Part shown: positions 1 to 64,000 of the stretch, in pieces
How positions within the stretch are numbered: position 1 is the stretch's first letter
Layout of the letters: each line of letters begins with the position of its first letter
Source of the DNA: Eledone cirrhosa
Lineage: Eukaryota
Length of the DNA stretch: 64,000 nt
Reading direction: 5' to 3'
Assembly (NCBI GenBank): GCA_964016885.1
Contig: OZ024741.1
Span: 238,824,001-238,888,000 of the forward strand
The notes under the pieces: generated by a model
What the model saw: only the letters and a program-made list of their open reading frames with translations
What the model was told of the DNA's origin: nothing
Databases searched by the model: none
Program-made: the position numbers and the translations under genes

Positions 1-914
1 TAGGTTAATAACAGGATGGTTATTTAATTGTTAATTGTCAATACTCTTTTGTCACACATTGTGACCTCTTCAATGACTACTTTTGTTAGTTTGTGTCTCA
101 TCTTTGTTCTATTTTACACCATCTTGTCTTTATGAACTATGCATCTGTATTACATCCGGGCGTGTGGGTTTAAATTTTTTTTCTCCCATTTTTGCTTGTC
201 ACTAGTTAGTTGTTATTCTGATTTTTGTACTCTATATGTGTGTGTGATGGGTGGGTGTTGGGTCTGTCTTTGTATCTTAGTGATGTTCTTGTGTCTTTAT
301 ATTGTCCTTAGTCACTATGTTGTGAAGTTGTTATTATTCCATTCATGCTTTCTATCTAATTTTTAATTTAATTTTGGTCAAAGTTCATTTATATATATAA
401 ATTATATCTGTATACATACAGAGCATGTAACTGAAACTGCATTAATGTGTATATAAATATACACATATTTAATACGACTTTCCCTGCAAATTGATTTTCG
501 GGTCCAATTGGATCCCCTTCAGAAGGTGCGTATATCATCCAAACAACCACGAGGAAGCATGCATTTTGTGGGTTTATATACCCATTTGCTTTTAGTATTA
601 TTATGAATGGACATACTAATTTGGTAATTAATTAAGATATATATTAAGAAGTGTATTAGCAGCTGAAGTGTTTGATAAAGTTATATCTGTATAAATACAG
701 ATATAACTTTATCATACATTTCAGTATAACTGAGACTGCACCAATGTGTATATAAATATACACAGAGTAATAGTAAGAGCAAAGGGTATATAAGCCCCTG
801 TATTTGACTGCTACTTTATTTTATCAACACTAGAAGGATGAAGAGCAAAGTTGATCTTGGCATTATTTCAACTCAGAAATAGTATATCATAACTAATAAT
901 TCTTTAATTAATAA

Positions 915-1095
915 TTCTTTCTACTTTTTGGCACAAACCCAGCAATTTTAAAGGGAAGTAGAAAGGCAATTAAATCAAAACCAGCGCATTACTGGTACTT
1001 TATTTTATCGACCCCCATAAGGATAAAAGCCAAAGAATGTAAAGGGCCATAACTATATGTCAGAAAGCATATTGTCCGACACTCTAGTGATACTG
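915..1095 (-). mobile_element. tRNA-derived SINE, octopus OK/OR-like (degenerate; partial copy also at ~800-880)
   Basis: Shares ggcacaa..ccagcaatt...actggtactttattttatcgacccc..aaggat with the better copies at 6785 and 25388. Confidence 0.75.
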
Positions 1096-1564
1096 TTAGA
1101 TTATGACAATGAAACTTATTTAGTTTATTTGAATCCAGCAATCCCTGACAATTTCTTTTAAGAGACATTACACTTTTGTTATCCTGACTAAGAACGTTTT
1201 GCTTTTCAGTAGACTGTGAACAAAATTTATTTTATTTGCTATGATAATTTACATCATGAAAGGAATAATTAGAATAATCAAAGATTTTTTATTCATCAAC
1301 GTTTACAGAACAAGCTGGAAATATATAATTTTTTATACTATAGTGATTGAAACCACCACAATTAATAGATATTTATGCTGTCTCATTAGATTTTAGGCTT
1401 TTCTTTTGCTTTATTTTTTCTATTTAGTTTATGTTCTCAAAATAGAAATGGTAAAGACAAACTTTTCTAAACTTTAAATTCAAATGATTATTAAAAAACA
1501 AATTACAGTTTCATCAGATGTCTCAAATTCTGTGGTTATTGAAAAAAAGAATTCATAGTTATAC

Positions 1565-2220
1565 GTCCATATTTTCTTTCAAGCTAGCATGTGTTGGGTG
1601 TCTTCTCCATTACAGTGTCTCTCCATATATGTCATGATTCCTTGTCATCTCCTTTAAAAGGTTCAACCTCATGAGATAAACCTCTATCACATTTTCCCAT
1701 GTCTTCTTCCACAAGTTACTTCCATTTCAATCACCTGACACTTCTTTACTCAACTACCATCTTTCATGTCTGTACCACTGCAGTCTTCTCTCTTACACAC
1801 TGCATCTGATTCCTCTTACACCCAGTAGTTCTTGCACTTCATTTGTGTTCTATTGTTCAGGCACACTAACATTACATATTTACAGAGCATGCTCCCTGCA
1901 TATATTTCTTCCCCATTCAATGTCCATGTTTCATTAGCAAGCAAATGCCAGATACAATCAGTCCATTACTCACAGAAAAAATCCCTTTGTTACCAACAGA
2001 GGTAATAGCTCCCTGATATTTTGCTTCCCTGCTCCATTCTGGCAAAACACCCACCACCACTGCTAATTTGATCATCTGGCTAAGAAAAACTATCAACTAC
2101 TCTTAAGGAGCCTTCCAGGCATTTGAAATAATTCATTTTATGGATGCTCTTATTGCTAGCTATTTGTGTGTGCATGCTACATATGAAGTCTTACTACTCT
2201 GTCATCCTGCTTATGATCCC
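1565..2220 (-). mobile_element. Old, degenerate RTE LINE 3' fragment
   Basis: Recognisable remnants of the RT C-terminus and 3' tail seen in the younger RTE copies; many stops. Confidence 0.55.
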
Positions 2221-2399
2221 AACTGTATTACTTATACACTCATAGATATATTATATGGAATTCTTACCTACTTCTTGTTTGCATAAAACAAACATAGTGT
2301 TATTTTCATGGTTAAATCTATTATAAAATTATAAAGAAATTAAATATTTTTTCTTTCATTGATTATTAATTTGTAACACGTATTCTTTATTTTGTCAAA

Positions 2400-2765
2400 T
2401 CTAACTGATCCAGCTGGATCCCAAAGCGTGACCAGCCAAGCTCATGGATGTTATCCAACTATCTTGCTCAGGGTCTACATCTGGGTCTCTTGCCAGTTGG
2501 TTTTGCCTGTAAAATCTGTCCAGCGATTCTTTACTGAGACATTCTAACCACATGCTCATAATATCAGAGTTGTGATCTCTCAATTCAGAGAAGTAGTGGC
2601 TCTACAAGGAGTGACTCTCTGGTCTCTGAGCTATGCACTTTATCAAGTAATGTTACTTCAAAGACCCTTCGGAGGAACCCCATTTCTGCTGCTTTTATTT
2701 GCAATTGTATTCTTCTGGTCATTACTCAAGATGCATGATCCTCAGTAAGAGTTGGCAGGAATACG
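2400..2765 (-). mobile_element. RTE (Expander-like) RT C-terminal fragment
   Basis: Minus strand reads IERSQL..YEHVVRM...ILQAKPTGKRPRCRP...LDNIHELGWSRFGI; homologous fragment at 60830-61075. Confidence 0.65.
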
Positions 2766-2790
2766 AGGAAGACAGCAAGTTTGGCTTTTA

Positions 2791-2912
2791 CATCTGTGAA
2801 TGCAGAAGTAAATATTTCGAAAAACGTTGCAACCGAAGGAAAACAGGAAGCCCATACTTTGGTTCGTGAAGACGTTCCCTGGCAATGAACGGAAAATAGC
2901 GAACATAATACG
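2791..2912 (-). mobile_element. Fragment of the PLE 3' non-coding repeat (same family as 51904-52985)
   Basis: atctgtgaatgcagaagtaaatatttcgaaaaacgttgcaaccgaagg...gacgttccctggcaatga also occurs at 29615, 31720, 51246 and inverted at ~52720-52812. Confidence 0.8.
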
Positions 2913-3167
2913 CCAATCAATGTTTGTCATAATGTCATAAGGCAGACAGCCAGACATACAGACAGATATTATAAGGGCGCGACGGAGATAGATAACCGGC
3001 ACCTAACACCCCTTTAACAACAGAAAATTGAAAAATAAAAGCTGTAGTTAATATCTTTAGACCGCAAGGAATATATAAATGCAAGTTTGAAGTCAATCGG
3101 AGTAGAAATGTGGATTTGTATAGACTTTGCAAAAATGAGGACACACACACACACACAGACAACTACA

Positions 3168-3204
<37 letters not shown>

Positions 3205-3211
<7 letters not shown>

Positions 3212-3420
3212 TTCAAAAGGAGCCATATCCTTAACTCTTGGTGGGTATTTGCATGATTTGATGTCAAAGTATTCCTTGGAATTTAAACCGAATTGTCCAT
3301 CAAAAACCATTGCCTTCCATCTCATTCTTTGTACTACATTCTCGACTTTCTCAACATTTAGTTATAAGAAGCATTAGAGGGTGTCGTGATATTTTAAACA
3401 GAGTAATCCATTTCATATAT
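3205..3420 (-). pseudogene. Penelope-like element ORF N-terminal remnant
   Basis: Minus strand reads VEKVENVVQRMRWKAMVF...KYPPRVKDMAPFES, matching the typical PLE N-terminus (EKIExVIKRMRWKA). Confidence 0.65.
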
Positions 3421-3554
3421 ATCCATAGTTAGTGTCGGTAAATTTCCTTATAACTGTAGAGTGCTCAACTTGTCGGACTGGAAGATGCCAATCTCATAGA
3501 TATGCAGAATTCGCGTCGATCCTTCCTATTAGGAGCTGTTTATGTGTTAGGTAA

Positions 3555-3770
3555 TTCCGAAGGAAAAGCAAAGGAAATAAATATAACATCATTTTTAACA
3601 GAAACTGTGTCAAAATTAGCTATTCTTGCAGCCCTTCCATAAAATCGAAAATCACCACTGGTAAAACTGACAGAGGAATCCCAGGATGTTCATGCAGAAA
3701 CCCAGGTGAATGTCCTTTGCAAGGCAAATGTAACATTAAATCCGTTGTATATGAGGCAATTATAAGACCT
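3555..3770 (+). pseudogene. Penelope-like RT-linker and start of GIY-YIG endonuclease
   Basis: KYNIIFNRNCVKISYSCSPSI...GCSCRNPGECPLQGKCNIKSVVYEA matches the PLE motifs FNRNTVKxSYS and CxC..CPLxGxC..VVY. Confidence 0.75.
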
Positions 3771-3772
3771 AT

Positions 3773-5546
3773 TCACACCAACCTGCACTTTTTTATACAG
3801 CTGTCATCTTTCATGCGCATCACGTGGCCATACCAACGTAGTCTTCTCTCGAGTAAACAGCATCTGATCCCTCTTATTCCTAATTTCTCACTTAGTTCAT
3901 TTATGCTTTGCCGTTCACGTATATTACTATTACACATCCAACAGAGCATGCATGCTTCGTTCCTTTCCAGTCTACGCAGGTCCTCGGCACGCAATGCCCA
4001 TGTCTCACTGCCATGCAACATTGCTGTTCGTATACAAGCATCATACAATCTGCCTTTCATTTTTAGAGAGAAACCTTTTGTGGCCAACAGCGGTATAAGC
4101 TCTCTGAACTTTTTCCATCCCGTTCTGACTCTGGCTACTGTACTTTCAGAACACCCTCCACCACTGCTGATTTCCTCACCCAGGTAACGGAAAGTGTCTA
4201 CTATTTCTATAGAACCATCTGGGCAATAGAAGGGGCTAGTATCCTGTGGGCACTTGCTACCTATTGCACCTGAGCATGGGCCACATATAAAGTCTACGTT
4301 CTTAGATAGTTTACCTGTGATCCCACTACATCTTTTATGTACCCATACTTTGCATTTGGGACATAAAATTGAATTTCTGCCTACTCCTTTCCTATACACT
4401 GAGCAAGGCCATTTCCCTGAGGGTACCTGTACCTTATTTTTCTTTCTAGAAACTAGGACTTTAGTCTTAGACAAGTTAACTTTAAGGCCTTTTGATTCTA
4501 GGCCATGCTTCCATGTGTGGAATTTCTTTTCTAGTTCAACCATTGATTCAGCTATGAGCGTTAGATCATCTGCGTATAGGAGTTCCCATGGGCAGCCAGT
4601 CTTGAACTCCTCTGTTATAGCCTGAATGGCAATAATAAATAGGAGGGGGCTAAGGACAGAGACTTGGTGAACACCAACTTTTACACTAAATTCTTCACAA
4701 TATTCATTGTTAATTCTAACCTTACTGACTGTTTCATTATACATAGCTTTTATAGCTCTCACCAGCCATTCATCTACACCTAGTTTTCTAAGAGCCCACC
4801 AGATAATGGAGCGGGGGACTCTGTCAAAGGCTTTTTCCAGGTCTACACAAGCTAAGTAGAGGGGTTTACTTTTAGCTAGGTACTTCTCTCGTAGTTGTCG
4901 TACAAGGAAAAGAGCGTCTGTGGTACTTTTACCTGATACAAACCCAAACTGCATTTCATCTAGATCAATTCGCTCTCTGATTAGTTGCGCTATAACTCTT
5001 TCTGTGACCTTCATGACCTGGTCAACTAACTTAATGCCTCTATAGTTTCCTCTATCTAGAGCATCTCCTTTACCCTTGTAGCAGTTAATGATGATGCTGC
5101 TACGCCAGTCATTTGGTATGACCCCATTATCTATTACTTGGTTAACTATACAGGTGACCATAGTTTGTCCCACCATTCCAGATGCCTTCAACATCTCAGC
5201 AACTATCTCCGAAGGCTCAGCTGCTTTGCCTGTCTTCAAATCTTTGATTACCTTACTTATTATACTACCTTTAACTTGCACCGCTGGTCCTTCTATTGGA
5301 TCGATTTGGGGCAGACTATCTTTTTCCCACTTATTCTCCCCATTTAATAGTCTCTCGTAGTGACACTTCCAGGCTATCTTCTTATCAGCATCAGTGAGAG
5401 CAAGTACACCGTTATCATTACGGACACACTTCTCTCCGACAATATCACGGTTTTCCTTGACACATTGTCTAGCAATCCTGAACACCTCGCGTTTTTGGTC
5501 CTCACGTTGTAGAACATGCTTGAACTTTCTTTCCTCTGCTTCCCTT
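3773..5546 (-). mobile_element. RTE-clade LINE internal fragment, RT domain open (subfamily A)
   Basis: GNYRGIKL, QFGF, DLEKAFDRV, GVHQxSVLSP, LLYADD, RLRWYGHVMRM; the ORF-track N-terminus (5547-5665) is microsatellite. Confidence 0.95.
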
Positions 5547-5893
5547 TTATGTATATGATATATGTGAGTGTGTTTATGTATTTGTATATGTCTGTATATG
5601 TTTTTATATGTGTGTGTGTATCTGTATATATGCGTGTGTATATGTGTATGTCCGTGTACATGCATGTTTGTATATATATATGTGTGTATATATACATATA
5701 TATATATACTTTCCTTTTATCTGAATGTGTGTATGTGTATGTACACATGTCTTTTTCGATATTGCTATATATTTTTTTATTTTTTATATATTATTTTTCT
5801 TACCCTTCTTTTCTTATGTATATTTCCCGTTATTTTTCCAGCCTCACTTCCAATTTTTAACAGATTTTAAATCTCATTTCATACCTTTTATCC

Positions 5894-5975
5894 ATAACAT
5901 CTCTGCCTGACGACCGATCCAGACGTATATTATTATCATCTATGATCCAGAAACCTGTGGTAATGGAGTAGTTAT
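5894..5975 (+). ncRNA. Candidate type I hammerhead ribozyme (degenerate)
   Basis: ataac-at-ctctgc CTGACGA [imperfect stem II gatc..aga/tct..gatc] GAAA CC tgt GG TA atggag-ta-gttat. Confidence 0.5.
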
Positions 5976-6058
5976 ATTTTGTGCTGTTCAATTTCTAATA
6001 GCTCTGTTCTATACATAGAGCACTCTTTTTTCCTTTGCTTTTCCTTCGGAATTTCCTA

Positions 6059-6155
<97 letters not shown>

Positions 6156-6169
6156 TAAGCAGAAGGGAT

Positions 6170-6450
6170 ATTTAATGTGTTGGTAATTCAACAATTCAAC
6201 AAATATAAATGTTTATAACTGATTCAGAGCACTCGACAGGTTTTCTGGAGTATAATATACAATGATATTAAATAAATGGAAACTATATTTATAAAACCAT
6301 ATTTATTCTATTATATACATTTCAAGGGTACCAAAATTTTGGTACACTATCATCAGATAAAATACGAAGTGTGTTTTATAAATTTTGACATAACCAAGGA
6401 GAATATACCTTAACGGTTCAAGTTTTCCTTGGATATTGAAGGGATAAGAG
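6170..6450 (-). mobile_element. Non-coding PLE-like terminal repeat, family A, copy 1
   Basis: Homologous to 17610-17880; carries a hammerhead; adjacent to (CA)n(TA)n(GA)n. Confidence 0.7.
6304..6364 (-). ncRNA. Minimal type I hammerhead ribozyme
   Basis: Minus strand: TATTTTAT CTGATGA tagtGTACCA aaattt TGGTACcctt GAAA TGTATA TA ATAGAATA; 8-bp stem I and complete core. Confidence 0.8.
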
Positions 6451-6784
6451 AAGAAAAATTATTAAGATGAGTATGCAAATGAGGTTTAGGTAAAAGGGCT
6501 GTAAAAAACGTTATTTTAGACGCTATGGAAAATTTAAATAATTATGATAAATTATTGTATGCGTAGGAAAGAAGAGAAAGGAAGAAGAGCTAGCATTTAC
6601 GTTAATTTTTTTTTTTGGGGGGGGGGTATGATTCCAGAGTTTAAATTTAAATTTATTTACCTATATTATGAGTTATAATATTGTATGTATAATCAATTAG
6701 ATTATATGAAGAATTATGGTTGTAAGTATTTTTATCTTATTACGTTACGATAGGTTATATGTATATAAATATCTATATAGAATA

Positions 6785-6966
6785 ATAATTGTTTTTACGT
6801 TTGGCACAAGGCCAGCAATTATCCAGTGCATTACTGGTACTTTATTTTATCGACCCCGTAAGGATGAAAGGCAAAGTTAACCTCGGCGGGATTTGAACTC
6901 AGAATGGCAAGGGTCGTAACTCTATACGTCAAAGCATGGCGTCCTACCCTCTACCGATACTGCCAA
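6785..6966 (-). mobile_element. tRNA-derived SINE, near full length
   Basis: Minus strand has A-box-like TGGCAGTATCGG, B-box GAGTTCAAATCCC and conserved body GCCTTTCATCCTTACGGGGTCGATAAAATAAAGTACCAG. Confidence 0.9.
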
Positions 6967-7696
6967 ATAGAATAATAATTGCGTATGTATTAGTATTATA
7001 GAGATAGAGATAATTTACAATTATTAGTTGTTTATATATCAAATATGAGTTACGAAGGGTGTTGATTTTGTATTTTACTTAAAAATAGGTGGTTCAATTT
7101 GTGAGAGTAGAACAATTTGTGGATTCGAAAATTTTGTTTAACATTGAAAATGTTTTCAGAATATTGTTATATAGATTATCAAACATAATATGTTTATGTT
7201 TGCACGATTGAGAAAGGAAAGATAACTCCAATTTTGTTTGTTAACCGTTAAATTTGATGAGTGATTTACTCCAAAATATATATAGAAAATTATATATTAT
7301 TTGTGTGAAATCCATTATTTTAGTCGAAAGATGTGTGAATGTTTAAATAACAAAAAGAGAGAGGAAAAATGTAATGTGCTTTTCGAGATCTATCGTAAAG
7401 AGGATAAATTTTCAGAGTGTCATTTAATGATTATCAATCTACATCTAAAAAATATATTTAGAGGGGTGTCCTTAGAAAAATAATGTCAGAATTAAAAATA
7501 ATGTCAGAATTAAAATAATGTCAGAAATTAAAATATTAAATATTAAATATATATAATAATAAAAATATTATAAATATTAGAGATATTAAAAAATGTAGAA
7601 ATATTAAAAAATATTTTAAAAAATATTTAAAATATTTAAAAAATTTACATTTAAATTTTTAAAAAGGTAGGATCATTTTGAAGGTGTATAGGAATA

Positions 7697-7865
7697 TTAT
7701 AAATTAAAAATAGTTCTGAACGTGGAATTTTGGCGATGTCTGCAAGAAGAAAATAATTCTGTGCTGAGATTAATAGAGTTTTGACAGTTAATTATATAAA
7801 AAGTTTCTTCGATACACAATTTACAGGTGCTTTCGAAATCGTTCTCCAAGATATTCAATAGTCTA
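7697..7865 (-). pseudogene. PLE GIY-YIG endonuclease C-terminal remnant
   Basis: TCKLCIEETFYIINCQNSINLSTELFSSCRH matches the PLE motif CxLC..E..I...LN...EL...CRH. Confidence 0.7.
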
Positions 7866-7869
7866 TATT

Positions 7870-10040
7870 GTTGTCTTTTAAATTCCAAATTTGTTTACCT
7901 TTGTAGCAGTTGATGAGTATACTACTGGACCAGTCATTGGGTATGACATCATCCTGTATTTCCTGATTGACCACGTGGATGTCTAGTTCAGCTGCTACAT
8001 CTGCTGATGATTTTAGCATCTCAGCAACTATCCCTGATGGTCCTGTAGCTTTACCATTCTTCATCTCATTCACCGTCTTTTTGACCCTATAACTGTAAAC
8101 TTTGATAGCTGATCCCTCTGTTGAGTCAGTAAGGGGTAGCTTTTCATTCTCCCATTCATCATCCCCTCATGGTAACACTTCGAGGCCTCCTTCTTTTGAG
8201 CATCAGTGATGCTTAGTGCACCAGAGTCATTTTGAACACACTTTTCCCAAACAGCATCATGATTCCCACTTACACACTGCCTTACAATGTGGAACATCTT
8301 ATGTCTCTGATCCTCATGTTGCGAGATATTGGCAAACCTTTTCCCTTCAGCCTCTTTCCGAGCTATGTATATTTGTTATCTAACTTCTTTCTTATCTACC
8401 TGGTACTGATCTCTGCTACTCCATATTTCAAGTCTTTCCATGCCTGTCTCTTGGTCTTAATGGCTCTATCTACTGTGCTCTTCAACCCTTTGTCTGGCTG
8501 GTGCTTTGCTCCAGCTACAAGTAACATGAGTAGTTCACAGTAAGGTGTCGTGTAAGAATTTCTAATTGTCCTCTATGTTAAATGTGTCCAGTTCATCTCC
8601 CCTCTCATCATATGCCTTCTGTAGAGCCTTTCTAAATCTATATTTAACAGAAAGGTCCTTTATCTTCCATACTCTCCATATCCATATATTCCTGCATGTT
8701 TTGTTTCATCTTGTGTTTATTTTGATGTCATCAATAGCTGCATTCTTCACCAGGGAAGATTGTAGCGAGATATGATAGAACTATTTTATCGCTGTGGCAT
8801 AATTTAGTCATGCTTGGTCAGTGGCCAGCTCTGTAGGCTTGGTGACATATGAATGCAAATAACCACTTCCGCCCAGCTGTAGAACGGGCCTTTTTCAAAA
8901 TTAGCTAGTAGTTGCGTTTTGGACGCTGATAGTGCAACAGCTCGTAACTCACCTTCCCACTGTTTTGATTTTTCTCTCCAACATTGAGAGTAGTTCGTTG
9001 GACGGCCTTTCAGAGATTTACCATTTATCTGTCAACTTATTTTACCAAATATTCCAATCCCTTATGGATGAAACATTATTATCATTCCTACAACCAGCTT
9101 TGGAAATGTTACCAACTTTAATAGAGATAGCAAGTAAGGATAAATTAGTCCCTGTCTCACTACATTTTTAGCCTACTAAAAAAACATTGATTTCACTGAC
9201 ATCTTCACAGAGAAAACTTTGCTGCATACACTTTGAACACGTTGTTCAAACAAATTAAAAATAAATTATTTGGTATAAACTAAACTACGCCTTCTGATAT
9301 ATTTTTTGAACCATTGGAACACTTCTTCAACATCATCTTCCTAAAGTGGCAATCTTGCTAAACAGTGATAATGTTTACTAAAAGGTCTTAGCATTTATAA
9401 CCATTTGTCTCTCTTGTTTACTTACAAGTAAATAGTCAATTTGGTTTGTCTGTTCACTTGATTGGTAGATGATTAGATGGCTGGCAGATTTCCTGAAGTT
9501 ACAAATGGTTAATTCATTTGCGTCACAGAATTCTTGAACCTCAATCTCTCTTCATTTCATGGATCATATCCACTGTATGCTCCAGTGAATCCTTCCTTGT
9601 GCTGCCCAGCATGTCCATTGAAGTCACCAGCCAGGATGATGAGGTCTCTGTCATCAGTAACTGAGGTTGTCTGTAAAATGTCCTCATATAAACGATCCTT
9701 TTGTTTTCTATCCAGTTCTGCTTGTGGTACATAGGTAGAGGTTATTGTCACTGTTCTATTGCCTACAACTAATCTGAGCTTGATAATTCTGTCACTTACT
9801 TTAACTACATTTATTACATTATCTATCAATTTCTCAGCTAGTAGAATGCCTACACCACCTACCCATCATCATTTCTTATCTAGAAGAGCTTATAACTGTG
9901 CAGTTTGCCAGTGAGTAATCTTGCTGAAGCACCCCTCCATCTCTAGCAACTCCACAATTTCAACTGATCTACATTTCAGAGTGCCCACATTGAGAGTGGC
10001 AGCCCTGAAATATGTTACTTGACGGTGACTTCTTTGTACC
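7870..10040 (-). mobile_element. Old degenerate RTE LINE (APE endonuclease to start of RT), interrupted at ~8740-9380
   Basis: TLNVGTL, GVGILL, VSDRIIKLRL, ILAGDFNGH, EFCDANEL..CNF, QIDYLL, GKATGPSGIVAEMLK, NDWSSSILINCYKGK. Confidence 0.85.
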
Positions 10041-10059
10041 TGGAAGGGAAAAATAATGT

Positions 10060-10640
10060 GATTTGAAATCCCGCCAAAGTCAACTTTGCCTTTCCTCCTT
10101 TAGGGGTTGTTAAAATAAAGCACCAGTTAAGTACAAGGGTCAATATAATCGACTGACTTTTCCCTCACCCCAAGTTACTGATCTTGTGCTTAAAGTAAAA
10201 ATCATTATTGATTAAAAAAAAAAGATTGAATAATTATTACCAAAAGGGAAAGTAATTGAATGTCTCTCAGAACACCAGACAAATTGTTTCAAATCTCACT
10301 GAGGTCAACCTTACATTTCATCCTTTCATGGCCAATAAAATAAAGTACAAGTAAAGTACTGGGGATGATATAATCAATTTTCCTTTCTTCCCAAACTATT
10401 GACCTTGTTCCTAAATTAGAAACCAGTATTATTACCAAACGGATGAGGGTGGTGGCTTGACAAAACTGCTAGAGCATCAGGCAAGATACTCTGCAATATT
10501 TGTTCAATTTATGTTGTGATGAACTTTGATTTTTATCTTTCCAGGGTCCATAAATAAACAACCAGTCAAATAATAAAGTTGATTTAATCAACTAACTCAT
10601 CTGCTTAATTTTTTGTGGCTTTGTGCTTATATCAATTATT
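10060..10640 (+). mobile_element. Three tandem degenerate tRNA-SINE copies
   Basis: Three repeats of the aaatcccgcc..gtcaactttgcctttc...taaaataaag(t)accag...ccttgtgc pattern. Confidence 0.75.
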
Positions 10641-10869
10641 ATTATTGATAAATAGATACCTGGATAGTTACAAGGTAATTTTACTTTTTAAGATTCACAC
10701 AATTTCATTGAATAAATATGTAGCTTATATTTCAAGTGATTTTTTTTTTGTTTTTTTGTGAAACCATTTTTAATATATATATTACTAAACACTGAAACAT
10801 AGACACTGATGTCTTGTTTTCATCCTAGAGTCTGTGTCATTTCTTACAATTTTGGTATATTGATTTATA

Positions 10870-13800
10870 CCTCCCAAATAACCTCCCAAATAACCGACAG
10901 TGACTACATAATTATTGGTCACGTTGGACAACATTGTGACGGCTATGACGGAATCCATGGAGGCTATGGGTTTGGTACTAGAAATGAGGAAGGCTCCAGA
11001 ATCCTGGAATTCTGTGACGCAAATAACCTAACTATCTGTAACACTAACTTCAAAAAACGAGACAATCACTTGATCACCTATAGATCAGGGGAACACGCCA
11101 GTCAGATAGATTATATCCTTACCAAAAGACGTGATAGAGTGTCTGTTGTAAACACTAAATCCCTCCCCCATGAAGAATGCACCTCCCAACATAGACTCAT
11201 AGTCAGCGACCTCATAGTCAGGACAAGACGTACTCGACAACAGAGGAGGATTATCCTCAGGAGAAAACTATAGAAGCTAAAGGACCCCACAACCAGTAAT
11301 AAATTTAAAAGCATATTACTTGATGCTTTCGACAGTAAGGAAGAGCAATTAGAGTCGTACAATATAGAGGAACAGTGGGAATTCCTGAAAGCTAACCTGC
11401 TGAAGGCGGCAGATGAAGTCTGTGGCTGGAGCAGGCCTATAGGCAGGAGGAGAGTAACGTGGTGGTGGAACAGTAAGGTGGAGGAGTCAATTAAGGCCAA
11501 AAAGCAGGCTTGGAAAGGGATGGGGGAAGTAGAGAAGACTTCAAGTGACCAGGAAGGAAGCTAGGAGACAAGTGTACTTCGCAAGAAAGGAAGCAGAGGA
11601 AAGAAAGTTCAAGCATGTTCTACAACGCGAGGACCAAAAACGTGAGGTGTTCAGGATTGCTAGGCAATGTGTCAAGGAAAACCATGATATTGTCAGGGAG
11701 AAGTGTGTCCTTAATGATGATGGTGTACTTGCCATCACTGACGCTGATAAGAAGGTAGCTTGGAAGTGTCACTACGAAAGGCTACTAAATGAGGAGAATA
11801 AATGGGAGAAAGACAGTCTCCCCCACATCGATCCAATAGAGGGACCAGCAGTGCTAGTTGAAGGTAGTATAATAAGTAAGGCAATCAAAGATATGAAGAC
11901 GGGTAAGGCGGCTGGGCCTTTGGAAATAGTTGCTGAAATGCTGAAAGCATCTGGAACGGTGGGACACACTATGGTCACCCGTATAGTTAACCAAGTAATA
12001 CAGAATGGGGCAGTTCCGAAGGACTGGCGTAGCAGCATCATCATTAACTGCTACAAGGGTAAAGGAGATGCCCTAGATAGGAGTAACTATAGAGGCATTA
12101 AATTAATCAACCAGGTCATGAAGGTCACAGAAAAAGTAATACCGCAACTAATCATAGAACGAATTGATCTAGATGAAAGGCAGTTTGGGTTTGTGTCAGG
12201 TAAAAGTACCACAGACGCTCTTTTCATTGTACGACAACTACAGGAGAAGTACCTAGCTAAAAGTAAACCCCTATACTTAGCTTTTGTTGACTTGGAGAAA
12301 GCCTTTGACAGAGTCCCCCGCTCCATTATCTGGTGGGCTCTTAGAAAACTAGGTGTTGATGAATGGCTTGTGAGAGCTATTCAAGCCATGTATAAAGAAA
12401 CAGTCAGCAAGGTTAGAATTAACAACAAATATAGTGAAGAGTTTAGCGTAAAAGTTGGTGTTCATCAGGGCTCCGTTCTTAGCCCCCTACTATTTATTAT
12501 TGCCCTTCAGGCTATAACAGAGGAGTTCAAGACTGGCTGCCCATGGGAACTCCTATATGCAGATGATCTAACGCTCATAGCTGAATCAATGGCTGAACTA
12601 GAGAAGAAATTTCAAACATGGAAGCATGGCCTAGAATCAAAAGGCCTTAAAGTTAACTTGTCTAAGACTAAAGTTCTAGTTTGTAGGAAGGAAAATAGGG
12701 CACTGGTCCCATCTGGAAAATGGCCATGCTCAGTGTGTAGGAAAGGAGTAGGCAGAAATTCAATTTTATGTCCCAAATGCAAAGTATGGGTGCATAAAAG
12801 ATGTAGTGGGATCACAGGTAAGCTAACTAAGAACATAGATTTTATATGTGGCCGGTGCTCAGGTGCAATAAGTAGCAGCAAGTGCCCACAGAATACTAGT
12901 TCATTCCATTGCACAGATGGTTCTATAGAAATAGTGGACACCTTCCGTTACCTGGGTGACAAAATCAGCAGTGGGGGAGGGTGCTCTGAAAGTACAGTAG
13001 CTAGAGTCAGAATGGGATGGAAAAAGTTCAGAGAGCTTATACCACTATTAGCCACTAAAGATTTCTCTCTAAAAATGAAAGGCAGACTGTATGATGCCTG
13101 CATACGAACAGCAATGTTGCATGGCAGTGAGACATGGGCATTGTGTGCAGAGGATATATGCAGACTGGAGAGGAACGAAGCTTGCATGCTCCGCTGGATG
13201 TGTAATAGTAATATACGTGAACGGCAAAGCATAAACGAACTAAGGGAGAAATTAGGAATAAGAGGGATCAAATGCTGTTTACTCGAGAGAAGACTACGTT
13301 GGTATGGTCACGTGATGCGCATGAAAGACAACAGCTGTATAAAAAAATGCAGGGCGATAAAAATAGACGGTAGCCACGGAGTAGGCAGACCCAGAAAAAC
13401 CTGGGACGACTTGATAAATTCCGACCTCACACACTTACACCTCTCCAAGACAATGTCACTGGACCGAGATCTTTGGCGCTACACAGTTATACAGAAGACC
13501 CACCTTGCCTAAGTACAAAGCCAAACCTACAGTCAGTAGGCATCTCTAACAAAATACACCCCCGTCCCACTAACCCCACTCCATCCACACCACCCCCTCA
13601 AATGTGAAGTTATGTTGGTACCATAACATCCAGTCCGAAACAAATGAGGTCACGACAAAAAAAAACACACAGTCCACGCTGTAATGTGGATGTGTAAGTA
13701 ACACGGTAAAAACCTCCCAGTCCACACTGTAAACGTGGTTGGTGTTGGGAAGGGCACCCAGCCGTAGAAAACCCGCCAGACGTGTAGGTGTCATGACAAA

Positions 13801-14022
13801 AAAACACACAGTCCACGCTGTAATCTGGCCATGTAGGTAACACGGTGAAAACCTCCGAGTCCACACTGTAAACGTGTTTGTTGTTAGGAAGGGCATCCAG
13901 CCATAGAAAACCCGCCAGACAGCCCTATACGAGCAGGACAACCAATCTTGCCTCAAGTGGGAAAACTCCCGTCCAAACCCATGCAAGCGTGGAAGATGGA
14001 CGTTAAACGATGATGATGATGG
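10870..14022 (+). mobile_element. RTE-clade LINE, 5'-truncated inside APE, with complete 3' UTR and (GAT)n tail (subfamily A)
   Basis: APE C-terminal half (GHVG..GGYGFGTRNEEG..SQIDYIL..SQHRLIV), stop at ~11271, frameshift at ~11520-11545, then RT ORF and 3' end ccatgcaagcgtggaagatggacgttaaacgatgatg. Confidence 0.95.
11545..13512 (+). CDS. Non-LTR reverse transcriptase (RTE clade), 655-aa open frame within a disrupted ORF
   Basis: All RT motifs present (NYRGIKL, QFGF, DLEKAFD, GVHQGSVLSP, YADD, FRYLG) plus RTE C-terminal RLRWYGHVMRM...GRPRKTW..DRDLWR. Confidence 0.85.
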   Translation: MTRKEARRQVYFARKEAEERKFKHVLQREDQKREVFRIARQCVKENHDIVREKCVLNDDGVLAITDADKKVAWKCHYERLLNEENKWEKDSLPHIDPIEGPAVLVEGSIISKAIKDMKTGKAAGPLEIVAEMLKASGTVGHTMVTRIVNQVIQNGAVPKDWRSSIIINCYKGKGDALDRSNYRGIKLINQVMKVTEKVIPQLIIERIDLDERQFGFVSGKSTTDALFIVRQLQEKYLAKSKPLYLAFVDLEKAFDRVPRSIIWWALRKLGVDEWLVRAIQAMYKETVSKVRINNKYSEEFSVKVGVHQGSVLSPLLFIIALQAITEEFKTGCPWELLYADDLTLIAESMAELEKKFQTWKHGLESKGLKVNLSKTKVLVCRKENRALVPSGKWPCSVCRKGVGRNSILCPKCKVWVHKRCSGITGKLTKNIDFICGRCSGAISSSKCPQNTSSFHCTDGSIEIVDTFRYLGDKISSGGGCSESTVARVRMGWKKFRELIPLLATKDFSLKMKGRLYDACIRTAMLHGSETWALCAEDICRLERNEACMLRWMCNSNIRERQSINELREKLGIRGIKCCLLERRLRWYGHVMRMKDNSCIKKCRAIKIDGSHGVGRPRKTWDDLINSDLTHLHLSKTMSLDRDLWRYTVIQKTHLA

Positions 14023-14944
14023 TGATTTCTTTATCGACCATATAAGGCTGGTAAGTTAACCTTCACCTAACTGAGTTATAATCTTCTAAAATATTTCTTT
14101 AAACAAAAGCTACAGAGAGAGAGAGCGAAATGAATATTTATGTGTAGTTAGATTTCTTTACATTATTTTTCTGAGAATTTCTGCATTTGTTTCAATATCA
14201 AATCTGTACCCCCTTATTTCTTATATTTTAAATTTAAGTTTTTATTTTAGAGCTTAATTCTCCTAGCAAATCTATATTGCTTTTTTTGTGTATGAGTAAT
14301 GCATTCAAACCAATTCAGATCAGTAGCTAGTTTTTCATAATATCATCTGTCCATCTCTTACTAGTAGGGGTAAAAAAAAGCCCAGATGTTAAATCAAGAT
14401 GATGGTGATAATCACACAACTTTTATACCATTGTTTTATATATCCATTAAAACAAAACTTTCAAGCATAATAGAATTTTATTTTATTTTAATGGCTTCAA
14501 TCAGAGAAAAAAGTACAGTACCCATGATCTTTTGTAGGACCTCAGGGACTGGCAGAAGGAAGGAAAGAAGGAAGGTATCCTCAGATTAGAAGACCCAGTA
14601 TGAATTCTTACAATAGAGTGTACTTCACTAAATGTGAACAAGATCCAAGTGGTGGTGTTCAACCAGGCTAGAGATTAAGTCTAACATTCCTGTACAATGT
14701 TGCATAAAAAATTTCACTCATAAAGCTTTAGTTAACCAGAATCGAATATAAAACCATGTAATTTTGAAGAAAGCTTTTTAATCATGCAGCCATGCCTGAA
14801 CTCTTTGCTATTTTGCACTACTACCATTGTCCTCTCCCCCATCAAACATTTTCAACCATCAATAATTTAGGTCTCTCTATTTTAGTCCAGTTTGTTAGCT
14901 TCATTTACTGCTTCAGTGTCCACTTTGGTATCTTTCAAACAAGT

Positions 14945-15197
14945 CTAAAATGACTACTGTAATATTTCAGAAACACCTGAAGATGGGAAGTCAAATGACC
15001 ACTATGGTGTCTCACTAAGAAATAACTGAAGATTGGAAGTCCACAATAAGTACTCTGATATTTCACAAATTACCGATAATAGAGAGCCTGGTGACCACTG
15101 AAATATCTCAGAAACTACTGAAGCTAGCAATTCAACTGACCAGACCACTATAATATCTCAGAAACTACTGAAGATAGCCAGTCCAGTGACCAGACCA
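14945..15197. repeat. Degenerate ~45-50 bp minisatellite, about 5-6 units
   Basis: Recurring gaccact..aatatctcagaaactactgaagat. Confidence 0.7.
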
Positions 15198-15467
15198 CTT
15201 TTTTTATGTATGCTAGGCAAGCAACATGTGAGCAAAAACAAGAAAATACAATATAAATACAGGTTGTACAAAAAGTATCATTTACATAAAATGCAGCATA
15301 ATACATTCATATGCAGCAATACTAACATATTTCCTTTTAAATAATGTAGCTATAATTGTTATGAGTGGAAAATACAGTCTGCCCATATATGTAGAAAATA
15401 TACTTTTCTGTGTTTTCAGTTGTAAAAGTTTTTCTCATATTCAGTCAACTGTTTCTTCTGATTATGT

Positions 15468-15682
15468 AATGATATGGGACAGGGTGCAACACAAAATAAT
15501 ATGGGAGCAAGGTGGAATACTGAATGATATGGGAACAGAGTTTAACAGGGAATGATATGGGAGCAAGTTATAGTATTATATAGGAGCAAGGTATAAAACT
15601 GATTGACATGGGAGCATGTCAGAACAAGAAATGACAGGAGTTCAACAAGGAATGATATACAAGCAAGTTGTAACACTGATTG
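15468..15682. repeat. Degenerate ~28 bp minisatellite
   Basis: Recurring aatgatatgggagcaag. Confidence 0.65.
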
Positions 15683-15805
15683 AACCCTATTTATTTTCTC
15701 TAGCTTTTATTACATTTTTTTTTTTCATTAAGAAACGGTTTTTATTAGTATAAAGTCATAAATGGAAAAAATGTATTCATGTTATAGCTTGATGACTATA
15801 AAATA

Positions 15806-15985
15806 TTGCAGTATCGGTAGAGGGTTGGACGCCATGCTTTCTACCATAGTTACGTCCCTTTACGGTCTGAGTTCAAATCCCGCCAAGGTTATCTTTGCCT
15901 TTCATCTTTACGGGGTCGATAAAATAAAGTACCAGTAATGTACTGGGTATATCTGGCCTTGTGCCTAAAGTAGAAACAATTATTA
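15806..15985 (+). mobile_element. tRNA-derived SINE, followed directly by an RTE 3' tail (15988-16048)
   Basis: gcagtatcggtag...gagttcaaatcccgcc...gcctttcatctttacggggtcgataaaataaagtaccag. Confidence 0.9.
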
Positions 15986-17319
15986 TATCCCGTCTAACCC
16001 ATGCTAGCGTGGAAGATGGACGTTAAACGATGATGATGATGATGATGACATACACCACTGTGTGTCGTAAAAGCAAGGAAACAGTAAACAAGTTAAATGC
16101 TATTACTCATAATAGTTATACTTCTTGAACAGTAATAACAATGCAGCAAATTGAATGAAGTAGTAGTAGTAGTAGTAGTAGTAGATGGCGCTTTTGACCA
16201 AATAAGAATAGTATGAGATTCATACAACAGAATTAAGTAATAAGCATTCAAAGATAAATATAGAAAAAGAAGTGCATTAAATCTATTTTATATAATCGCA
16301 TCTTGTGAGGGAGAGGGGGACAACATACAAATTGATAATAAAAATTTGAAATTTATTATTGATTAAAGGGGAACAACCTGTTTCATACGTTAACTATTTC
16401 AATTATAGTAGTAAAAAGAATGTATTTACTGTAAATTAATTTTAAGTTGTTGTTTAGACCCAGGTCCAGTCTGACCGAACAAAACTATGATCAGCCAATT
16501 TGTTTTATATATTTCAGGGACTACATTATCCAGTATTTCTTTCCTCTCTTTGGACGGTATGGTTATGATAGCAGGAAGATTTGGCTGCTATTTCTAGTAA
16601 GTCAAGCCATCATGTAGAGGATCTTTTCTTTTCTTTGCTTTGTTAAGTGTTTAATATATTTGTGTTGTGTTCAACATGATGGATGTGTGTGTGTCATAGA
16701 ACTTCTGGTTGAAACTATTTCACTTTATTTTGTATTTGTTTTGCAAGATTCTATTACAAGCTTTGGGGGGGCTACATTTTATATATGGCCTGGGCCTGTT
16801 ACCATTTTTACACAGGCCTGCACCCACTACAGTTGTTAGAAATTATGATCCCTGGTGATTTCTTACACAGACCATATATATCACATAAACAAGACAGTAT
16901 CATCAATGTTGAGTTTTTCCTTTTTATTCAGAAAATAATCTGACCCTTTGTTAATTACTTTTTAAGAGAAAGCAGAAGATAAGAATGGATAGTGGATATA
17001 ACCTTTACAGTCTCTCCAGTTCAATGTGGCTGACATTCAGCTTGAATTTCTATAAGTAGATGCATGTGGGAGAAATGGGGTTAGTGAAAGAATTCTAGAG
17101 GGCTAGTTTTATGGAGGAAGAATTGAGTGGTGTTCAGGTTTTGTTAGTGATAGACTGCATGGGTGATAAGAGACACAAGCTAGTTTTGTAGGCTCTGGGT
17201 AGAGTTAATACATAATTTGAAAAATATACACTATATACATCACAGTATTGCTCCTTTATCAACCAGACACACTTACATATGCCTGTGTTGAATAAATATA
17301 TATATATATATATATATAC

Positions 17320-17513
17320 GAAAAAGCACCCAGCACTCACTGTAAATGAGGTTGGTGTTAGGAAGGGCATCCAGCTGTAGAAATCAAGCCAGATCAGTTC
17401 CTGTATGAGCAAGGCATGGTCAGCCGACCAGACACTGCCCACAACAGGACAACCCGTCTAACCCATGCTAGCGTGGAAGAACGGACGTAAAACGGTGATG
17501 ATGATGATGATGA

Positions 17514-17516
<3 letters not shown>
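17320..17516 (+). mobile_element. RTE subfamily B 3' UTR/tail fragment
   Basis: Reverse complement of 43162-43350; ends in (GAT)n. Confidence 0.85.
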
Positions 17517-17559
<43 letters not shown>

Positions 17560-17561
17560 CA

Positions 17562-17611
<50 letters not shown>

Positions 17612-17737
17612 AAGTTCTATTTAAATTGTTGGGATACAACAAGCAAATATTTTTATAACTGATATAAAGCACTCAACAAATATTTGGAGTAAAAATACGA
17701 TATTAACAAATGGAAACTATATTTATAAAACCATATT

Positions 17738-17802
17738 TATTTCATTATACATATTTCAAGGACACCAAGTTAAATTATGGTGTGCTTTCATCAGATAAAA
17801 TA
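17738..17802 (-). ncRNA. Minimal type I hammerhead ribozyme (family A, copy 2)
   Basis: TATTTTAT CTGATGA AAGcACACCA taatttaact TGGTGTcCTT GAAA TATGTA TA ATGAAATA. Confidence 0.8.
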
Positions 17803-18465
17803 TAATATAGATCAGTTTTATAAATAAATATTGACATACCCTTAAAGAATGCAACCATTACTGTTGGAAGCTCCAGGATAGTAATGGTTTTATAAATATA
17901 GTTTCCATTTGTTAATATTGTATATATATATATATTAGTGCTATATTATGTGTGTTGACCTTCTGTTAGTTCTAATGACAAATATTCTAGATGTTTGATT
18001 AATAGAATAGTCTGTTCATGAAATTAATGTGCAAGTGGTTGAGCATTCCACAAACATATTTACCTTTGATGTAATTCTTAGGTAGATTCAGTATGATACA
18101 GGCATACTTGTGTGACAAGGCAGACCTTTTGAATTACATGAACAACTCATTTCTTATTTTTAGCTGAGTGGACTTGAGCAATGGGAAATATAATGTCTTG
18201 CTCAAGGACACACGTCACCAACGTTAATCAAATTCACAATGTTCTGATAATGGAATGAATACCCTAACAACTAAACTGTACACCTTTACATAAATATAAT
18301 ACAATTTTTAAAAAAAATAGAAAACAATAGCAGAGAACAACACATATATAACAGTATGTTAATTTGATGCTTAATAAAAGTAATTAAAAAAAATTCAGGA
18401 AAACAAAAAACAAAAAAAAATAGGGAAGACATGTATGTGTCTATATGTGTACATTGTGACTATAC

Positions 18466-19060
18466 ATGGTGGCTGCCAACTCGTTTTCGAGTACGGCCAC
18501 TACTTTATATCCATGTAGGAGAACCCCTACCGATGCGCTGAACGAGTGTGACATTTTAGTCCAGCCAGCGACTTGAAAACTCTGGTACAAACACTACACT
18601 TGTGACAATTATTGACACATAGTGCTGGGCCCATGGTACCATGTGATGACAAGTGCAGAGAGATCTCCAGATATAAAGCAATGCCTGTGGCGTGAAGCTT
18701 TTATAGTGAGCAAAGGCACTGCACAAAGCCAGTCCCACTCTCTTAACCAAGATGATATTTACCAAAAAGAAGAACAAGTCAACATCATTGGATACCATCA
18801 GGGTTGCAGGTGTTATATCAGAGTTTTCCTTCTCCTAGAATTCTGCCTTGACAAAGGCTAAGGGGTCATCTCTCCCAGTGATTTTGGATGGCCATTGACT
18901 CTTAAGAGCTCCTTTACCCTTTAACAGGTTTTGTTTTTAGTCCTGCAGGATGTCCAAAGTCACCTTCCTCACCAAGAAACCTTGGTGGGGTTGCCAGTTT
19001 AGTTGCCAACGACCCGACCATGAGACAGGTTGTACTGGGATACATGTTACCAGTAGCACC
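18466..19060 (-). mobile_element. ~590-bp non-autonomous repeat (family Z), probably RTE-derived, copy 1
   Basis: Near-identical copies at 30793-31372 and 34435-35022; contains RTE 5'-UTR-like ggcgactaaactggcaacccc and ctaggagaaggaaaactctga motifs. Confidence 0.8.
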
Positions 19061-19399
19061 AACTAGTGACCTGACATTGGGACTATATATGCTTGATAAA
19101 ATAAGTACTAGTACTTGGATCAATATAATTGATTATTACACATAAAAATGGTGTCCAGCATAGTCACAGTTTAATGACTGAAGCCAATAAAAGAATAAAT
19201 AAGTATGAAAATAAAATCCCCTCCAACACATTCTCAAGCACTCTATAAACATTAGTCCACTGTCAAGCTCTGTCATTTCTAGTACAGGCCTATTATCCTC
19301 ACATCAAAGGTTATGAAGAGGAGCCACTCAATGTTCTCACATGGCACTACTAGATTTAGCAGAGACTTACCCTTATCATTCTACATTTGTAGGTCAGGC

Positions 19400-20420
19400 A
19401 GCTATAATTTGTACCCCAAAATGTTAGACATTGAAAATAGGCATTGAAAACATCCTTCAATGGAAACATCACAACCTACTATTTTTCCATAGCCAAAAGA
19501 CACAATTGCTACACATACAAAGGAAATAATCTTATATCACACTCTCCTTACAAACAAACAATACACAATTGCTAGACCTAACAATCTATATTGGTATCTC
19601 ATAACAACTTCATTTATATAAAATTGGCAAAACTATCTCCCAAACATTAAGCTGACTCCATATTCATGGCCAGAAAATATTTCAGCAATGATCATTTGCT
19701 AATCTTTAATAGTGCACAATATCCACATTGGAGCATTTCTTATATATGTTGGATGGCGTTGCTGTTAGATACACAAGTAAAGGTAGGCATGTCTGAATAG
19801 TTAAGAAGTTTACATCATAATATGTTTGATTTCCTGCATGAACAAGTGTCTTTACCATGACCTTGGCTTAACTCAAACATTGTGAGCAAAATTGGGTTAA
19901 CAGAAACTATTTAGGAGCCCATTAAACAGACTGTCCTTGTAATTCAAAAGGCCAGACATATCATACTGTATCATGCAGAATCTCCCTGAAAATTGTGACT
20001 AAGGTTCATATATTTGTGGAATACTCAGCCACTTATATGCTAATTTCATGATTTGGCCATACTTTGATTGAACAACTAAAGCATTCATTGTCAAAATCTG
20101 ATGGAAGTCCATTTTACATACATATGACTGAAAGCCATTCAGCTGATTAGTAAAGCATATTATAGATACTGGACAATAGATGTAGTATTTTCTCATGTCC
20201 TTTTTATCTACTAATACAGTAGACTATACTCTTCTGAACCTACATGCTCTCCCCTTCAACCTACCTCATATGGCACACACACACACACCACTTTCCTATT
20301 CTAAACACTTTTCCAAATCATTTTTCCTTAGAGCCACAGTCTTCTGGAATTCTCTCTTTACCTTCTTTGTTTCTCCTGAATACAACTTAACCTTTTCTTA
20401 CGAAAAACACTGTTCGTGAT
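19400..20420 (+). mobile_element. Degenerate CR1/L2 RT C-terminal fragment interrupted by a SINE-like segment
   Basis: ARKYFSNDHLL and FSKSFFLRATVFWNSL...PEYNL, resembling CR1/L2 SFFPRT..LWNSLP. Confidence 0.5.
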
Positions 20421-21473
20421 TTTCAAATAATTTTGAAAACAATCAAGAATTTGGAGGGATTTAGTAATATAATTAACTTTCTAATTATTAACCTGATGTT
20501 TGAAATATAACTTAACAAAGGTTCTTAAAGGAAATTATGGCATACTTCTTAGCCAATTACAATATGGATTAGGTACACCATGAAATGCAATATAAAGTGA
20601 ATAAATGAAACAAAAATAATGAAATGAAAAAATATTTAAAAATCTTACCTAATTACTTCTTTACTGTCATTGTTGTTGTGATGTGTCACTAGAGATATTA
20701 TATTCTCATGTAGTTTCCAGTGTGACTGCTAGTGAAATATTGCAGTATGTCGATGAACTGAAGTTGTGTCGTTTAAAAGTTTTTTTGTTTTTTTTTATGA
20801 ATAAGTAGTAGTGGTTCATGAGTCAAAAGTCTGATATGTATATACGTTGGGATATGTACAAAAGAGAGGATTAGTGGCTACTTGAACACAGATTGAAGCT
20901 TGATCAACCTTGGTCAGGGTCATCTGGATGAAGTGGGTATGTTGTAAGGCCCAAAATAGCCAGTGACTCCAACATTCAACACTGATATGTCCAAGTAAAT
21001 GTATGAAGAACAGTGTGTGTGTGTGTAAATTGTGGTCAGTTTTGGAAATATATATATATATGTATACACATAAAAATTGTTATTTTTCTATTTTATTGAC
21101 ACAGGAGCATATTTTTTACTTCGTTTCTTATATTTTCAAATATTATGTAAAAACTTCTTTATATGATGTAACCCCAAATGGAAACAGCTTAGTTAAAGTC
21201 AATTATTATTATTATCAATGGTTGGGGAGATTCAGTGTGGATCTACAGAACAACTGAAGCATAGCCCTTATAGTTTTACTTTGATCCCAATTATATTTTT
21301 TAGAGGAAAAGGTATCATAAAAAGTGATATTTTAATTGGCAATCATGTCTCATATAATTTGAGTATATTTTAGATATTTAAATTTAATTTTGTATTTATT
21401 CAATCTCATACAGTTTGTTGAACTAGATTTTGTGTCTAATCTATCTATGTGACTGTGTAGATATGATTGTATG

Positions 21474-21510
<37 letters not shown>

Positions 21511-21889
21511 GTGTGAAATTCTTGTTCAATATTTACAAGAATGAGTGCTACTCTTAATAAAAATCAATAATGTGTACCTTGCTCATGTGATAACATCAGT
21601 TTGTAGGGATTATTTGTTTTCTATACATACACAATCACGTGCCCACAATATTGATGAAAGTTATTTGTTTTTACTTATAGATGTTTTAAAAAGAGTTTTA
21701 TATCATTTTCTACGTCAATAATGTATTTGATTTAAGTTAAAAGTGTTTATCTAGTAATTAATAACTAAATGTAAGGTTTTCTTTACTAGTCTTTTCTTTT
21801 CTATAAATTTCCATTCAGTTTGAGAAATTTTTATTCTTAAGAAAATAGTTAAATGAAGTGATAGCCATGTGATATATTTCATTAATGAT

Positions 21890-22310
21890 TTCTGATTTAG
21901 GCACAAGGACAGCAATTTAGGGGCAGAGAGAAGTGGATTATTTTGACTGCCGTACTTGACTAGTACTTTATTTTATTGACCTCGGAAGGAGAAAAGGTAA
22001 AGTTGACCTTAGTGGGATTTGAACTTGGAATGTCAAGAAGTGGAACAAATACTGCACAACATTTAACCAATGCTCTAACAATTCTGCCAATCCACTGCCT
22101 TTAATATATTTTAATAATTGTTTCTACATTTGGCACAAGGCCAGCAATTTTAAGGGAAGGGGAGAAATTTGATTAAATCAACCCCAATGTGTGCATTACT
22201 GGTACTTTATACTATCAACCCTATAAGGATGAAAGGCAAAGTTAACCTCAATGGGATTTGAACTCAGAACGCAAAGGGACGTAACTCCATGCTGCAAAGC
22301 ATTTGCGTCT
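21890..22310 (-). mobile_element. Two tandem tRNA-SINE copies
   Basis: ggcacaagg..agcaatt...tactttat...gaaaggcaaagttaacctc..gggatttgaact occurs twice. Confidence 0.85.
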
Positions 22311-23970
22311 TTGTACCGATAAAATTAATTCGATAGTTTTTGAAGTTAATGATTAAATTAGTTAATTTCTTTTAATCAGATTCTGCAAATGTTTTTATAT
22401 CTTAATTTTATTGACATGGACAGTATAAGATTCAGTATTGAAAACCTGAAGTTAATCATTGTTGATAATAAAGGAATTTATCAACCAAGCAGTTTTCCTG
22501 TCACAACCTCTAAGTCCACTCCATTGCTATATATTTGACTATTCATCTTTTAGTGTTGTATTTGTTTGAGAAGTGACTGAATCCGTGTTGAAACTGAAGT
22601 AGTTACATCAAGGAAGAGCCATTTTAGCCATTAAAAAAAAAAAAAAAACTGTTATATTCACTTATATCTTGTGGTGTCTAAATTTTCATTGCACTCTCTG
22701 AAACCTGGTCACTAACACAATTCCATTACAGTAAAATTGAGTCAATGACCAGGTCATCCAACACAAGTTTGACTGCATGTAGTATTTAAAAATTAAATAT
22801 ATAACAGTATGTATGTATTATCTAAAAGGTTATTCCATGATGCAACTGTTATTTATCTTTCTTTTTATACCTCCACATCGCCCTACCCTTTTTAAAAAAT
22901 ATATTTCCTTGTTTTTCAAAAATGCTATATTTCACTAGTTATTTACTGTGTGGTGTGATGATCTGTAAGATTCTTCTTACTTCTTGAATTTATGTTTTAA
23001 CTGAAACACCTCAAGGGAATATCAGAAAGAATGAGAATTCAATTAGCTCCAGGCTGAAATAGTATGCCAATAAGCTGTAAATGGAATATTTTCCATGCCT
23101 TCTTTCCACAGAGATGCAGAGCTTTATTATTATTATTATTATTATGTCGGCCCTTGTGGCTAATAAATGAAATCATTATTATTATTATTATTATTATTAT
23201 TTCTTTTTCTATAAATATTTGAGAAACAGAAATTTCACAGAAAAAATAAATAAACAAAAGCATTCAGAAGAAACATAATTTCCAAAGCTGAAGGTTCGTT
23301 TCATACAAACTGCATAACATGTTCAGACACAAGTTCTTCAAACATTCAATTCTATCCAGATATTGAACAAGGGTTGTTGTTTTTTTAATTTAAAATTGCT
23401 TTTGCATCCAGTAGAATTTTACATTATTTTTTTATATCCATGTGAAGAAGTTGTTTTTGCTGTGAAATTGGTGATGTAGCTAGGTGGGAACTGATGAATT
23501 CTGTAAAAGATACAAATAGATACATTAACATAAAGATTTCACCTTTTGTCATACATTTATCTATAAAAATAGATGTATTTTTCTTTCTTCCTTCTTTCAG
23601 CTTTATATTTTTTTTATTTTTGTAAAGGATGTTTACAAACTCACACAATGTTATTTACACAATCTCTTACACCCTATTATCTAGTCACTCATACATGCAT
23701 ATTCCAAATACAAATGTATCTATCTTCATTCATTGTGCATTCACACACAAAGCCATTTTAAAGCTCTTACTATATCATTGTCATCTTAATTTTAATATCC
23801 ATTTTTCCCATGCTAACAGTTGTTGAGTTTTTGAGGCAATGTTGTATACTTAGTTGTAAGCGTGGTACCTTCTCCACTAACCTTTACTTATAGAACTGGT
23901 AAAATATGAAACATATTGTTTATGCAGGACATAAACAAATGTCACCAGCTGATGTTTTTTAAACAGTGAA

Positions 23971-24033
<63 letters not shown>

Positions 24034-24329
24034 GCATTGATATATTCATTCTTTTCACAAATGCACATACAGCCACATCACTCATTCTCGCATTTTGATA
24101 CATCAGTCTAATCACTTTTAATTTAATACACTAGCTCACTAACTTACTGCAGACATTCATACATGTACACAAGCTGTGAAGCTTGATAATAGTTTATAGA
24201 TTCAAGAAGATAATACTGTGTTCAGTAATTTTCTAATTGTTTTAATATTCCTATCTAGTTAATTTAATAATCTGTATACAGTGAGTTGTGTTTTTTGTTG
24301 TGTTTTTTTGTTACATAGGAGACATGTTG

Positions 24330-24770
24330 AATTGAGAAAATGGATCAGACTCAGCAACAGTAGCTATAGTGAGATATGCAGAGAAGACTTTCCAGGGACT
24401 GAGTCATGTATTAATGAAGGGGAGTGTTGCTAAAACTGAAGGGAAAGGTGTATGTGGCATGTATGAGAAGTATCATGATGCATGGGAGTGAAATATGGAG
24501 GATGAACATTGAGTAGCAGGAAGGCTGGAAAGAAAGGAAATGAGAGTGGTTCAGTGGATGAGGAGAGTAGTGTTCATGTATTGCCAAAGATGATGGGAAT
24601 AGAGCCAGTGATGAATGTTGTAAAGAGAAGTGGAATGAGATGGTTGAATCATATGTTGAGAAAGGATGAAATTGAGAGGATGAGAAGAGTGATGGAAATG
24701 AATGTGGAAAGAAGTAGAGGAAAGAGAAGACCAAGAAAGACATAGCTGGGGATAAAGTGAGAGGAAATGA
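24330..24770 (+). mobile_element. Degenerate RTE RT C-terminal fragment
   Basis: KLKGKVYVACMRSIMMHGSEIW...MRWLNHMLRK...RGKRRPRKT. Confidence 0.75.
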
Positions 24771-25387
24771 AAGCATGGCGATTAGTAGGGGGAGGGGTAT
24801 AGATGGGAGGAGAAAATCGTGAAGCTTGTCATCGGCCCAGCAGCACTTTTTGTTGCTGGGAAAATCATTTAAGAAATTTATTAAATACTACAACAACAAT
24901 AATGATTTTTATTATCATCATCATCATCATCCTCATTTTACATCTGCTTTTCATGCTGATGTGGGTTGGACAGTTTGTTACAGTTTAATTCACTTCTTAT
25001 TCAGAGTTATTGCTTTCCTAGATGGATTAGGAGACCACATCTCACTCAAGCTCTCCAATTTTTTGCACAGTTTCTATTATTAGATGCCCTTTCTAACATT
25101 AGTAATTTTACAGTGTGTACGGGGGGCCTTTTCTCTAGTATTAACACCAGCATTAGAGAGGTTAACATGCCCTCAACAACACCCGAGAGACCTTTCTACC
25201 CTATAATGGGTTTGTTCAAGATTATGAGAAATAAATAAATTTTGTAATGAATTCCAAGGAAAGAAAATGTTTTTAAATGTAACATTGTGAATGTCTCTTA
25301 TTCAAATATAAAAAAAACAGGAGCCACAAATTTATTAGTTAATGTTTTTCTACACTTCAAGAATATCAGAATAATAAGACAAATGAA

Positions 25388-25578
25388 ATAATTGTTTCTA
25401 CGTTAGGCATAAGGCCAGCAATTACCCAGTGCATTACTGGTACTTTATTTTATCGACCCCGTAAGAATGAAAGGCAAAGTTAACCTTGGCGGGATTTGAA
25501 CTCAGAAAGGCAAGGGCCGTAACTCTATACGTCAAAGCATGGCATCCGACCCTCTACCAATACTGCCAATCCACCGCC
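25388..25578 (-). mobile_element. tRNA-derived SINE, full length
   Basis: Minus strand GGCGGTGGATTGGCAGTATTGG...GAGTTCAAATCCCGCC...GGGGTCGATAAAATAAAGTACC. Confidence 0.9.
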
Positions 25579-26692
25579 TGAATGAAATAATGGTAGCACA
25601 CTAGGTTAGACAATTCCAAAAGCTTGTGTTTTTTTATCAATCATACTTTATCCCAAATGTTCATATTCAAGCATTCAAACAATTTTAAGAAGGGAGAAGA
25701 AAATTATATTTTATGTACAAATGTTTGGAAAATATGAAAAAAACATTTTCCCCCATCACAATATTGAACTGTCCATAGAGTATGATAAACCAAAACCAGC
25801 TAACATAGAAACATATGGGGTGGGGGGAGGCAGGTATTAGCATTATAGGCAGTGTGTTCTTTAATAAGTTTTGTATATTCCTTTCTTCCATTACACATGC
25901 ACATATACACATGCAAGCCCACACCCATTCACACAATACAATCCTCCCTGTATATATAATCCTTCTTAATAAGGAAAAAAGACATCAAATGATGATGATA
26001 TATATCCACGGAATTTGAATCTACTGTACCAGCTTAGATGTGGGTTTTTGTACTCCAGTGGATTTTTTTGCGCTAACCTAGGAGGATACTGGCTGTTTCA
26101 TTTGATGAAATTGTGAGTACTTTAACGTTTTCTTATGTTAATCTGTTGATACAATAATTATATAGTTTTTGTAGCTTAGACCTTTGGCTGGGAACGTTAT
26201 ATTACAATTAATTCTATGTGTGTGCTCCAAGTGAATTTGTTGAGCAAATTGTAAACAACAAGAACAAAACCACTGGATATTGATCTAAACCCTTATTATA
26301 TATATATATATATATAATTGTGTTTTGTTTGAAGACTATCACAGTGTGAATTAGACAGTAAATATGATGATAACAATGATGCTAGAATGTTACCATGCAA
26401 TTTATTTTTAATGGCAGCCAAAGGTCAACAAAAAGAAATGTACAACTTCAAACTACTTTCTTCTATTAATCTTTTGATAAAGGGATTTATCCCCAAATAT
26501 AAGACCTGTAAAGAACTGCAAGATAACATCCCATCATCTATGTGATGCATCATATTTTTATCATTTACAGTTCAACTCACACGGTGGTTTCCTTCAAACA
26601 ATACAATATTCACATTTTACACACTTAATTGTTTTCTACGCTTTACACAATGCTTTAAGCAAATTACAATACCCTATTTTATATATATATAT

Positions 26693-27502
26693 AAGTATGT
26701 ATACGTACATACATATATGTATACAGACGTACAGTAGTATGTATATATATATATATATATACATACATGCGCACATATATATATATGTATGGGTTTACCA
26801 AACATTTATTATAATGCTTGGTTTGTTTGTAAACAAACAGCCCAAATTAAGCCGTACAGTGTTCAGCAACCATCGTTGCCCTTTTGTTCAACACTGACAA
26901 AGGAACGATGAACTAGTTTCTAGCTTATTAGCTGTCATCAGCACCGTATACCTTCCTGTCAATTGATTGAACGTTTGAAAGTATATACTTTCCTTATGCA
27001 TATTAATGGCTGAGCAGCCTAATTTGCATATCGAGTGAGTTAGCCGGCCGGTCGTACCGAAAACGATAACTGGAAAAAATGAAATTTCATTTCTCACTCT
27101 TAGTACGGCTGATACTTAAATATAAGTATGTATACATACATACATATATGTATACAGATGTACAGTAGTATGTATATACATACATACATGTACACATATA
27201 TATGCGTACGTATGGGTTTGCCGAACATTTATTATAACGCTCGTTCCTTTGTCAGTGTTGAACAAAAGGGCAACGATGGTTACCGAACACTGTATGGCTT
27301 AATTTGGGCTGTTTGTTTACAAACAAACCGAGCATTATAATAAATGTTCAGTAAACCCATACATACACATATATATGTGTGCATGTATGTATGTATATAC
27401 ATACTACTGTACGTCTGTAAACATATATGTATGTACATATACATACTTATATTTAAGTATCAGCCGTACTAAGAGTGAGAAATGAAATTTCATTTTTTCC
27501 AG

Positions 27503-27503
<1 letters not shown>
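26693..27503. mobile_element. Non-coding PLE-like repeat family Y in tandem plus inverted arrangement
   Basis: Block order a-b-c-d-a-rc(b)-rc(a)-rc(d); homologous to 35157-35548; flanked by (TA)n. Confidence 0.75.
26905..26947 (-). ncRNA. Minimal type I hammerhead ribozyme (family Y)
   Basis: ACGGTG CTGATGA cAGCT aata AGCTa GAAA CTAG TT CATCGT; palindromic CTAG loop 3. Confidence 0.75.
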
Positions 27504-27537
<34 letters not shown>

Positions 27538-28069
27538 CACATATAATCAATGGCAAAATCTCTCAAAGTCCTTGTTGCTAATCCAGTTGTGTAATCTGAG
27601 GGAAGGTAAAGAATCTAAAGATTGGTGATGATAAGGCAAAGGGTGTTTAATATAGCAAACGATGAGTTAGAAAAAACAAAAAAAAACATGTCTGAATACA
27701 GTAAAAACTGAAATTAGTTTAATGTTCAATATTCTTTCTTGTTTTTGTTTTTGTTCCTTCATTCAATATATATATATATATATAGTGAAAGATTGAAGAG
27801 TAACATGGTCGGCTGTACAACAAGGGGCTTTATTTCAGGTATTAACAATTGTTTCATTGATCAGGTGAGTCTACAGGCCGCTAATCGCTGGAAGTTGCAT
27901 CACTCGATCTCCAATACGTTATTTACTTCTGATCAAATCCTTATTGTACAGTCAACGATGTTACTCTTCAATCTTTGTGTTGTTTCCTTGAGCAAGACAC
28001 TTTATTTCACATTGCTCCAGTTTACTCAGCTGTAGAAATGAGATGATAGGGACTGGGGTTCATATCATT

Positions 28070-28241
28070 CCACTGTAAAGTGGTCGTGGAGGTGCCACGG
28101 CAAAAAAGCACCCAGCACTCACTGTAAATGAGGTTGGTGTTAGGAAGGGTATCCTGCTGTAGAAATCAAGCCAGAATCAGTTCCCGTCCCACCCTTGCAA
28201 GCAGGGAAAAAGCGGACGTAAAATGAAATGATGATGATGAT
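28070..28241 (+). mobile_element. RTE subfamily B 3' UTR/tail fragment
   Basis: aaagcacccagcactcactgtaaatgaggttggtgttaggaagg...cggacgtaaaatg..(gat)n. Confidence 0.8.
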
Positions 28242-28622
28242 ATATATATATATATATATATAGTAATAATAATAAATGTGAAGACTAAAATCCAAAGAGG
28301 GCTTAAACTTTAATCTGTTATTTTAATATATATATATATATCAACTAGAAATAGATTGACATATATATATATAAAATAAACATATGGAACAATCATGTAA
28401 GCACACATAGCTAGGTACCTGGTTACCTACCTAGCTATGTGTGCTTACATACTTTACAAATTATTCCCTGTGATTGTTCCATATGTTTATTATATATATA
28501 TATGTCAATCTATTTCTAGTTGATATGAAATTCTTGGATCTATTCATTGGAATCTTTGAGCTTATTCTGCAGTGGATATGGCGCATGTCTCTCAGACATG
28601 ACAACCCTTAATTTAATTTTGT

Positions 28623-28660
<38 letters not shown>

Positions 28661-29492
28661 GTCCTTTTATTTCTTGCCCAAAGAGAAGCAACCCTCAGGA
28701 GGATCATTAGATAACTTTATGGCCAATACAGGCATAAGTTTTGAAACATTAGGTTCCAGCAACTGTCTTGAGTAGCATTAATAATAATATATTTAATTTA
28801 ATAATAATAAGCATTGTGTATTTGTAGGTCGATATAATTTCTTTTGGACCATAAGATCTCTCTCTCTCCCTCTCTCTACCTATCTATCATTTTTATCTCC
28901 TCTTTCTCACTCTTATGGCTTTACTAACAAATCCTCTTTTCTTGATCTTCATACATGCTCTGCTGCTGTGCTAAGAAAAAAAAAGAGAGTGACAGAGGGA
29001 GAGGGGGAGGAGAGAGAGACTTGGGGAAAGAGAGGTATAGAGGCTAAAATTGAAAGAAAATGGCTTATTTAAAATGACATACAATATTGGTTTTTAATTT
29101 TCTAATAATGTTTATTTAGACAATTTTAATGGGTAATTGTCCATCCACCTAGAAAACCACCCCTCTCTTCCACTTCAAATCATCGAGTTTCAGAGCTTTA
29201 AACTCTAAACATTTTCCCCATTCTTTGTCAGGCATATGAATAACATTTTATGTATGAGTAAATCACTGTCTATTTTGAGTGTGTGGGCTCTCTAGTATAT
29301 ATATAATTTTTAAAGAATTCCCTTTTCATTAAACCCATCAACCAATGACCCCCCCCCCACCCACCCATCCCAATCACCACCCTCTCCTATCACCATAAAA
29401 GATATAAATACCACCATATTACTTGGACAGTTGGCTTCCTGATGATTTCTCCCGAATGAAACAGTTCTAGTCCTTAGAAGCCTTTTCTATAT

Positions 29493-29530
<38 letters not shown>

Positions 29531-29534
29531 TTTA

Positions 29535-29790
29535 TTAAAATAACAGATTATAGTTTAAGCAAAGAATCACTGCTTTCACCCTTAACGAGATCTTCTGAAA
29601 CTAAATAAAAATCAATCTGTGAATGCAGAAGTAAATATTTCGAAAAACGTTGCAACCGAAGGAAAACATGAATATGATACTTTGGTTTGTGAAGACGTTC
29701 TCTGGCATTGAATGGAAAAAAGCATAAATAATTATGTGGAGCGATGAGAACAATTACACACAAAAACAAAACCACGTTTATGGTATAAAT
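29535..29790 (-). mobile_element. PLE 3' non-coding repeat fragment (family of 51904-52985)
   Basis: Reverse complement of ~52630-52890. Confidence 0.8.
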
Positions 29791-29799
29791 GGTCCACAG

Positions 29800-30560
29800 C
29801 ATGCAGATCTCTCAAATTTCTTGGCAGCTTGTTGAAGAGTTGAGGGCCTTTGAACCCCAGGCTATTCTATTATCTGCTCCTTATTCTAGATGCGAAAGAC
29901 GGGACCTTTGACACCACAAAGTGATGTCTTGTTCGGGGGTTGGTCCAGCTCTCTATGCCAAAGTTTGGTGTTAGTCCCTCCAGGATTTTCCATATGTATA
30001 TCACTGTATATCTATCCCGTCTTAGTAGCTCATCTCTTTCATTGTGGCAATCCTTTTGGTGTAGCTTCATTGGATTGTGGTTACTTTGATACTATGGGTG
30101 ACAAGAGCTGGGAGCAGTAGTCCAGGCAGCTTAGGACAAATGTCCTCCATAGTATCAATATGGTCTCTCGGTCTCTTGTCCAGAAAGTTCTCAAGATCCA
30201 GCCAGCGAGTTGCCTGCACATTGTCGTCACCCTCATGATGTTTGAAGAAAAAGATGCGTCATCACTCATGTCTATTGCCAAGTCTCTTATCGATTTTGAC
30301 ACAGCGATTTCAATCCCTCCTGGTCTGATGTAGTTGTGTTGTATTGCATTTGTGTTTGCAGGTTCGTAGTGTAGGGCTTGTAATTTTCCAGCATCAAATT
30401 GCATGTTGTTGTTCTCAACCCATTTGTATATGGTATCCAGATCTTGCTGTAAAAGGGCAGCATCAGCCGGATTTTTGATTGCCTGTACTACATTTGTGTC
30501 AGCATAGCTAGTGAGGGATGTTGTATGTACTACAGAGAGAGCCACCAAAAACAGTAGTGG
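29800..30560 (-). pseudogene. CR1-clade LINE RT C-terminal fragment
   Basis: PLLFLV..SYAD-T..LQQDLDTIYKWVENNNMQF..IRDLAI..GWILRTF..LDYCSQL..RRDRYTVIYIWKILEG. Confidence 0.85.
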
Positions 30561-30565
30561 TTCCA

Positions 30566-30792
<227 letters not shown>

Positions 30793-31372
30793 GTGCTACT
30801 GGTAACATGTATCCCAGTACAACCTGTCCCATGGTCGGGTCGTTGGCGACTAAACTGGCAACCCCACCAAGGTTTCTTGGTGAGGAGGGTGACTTTGGAT
30901 TAAAACAAAACCTGTCAAAGGGCAAAGGAGCTCTTAAGAGTCAATGTCCATCCAAAATCACCAGGAGAGATGACCCCTTAGCCTTTGTCAAGGCAGAATT
31001 CTAGGAGAAGGAAAACTCTGATATAACACCTGCAACCCTGATGGTATCCAATGATGTTGACTTGTGCTTCTTTTTGGTAAATATCATCTTGGTTAAGAGA
31101 GTGGGACTGGCTTTGTGCAGTGCCTTTGCTCACTATAAAAGCTTCACAGCACAGGCATTGCTTTATATCTGGAGTTCTCTCTGCACTTGTCATCACATGG
31201 TACCATGGGCCCAGCACTATGTGTCAATAATTGTCACAAGTGTAGTGTTTGTATCTGAGTTTTCAAGTCGCTGGCTGGACTAAAAAGTCACACTCGTTCA
31301 GCGCATCGGTAGTGGTTCTCCTACATGGATATAAAGTAGTGGCCGTACTCGAAAACGAGTTGGCAGCCACCA
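30793..31372 (+). mobile_element. Family Z repeat, copy 2
   Basis: Reverse complement of 18466-19060; (TA)n on both sides. Confidence 0.85.
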
Positions 31373-31414
31373 TATATATATATGTATGTATATGTATATA
31401 TATATATATGTATC

Positions 31415-31468
<54 letters not shown>

Positions 31469-31476
31469 TATATATG

Positions 31477-31544
<68 letters not shown>

Positions 31545-31551
<7 letters not shown>

Positions 31552-32190
31552 ATAATAATAAATGTGAAGACTAAAATCCAAAGAGGGCTCGATAAGGATA
31601 AATATATATCAAATATATAAGAACCCTTGAGCAAATATTTACTAAAATAACAGATTAAATTTTAAGCAAAGAAACGCTGCTTTCACCCTTAACGGGATTT
31701 TCTGAAACTAAAAAAATCAATCTGTGAAGGCAGAAGTAAATATTTCAAAAAATGTTGCAACTGAAGGAAGACAGGAAGACGATACTTTGGTTCATGAAGA
31801 CGTTCCCTGGCAATGAATAGAAAAAAGCGAAGATAATACGTTGTTATGTGGAGCGTTAAGAACAAATACACGCAAAGACAAAACCACATTTATGGTATGA
31901 ATGAAGTAGTAGGCTAATATTCTATTTAGGGAACCGAATGATTCTCGGCTTCAGAGTTAAGAATATTGTAAATAAATTAGTAGAACGAAAATGACAAAGG
32001 TTATTAAAATCAATAATAATTAAATATATACATACACGCATCTATATACGTACATACACGTGCATAGGCGAAAACACCCGCCATGCATGCAAATACATGC
32101 ACGTACACATAAACACCCGCACACATACTTAAAGCTGCACGACACATGTACCCGCATACATACTAACGTATACACCAAATACACAATAAA
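31545..32190 (-). mobile_element. PLE 3' non-coding repeat, long fragment
   Basis: Colinear reverse complement of ~52350-52985. Confidence 0.85.
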
Positions 32191-32292
32191 AAAATTAAAA
32201 ATATATATATATTAATATATATATATTAATATATAGATATATATATATATATTAATATATAGATATATATATTATAAACGTTTGTATATGTA

Positions 32293-32400
32293 TAATTGTT
32301 TCTACTTTTGGCACAAGGCCAGCAATTACCCAGTACATTACTGGTACTTTATTTTATCGACCCCGTATGGATGAAAGGCAAAGTTAACCTCGGCGGGATT
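32293..32400 (-). mobile_element. tRNA-SINE 3' portion
   Basis: Matches 6785-6892. Confidence 0.85.
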
Positions 32401-32536
32401 ATGCAGGTATGGACATAGAATAAAGAATGCAAATGCAAAAGATATTGTTGACAATTAGTCTTTTACCTTAGATTTATTTAAATGTCCTTAATTTTCGAGA
32501 TAATATCTCTTCTTCGGAGGGAAGTAAAGCAGTTAT

Positions 32537-32568
<32 letters not shown>

Positions 32569-32828
32569 GTACATATATATATATATATATAGGAGGTAAT
32601 TGTAGTTTACTTGAAGCATTGAGTAATGAGGTATAAACGTTTGGAGTTAGAAGGCCAAAACAATGCAGGTATGGATATAGAATATAAATACAAATGCAAA
32701 AGATATTGCTGACAATTAGTCTTTTACCATAAATTTAAGGTAAAAGACTAATTGTCAGCAATATCTTTTGCATTTGCATTTATATTCTATATCCATACCT
32801 GCATTGTTTTGGCCTTCTAACTCCAAAC

Positions 32829-32892
<64 letters not shown>

Positions 32893-32997
32893 GTATGTAT
32901 ATGCATGTATGTATATATATGCATGTATGTATATATATGTATGTATATGTATGTATATGCATGTATGTATATGCATGTATATATAAGTATGTATATG

Positions 32998-33028
<31 letters not shown>

Positions 33029-33030
33029 GT

Positions 33031-33066
<36 letters not shown>

Positions 33067-33101
33067 GTATGTATATATATGTATGTATGTATGAATATAT
33101 G

Positions 33102-33133
<32 letters not shown>

Positions 33134-33149
33134 AATATACATATATAAA

Positions 33150-33744
33150 TGCACCGAGACAGCAGGCGACAATCAGCCACAGGAAACAAGGGCCACCAAA
33201 CTCTGGGAGGGCTCTGTAGAAACAGTAGACAGCTTTTGCTACCTAGGAGACTGAATTAGCAGTGGAGGTGTGTGTTCAGAAAGTACAGTAGCCAGGGTAA
33301 GAATGGGATGGAAGAAGTTCAGGGAGCTACTACCACTGCTAGCTGCAAAAGGCTTTTCCCTCAAAATGAAAGGCAGACTGTATGATGCGTGCATAGGAAC
33401 AGCAATGTTACATGGTAGTGAGACCTGGGCGTTGTGTGTAGAAGACTTGCGTAGATTAGAAAGAAACAAAGTTTGCATGCTCCAATGGATGTGTACGTGA
33501 ACAGGAAAACATAAATGAATTGAGAGAGAGACTGAGCATAAGAGGAATCAAATGCTGTGTGCGGGAGAGGAGGTTACGTTGGTATGGACATGTGATGCAT
33601 ATGAAGGATGAGAGCTGCATAAAAAGGTGCAGAGCACTGGAAGTCGATGGAAGCCGTGGAGTGGGGAGACCCAAGAAGACCTGGGATAAGATGATAAAAG
33701 CCGACCTTACCCAATTGCACCTCTCAAAGGCGATTACGCAAGAC
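33150..33744 (+). mobile_element. RTE subfamily B RT C-terminal fragment
   Basis: [55 protein letters not shown]. Confidence 0.9.
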
Positions 33745-33932
33745 ACCGGTTGCAGCTGCAGAAAGTGTTGGTGCAAGTGGCATCCCAGATGAAGGGTTTG
33801 CCACCGCGGAACGGGAAGATGGTCATGCCATCTGGCCTTTTGCCGTCCCCTCGATCCAGCCCCACCGGCTCGAGCTGGGAAGGGAAGCCTGCAGCATCCA
33901 AGCCATGCTTCATGACCTCGTTGAGGGCAGTA
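33745..33932 (-). pseudogene. CRE-clade non-LTR retrotransposon restriction-like endonuclease fragment
   Basis: My translation, not in the ORF track: [57 protein letters not shown]. Confidence 0.8.
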
Positions 33933-34074
33933 ATAACATACGTTTAAATAGCTTAACAAATCGAACATTGTGGTAGGCAAAATCTAACACACAATAATAT
34001 ACCAAAGTAACGATAGAACTAACAGGTTGAGAATATGTATATATATATATGTAATTATATATATATATGTATGT

Positions 34075-34121
<47 letters not shown>

Positions 34122-34434
34122 TATGATTATATATGTATGTATATATATATATATACATGTATGTATATATATATATATATGTATATGTATGTATATATAT
34201 ATATATATATGTATGTATATATATATATATATGTATATGTATGTATATATATATATGTATATGTATGTATATATATATATATGTATATGTATGTATATAT
34301 ATATATATATATATGTATGTATATATATATATATATGTATATGTATGTATATATATATATATATATGTATATGTATGTATATATATATATATGTATATGT
34401 ATATATATATATGTATATGTATGTATATATATAT

Positions 34435-35022
34435 CGGGTCGTTGGCGACTAAACTGGCAACCCCACCAAGGTTTCTTGGTGAGGAGGGTGGCTTTGGACA
34501 TCCTGCAGGACTAAAAACAAAACCTGTCAAAGGGCAAAGGGGCTCTTAAGAGTCAATAGCCATCCAAAATCACCGGGAGAGATGACCCCTTAGCCTTTGT
34601 CAAGGCAGAATTCTAGGAGAAGGAAAACTCTGATATAACACCTGCAACCCTGATGGTATCCAATGATGTTGAATTGTTCTTCTTTTTGGTAAATATCATC
34701 TTGGTTAAGAGAGTGGGACTGGCTTTGTGCAGTGCCTTTGCTCACTATAAAAGCTTCACAGCACAGGCATTGCTTTATATCTGGAGATCTCTCTGCACTT
34801 GTCGTCACATGGTACCATGGGCCCAGCACTATGTGTCAATAATTGTCCTACCATGGGCCCACCACTATGTGTCAATAATTGTCACAAGTGTAGTGTTTGT
34901 ACCAGAGTTTTCAAGTCTCTGGCTGGACTAAAAAGTCACACTCGTTCAGCGCATCGGTAGGGGTTCTCCTACATGGATATAAAGTAGTGGCCGTACTCGA
35001 AAACGAGTTGGCAGCCACCATG
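34435..35022 (+). mobile_element. Family Z repeat, copy 3 (5'-truncated, internal 36-bp duplication)
   Basis: taccatgggccca.cactatgtgtcaataattgtc occurs twice at 34814-34883. Confidence 0.85.
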
Positions 35023-35042
35023 TATATATATATATATGTATG

Positions 35043-35136
<94 letters not shown>

Positions 35137-35299
35137 GATATATATATACATACATATTTGCATATCGAGTGAGTTAGTCGGCCGGGCGCACCGGAAATGA
35201 TAAATGGAAAAGAATGAAACGAAATTTCATTTCTCACTCTTAGTACGGCTGATACTTAAATGTAAGTATATATGTTTCAATCATCTGACAGGAAGGTAT

Positions 35300-35342
35300 A
35301 CGATGCTGATGATAGGTAATAAGCTTGAAACTAGTACATCGT
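35300..35342 (+). ncRNA. Minimal type I hammerhead ribozyme (family Y, copy 2)
   Basis: ACGATG CTGATGA taggt aata agctt GAAA CTAG TA CATCGT; stem I extends through ctgacagga/tcctgtgtcag. Confidence 0.8.
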
Positions 35343-35599
35343 TCCTGTGTCAGTGTTGAACAAAAAGGCGACGATGGTTGCCGAACACTGTATGGCGTAA
35401 TTCGCGCTGTTTGTTTACAAACAAACCGAACATTATAATAAATGTTTGGTAAAGCCATACGTACATACATATATGTGTGCATGTATGTATGTATATACAT
35501 ACTACTGTACGTCTGTATAGATATATGTATGTACGTATGCATACTTACAGTTGAATGCACAACATAAAAACAAAAACAAGAAGGAATCCTATTTGAAAC

Positions 35600-36048
35600 G
35601 GGCACTACTTGACATTGAGACTGCACTCAAACTTTCCCATGAAAAAGGAGCGGGCAAAGAGAGAAATCAGGGCCATAGAAAATATTAAAACAAACCCTAA
35701 GGCCTTCTTTAAATTTTCTAAAGAGACTGCCTTGGTACACTGCAAGATTGGGCCACTCTTCAATAAAGTTGGTTCATTAACTGAGATTCCCCAAGAGATA
35801 AGTGAAATACTGAACGAACAGTACAAAAGTGTGTTCACATGTCCACTGAGGCACATGCAAATAACAAAGCCAGAGGTTTTCTTTGAACACTCCATGAAGA
35901 AATGGCAACCATTAACCACATAGACATAACGGAGGAGGATGTGGTATACGCCATAGATGAAATTAGAACAAACTCAGCTGCTGGGCCTGATGGATTCCCA
36001 GCAGTCCTCTTAAAAACATGTAAGTGGGCCTTAGCAACTCCACTTACG
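35600..36048 (+). pseudogene. CR1-clade LINE ORF2 fragment (linker to RT start)
   Basis: [59 protein letters not shown]. Confidence 0.85.
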
Positions 36049-36347
36049 ATATATGTATGTATATATATATATGTATGTATGTATATATATATATGTATGT
36101 ATATATATATGTATGTATGTATGTATAAATATGTATCTATATATATATATATATGTATATATGTATATATATATGTATGTATATATATATGTATGTATAT
36201 ATATATATGTATGTATATATATATATGTATATATATACATATGTATATATATATGTGTGTATATATACATATGTATATATATGTACATATATGTATGTAT
36301 ATATATATTCATGTATACATATTTATGTATATATATGTACATATATG

Positions 36348-36429
<82 letters not shown>

Positions 36430-37390
36430 AGAGAGTATTGAAGTTTGCTTGAAGCATTGTGGAATAATAAAAAAAATCTGGTCGTTTTGGAAGCCTCAAC
36501 AATGCAGATGGGTAAATCTCCGGATAACAGAATCCGGTGGTGAAGAGAGAGATGTAAGAGGAAAGGTAGAATGAGATGTATAGTGTGTAGAGGAACGTAG
36601 GAAAGAGCGTAAAAATAAAAATAATAACACGAGATAGAGTTATCTTGGGAGAGATTTAATTGTCTCTATATTTCGGATTTTGCATCCATCAACTGGGGGT
36701 TTTTTCGAGGGGGGAAGTTATCTGTTGGAGAGGAATGGTACATGGCCTCTGTTGTCTGCTGTTTGTGTGTAACTGAGACATTCTGGAGAGTGCGCGTGCG
36801 CGCGGAATAGGTGCGGTCAAGCAAAGGTCGAGGCAGTTCCTCTTTATTGTGGGAGAGAGATGGTGCTTCACAGTCAATCCATTATACTACCTATATTCAC
36901 TCTTTGATACTGGCAGTGTGGTAGTCTGCCTGGTCGGTGGATGGTCGGTGGATGGTGTGGGCTCTTTGATACTGGCAGTGTAGTAGTCTGCCTGGTCGGT
37001 GGATGGTGTGGGCTCTTTGATACTGGCAGTGTAGTAGTCTGCCTGGTCGGTGGATGTTCGGTGGATGGTGTGGGCGGTATAGACATAATAACATACGTTC
37101 GAATGCCACTGTGTGTGTGTGTTGTTGTTTCGTTTGTTTACACCAGCCACCTCGTCTTGCTTCTCTCGGATCGGTTATTTATTTGTGGTCCTAGGCGTTT
37201 GATCCAAAGTGCTTCCTTGATTTGTAACGTGCCGACGTTGCATTCTGTCGCTAGCACTGTGACAATGGGCCTTCCGTCTTTCTTTCCGCATTTGGTTATG
37301 TGTTTCCGGAAAGACGAGGCCCTGGTGTTGATGTGCTCCTTCATCCGGATATGTAACGGCCGGATTGTGCTACCGATATAGTAGTGGTTG
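36430..37390 (-). mobile_element. Penelope-like element 3' part: GIY-YIG (37138-37390) plus 3' UTR
   Basis: [18 protein letters not shown]...FRKH...LQIKEALWIKRLGPQINNRSE. Confidence 0.85.
36900..37073. repeat. Three tandem copies of a 51-62 bp unit in the PLE 3' UTR
   Basis: ctctttgatactggcagtgt.gtagtctgcctggtcggtggatggtgtggg x3. Confidence 0.9.
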
Positions 37391-37515
37391 CATTTGTCTC
37401 ATATATATACATATATATGTATATATATGTGTATATATATGTGTATATATATATGTATATATATATGTATATATATATATGTATATATATATATGTATAT
37501 ATATGTATTTATATA

Positions 37516-38806
37516 TCATCATCATCATCATCTTCGTTTAACTTCCATTTTCCACGCTAGCATGGGTTAGACGGGAGTTGTCCCACTTGAGGCAAGGTTG
37601 GTCGGGTGACCGTGTCTCGCTCATATAAGACTATCTGGCAGGTGTTCTATGGCTGGATGCCCTTCCTAGCACCAACCACATTTACAGTGTGGAACTGGGA
37701 ACTTTTTACTGTGTTACCTACACGGCCACATTACATCGTGGACTGTGTTTTTTCTCGTGACACCTACATGATCTCGATCTCATTATCTCAATTATTTGGA
37801 CTGGATGTTGTGGTACCAACTTTACAGAGAGAGAGGGGGGTGTTGGTGGGAGTGGGAGGATAGGGTAGGGGTAGTGGATTGGGGTGTATATTTGGTTAAG
37901 AGGTGCCTACTGACTGTAGGTTTCGCTTTGTACATAGGCAAGGCGGGTCTTCTGTATTACTGCGTAGCGCCAAAGATCTCAGTTCAGTGACATTGTCTTA
38001 GAGAGGTGCAAGTGTGTAAGGTCGGAATTTATCAGATCATCCCAGTTTTTTCTGGGAATACCTACTCCGTAACTACCATCAATTTTGATCGGCCTGCACT
38101 TTTTTTATACAGCTGTCATCTTTCATGCGCATCACGTGGCCATACCAACGTAGTCTTCTCTCAAATAAACAGTATCTGATCCCTCTTATTCCTAATTTCT
38201 CACTTAGTTCATTTATGCTTTGCCGTACACATCCAACGGAGCATGCATGCTTCGTTCCTTTCCAGTCTGCGCAGGTCCTCTGCATGTAATGCCCATGTCT
38301 CACTGCCATGTAGCATTGCTGTTCGTATACAAGCATCATACAATCTGCCTTTCATTTTTAGAGAGAAACCTGTTGTGGGCAACAGCGGTATAAGCTCTCT
38401 GAACTTTTTCCATCCCGTTCTGACTCTGGCTACTGTACTTTCAGAACACCCTCCACCACTGCTGATTTCGTCACCCAGGTAACTGAAAGTATCTACTATT
38501 TCTATAGAACCATCTGGACAATAGAAGGAGCTAATATCCTGTGGACTCTTGCTACCTATTGCACCTGAGCATTGGTCACATATAAAGTCTACATTCTTAG
38601 ATAGTTTACCTGTGTTCCCACTACATCTTTTATGTACCCATACTTTGCATTTTGGACATAAAATTGAATTTCTGCCTACTCCTTTCCTACACACTGAGCA
38701 TGGCCATTTCCTTGAGGGTACCTGTGCCTTATTTTCCTTTCTACAAACTAGGACTTTAGTCTTAGACAAGTTAACTTTAAGGCCTTTTGATTCTAGGCCA
38801 TGCTTT
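37516..38806 (-). mobile_element. RTE subfamily A 3' part with 3' UTR and (GAT)n tail
   Basis: KTKVLV..WPCSVC..FSYLG..GWKKFREL..RLRWYGHVMRM; (TCA)n at 37516. Confidence 0.92.
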
Positions 38807-38829
38807 ACATGTTTTTAATGATTTTAAAT

Positions 38830-39377
38830 AATTGAAAATCCGAGAGAAACAAATAGGGAATTTGAATTCTAGACTAGCATAACTAGGAGTTTAAAAACAC
38901 TGCTCATTGGGAAGACTACGCATAATAGAAAGACAATGCTTACATTCTCAAAATCAACAAGTCGCCCGTAAGATAATTTAGATAGATAAATTCTGTCCTT
39001 GGGAACCAGCAAAATTTATTTTATACCTACGATCAGGCGGGGTACGAGGGGGGGGGGGGGGGGGGAGGGGTACGAGAGAAAGAGCAAAGTGTTTACAAAG
39101 TTAGGGAGAGAGATGAAGGAAGGTTCCAGAATAATTAATTAATAATAATAATAGAAGGTTAGTTTTTAGGAAGGGTCCAACAGAATGAGACAAATCATTA
39201 AAAACAGGTAAAATATTAATTGAAAATCCGAGAGAAACAAACGGGGAATTTGAATTCTAGACTAACATAACTAGGAGTTTAAAAACACTGCTCATTGGGA
39301 AGTCTACGGATAATAGAAAGACAATGCTTACATTCTCAAAATCAACAAGTTGCCCGTAAGATAATTTAGATAGATAA

Positions 39378-39384
<7 letters not shown>
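38830..39384. repeat. 167-bp direct repeat pair with 388-bp period
   Basis: 38830-38996 and 39218-39384 differ at only a few positions. Confidence 0.9.
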
Positions 39385-39423
<39 letters not shown>

Positions 39424-39454
39424 CATGTGTATATATATATATGTATATATATGA

Positions 39455-39492
<38 letters not shown>

Positions 39493-39503
39493 TTATATAT
39501 ATG

Positions 39504-39586
<83 letters not shown>

Positions 39587-39589
39587 GTA

Positions 39590-39652
<63 letters not shown>

Positions 39653-39847
39653 GTATATATATATATATATGTGTGTATTTATATATATGTATATATATAC
39701 ATATGTATATGTATGTACGTATATATATATATATATATATTTTTTTTTTTCGATCGACTTTTCGTCAAATCGGACCGAGGAAACAATGTTTTTGTCTGTC
39801 TTCTTTCCAGTTGCTAGTACTATCTATCGGTCGCAACTCCAGGTAGA

Positions 39848-39967
39848 AGGAGCAACGTGAAATAAAGTGTCTTGCTCAAGGACATAACGTATCACTTGGT
39901 CCAGGAATCGAACTCACAACCTAAAGATTGTGAATTTAATTCTCTAACCACTCAGCCACATGCCTTC
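39848..39967 (-). mobile_element. Second tRNA-SINE family; related pieces at 18160-18285, 27975-28040, 56550-56830
   Basis: Minus strand GTGGCTGAGTGGTTAG...GAGTTCGATTCC...CCTTGAGCAAGACACTTTATTTCACGTTGCTCC. Confidence 0.8.
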
Positions 39968-40014
39968 ATATATATATGTGTGTATATATGTATGTATATG
40001 TATATATATGTATG

Positions 40015-40073
<59 letters not shown>

Positions 40074-40573
40074 GAGAGAGAGGGGGTGGTGTAAACAAAC
40101 TATAACTGACATAAAGAAATTTACATAATGTTACACGGCTGGCAGCCAAGATTTAATAGCAAAGTAACAACACAACGTAGTTATAAATAATGTATATACC
40201 GAAGTCATATTCAATATATTTAATAAACATATATTTAGTTTGACTGTGAAAATATAATGTCAGTAACAATTTATTTAAGCTTTTAATAAGAAGATATATC
40301 CTCCCTCTTGCATCACTGGTCGATTTTTATCCATCTGTCATTCTCCATACTCATCACATTACCCACTATATCTGATTATTCTTATACACAGTTTTCAATC
40401 AGCTCATTTGTACTGCATTGTTCATGCACACTAACATTACACATCTAGTGGAGTGTGCTCACTTTATATGTATCTCAGTTTTAGAATAACTACACTCTAT
40501 CCCTGTGTGACAATGAGTGGCAATGAAGAGGGCTGGTGACAGGTATACCATCTAACTGTAAAGCACTGTCTCA

Positions 40574-40694
40574 AGAAAAAAGAAAAAAAAAGAAAAAAAA
40601 AGAAAAAAAAAGAAAAAAAAAAAGAAAAAAAAAGAAAAAAAAGAAAAAAAAGAAGAAAAAAGAAGAAAAAAAGAAAAAAAAAGAAGAAAAAAAA
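40574..40694. repeat. A-rich (GAAAAAAAAA)n-like array inside an RTE-type 3' tail
   Basis: Directly visible; flanked by catctaactgtaaa and ccagcatggaaaagtagacataaaatgatgatg. Confidence 0.85.
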
Positions 40695-42348
40695 CCTGTC
40701 CAACTAATACCAGCATGGAAAAGTAGACATAAAATGATGATGATGGTTCTTAAAATTCAGCAATTGAGAGGTGATGCAAATTATCCATGATAAGTTTGTT
40801 TTAAGAAAGATAACTAGTTAGATGATTCTCACCCTCAACTGTCTTGTGGTTTAGCTACATGTTAGATTTTCACATTGCGACTGAATATGATTCGTAAAGA
40901 TAAAGTATATGATTTCTCTATACATATTTATTCATAACTACACTGAGATGATGTTTGTTTATATTTATCATCAGCATATTTATTTTAACCCTTTAATGTT
41001 CAAACCAGCCAAAACCAGCCAGAATGCTCTACTTCTTTCTGTTGAAACTGGTTGTATCTGGTCGCTCAAACTGATGTTAAGGTATTGTTCTCAAAATAAA
41101 TACTTTCAAAATCTCATAGATTCGATATTATGTGAGGTAAAGCATTTACCATGAAAATATAATAGTATATATAGAATAATGTGAATGCTAAACGGTTAAG
41201 TCATTTTTTTTTTCCATGCTTGGAGATTTCTCCAGTACAGCATCTCAACACCTGTTGTTACCTTTTATTGTTTTGGTAAGGATCACTCAGTCTTCACCCC
41301 TTCCTCTCACCTTTTTTTATTAGCTTTCCTCTGTCACAACTGTTTTCTATACTTGGATCACTTGGCACATCTTTACCCATCTGTCATCTTTCATAGCCAT
41401 CACATTACCATACCAATAGACTCCTCTTTTGCTTACTACAACTGATTTGATTTATCCCAGACATTACACATCACATAGAGAATGATCACCTTATGTCTTT
41501 TCAACTTCCATGCATCCTCAGCATTCAATGTTTATGTTTCACTATCTTGAAATATCACACTTCACACACAAGCAGTATACAATTTACCAGCCACTTACAG
41601 AGAATCCCTTTGTTATCAGCAGACTTTTTCTTCCCCATTGTTACCTTTGTAGAGGATTCTTTATCAGCTGTAAGCATTTATAATTGATGATATTTAACCC
41701 CACATGAGCTCTGTTTGTGCATTCCTATGATAAAAGCTTATGACCATTTGTCTTTTTGTATATCAGGGATTACACTCTTTAATACATTTTTTTTCTTTTT
41801 GAAGATGATAGTGTATGGTTTGATTGATCTTTTACTGCTATTTATGGTAGGTTGATCAGGCACTAGATGTTTCTTTAGTTGTTGCTGCTTAGCTAGCATC
41901 ATTTCTGATTGAACATACTTATGATGAAAGGTATTCCAGGTGTGATTATTCATTTTCTAGAAACAGAGCACAGTATGTCCTTCTTATTCAACAGTAATTT
42001 GTAATTGACAGAGATGTGGCTGCTATTTCTAGTATGAGGAAGGAACATGTAGAGATCCCCTTCTCATTGGCTCATGTCATTGAGTCAAAGGAACCAACCA
42101 TAAACAGAGTATGTTGGTGTTTTTCTTTGAAATTTATTAAAGTCATTTGCTGAGTTCAAACCAGTCACCATCTAAATGACAAGGCTTCTTTTCTTTGAGT
42201 CAGTTCTAATGATTTGTGAATATGTGAGTGCATTAGTGTGTGCATGTATCTAGATGTATGTGTAGATATATTTGCACTCATCTAAAAGGTGTGCATGACA
42301 CGTCAGTACACAAGTGTGCGTGTTTGAATATACTTTATGTATATGTAT

Positions 42349-42870
42349 GGGCAGACCCAGAAAAACCTGGGACGAGCTGATAAACTCCGACCTCACACAC
42401 TTACACCTCACCAAGACAATGTCACTGGACCGAGACCTTTGGCGGTACTCAGTAATAGAGAGGACCCGCCTTACCTAAATACAAAGTAAAACCTACTACA
42501 GTCAGTAGGCATCTCTAACAAAATACACCCCCGTCCCACCACCCCCACCCCATCCACACCGCCCCCTTCTATGTAAAGTTATGTTGGTGCCACACCATCC
42601 AGGCCGAAACAAATGAGATCGTGTAGGTGTCACGACAAAAAAACACACAGTCCACGCTGTAATGTGGCCGTGTAGGCAACACGGTAAAAACCTCCCAGAC
42701 CCACACTGTAAATGTGGTTGGTGTTAGGAAGGGCATCCAACTGTAGAAAACCTGCCAGACAGTCCTATGCGAGCAAGACAATCACTCTTGCCTCAAGTGG
42801 GAAAACCCCCGTCCAAACCCATGCAAGCGTGGAACACGGACGTTAAACGTTGATGATGATGATGATGATG
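42349..42870 (+). mobile_element. RTE subfamily A extreme 3' fragment
   Basis: Matches 13384-14020 (GRPRKTW to the (GAT)n tail). Confidence 0.92.
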
Positions 42871-43161
42871 CTAAATACATACATGTGATTATGTATACTT
42901 TCATTCCAGAAAACTCAAATGAAGAATCTTTAGAATGTTTTGCAAACCTTCACTATACCCTCAAATCGATTATGTTTGGAGGGTGTGAATCCATTCATTA
43001 TCTCAAAGTTTTATGCAAATCTGTTGATATATAACCTAGTGCCCCTATGATGATAGGTACAAATGAAAATATATAACCCCTGGATACAAAAGTTGTATGT
43101 ATATATTTCTTTATTTATTGATTTCTGTTTCTTTGTGAGTGTATCTATGCATGTATATATG

Positions 43162-45210
43162 TCATCATCATCATCATCACCGTTTTACGTCCGTTCTTCC
43201 ATGCTAGCATGGGTTAGACGGGTTGTCCTGTTGTGGGCAGTGTCTGGTCGGCTGACCATGCCTTGCTCATACAGGAACTGATCTGGCTTGATTTCTACAG
43301 CTGGATGCTCTTCCTAACACCAACCTCATTTACAGTGAGTGCTGGGTGCTTTTTCGTGGCGCCTACACGTCCACTTTACAGTGTGGGCTGGGTGCTTTTT
43401 TTGCCGTGGCACCTCTACGACCACCTTGCAGTGGGAGGGCGTGGGGGCATATTGTCTATATGCTTCAGCTTGTACCCATGGGAGGTCGGGTACTCTGTAT
43501 TACTGCATGACGCCAGAGGTCACAGTCGTGTGTCACCGCCTTTGAGAGGTGTAATTGGGTAAGGTCGGCTTTTATCACCTCATCCCAGGTCATCTTGGGT
43601 CTCCCCACTCCGCGGTTTCCATCAACTTCTAGTGCTCTACACCTTTTTATGCAGCTGTCATCCTTCATACGCATCACATGTCCATACCAACGCAACCGCC
43701 TCTCCTGCACACAGCATTTGATTCCTCTTATGCTCAGTCTCTCTCTCAATTCATTTATGCTTTGTCGTTCGCATATATTACTATTACACATCCATCGGAA
43801 CATGCAGGCTTTGTTTCTCTCTAATCTATGTAAGTCTTCCACCTTCAGCGCCCAGGTCTCACTACCATGTAACATTGCTGTTCGGATACACGCATCATAC
43901 AATCTGCCTTTCATTTTGAGGGAGAAGCCTTTTGCAGCTAGCAGTGGTAGTAGTTCCCTAAACTTCTTCCATCCCGTTCTTACCCTAGTTATTGTACTTT
44001 CTGAACACCCACCTCCGCTGCTAATTCGGTCACCTAGGTAGCAGAAGCTGTCTACTGTCTCTACAGAGCCCTCCCAGAGATTGGTGGTACTTGTTTCCTG
44101 TTGCTGTTTGCTGCTTGCTGTCCCAGTACAGCTGCTGCATGATGTGAAGCCTACATTCTTAATTAAGCTTCCTGAGATCCTGCTACATCTCTTGTGTACC
44201 CATTGTTTGCATTTGGGGCAGGGAATGGAGTTCCTACCTACACCTTTCCTACATACTGAGCAAGGCCATTTCCCTGAGGGGATATGGGTTCTGTTTTCTC
44301 GTCTACTTACAAGGACCTTAGTCTTTGTCATGTTGACTTTGAGACCCTTTCTTTCTAGTCCCTGCTTCCAAGTTTGGAATTTCTTCTCTAGTTCTACCAT
44401 AGATTCAGCTATAAGTGCGAGGTCATCAGCATACAGGAGTTCCCATGGGCATCCGGTCTTAAACTCCTCCGTTATTGCCTGCAGAACTATGATGAACAGG
44501 AGAGGGCTAAGAACAGAGCCCTGGTGGACCCCAACCTGTACGCTAAATTCCTCGCTATACTCATTGCTAATCCTAACTTTGCTGACTGCTCCCCTATACA
44601 TGGCTTGTACAGCTTTCACAAGCCATTCATCTACTCCTAGTTTTCTAAGAGTCCACCAGATTACAGCACGTGGAACTCTGTCAAAGGCTTTCTCGAGATC
44701 GACGAATGCCAGGTAGAGTGGCTTACTTTTAGCTAGGTACTTTTCCTGTAACTGCCTCACAAGGAAGAGGGTATCAGTGGTGCCTCTTCCTGGTACAAAC
44801 CCAAATTGCATCTCATCTAGTTTCACCCAGTCTCTAATCAACTGTGCTATAACTCTTTCTGTTACTTTCATGACCTGGTCCATCAGCTTTATACCTCTAT
44901 AGTTTCCTCTATCGAGTGCATCACCTTTACCTTTGTAGCAGTTGACAATGATGCTACTGCACCAATCTTTTGGTATGACACCTTCTAGTATTACCTGGTT
45001 AACAATATGTGTGGTTATAGTGTGACCTACAGACCCAGATGCCTTCAGCATCTCGGCAGCTATACCCGATGGACCGGTTGCCTTCCCCATCTTCATATCT
45101 TTGATTGCCTTACTTACTACGCTGCTGCTGACTTGTACTGCTGGCCCCTCTATAGGGTCTACTTGGGGTAGGGTCTCTTCTTCCCATGCATTCTCCTCAT
45201 TTAGTAATCT
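43162..45210 (-). mobile_element. RTE subfamily B, 5'-truncated, RT open (543 aa) with 3' UTR
   Basis: GNYRGIKL, QFGFVPG, DLEKAFD, GVHQGSVLSP, LLYADD, RLRWYGHVMRM; (TCA)n tail at 43162. Confidence 0.95.
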
Positions 45211-46859
45211 ATATGTATCTATATATCTATTTTTGCTTTTGTTATTTTTTATTCTATTTTTATATAAATATAATTTTTAAAAGCATACATAATGTCTGTA
45301 CCTTTGTTTTTATTAGAACATTTTCAGGTTGCTTAAGTAAATAAGCCCACTTTTATGCTTATATATAAGTATTTGTGTATGTGTGTATTAGTATTATGTC
45401 TTTGTATGTCTGTGTATATTTGTGTGTATGTGTATATGTGAGCATATAGTATATGCTCATGTATGAGTGTCGGAATTTTTGTTTATCTATATACATAAAT
45501 ATATATGTAGACATACATACATATGTTCACACATACACACACACACCTACATGCACGCATACATACATACATACATTCATACATGTGTGTGTGTATGGGT
45601 GGATGGGTGTGTTCAGGTGTGCATGTATGCAAGCATTGATTAAAATCATCTGAGTTAGATGTAGTGAACTGTTTGGAAAAGTAACTGTAGAGACTAAAAA
45701 AAATACTTAAAATCTTCTTTCTAGGAAGAAACTAAATTGACATTATTGTCTGAAAGAGACATAACAAGGAACACATAATTACATAGAAGAGTCACTAGAG
45801 AGATTGATTATTTAAGGGTTAAAAGTTAGATTATTTTGTGTGGAGAACAGAAGAACGACTATATTAAAGTGTAACCATTATGTCAAAGGGTAACATATAA
45901 GTTATAAATATATGTACAGTGTAAAGAATCTAGAAAATTAGAGAGAACTACCTTGAAAAGTAGAATAACAAAGAACATCTCTGACAAATTTATAAATCAG
46001 ATTTGTATATTATACAACATGAAGATACTTTAAATTGATAATTTACATTTAACAAAGTTTTTTGTTATCCTTTCCAGCATTTCAAAATTTCTTGAAACTG
46101 GAAAGCTTTTTGTTTAACCTTTTTATATGATCTTTCTAAAAGTAATGGACAATTTAATATTCTATTCATTAAAGTTTCCTGGACTTTTTCATTTGTATAG
46201 ATTCACAAATTTCTCACAGATAACCAAAGTTTGGAATATTTATGTACCAAACCTTTTCGATTTATTTATTTTAAGCAGTCAAAGAAAAAAAAAAATTAAC
46301 ATCACTTTTATTTTGTGATGTTCAACATACCAAATTAATAACCTGGGACTGTGGGGTTGTTAATCTTTGTCTCTCCATTAAATATACCTGGTTAGAAAAA
46401 TGTTGTTTCAATCCTGAGTTTTCTTGTTTAGGTTGTTGAAGTCCCCTTTTAACATCTACAAAATAATGTGTTCATAATAAAAAAAAATGTTATATTAATT
46501 TACTAGCCCTGGCTTATATATGTTAAATATGCACCATTTGAAGGACAATATGTAACTTGGAAATTTTACTATTTTTACTATTTTTGCAGTCTTACAATAT
46601 TCATTCACATGCAAACAAATGTATATAGAAATCAGTAAACTAATGAAATAACCATCATAACAAATGTATTTTTAGTATTGATTACTTTTTAATAGATTTC
46701 TCTTTAAAATAATTCATTTTCAAAAGATATAATATTTTTATGAAGTTACAAGATTTTGTATTTACAAAATTTTGTATTTATTTCCTTAATATGATATTTG
46801 AAATGAAGAATATATTAAGTATTCAGTGCATGTGTTTATTATTATCATTAACTAAAGAG

Positions 46860-47285
46860 CAGTAGAATGACAGAAGCATTAGTGTGCTGGGTGAAATGTA
46901 TTGCAGTATTTTGTATCAACTCTTAACTTTCTGGTTTCAAATCCAGCTGAGGACAACGTTACCTTTCATTCTTCCAGGAGACGATAAAATAAAATACTGA
47001 TCAAGTTGATGTGATCAACTTTTCCTTCCCCACAAAATGTTGGCCTTGTTCTTAAATTGAAAATGTTAAGGGCTATGAATTGGTAGAGTTGTTAGAGTAT
47101 CAGCCAAATGCTCTTTTGTATTTATTTTAGTGTTTTGCACGCTGTGTTCCAATTCTGCCAAGACCAACTTTACTTTTCATCTTTCCAATGTCAATAAAAT
47201 AAACTACCAGTCAAATACTAGAATCAATATAATTGACTTTCCTTTCCTCCAAATCGCTAGCCTTTTGCCAATGTTAGAAAGAATA
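46860..47285 (+). mobile_element. Two tandem degenerate tRNA-SINEs
   Basis: tttcaaatccagctgagg..cctttcat..gataaaataaaatac and ttccaattctgccaagaccaacttt..caataaaataaactaccag. Confidence 0.75.
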
Positions 47286-49408
47286 ATCACTAATTAGTCT
47301 AAGAAGAAGAAGCAAATATTTTAAGCCTTCCTAGAAAACACAGGCTAGTAGGTGGAATTAAGTCAATTACAGGTTTGTTCAAAAGGAAACAGAGAAACGT
47401 GGCTGTGGAAGGAATAATTGAGCAAAACATGATTTGTATATGTTCTAAATGGGAGAGATCCATCAAGTTACTGGTGCCAATAACATAGGAAACCTTCCCA
47501 TGGATGCCTTCTGCATGAAGAACATGTAGTTAAGTGGGTACTAGCTAACATACTTCATGTAATGAACCCTACCATCAAATTGTTTAATCAATTAAAACTA
47601 TACTTTAAATGAAAAGAAAAGTCATTAACATCAATGGCAAGAAAGACAAGGTAGACAACTCCGAAATTTAGATTGATTCAGAATTGAATGGGAACATAGA
47701 ATGGAGACTTTCTGATTGAAGTACAATCAAATCTATACTTCCCACAGCATAGACATTCCTATTGATGTTTTCTGCATGAAGAACATATAGCTAATTGGGA
47801 GATAATATAGCGAACTAAAAAAAATGTTTAATCAATTGCTATTATGAAAGTAATGAAAGAAAAAGTATACAGCCAGCAAGTTCAGAGTGGATGACTTGTG
47901 GTAGTGTTGTAAGAGACAGTAGGAAAATACAACCTGAAGGTAGATTACTGATGTTAAAGTATTGGAGAATGAAAGCTTGCCTATTAGGTAGAAACATTTG
48001 CTGGAATGTAGTCTAAAATACGCTTTATTGGGCTATTGTCTCAGATGTTTGAGCTTTAGCTGGTGCAAAGTCAGTTATGAATTTCACATAAAGTTACCAG
48101 CTAGTTAACTGAAGCTGAAAGCTGTTTTATTTCTTTTTGCTTTGTTTGTTTTTGTTCTGAAAAAGTACCTGTGGTACAATAATAAAAGCATTTATTAAGA
48201 ATGTAATAGTTTGACCCATGTATTCTTTGTGGACCAAGTGAATTCTGTGATGAAAATTTATTTTCTTGAGGTGAATAATATTGTAATGATGAATGATACA
48301 GAATGGTCTATTACGTACAAAATACTCAACTTATGTAAAAGTTGAAGTTTATTTTTGTTTTAGTAAGCACTCTTCCTTTTCTTCATAGCATATGCTTTTC
48401 AGAGGATAGTTTCTCTCACAACAGCACAATACTTTGTACTGTCATTTGAGTGTATAGGTGATTCAATGAATCTAATAGTCACACAGGCTGAAGAATTTGA
48501 ATTCAAAATGCAAAGAGCCAGAACAGAAGAAAATATAGTGTAAAGCATCTCATCTGATACTCTAACAATTCCACCAATCCACTTTCCTGGACTTGTACAT
48601 AATCTATCGACCCGGAGAGAAAAAGTTGAACACAACAGGATTTGACTCCAGTGTGTAGAAAACCAGAAAAAATATGATAATGCATTTAATCTGATTCTCT
48701 AACGACACTCTAACAATTCTTTCTTTTGATAAACAAACGGGATTAAATTTTAAATAGCATAAATTCTGATGATAGATTTATCCATCAATATAAGTAAAGT
48801 GCTTTTTTATAAATCTTTTGTAGAAAAAGGGGTACTATATAGTTAGCCAAAAGAAAGAATGTGATCTTTGTAAGGGATAATTTCTTTATTATATCTACAG
48901 ATAGATATTCCCAAAATAGTTCACATTACTGGAAAGATGAATGATGAGCATATATGTAAGGGATGCTATTTTGCAACTGTAGGTTTGTGATTACTCAATG
49001 AACATAAACTGGAATGTGTATATTTAGCAGTGGAAGAAAGGTAGAAGAAAGTAAGGAATAAAGAGGTGCACTTTGAAATAGTGTAATAAAGCTAAGAGAT
49101 ACATGTATTTAAAAATAGTTTCAAAAGAAAATATTTAACTGGCAAAATATTTATACAAGCTAAAGTGCTTTCAGTAGGGCATGTTTAGACTTAATGGAAA
49201 ATGAGAAAAAATATACATTTAGAGTAACATCGAAATTGAATTAAAACAATTAACATCTAGTCAAGTACAGTTTAGTCAAGTAGTCTAGCATTAGATGCAG
49301 TTTTAATTTGAATGATAAAGCAAATATGATATGATTAATTCAAAAATGTTTGAAACAATATGATCGAGCTTTAGATATTTTGAAAAGAAGTATATTACCC
49401 CTCCCCCA

Positions 49409-49445
<37 letters not shown>

Positions 49446-49472
49446 CACATACAGACACACACATTTATAAAC

Positions 49473-49546
<74 letters not shown>

Positions 49547-49713
49547 GGGGTAACAAATAATAGTTATATGCAGTCCACTTAGGTGTAGTCCAATTATGGT
49601 ATTCCGGGTAGTGGATGATATCAACGCTTGGCTAAGTTTGACTCAATAAGGCGTTTCCATAGTGATGCTGCGAGTACGCTGTAATTCCTATGTTATAAAC
49701 ACTTGGAGTAATA

Positions 49714-50167
49714 ATAAATCAGGAAAGAAGAGTGACACGGTTTGCTATACAAAAAAGGTTTTTAATCTCATTGCTGACAATTGTTTCTCTGAACTGGTAG
49801 GTCTAGAGATCGCTATCCGCTTATTTTCGCGTTACTCGATCGCCAATACAAAATTATAACCAGTCAGTTCATCGGAGCAACGCATCCCTTCTCGACCACG
49901 GCTGCACTTGCCATTCCGCCACTCTTGTCCTGTAATCCGGGTATCTCACTTCCTCTCCTTTCTCTTTAATATACATACTTTAATATATATACTTTCTCGC
50001 AAGCTCCGATGAACTGACTGGTTATAATTTTGTATTGGCGATCGAGTAACGCGAAAATAAGCGGATAGCGATCTCTAGACCTACCAGTTCAGAGAAACAA
50101 TTGTCAGCAATGAGATTAAAAACCTTTTTTGTATAGCAAACCGTGTCACTCTTCTTTCCTGATTTAT
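49714..50167. repeat. Apparently perfect 165-bp inverted repeat (49714-49878 / 50003-50167), 124-bp spacer
   Basis: The same peptide appears on both strands in the ORF track; arms are complementary by eye. Confidence 0.95.
49769..49882 (-). ncRNA. Type I hammerhead ribozyme with CCGAUGA core and ~80-nt stem II (second copy on + at 50003-50110)
   Basis: CGTTGCT CCGATGA aCTGACTGGT...ACCAGTTCAGa GAAAC AATT GTC AGCAATG. Confidence 0.75.
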
Positions 50168-50614
50168 ATATAATAAAGTGGTCCTTCATCAGTGATCTTC
50201 CAACCATCATCGGTATTTCTTCGCTTTAAAGACCATATACCTCCGGTTGGTGCGAGCAACGGCTAAAGAAAGTCGTTGGGACATGTAAATAAAGGGAACA
50301 GCGAGAGTGTAAACAAACAAAGAGGGTGAAGCAATGAAAAGTGAGGAAGAGCGAGTCAAGTCCAAAAATTTCCATGAATATAAGTTCGGTGAAATCGTGA
50401 ACGAGAGAGAATAAAGACCATCAAACCTGGTTTAAATGTGAGCAAGGAAGGAATTCCGTACAGATCTAACGTGAGGAAGAAGGGGTCTAGTCTGTGAAAT
50501 CGGTAAACATAAGTTCTGTGAAATCGTAGATGAGAGAGAGAAAAAATGCCGACATACAGACACACATTTATAAACATATATATATATATATATACACACA
50601 CACATATATAAACA

Positions 50615-50662
<48 letters not shown>

Positions 50663-51289
50663 ATATGTATGTTTATATATTGTTATACTTGGGGGGAGGG
50701 TCATATTGTTATAATATTGCCAGAAATAATAACAGAACACAGTCACTGTTTATCATTGATTGACCAGCGGTTAAAAATACAGATATAAATGTATATATAT
50801 AGACTATCAAAGTTCTTTTGTCGCACATCCGTGACATCATCAGTGGTGCTATTATGTTTCCTCCCATTGTATTGTAAAGTTTATGCCATTTTTATTTTAT
50901 TTATTTATTCATGTATTTCCTCTTGTCCCTGTCTCTGCGCATGCATTTGCATGTGTGTGTTCATGTTTGAGTGAGAAATAAATAAATAAATAAAATAAAA
51001 ATGGTGTAAACTTTACAATACAATGGGAGGAAACAATAGTACCACTGATGATGTCGCAGATATGTTATGAAAGAACTTTATACATATATATAAATATATT
51101 CATTTATATATATATATATGTATATGTATGTTTATACAAATAAATAAATATATATATATATATATTTATTAAAATAACAGATTAAAGTTTAAGAAAAGAA
51201 TCGCTGCTTTCATCCTTAACGGGATCTTCTGAAACTATAAAATTAATCTGTGAACGCAGAAGTAAATATTTCGAAAAACGTTGAAGACA

Positions 51290-52985
51290 GCTAAGATCTT
51301 TCTCTCCCTTATTATGAAGCATCCCCCCCCCCCCCCAGCACATAAATATAGTAACATTTTTAATAGAAATACCACTAAAATTTCTTACTCTACGATTCTT
51401 AACCTTGCACAGCTTCAAATTTAGCTAAATTACCTAGCCGTAGGAACACGTGCAACCCTGTAGCTAGTACTAACTGTAATTGTAGGAATCGGGCTGACTT
51501 CCCCCTATCCGGGAAATGCCTCTATAGTAACATTGTCTACAAATGTAAGGTTGAAACACCCACGTCCCGTAGGGCCTACATAGGGTTAACCGCCAATAGA
51601 TTCAAGCAGCGTCTTTACATGCATACCCATTCTTTTCTTAACCCTTTAAGAAGGAATGTGACGTCACTTTCAGCTTATATCTGGAGTCTAAAAGACAACG
51701 ACACCCAATATAAGTTACACTGGGAGATCCTAGCTAGGGCTAGATCGTATAACGGAAATAAAAAACCATGTGACCTCTGCGCCGCTGAAGCCATGGAAAT
51801 ACTCTACGCCAAAGACCACATCTTAAACAAAAAATCTGAGGTAATTTCGGCTTGTAAACATAAATTGCACAAAACTTTCGTGTATTACAGCCCCACGTTA
51901 TAACCTAATGGATAGTACGAACTATACGCGTATAATTTACGTCTTGATGTGGTAGCTAAGTATATTTTATGTTTATACCACATTACTTATTTGTATAGGT
52001 AAGTATATATTACCTGTATGTTTTGTGTAGGTACGTATACTTTCTCGTATATATATTTGCTTGTATATGTTATAGCATATATATTATATTATATATACTG
52101 GTACATGTGCATATGGTTATGTGTATACGTGAGTTTTGCGTCTGTGTGAGTATGCGGGTTCGCACGTATGTAGGGTGTGTGCATTTGTGAACTTTGTGTT
52201 TTGGTTGACGTAGTTTTGCGAACATATGTGTATTTACATGTAGATATGTGTGTGCAGCATTATATACGTATTTATGTGTGTGTATTTATATACGTTTATT
52301 TAATTATATGTATACACGCACACACACACATATATATATATATATTTCTTATTTATATTTTTATGTGTATTTCGTGTATACGTTCGTATGTGTGCGGGTA
52401 CAGGCGTTGCGTGGGTTCTGTAAGTGCGCGCGTGTTTTTGTGTACGTGCTCGTATTTGCATACCCAAGGCGGGTGTTTTCGCGTATGCATGTGTATTTAC
52501 GTATATGGATGCGTGCATGTTTATATTTTTGTTGATTTCAATTACCTCTGTTATTTATTTACATTATTCATAACTCTGAAGCCGAGAATCATTCGGTTTC
52601 CTAAATAGAATTTTAGTCTACGACTTCATTTATACCATAAACGTGAATTTGTCTTTGTGTGTAATTGTTTTCTCTGCTCCAAATAATGACGTATTATCTT
52701 CATTTTTTTTTGCCGTTCTTTGCCAGGGAACGTTTCCACGAACCAAAGTATCGTCTTCCTGTCGTCCTTCGGTTGCAACGTTTTTTGAAATATTTACTTC
52801 TGCCTTCTCAGATTGATTTTTTTAGTTTCAGAAGATCCCGTTAAGGGTGAAATCAGCGATTCTTTGCTTAAACTTTAATCTGTTATTTTAATAAATATTT
52901 GCTCTACGGTTCTTATATATTTGATATATATTTTCCTTATCAAGCCCTCTTTGGATTTTAGTCTTCAATTTTATTATTATTACTA
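51290..52985 (+). mobile_element. 5'-truncated Penelope-like element: RT-linker, GIY-YIG (to 51903) and long 3' UTR; inverted terminal fragment at 51165-51285
   Basis: HKYSNIFNRNTTKISYS..CNCRNRADFPLSGKCLYSNIVYKC..AYIGLTANRFKQRLYMHTHSF..TSLSAYIWSLK..WEIL..CDLCAAE..LNKKSEVISACKH. Confidence 0.9.
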
Positions 52986-53005
52986 TATATATATGTATAT
53001 ATATG

Positions 53006-53056
<51 letters not shown>

Positions 53057-53089
53057 GTATATTTATATATGTATATATATGTATATTTG

Positions 53090-53157
<68 letters not shown>

Positions 53158-53585
53158 CAACCTTATAGTTATAAGGTTGGTAATTTAAAACTCTACTTCG
53201 GAGAATTGATTCTGACTTAGTTCTCTATTTAATTGCCAACCTGTAGGTGTTGTAATCCATACAGTAACAGTTAAACTCACATGTAATAATTCTTTACACA
53301 CATCTCACTGTGTAACACACTGCTCTCCTGTGTAATATATTTATATAAGTTAAAACAATGAAATAAAAATTCAAGTCATTCGAAATATACTTTACTGCTT
53401 TACGATCGTTTCTAGGTGATCAATTTTTATTTCATTGTTTTAACTTATATAATGAATCTGTTTTCCTTTTAATGTTTTATCGTTTTCCAGGATTTATTTT
53501 AACCTATAACATTTTCAACATATGGATTACATTGAGTTCTTCATGCAGACTAGATCCCACAACTTACCGTGGATATCTCTGTGTC

Positions 53586-53747
53586 TATATATATATATAT
53601 GTATAATTATATATATATTCATATATATATATGTATATTTATATATATATTCATATATATATATATATATATGTGTATATTTATATATATATTCATATAT
53701 ATATATATATATATATATGTGTATATTTATATATATATTCATATATG

Positions 53748-53828
<81 letters not shown>

Positions 53829-54095
53829 ATATTTATATATATATTCATATATATATATATGTATATTTATACATATATTCATATATATATAATATACATA
53901 CATATATATGAATATATATATAAATATACATATATATATATGAATATATATATAAATTTACATATATATTATGAGTTAATTACTGTATTTTATATTATTT
54001 ATATATATATATGTGTATTTATATATATATATATATATGTATGTTTATATATATATATATATATATATGTGTGTATGTTTATATATATATGTATG

Positions 54096-54128
<33 letters not shown>

Positions 54129-54188
54129 GTTTATATATATATAAACATACATATATATATATAAACATACATATATATATATATGTAT

Positions 54189-54252
<64 letters not shown>

Positions 54253-54276
54253 TTATATATATATATATATATATAT

Positions 54277-54332
<56 letters not shown>

Positions 54333-54378
54333 TTATATATATATATATGTATGTTTATATATGTATATATCTATATAT
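53586..54378. repeat. ~800-bp compound (TA)n microsatellite
   Basis: Directly visible. Confidence 0.95.
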
Positions 54379-54790
54379 AGGTGCTGGATATTATATTCAT
54401 TTTAACAATGAGGAAGATCAATAACAAAGACTAACATATTTAAAATGAAAACATTGATGAAATAGTTTTCCAAACTTGGAAAATCAACTGTTGGAATGAC
54501 ATGAAGCTATTTATATACACTTGTCAGACATAACAGGGGTGGGGTGGGGGTGTAATATATGCATTCATACATATACACATGAACACAATGTGTAGATAAG
54601 TGCTAATTTAAAAAATGTGTGTATTGGGTGATATTTAATGAGGAGGGGTATCATTAAATGTGCATGTGCAAATGAGTGAGAGAGCGAGCAAATGATAACC
54701 ACCTATTTTTAGTTGATAGTTAATAATTTATATAATTTGAATAGGTAAGTCCAGAACTTGTCATAGCATAAGTAAATTAAATGTATTCAC

Positions 54791-54956
54791 CTAACACTCC
54801 TGGAATTTCTTCATATTGTTCGGTGAAGCCCTTAGTCCAACAATGGCTGCTGTCTCCCTGTATTGGCATTGTGTCAGTGAGATAGCGGGAGCCATTCTCA
54901 GTATTCTGTTCAGGCTGTTCACTGTGTGGTGCTATTTCCATTGACTCATGATACAT
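54791..54956 (-). CDS. Candidate internal coding exon of an unknown host gene (166 nt)
   Basis: Acceptor with long T run ..gaaatccctcag|, donor AG|gtgaat, one open frame MYHESMEIAPHSEQPEQNTENGSRYLTDTMPIQGDSSHCWTKGFTEQYEEIPGVL, higher GC than flanks. Confidence 0.45.
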
Positions 54957-57900
54957 CTGAGGGATTTCAAAAAAAAAAAAGAATATCCCAAATAATTAAA
55001 GAAAATAGTACCATACTATTCCTTATAAATGCTAATTCATTTCTATTATATAGACATGAAGAATGAAATCTCATATAGGAGGGGAAAAGAGGAAGACACA
55101 AGGTTCAACTTTCCCCAGTGATCATTAGTGATATAAATTCCAGCTGGACATTGGAATTGAGTCATAGATTCCGTTTAAAAACTTTACTAAAGCACAAAAT
55201 TTATTGTCTTTTTAAATAAATGCGGAGAGCTAATTATTTGAAACTCAGGGGATATGATGAAGAAAAACGACAATAATGAAAATAATGATCTAATTATTGT
55301 TCCTTTTATTACTATAAGTGATAAAATCTGTTTTTTATATAGAGGTTATTGAGTATTTTCAGAAAGGAAAATCAAAATTTGTGATCCCCCCCCCCCCGGT
55401 GGTGAGGGTGGAGATGGCAGGGCAATGTAATGTGTAAGAGGGAGGGGAGGAGGTGGAGCCGGCAGAACAGACTGCTAAGTGAGAGGCAGTAGTATTGCTG
55501 TATGTGTGGGAGGGTAGCCTTCCCTGAGGCAAATTTGATTTGTGTTTTGTTTTGTTTGTTTTTAGATCTGAAAGGGGGAGGGTTCACTTCCTATGACCTT
55601 TGCAAGCCCTTTTTATATTGGTGAGATTAAAGTTAGTGGTTCGATGCCAAGCTTTGACATCTGCACGGAAAGGTAGGGTTGTGTTCAGCAGAGTGAAACA
55701 TTGTTAAATGCAGTGAATTGAAATATGATAGTAGAGACAGTTCATTGCAGTGCTTAATGGCTTATTGGAAAGTAATTCTATTTTAATTTCCTTTATCATG
55801 ACAAAAAGGAAAAACGCCAGTTAGCCTTCCTTGGTAACAATAAAGACGGCTCAGAAACAATAGAGCAATATTACAGTATTTAGTTATATCTCTTTATTTC
55901 TCAATTTAAAATTTCGTCTATCTGACTCTGGATTCGATTCAATAAGCTATAAGCTTACTTATTCTCAAATATTTTTGTCTGTATTTATCAATGAAAGAAA
56001 TAATAATCAAAACTCCAAGGTAAACAACTCTAGAAGACCAGATCAAATTCAAGGTAGATAACTCTTGTATACTTTAAATGTTGAAATAATCGAGTTGGTG
56101 CAAGTGGAATAAGACAGTGATGAGAATAATGTGGAGTGTAACTAAAGTTGCGTTGTAAATAACTTAATCTACAATGGAAACAACGAAAAGCATGAGCAAA
56201 TTTTAATTGTAAGGTTCTTTCTTTTTTTATCGACGAAGAGAATGAGATTGTAACAAGAAAACTATCTCTGTAAACTAAATAAGTGAAACAACTGCGGTGT
56301 CAAAAAAAAAAAGAATCTTTTTTAAAATCAGAAACCATCGAATGAATCATTAAAAAAATTGTCAAAAACTAATTATTTTAGCTAACATAATTTACGAAGC
56401 CTTACTAATGTTTATGGAAAGAACATAATTTCTGATTAACTGGAATTGTTCTCGTTAAGAAGCTAAATAAATGCAATTTGCGAAAATGTTATACACTGGA
56501 TTTTTGAGGAAAATAATGGCTCATGTCAATGCGTGAGAGAATTATATATGGAAGGCTTATGGTCTAGTGGTTAGGCTGTTTGTCTCACAATTGTAAAGTC
56601 ACAATTTTGATACCAGGATGTTGGTCTCACGATTGTAAGATCACAGTTTTGATACCTGGACCAGGCAGTGCAGTGTGTTATTGAGCAAGGTATTTCATTT
56701 CATATTGCTCCACTACACCCAGCAGATAAAATTATTATCAACAGCATCTTGTGATGGACTGGCATTCAATCCTGTATTCTCTCACTTAATGCCACATAAA
56801 ACAGGGATAAGCTCTGTCCTGTTGACTTTCTAGGCTCAAGAATGTCTTTGATCCTTTTTTTAACTGTAAATAAGCAATATGGTTTTGGAAACTGTACAAT
56901 AGTTTTTAAAGTTATCTTTTTTATTATTAACTTTTATCTGTATTAGATTGGGAGAAGCATTAACGCACCAAAGAAAATGCTTTGTGGAATTTGTTCCAAT
57001 TCATTACATTCTGAGTTCACATCTCACCAGGGTCAAATTTGCCTTTCATTTCCAGGGTCGATAAAGTACTAGTAGCAGTTTTATGTAAGGTGTAAAGGCG
57101 TGATCACACCTTGCATAATATTCTATATCTACATTGTGTAGTTTAATTGAGATGCTCTACATGTAGAAAACAAAAATAGTGAAAGACATGATCTTGTGGA
57201 ATTCCCTTTAGATGAATATACATTTAAGAGTATTTGTAATTACATTATAGCCCATTTATTCAAATAAATAATTTACAAGCCTGCTCTCTATTGAATAAAT
57301 AATAGGAAACTGATTTGAAAACTTTTATAAAATAAATTGTAGTTAGATTAGTTTGATGGTGAGTCTTCCTAGTATTAATTAGAACATAGTGTATTAGTTA
57401 ATGGAAAGTTTGATTGTTTGGAGAATGTATTGGAGAGTGTTTCTATTATATTGAGGATAAATTTTTCTGAGAAAGATTAGCAAGGATGTATAAGTTGGTA
57501 GTATCATGCCATGGCATTAATGTTTTTTGTTTTTTCTAATGTTCATACTCTTGCCATTTGTCCATTTTTAGAAGAGACACTAAATTAATTGACTGGTAAA
57601 TCCATCAATCAAGTCTTCTACACCATAGTGTTTTTAAAACAGGGAACATATCTTTATATTCTAAATATTAGACATGTATGCTTATAATAAAAGCAGAATG
57701 ACCACAGATAGACATGTCAATTTAATCATACAGATACTTTACATCTCATCAATTTTCTTTTTATTAGTAGATTTTATTGACAAATGAGATGCAAAACCAT
57801 TGTTAAAGTTTTAACGAAAGTTATGTGTTTTATTTTGTAATATTGTATTTTAGTCTCCACAAGTAGCATAAGCCCCACTTTCACTGACTAAAATGTCTAT

Positions 57901-58102
57901 CAAATTCTATTCAACTCTGCTACATCCAGTTTCAATATCAAATTGCTATTTTCCTCTGAAATGTTCTTATTCTTCATGAGTGTATATTACTGATAACTTT
58001 CCTTTGCTTCATACCCAACACCTAAGAAAACTTCCACAGGTTTTGACTTTAGATTCCTTCATATAAAATGACTGCATGAAACCACATGTGATAATTCATT
58101 AT

Positions 58103-58280
58103 CAGTATCGGTAGAGGGTCGGACGCCATGCTTTGATGCATAGGGTTACGGCCCTTTCCATTCTGAGTTCAAATCCCGCCGAGGTCAACTTTGCCTTTCA
58201 CCCTTACGGCGTCGATAAAATAAAGTACCAGTAATGTACTGAGTAATTGCTGGCCTTGTGCCAAAAGTAGAAACAATTAT
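58103..58280 (+). mobile_element. tRNA-derived SINE; degenerate copies also at 56945-57070, 58655-58830, 61215-61460
   Basis: cagtatcggtagagggtcggacgcc...gagttcaaatcccgccgaggtcaactttgcctttca. Confidence 0.9.
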
Positions 58281-60112
58281 AAGAAATATTGTTTTGAGAA
58301 ACATTATATTGATATGTAGGCTACAACACACATACACAAGTGAACACACAACTACATGTACACATATATACACAAATAGATATCTGTCCGTACACACATA
58401 CATAAATAAACATCTGCGCACACAAATAAATGAAAAATAGAAATGTTCCACTACATTCTGTGTAGAGCAGAGGAACATTGAAGGGGCATAACTCTGTCAG
58501 TGCTCCTGTACTGCTGCTTTTATCAAAACGAAAATGAAAATCAATAATAATAGTATTTATGGGTTCTTCATTCTGTAAACAAAGGTTGTACATCTAGATA
58601 ACAATAACAATAATATTAATAATGATTATTCTAATTTTTATTAGAATAATTAGGATTTCTATCATTGGTATAAGGTCAGAAATGCTTTTATAAGGGCACA
58701 AGGGACTAAATCTCTCTCAGTACTTGACTGGTACTTATTTAACTGAAGACAGCGGGATATAAGTATTGTGTCAACAATGGTAGAATTTGAACTCTGAACA
58801 CAGTGCTTTGGAGTAAATAAATACTGTAGAGTATTTTTTTAGTTTTTACCTATTCTTCCATAATGCTTAATTAAGGATAATTGGCACAAAGCTATATAGT
58901 TATGTGTGTGTAAGGGGTGTACAGTTGATTGGATCGAAATCTAGGGTTACTCTTGTTGAAGTTTGATGGGGTTACTCTTTTTGAAGTTTGATGTCAGAAT
59001 ATAAAGGGATAAAATGATAGTCACACACTAATGCTATCATAGGACTGGGGTCCCTATAACTAAAGGAATCTCTTATATGCTGTAGTCACACAGGAGGCCA
59101 ACTAAAATTATGCAGGTGTAAGCTTTAACAACAACAATAACAACAACAATACTACAGTATGAAGAAACTGAAGACCTTAGGTAGGATAACCTGAATGCTG
59201 CTATCTGCATTATGAATATGTTACTGTAACCAGCAGATTGTAGTTGGATTAGGATGTTTGAGGTTCAAATTCTCAGTTGGGTAAAGATCAAGGCACTGAA
59301 TATGTTCTGATAAGCTATGCTGGGAAGCTGCTGATAGCTGCAATGAATCAGCCAACACCTGTATGTAGTTGGTTCAGGGATACCCACTCTCCTTGAGAGA
59401 GTTAGAACCTGGGGGAAGGGCCGTATTGGGGTTGACATTCATTTGGGTGCATCATCTGTTGCCAGCTAACTTTCCATATCTGAAGCATGTTGAAATCTGA
59501 ATCTTGCAGCTTAGCTGTGTGATAAAGGAAAGAGTGGTGTAACATCATGGAGGACTCTAGAAACCTATCACTAATCTCAGATCTTGAACAGGCAACTGAC
59601 AACAGCTTGCGATAGCAGCAGCAATTCAATAATCTAGGTTGATGAAGAGCAAGACTTTCTTGTTCCTACACTACAACTTACTTTACCTTTATATTTATCT
59701 AAAAACCTTTAATCATAATTTTATGTAAGAACCTTTAAGTTAAGCTTCAAACACCAGTTTAATAATGAGAAATTTAATTAAATTACTACATTTCTCTTGA
59801 ATTCTTGATTATTTTGAAAATCATAGCCAGAGTCTTTCATTAGAAATATGGCAATGAAAAATGTTAAACTAACTACAGGAAAATATGTTGTAGGTGCTGT
59901 GGAGTGGATAGTGTGTAAAACAAATAGCTAATGTGCAAGTAATCCCTATATTGTCACTATTGCTTACCTTTCTTTTTGCTTACCCCAAACCACTAAAATG
60001 CAAGGGATGTCCTTCTTAGTAATCCCTTGCATTTTAATGGCTTGGGGTGAGCAATAATGACAATATAGGAATTACTTGCAAATCAGCTAATTGCTTTGCA
60101 CACTCATAATCT

Positions 60113-60800
60113 TCATTTGTGAAACCAAGCCATGATGAAAAGAACAAAACATAATTTAGGGAAAGAGAAGATGATGATTAATGTTGCTTTTGAATTTTTG
60201 CAAATTGTAGTGGTTATGAATGTGAGAAGCCGAAAGAGAATTCCATAGGCAAGATGGATGAGGGAAAAAATTATCATGATAGAAATTGTGATTGCATTTA
60301 GGAACTTTAGCTGTAAATGGATGAAACCTGGCTGCCAATCTGGTGCTCTGTTTAAATTTGTGAAGATGAGGTAACAAAGAGGGAAGCTCATCAAAACAAT
60401 CCCTGTGAAAATATTTATAAAAGAGGCACAGAGAGATAACATTTCAACAGTGTGATAGTGATTGAAGCTGACATGATAAGTCAGAACCAATAATGTTGAC
60501 AATTCTTCTTTGGATCTTATCGAGGCTCTCAAGGTGCATGGCAGAAGCACCAGACGAGATGTGGCAACAGTACTCAATACAAGGACAAATGGTAAATTTA
60601 TAAAGATATAAGATATTTTTAGGCATGAAACATTTTCTGGCAATTGATGTGCTATAATCATTCCAGTGCAAATCAGTGGAAAATGTCAGACCAAGAAGGT
60701 GTATAGAGTTGCTCTCTTGGAGGATATGATCAGCCATTCTAATGGAAGGCAAAAGTGGTTCTCTATGGCAATTAAAAAATAGTTTCATCTTAGATGCATT
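60113..60800 (-). pseudogene. CR1/L2-type LINE RT C-terminal fragment
   Basis: IHLLGLTFSTDLHWNDY..LYLYK.TICPCIEYCCHISSGA..LDKIQRR..NFFPHPSCLWNSL..YNLQKFKSNIN. Confidence 0.85.
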
Positions 60801-60829
60801 AAAGATAACAACTCTCTTCTTCTTCTTCC

Positions 60830-61075
60830 AATTATTCCTGAGAGGGTCATGGGGACAGAGTCATCAAACACTCCTTCTTGTGGGTCCTGTCAGAAGCAAC
60901 CATCTCCAACTGATCCAGCTGGATCCCCAAGTGAGACCAGCCAAACTCATGGATATTATCTAATCATCTTGCATGGGGTCTAACCCTGGGTGTCCTGCTG
61001 ATTGGTTTTACCTGTAAAATCTGTCCAGCAATTCTAACCACATGCCCATAGTATCGGAGCTGAGATCTCAAATTT
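60830..61075 (-). mobile_element. RTE (Expander-like) 3' fragment
   Basis: Homologous to 2400-2590. Confidence 0.7.
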
Positions 61076-61650
61076 TCGAAAAGTGGAGAAGGGTTCCATG
61101 CCAATGGCAGTCAAGCACAGGTCAGTCGGTCCTAAGAAGTGGGTGAAAGTTTGTATGAAAGGTGCCGGATCGGTTATCATTGTCATCTGGATTCCACTAA
61201 TAACACTCATGGGCCAGATGTTGGTGATAAATTGAGTGACAACCACCCAAGAAGGCCATGGCAAGATTTGAACTCAAGACTGGAGTGAATGCTACAAGGC
61301 ATTCAGCCCAATGCTTTAGAGATTCTACCAGTTCACCACTTTTGACTGGTACTTTATTTATTGATACCAAAAAGATGAAAGGTGAAGGTAATCTCAATGG
61401 TAATCTCAACTCAGAATGCAAGGAGCTAGAATGAAAATTTTGTCAAATTCTCTAATGCTTCTGCAGATTTATCACATAAAGAATAACACTTAAATAATTT
61501 TCAAAGAAAACATCAAAATCTATTTTTGATGTTTCCACATAAGCTACTCTGTAATATTTTTTCTTTACTCTATTATTTTATATTAAGTGATTCCTGCTAA
61601 ACTTTACAGATATCTGTATTCAACATCTAGTAATGCTACTTAGTCTAGAC

Positions 61651-62653
61651 CAGTGGTTCTTAACAGAAATTCATATAAGAATTGTGGGGTCCATACAAAA
61701 AATAATAAATTGGGGGCCCATGGTAGTATTTTAGGGATCCATGAAAAACTTTACTTTAAAAAATATCTTAGCCTTAGAGAAAGAAAACAAATTTTTAAAA
61801 ACATAACAATGAAATAAAAGAGTTAACGAAAGTAGTTGGTTAAGAAATTCCCTAGGGAATTAATAGATTCAAAAGAAATGATACTGGAGAAAAAACAAAA
61901 ATAGTGACAACTAGAGAACAGATAATTAATTGGCTACTGACCTTTGATTATAATCAAAGGTCATAGCCAATTAATCGCTTTTGATTTAATCCACTGAGTA
62001 CTTCATATCTGCTTTTACTCAGAAAGTTGTCTTCACTAGTAAATAAATAAATACAACAGTTAAAAAAAAACACTCAATACATGAGTGTAAGTGACGTCCG
62101 AATGAGTATCATCCACTACTAACTAACTTACCCTGTGCCTCTGGGTCCTGGCCAACAGGATGGTGAATACATTGCTATGAAGGACTGCAAGGGAGATGTA
62201 TTGGAACAACCACTCCACCTCATGGGGCTTGCACCTGCGGTTGGCCAACTCTGCTCTGATAACAGTGAATAGGGATGTGGTTCAGAGACCAAGAACAACA
62301 GAGGTCTACACTGCTACAGGCTCTACCACAAACCTATCCAAGAGCAGTCAATACTTGGACAGTTTGCCCTCTTAGGCTTGGTGGGCAGCAAAACCTGGGC
62401 TGGTAGCTGAATGCACCAGATTGTTACTTAAGTAGGTGTCACACTAGAATCAGTGGGGATGAAGTGTAAATAAATTTGTATACATACATATATATAGTAA
62501 ATTTATATACATACATACTCATACACTGACACACACACACAAGAATATGGTCCCCAGTTTATTCTCCTGGAGGACTTTGGCTAGCTTTGGGTCTCCACCA
62601 AAGTAAAATAAGAATCAAAGTGGCCATAGGTAAAAAAAGGTTGAGTACCACTT
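61651..62653. mobile_element. hAT (Charlie/Buster-type) non-autonomous DNA transposon
   Basis: TIRs CAGTGGTTCTTAAC / GTTGAGTACCACTT and identical 8-bp TSD GTCTAGAC at 61643-61650 and 62654-62661. Confidence 0.8.
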
Positions 62654-63792
62654 GTCTAGACAGTTCTTTCTTAACTGAATAACTGATCTGGTCCCTGTAG
62701 GTGATGTGTGAAAGGATACATTTAGTTAATAAAGACCAAATCAATTATTTTATCTAAATTGACATTTTGATATCTCTGACCATAATTCTATTATTTTATT
62801 AATTCTGTCAATATAATTCTAGCCTAGCCCCTAATCTTCATATGTCCATATTAATATTGTCAGATAGCCCAGCTTTTCCATATTGCAAGTCACTCATGCT
62901 ACATTAAGAATAATCTTAATGGGAATATATAAGAAACTATTCCAGTTCTTTGCAAACAGATGCTCTTAAAAGCTTTTCTGTTAGAAGGTTTGATGTCCAG
63001 ATCTTATAAAAGGACATTAAGCAGCCACTACAGATGAAGAAGTATTGGTACATAACTCGCTTTATGGAGGGAATAAATGATATTTGGTTTCTTCACCAAA
63101 TTGCTAGAAAGTTCTGTTTGAGGATTTCATATATCATCATCATCATTTATCTGTTTTCTTTGCCAGCAAAGGTTGTATAGACAAGGTTGGTACTCAAGTG
63201 GGGTTACTGACCTCTCAGATTGACTGGGGGGTCTATGTCTCACATAGATACAGTTCCACACTCTCTCAAGTGCATTTTATTGTGACACCTGTGCAAGGGA
63301 ATTTGTCATGTCTTTTACACAACTAAAGGATCCTCACTAATCTTGTTTGGCAAGCAAGATTTCTACAGCTAGATGCTCTTCCTATCACCAACACTGAGGA
63401 AGTTGTCATGTCTGACACAACTGAAAGATTCTTTTAACTCTTTTTGATAGCAGGGTGCCCTTCTTATAGCTAACCACCTCACAGATGGTACAGGGTGCAT
63501 TTTCGAGGCACCAGTGCTAGAGAGGCTGTTGGTTATTGTCTTAAATTGAAAAAGAGAGGAGGGGTGGGAGGGTGATGAGTAGGAGGGAAGGGGTGACCTG
63601 ATAGTATTGGAGAAGTAATCAGAAGTGTTTTAGGATTTTTAAAGGGTGTAGGGAAGGGATGTAGTGATGGTGAGAATAACTAAGATGTGATAGTAGTGGG
63701 GGTTGTGGATGGGGTGATCGATAGTGTAGGAGATACCCCCCCCCCCTTGTGTAGTGATGGTGAGAATTCTTAAGGAGTGGTAGTGGAGGAGG

Positions 63793-63839
<47 letters not shown>

Positions 63840-64000
63840 CCTCCACTACCACTCCTTATATATATATATATAACAACAAATCATATATATATAACGACAA
63901 ATTCACCTCATGCTGCTGGACAAAAGGGCAAAGCCCCCTCCTCTTTGTTTCGGCCGCGGATGGCCAACATAACCCCAACCCCATCCCCCTCACCCCTCCC

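Follow-up and report, generated by a model that had tools for sequence, protein, structure and literature searches.

Inverted, 5′-truncated copies and optional tails are described as general features of Penelope-like elements (Craig et al., 2021; PMC8557442). Purified PAc is reported to cleave and extend both strands, to start at two RNA sites and to accept uncleaved RNA, its insertion in vitro being unaffected by ribozyme mutants (PMC11167929). Hammerheads of pseudo-LTRs show low activity in vitro (Cervera and de la Pena, 2014; PMC4209133), and U4C occurs as a natural hammerhead variant of a viroid (cited in Perreault et al., 2011; PMC3088659). Non-circularly permuted hammerheads were published in 2023, in an account of six block orders in which CUGAnGA is assumed to be unseparated from stem II and type CSG comes from two sequences (Eckert et al., 2023; PMC10085705). 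The Naiads, a further group of elements, were described as lacking a canonical hammerhead; eight of them were marked ‘HHR_half_core’, a mark left uninterpreted (Craig et al., 2021; PMC8557442).

The stretch analysed here (the window, 64,000 nt in all) was compared with the whole 3.0-Gb genome, probably that of a cephalopod to judge by its size, its richness in TA and its resemblance to Octopus elements in print. It holds a perfect inverted repeat of two 165-nt arms (49714-49878 and 50003-50167) separated by 124 nt, as claimed in a first-pass annotation of this DNA. It is highly probable that two mobile-element ends meet at this locus. The inverted repeat would consist of outward-facing, 5′-truncated 3′ ends of a Penelope-like element with Hydra-clade motifs (family A), likely the product of a single insertion in which both strands of a cut (TA)n served as primers, and each end would carry a type I hammerhead motif predicted to be weak and to cut as a dimer. 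Adjoining it would be the end of a non-coding repeat (family C) with a rearranged hammerhead-like fold predicted to cut after AUA. The inverted repeat is real and largely ordinary, and the adjoining family C motif matters more; the first-pass annotation had recorded neither the host element nor the complete rearranged motif that surrounds a second core in a different repeat.

In ascending coordinates, the locus begins with the 168-nt family A tail (49546-49713, minus strand), which ends in (TA)n and, in a longer copy, runs into the start of an ORF. Arm 1 (49714-49878, minus) is a 5′-truncated family A pseudo-LTR copy that starts 3 nt before C3 of the hammerhead core; its type I motif spans 49769-49882 (minus), the outer 4 bp of stem I being filler DNA. 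The filler itself (49879-49993; 115 nt) separates the two family A copies and is foreign to the family. Arm 2, with 9 nt of native upstream sequence, forms the second copy (49994-50167, plus), which has the short 3′ end without a tail, its core at 50006-50012 and C17 at 50105. A short (TA)n (50168-50171) forms the junction of the short ends of families A and C, followed by a 5′-truncated family C copy (50172-50553, minus). The latter belongs to a non-coding tandem repeat of ~637 nt ending in (TA)n and includes the rearranged S-G-C hammerhead-like motif (50181-50282, minus). A near-identical direct repeat of ~32 nt (49447-49480 and 50552-50583) brackets the compound A + C insertion and may be target flank that was duplicated. 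At about 50856-51034 (within 50843-51090) lies another inverted repeat, with CTGATGA starts on both strands at its flanks that belong to a further hammerhead family, apparently a decayed one.

The family A element and its type I motif

DNA searches returned 1,659 first-look candidates for family A, the best 40 scored being 99-100% identical over the arm, and the 23-mer at its 3′ end has 841 exact genome matches. Longer copies carry a ~860-nt UTR and an RT-GIY-YIG frame upstream of the motif (with KADKTSN, GSNDSAQ, YRDD, CNCHLPDRC, YIGS, CGLC and CRH), giving a length of ~3.6 kb from ~2.4 kb of ORF, 0.86 kb of UTR, the arm and the tail. The order of RT and then C-terminal GIY-YIG is seen in fragments at loci L031, L036 and L121-L123. 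At L031 the ORF starts anew after the 168-nt tail, in a frame with SLKNIPIP and an N-terminal RWK motif (RRVRWKAY). The DKG motif is changed to DKT (KADKTSN in L036 and L123), the CxCX5C linker reads CNCHLPDRC, and CGLC..E..N..CRH is present in L123 and L036. Two alternative 3′ ends lie 168 nt apart, and almost every end at 33 family A loci is followed by a TA run. No unbroken full-length ORF was present in the family A loci examined, and Pfam gave nothing relevant on the GIY-YIG and RT fragments. Judged by these motifs, family A matches the definition of a Hydra-clade Penelope-like retroelement and is young; an assignment to Naiad was rejected because the endonuclease is C-terminal.

Other remnants of mobile elements lie in the same window. 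Hydra-like GIY-YIG remnants (CxC linker, VY, YIG) occur at 51403-51903 (plus) and 3555-4187 (plus), with no relevant Pfam match. Non-LTR retrotransposon RT frames are present at 3773-5716, 11533-13512, 38209-38814 and 43465-45276, and in the one scanned with Pfam (11533-13509) RVT_1 and a PHD finger were found.

In the minus copy, the hammerhead motif comprises the core CCGATGA (49875-49869), an 81-nt stem II domain (49868-49788), GAA (49787-49785), a palindromic stem III (ACAATTGT, 49784-49777, the same palindrome being present in each arm) and C17 (49776). The CCGAUGA core with its long stem II, and the presence of a ribozyme core on both strands, had both been proposed at first pass and hold at the DNA level. 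The core is not a chance match, because a 21-mer over it has 187 exact genome matches and the reversed control has 0. Further, the folding energy of the stem II domain is -23.7 kcal/mol (z -3.0), a value as low as this being reached by 2/500 shuffles.

Conservation of the core was assessed on the first 100 of the 841 3′-end matches, all on contig C1, an unbiased sample that also served for the breakpoints. Among the 75 copies with a whole core, position 4 is C in 66 and T in 9, a departure from the C3-U4-G5-A6-N7-G8-A9 consensus, and the C4 version of the core 21-mer has 187 exact matches as against 3 for T4; C4 is therefore no private feature of this copy, a possibility raised at first pass. 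A second departure had been overlooked: 10.1 and 11.1 are both A (75/75 and 81/84 sampled copies, respectively). GAAAC is kept in 80/84 and GTC in 79/84, and with them G12-A13-A14, A15.1-U16.1 and H17. The 7-bp stem I proposed for the minus copy does form there but is private to the window, as CGTT precedes GCT in none of 28 other loci, almost all of which read ..TCGCAA-GCT. The native stem I consists of 3 bp and an extension with a bulge; stem III is 2 bp long, reaching 8 bp in a dimer. The minimum-energy fold is not a hammerhead: as a monomer the hammerhead is 3.3-6.8 kcal/mol less stable, and a linked double hammerhead is 4.8-6.0 kcal/mol less stable, although such energies are a weak test of an active fold, since the models ignore tertiary contacts. 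Rfam gave no match at the gathering threshold over the 64-kb window, and at E up to 10 across 49500-51200 a hammerhead was absent, the matches being below-threshold hairpins of miRNA type.

A sister family (family B), ~70% identical to family A, is represented in the window by a truncated copy (27773-27936, minus). Its core is mostly CTGAGGA (CCGAGGA in 4/30 loci), with U-U at 10.1/11.1, a 5-bp stem I unlike that of family A and an 82-nt stem II. The base of stem II covaries between the two families; RNAalifold on 11 rows gave 18 pairs, 8 of them with double-sided change, some of which comes from two decayed copies. Families A and B thus form a natural U4C versus U4 pair that is suited to assay. 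Type I motifs with a palindromic stem III are also present at L003, L005, L017, L019, L044, L046, L057, L075, L081, L083 and others, and the stem II domains of 20 representative type I motifs range from 11 to 96 nt. CCGANGA recurs in L003, L005 and L044, so that C4 is found in at least two further families of this genome.

Comparison of the copies supports the family A motif as type I hammerhead-like, and measurable cutting is judged slightly better than an even prospect. Slow, dimer-dependent cutting is predicted because U4C is combined with A-A at 10.1/11.1 and with a palindromic stem III of 2 bp. A less probable, though still serious, reading takes the motif as a catalytically dead relic that is kept for protein binding or priming, the long stem II being its functional part. 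Both core departures are fixed or nearly so in the family, yet U4C, though slower in vitro, supports viroid infectivity (PMC3088659), and mismatches at 10.1/11.1 are common in published Hydra hammerheads (PMC8557442). GAAAC and GTC have remained intact at the frequencies given above, even if the youth of the family lessens the force of this observation. In the predicted fold G8-A9 is sequestered, none of the 100 sampled copies starts at the cut site, and the reported insertion by PAc is indifferent to ribozyme mutants (PMC11167929), whereas in sister family B the same insert goes with a core that has stayed canonical.

A rearranged hammerhead-like motif in family C

The motif of the adjoining repeat reads, in minus-strand order, IIa′ (50282-50279), hairpin P0 (50278-50257), the 5′ strand of stem II (50255-50252), IIIb (50250-50245), stem III with U16.1 (50241-50237), H17 (50236, the predicted cut following AUA), stem I (50235-50231), a 6-nt linker, the 3′ strand of stem II (50224-50221), GAAA (its GAA at 50219-50217), III′ (50216-50212), IIIb′ (50205-50200), I′ (50197-50193), CUGANGA (CTGATGA, 50192-50186) and IIa (50184-50181). 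All core elements of a hammerhead are present in the non-circular order S-G-C, and stem II is relayed through two helices inserted after A9. The CTGATGA had been placed at 50182-50188 at first pass and taken as cut just before the arm; its position was wrong, and the end beside it is the usual one, 15/15 other loci ending there within 1 nt.

The genome search gave 2,266 candidates for family C, of which 40 were scored. Units lie 637-639 nt apart with one ribozyme motif each, and a short end is found along with a tailed end in (TA)n. A pattern with GAAA ahead of CTGANGA has 2,652 genome matches as against 2 for the control. After removal of shortened, internally deleted and near-duplicate copies, 22 full-length motifs of the family C type were aligned. 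In these, 90.3% of cells pair and 19/32 pairs show double-sided changes; none of 500 shuffles reached these values and slid controls pair in 27-45%, with the qualification that these very sequences had served for drawing the structure by eye and that shuffles ignore kinship. Stem I is 97.3% paired with double-sided change in 3/5 pairs, stem III 94.5% with 2/5, and IIIb shows such change in 5/6; further pair types in the motif do not exceed the shuffles (56/500). The core letters hardly vary, with CTGANGA in 21 copies, GAAA in 22, U16.1 in 20 and A or C at H17 in 21. In the best register, IIa forms 81/88 and the relayed stem II 73/88 pairs, values reached by 0 and 1 of 5,000 partner swaps, respectively. 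RNAalifold recovers only P0 and IIIb, and stem II is the weakest helix of the motif.

Other assignments were considered and set aside. A plain SGC arrangement, with stem II directly after CUGAnGA, gives 35/88 pairs in the best of 4 registers, and the strand before GAAA pairs with the upstream strand instead. Type II hammerhead, pistol, HDV-like and hairpin ribozymes were dismissed by eye against their consensus motifs. A strict S-G-C descriptor returned 3 matches (0-1 per shuffle) and missed family C through its G-U limit, while a pattern built from Naiad_Ovul gave one decayed match.

Family C has no ORF of its own. An autonomous partner or a Naiad ORF with an N-terminal endonuclease was found within 6 kb upstream of the motif at 0/20 loci, and the ORF behind the motif in L104/L118 was rejected as a partner since it belongs to another element, beyond a (TA)n run. 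Within L118 (1906-5132), a different Penelope-like ORF combines PPKF, LRW, RT and GIY-YIG, the last at the C terminus, with an asparagine-rich N-terminal insert. The same rearranged motif recurs in other non-coding families (L099/L100 and L116/L117), in tandem units of ~510-530 nt. Family C may be a retrozyme-like passenger of Penelope-like machinery.

[quoted passage not shown] As IIa would abut P0, the entry from A9 and the exit to 10.1 would fall at one nick of the coaxial helix, a geometry that appears compatible with the core. On balance, the family C motif is somewhat more likely than not to cut itself. It is less likely that it is a structured 3′-end signal for retrotransposition, hammerhead-derived and non-cutting, in which the extra helices break the core. 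The failure of the plain SGC stem II fits that reading, as do published alignments, from which insertions of more than 1-2 nt adjoining CUGAnGA are not known (PMC10085705), although by eye a clean type-CSG is found in two nematode Naiads and S-G-C in a spider Naiad. Nor is there an excess of copies that start where cutting is predicted: the search gave 15 matches of which 8 are junctions, and compared like for like the count is 3 as against 2 at the control position. The letters that stay invariant across diverged families are, however, the catalytic ones, and N7 and H17 vary as they do in hammerheads.

Origin of the inverted repeat

The layout of the inverted repeat is the usual one for the family. 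Outward-facing pairs are present at 17/33 family A loci (three of which were chosen for being pairs, while one is the window), and 16 of them were scored as one tailed and one short end; the 17th (L008) was scored short + short, its tailed copy having an internal deletion and an outer end that is tail. The other 16/33 loci lack a pair and were mostly seen in 3-kb stretches. The duplication and its two-strand arrangement, regarded as special at first pass, thus correspond to a textbook inverted, 5′-truncated Penelope-like insertion.

Some details of the breakpoint were corrected. The plus copy, taken to start at 50003, matches family A back to 49994, which makes the minus copy the more truncated of the two. 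The claim of a breakpoint at the ribozyme edge holds in that 5′ junctions cluster just upstream of the ribozyme, but the direction of truncation had been read wrongly. Among 75 copies, the 20 nt before C3 contain 16 junctions and the preceding 20 nt contain 4, the cluster lying 5-16 nt before C3; P is 7.5e-8 when the upstream rate is the reference and 0.027 when the adjacent bin is, and a few of the copies seem to duplicate a single event. Probably, a transcript starts at this cluster, at the initiator-like TCATTC within it; palindromic microhomology around AGCT is an alternative source of the cluster. Cut-site starts in copies without C17 (6/24 fetched loci from 27 matches, with a background of ~0.3% per base) were not taken as a cleavage footprint; several of them arose by microhomology.

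The filler has one other place in the genome, a 91% paralogue (L087, contig C25) that reads GCGATGCT where the window has CGTT next to arm 1 and that has GCT in common with the arm at the junction. Positions 49890-49955 of the filler have zero depth in four read runs (X1, X4, X13 and X14) in which both families are present, and these runs contain no read spanning the locus, so that the exact allele is without read confirmation.

A plausible sequence of events would begin with an endonuclease cut in (TA)n, followed by reverse transcription from two RNA sites, one per DNA strand. The two cDNAs would then be joined head to head, here by way of 115 nt from another template and GCT microhomology. 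The template RNA would be uncleaved, because copies run through the cut site. If the breakpoint cluster marks the RNA 5′ end, through an internal start at TCATTC, the ribozyme would come first in the transcript. Read-through RNA at this locus would fold back on itself over 165 bp and hide the motif, which would leave the duplication with no ribozyme function of its own. The tailed and short ends of each outward-facing pair would provide a clean genomic signature of two-strand, two-start priming in Penelope-like insertion.

Two other explanations of the inverted repeat carry very little weight. A locus-specific two-strand ribozyme switch or hairpin-RNA gene, towards which the first-pass annotation leaned, is most improbable: the arms are 100% identical and the minus copy forms a 7-bp stem I, but the identity is a matter of youth (over the arm, eight unlinked copies likewise show 100% identity), the same layout is found at 16 further loci and the stem I extension is filler. 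Equally remote is an assembly or amplification fold-back, the artefact considered at first pass, for although the arms match perfectly and coverage of the filler is absent from the four runs, the two copies have different outer ends and reach different distances 5′, a diverged foreign sequence separates them and the rule of one tailed and one short end applies family-wide.

Comparison with described systems

Family A resembles the Hydra clade (for example, Hydra-1_Obim) in RT followed by GIY-YIG, in RWK, DKT, CxCX5C, CxxC and CxH, and also in targeting (TA)n, in having a type I hammerhead motif close to the 3′ end and in its inverted 5′-truncated copies; the 10.1/11.1 mismatch, frequent in that clade, is likewise present (PMC8557442). 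It differs in length (~3.6 kb against <3 kb, which is a tendency only), in a tail of 168 nt rather than 30-40 nt, and in combining CCGAUGA with an 81-nt stem II, where every Hydra row of File S2 shows CUGANGA with a short stem II (PMC8557442). With pseudo-LTR hammerheads it shares the type I order and a palindromic stem III implying dimers, and enlarged helix II, natural core variants and opposite-strand pairs 100-700 bp apart are also described there; the available text gives no counterpart to U4C with an 81-nt branched stem II (PMC4209133). U4C itself, a variant in a viroid (PMC3088659), is carried here by most copies of a retroelement family and is seen again in at least two others; a separate literature search on U4C returned nothing.

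Family C is akin to type SGC in its S-G-C order, 5-bp stem I, short linker between stems I and II and conserved core (PMC10085705). Its linker, however, has 6 nt rather than ~3, and the 5′ strand of stem II is located upstream, with IIa and P0 connecting it to A9, whereas in type SGC it directly follows CUGAnGA (PMC10085705); the RNA ends of family C therefore fall inside block C. On this arrangement, family C is not classed as type SGC. It is also a high-copy animal repeat, and the word ‘animal’ is absent from the main text of that account (PMC10085705). Non-LTR retrozymes are similar in being non-coding tandem repeats with one motif per unit and Penelope-like ends, but have type I hammerheads and ~300-bp units, as against the permuted motif and 637-nt unit of family C (PMC7229834; bioRxiv 10.64898/2026.07.22.740005).

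Family C also bears a likeness to the Naiads, which carry an N-terminal EN ORF, whereas family C itself is non-coding and, at 20 loci, an ORF of Naiad type was not found next to its motif. Six Naiads in the supplement of PMC8557442 (five of the eight half-core entries and Naiad_Obim, which is not among these) were read, by eye only: Naiad-3_Nbra and Naiad_Hpol have a clean type-CSG, and Naiad_Smim, Naiad_Esco, Naiad_Obim and Naiad_Ovul have S-G-C. Three further Naiad 3′ ends in that supplement show no permuted layout by eye, and the literature searched gave no description of permuted hammerheads in Penelope-like elements. The 3′ ends of Naiad_Obim and Naiad_Ovul follow, by eye, the helix order of family C, upstream hairpin included (PMC8557442). 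The chances are about even that many Naiads carry permuted hammerheads (CSG in nematodes, S-G-C in a spider and in cephalopods) and that thousands of retrozyme-like repeats in this genome share self-cleaving motifs whose wiring lies outside the six published permutations, with the RNA entering and leaving through a helix pair between A9 and stem II. If so, the catalytic core would tolerate a two-helix insertion after A9, and permuted hammerheads by the thousands in an animal genome, together with the Naiad consensuses, would explain the ‘half core’ puzzle of 2021.
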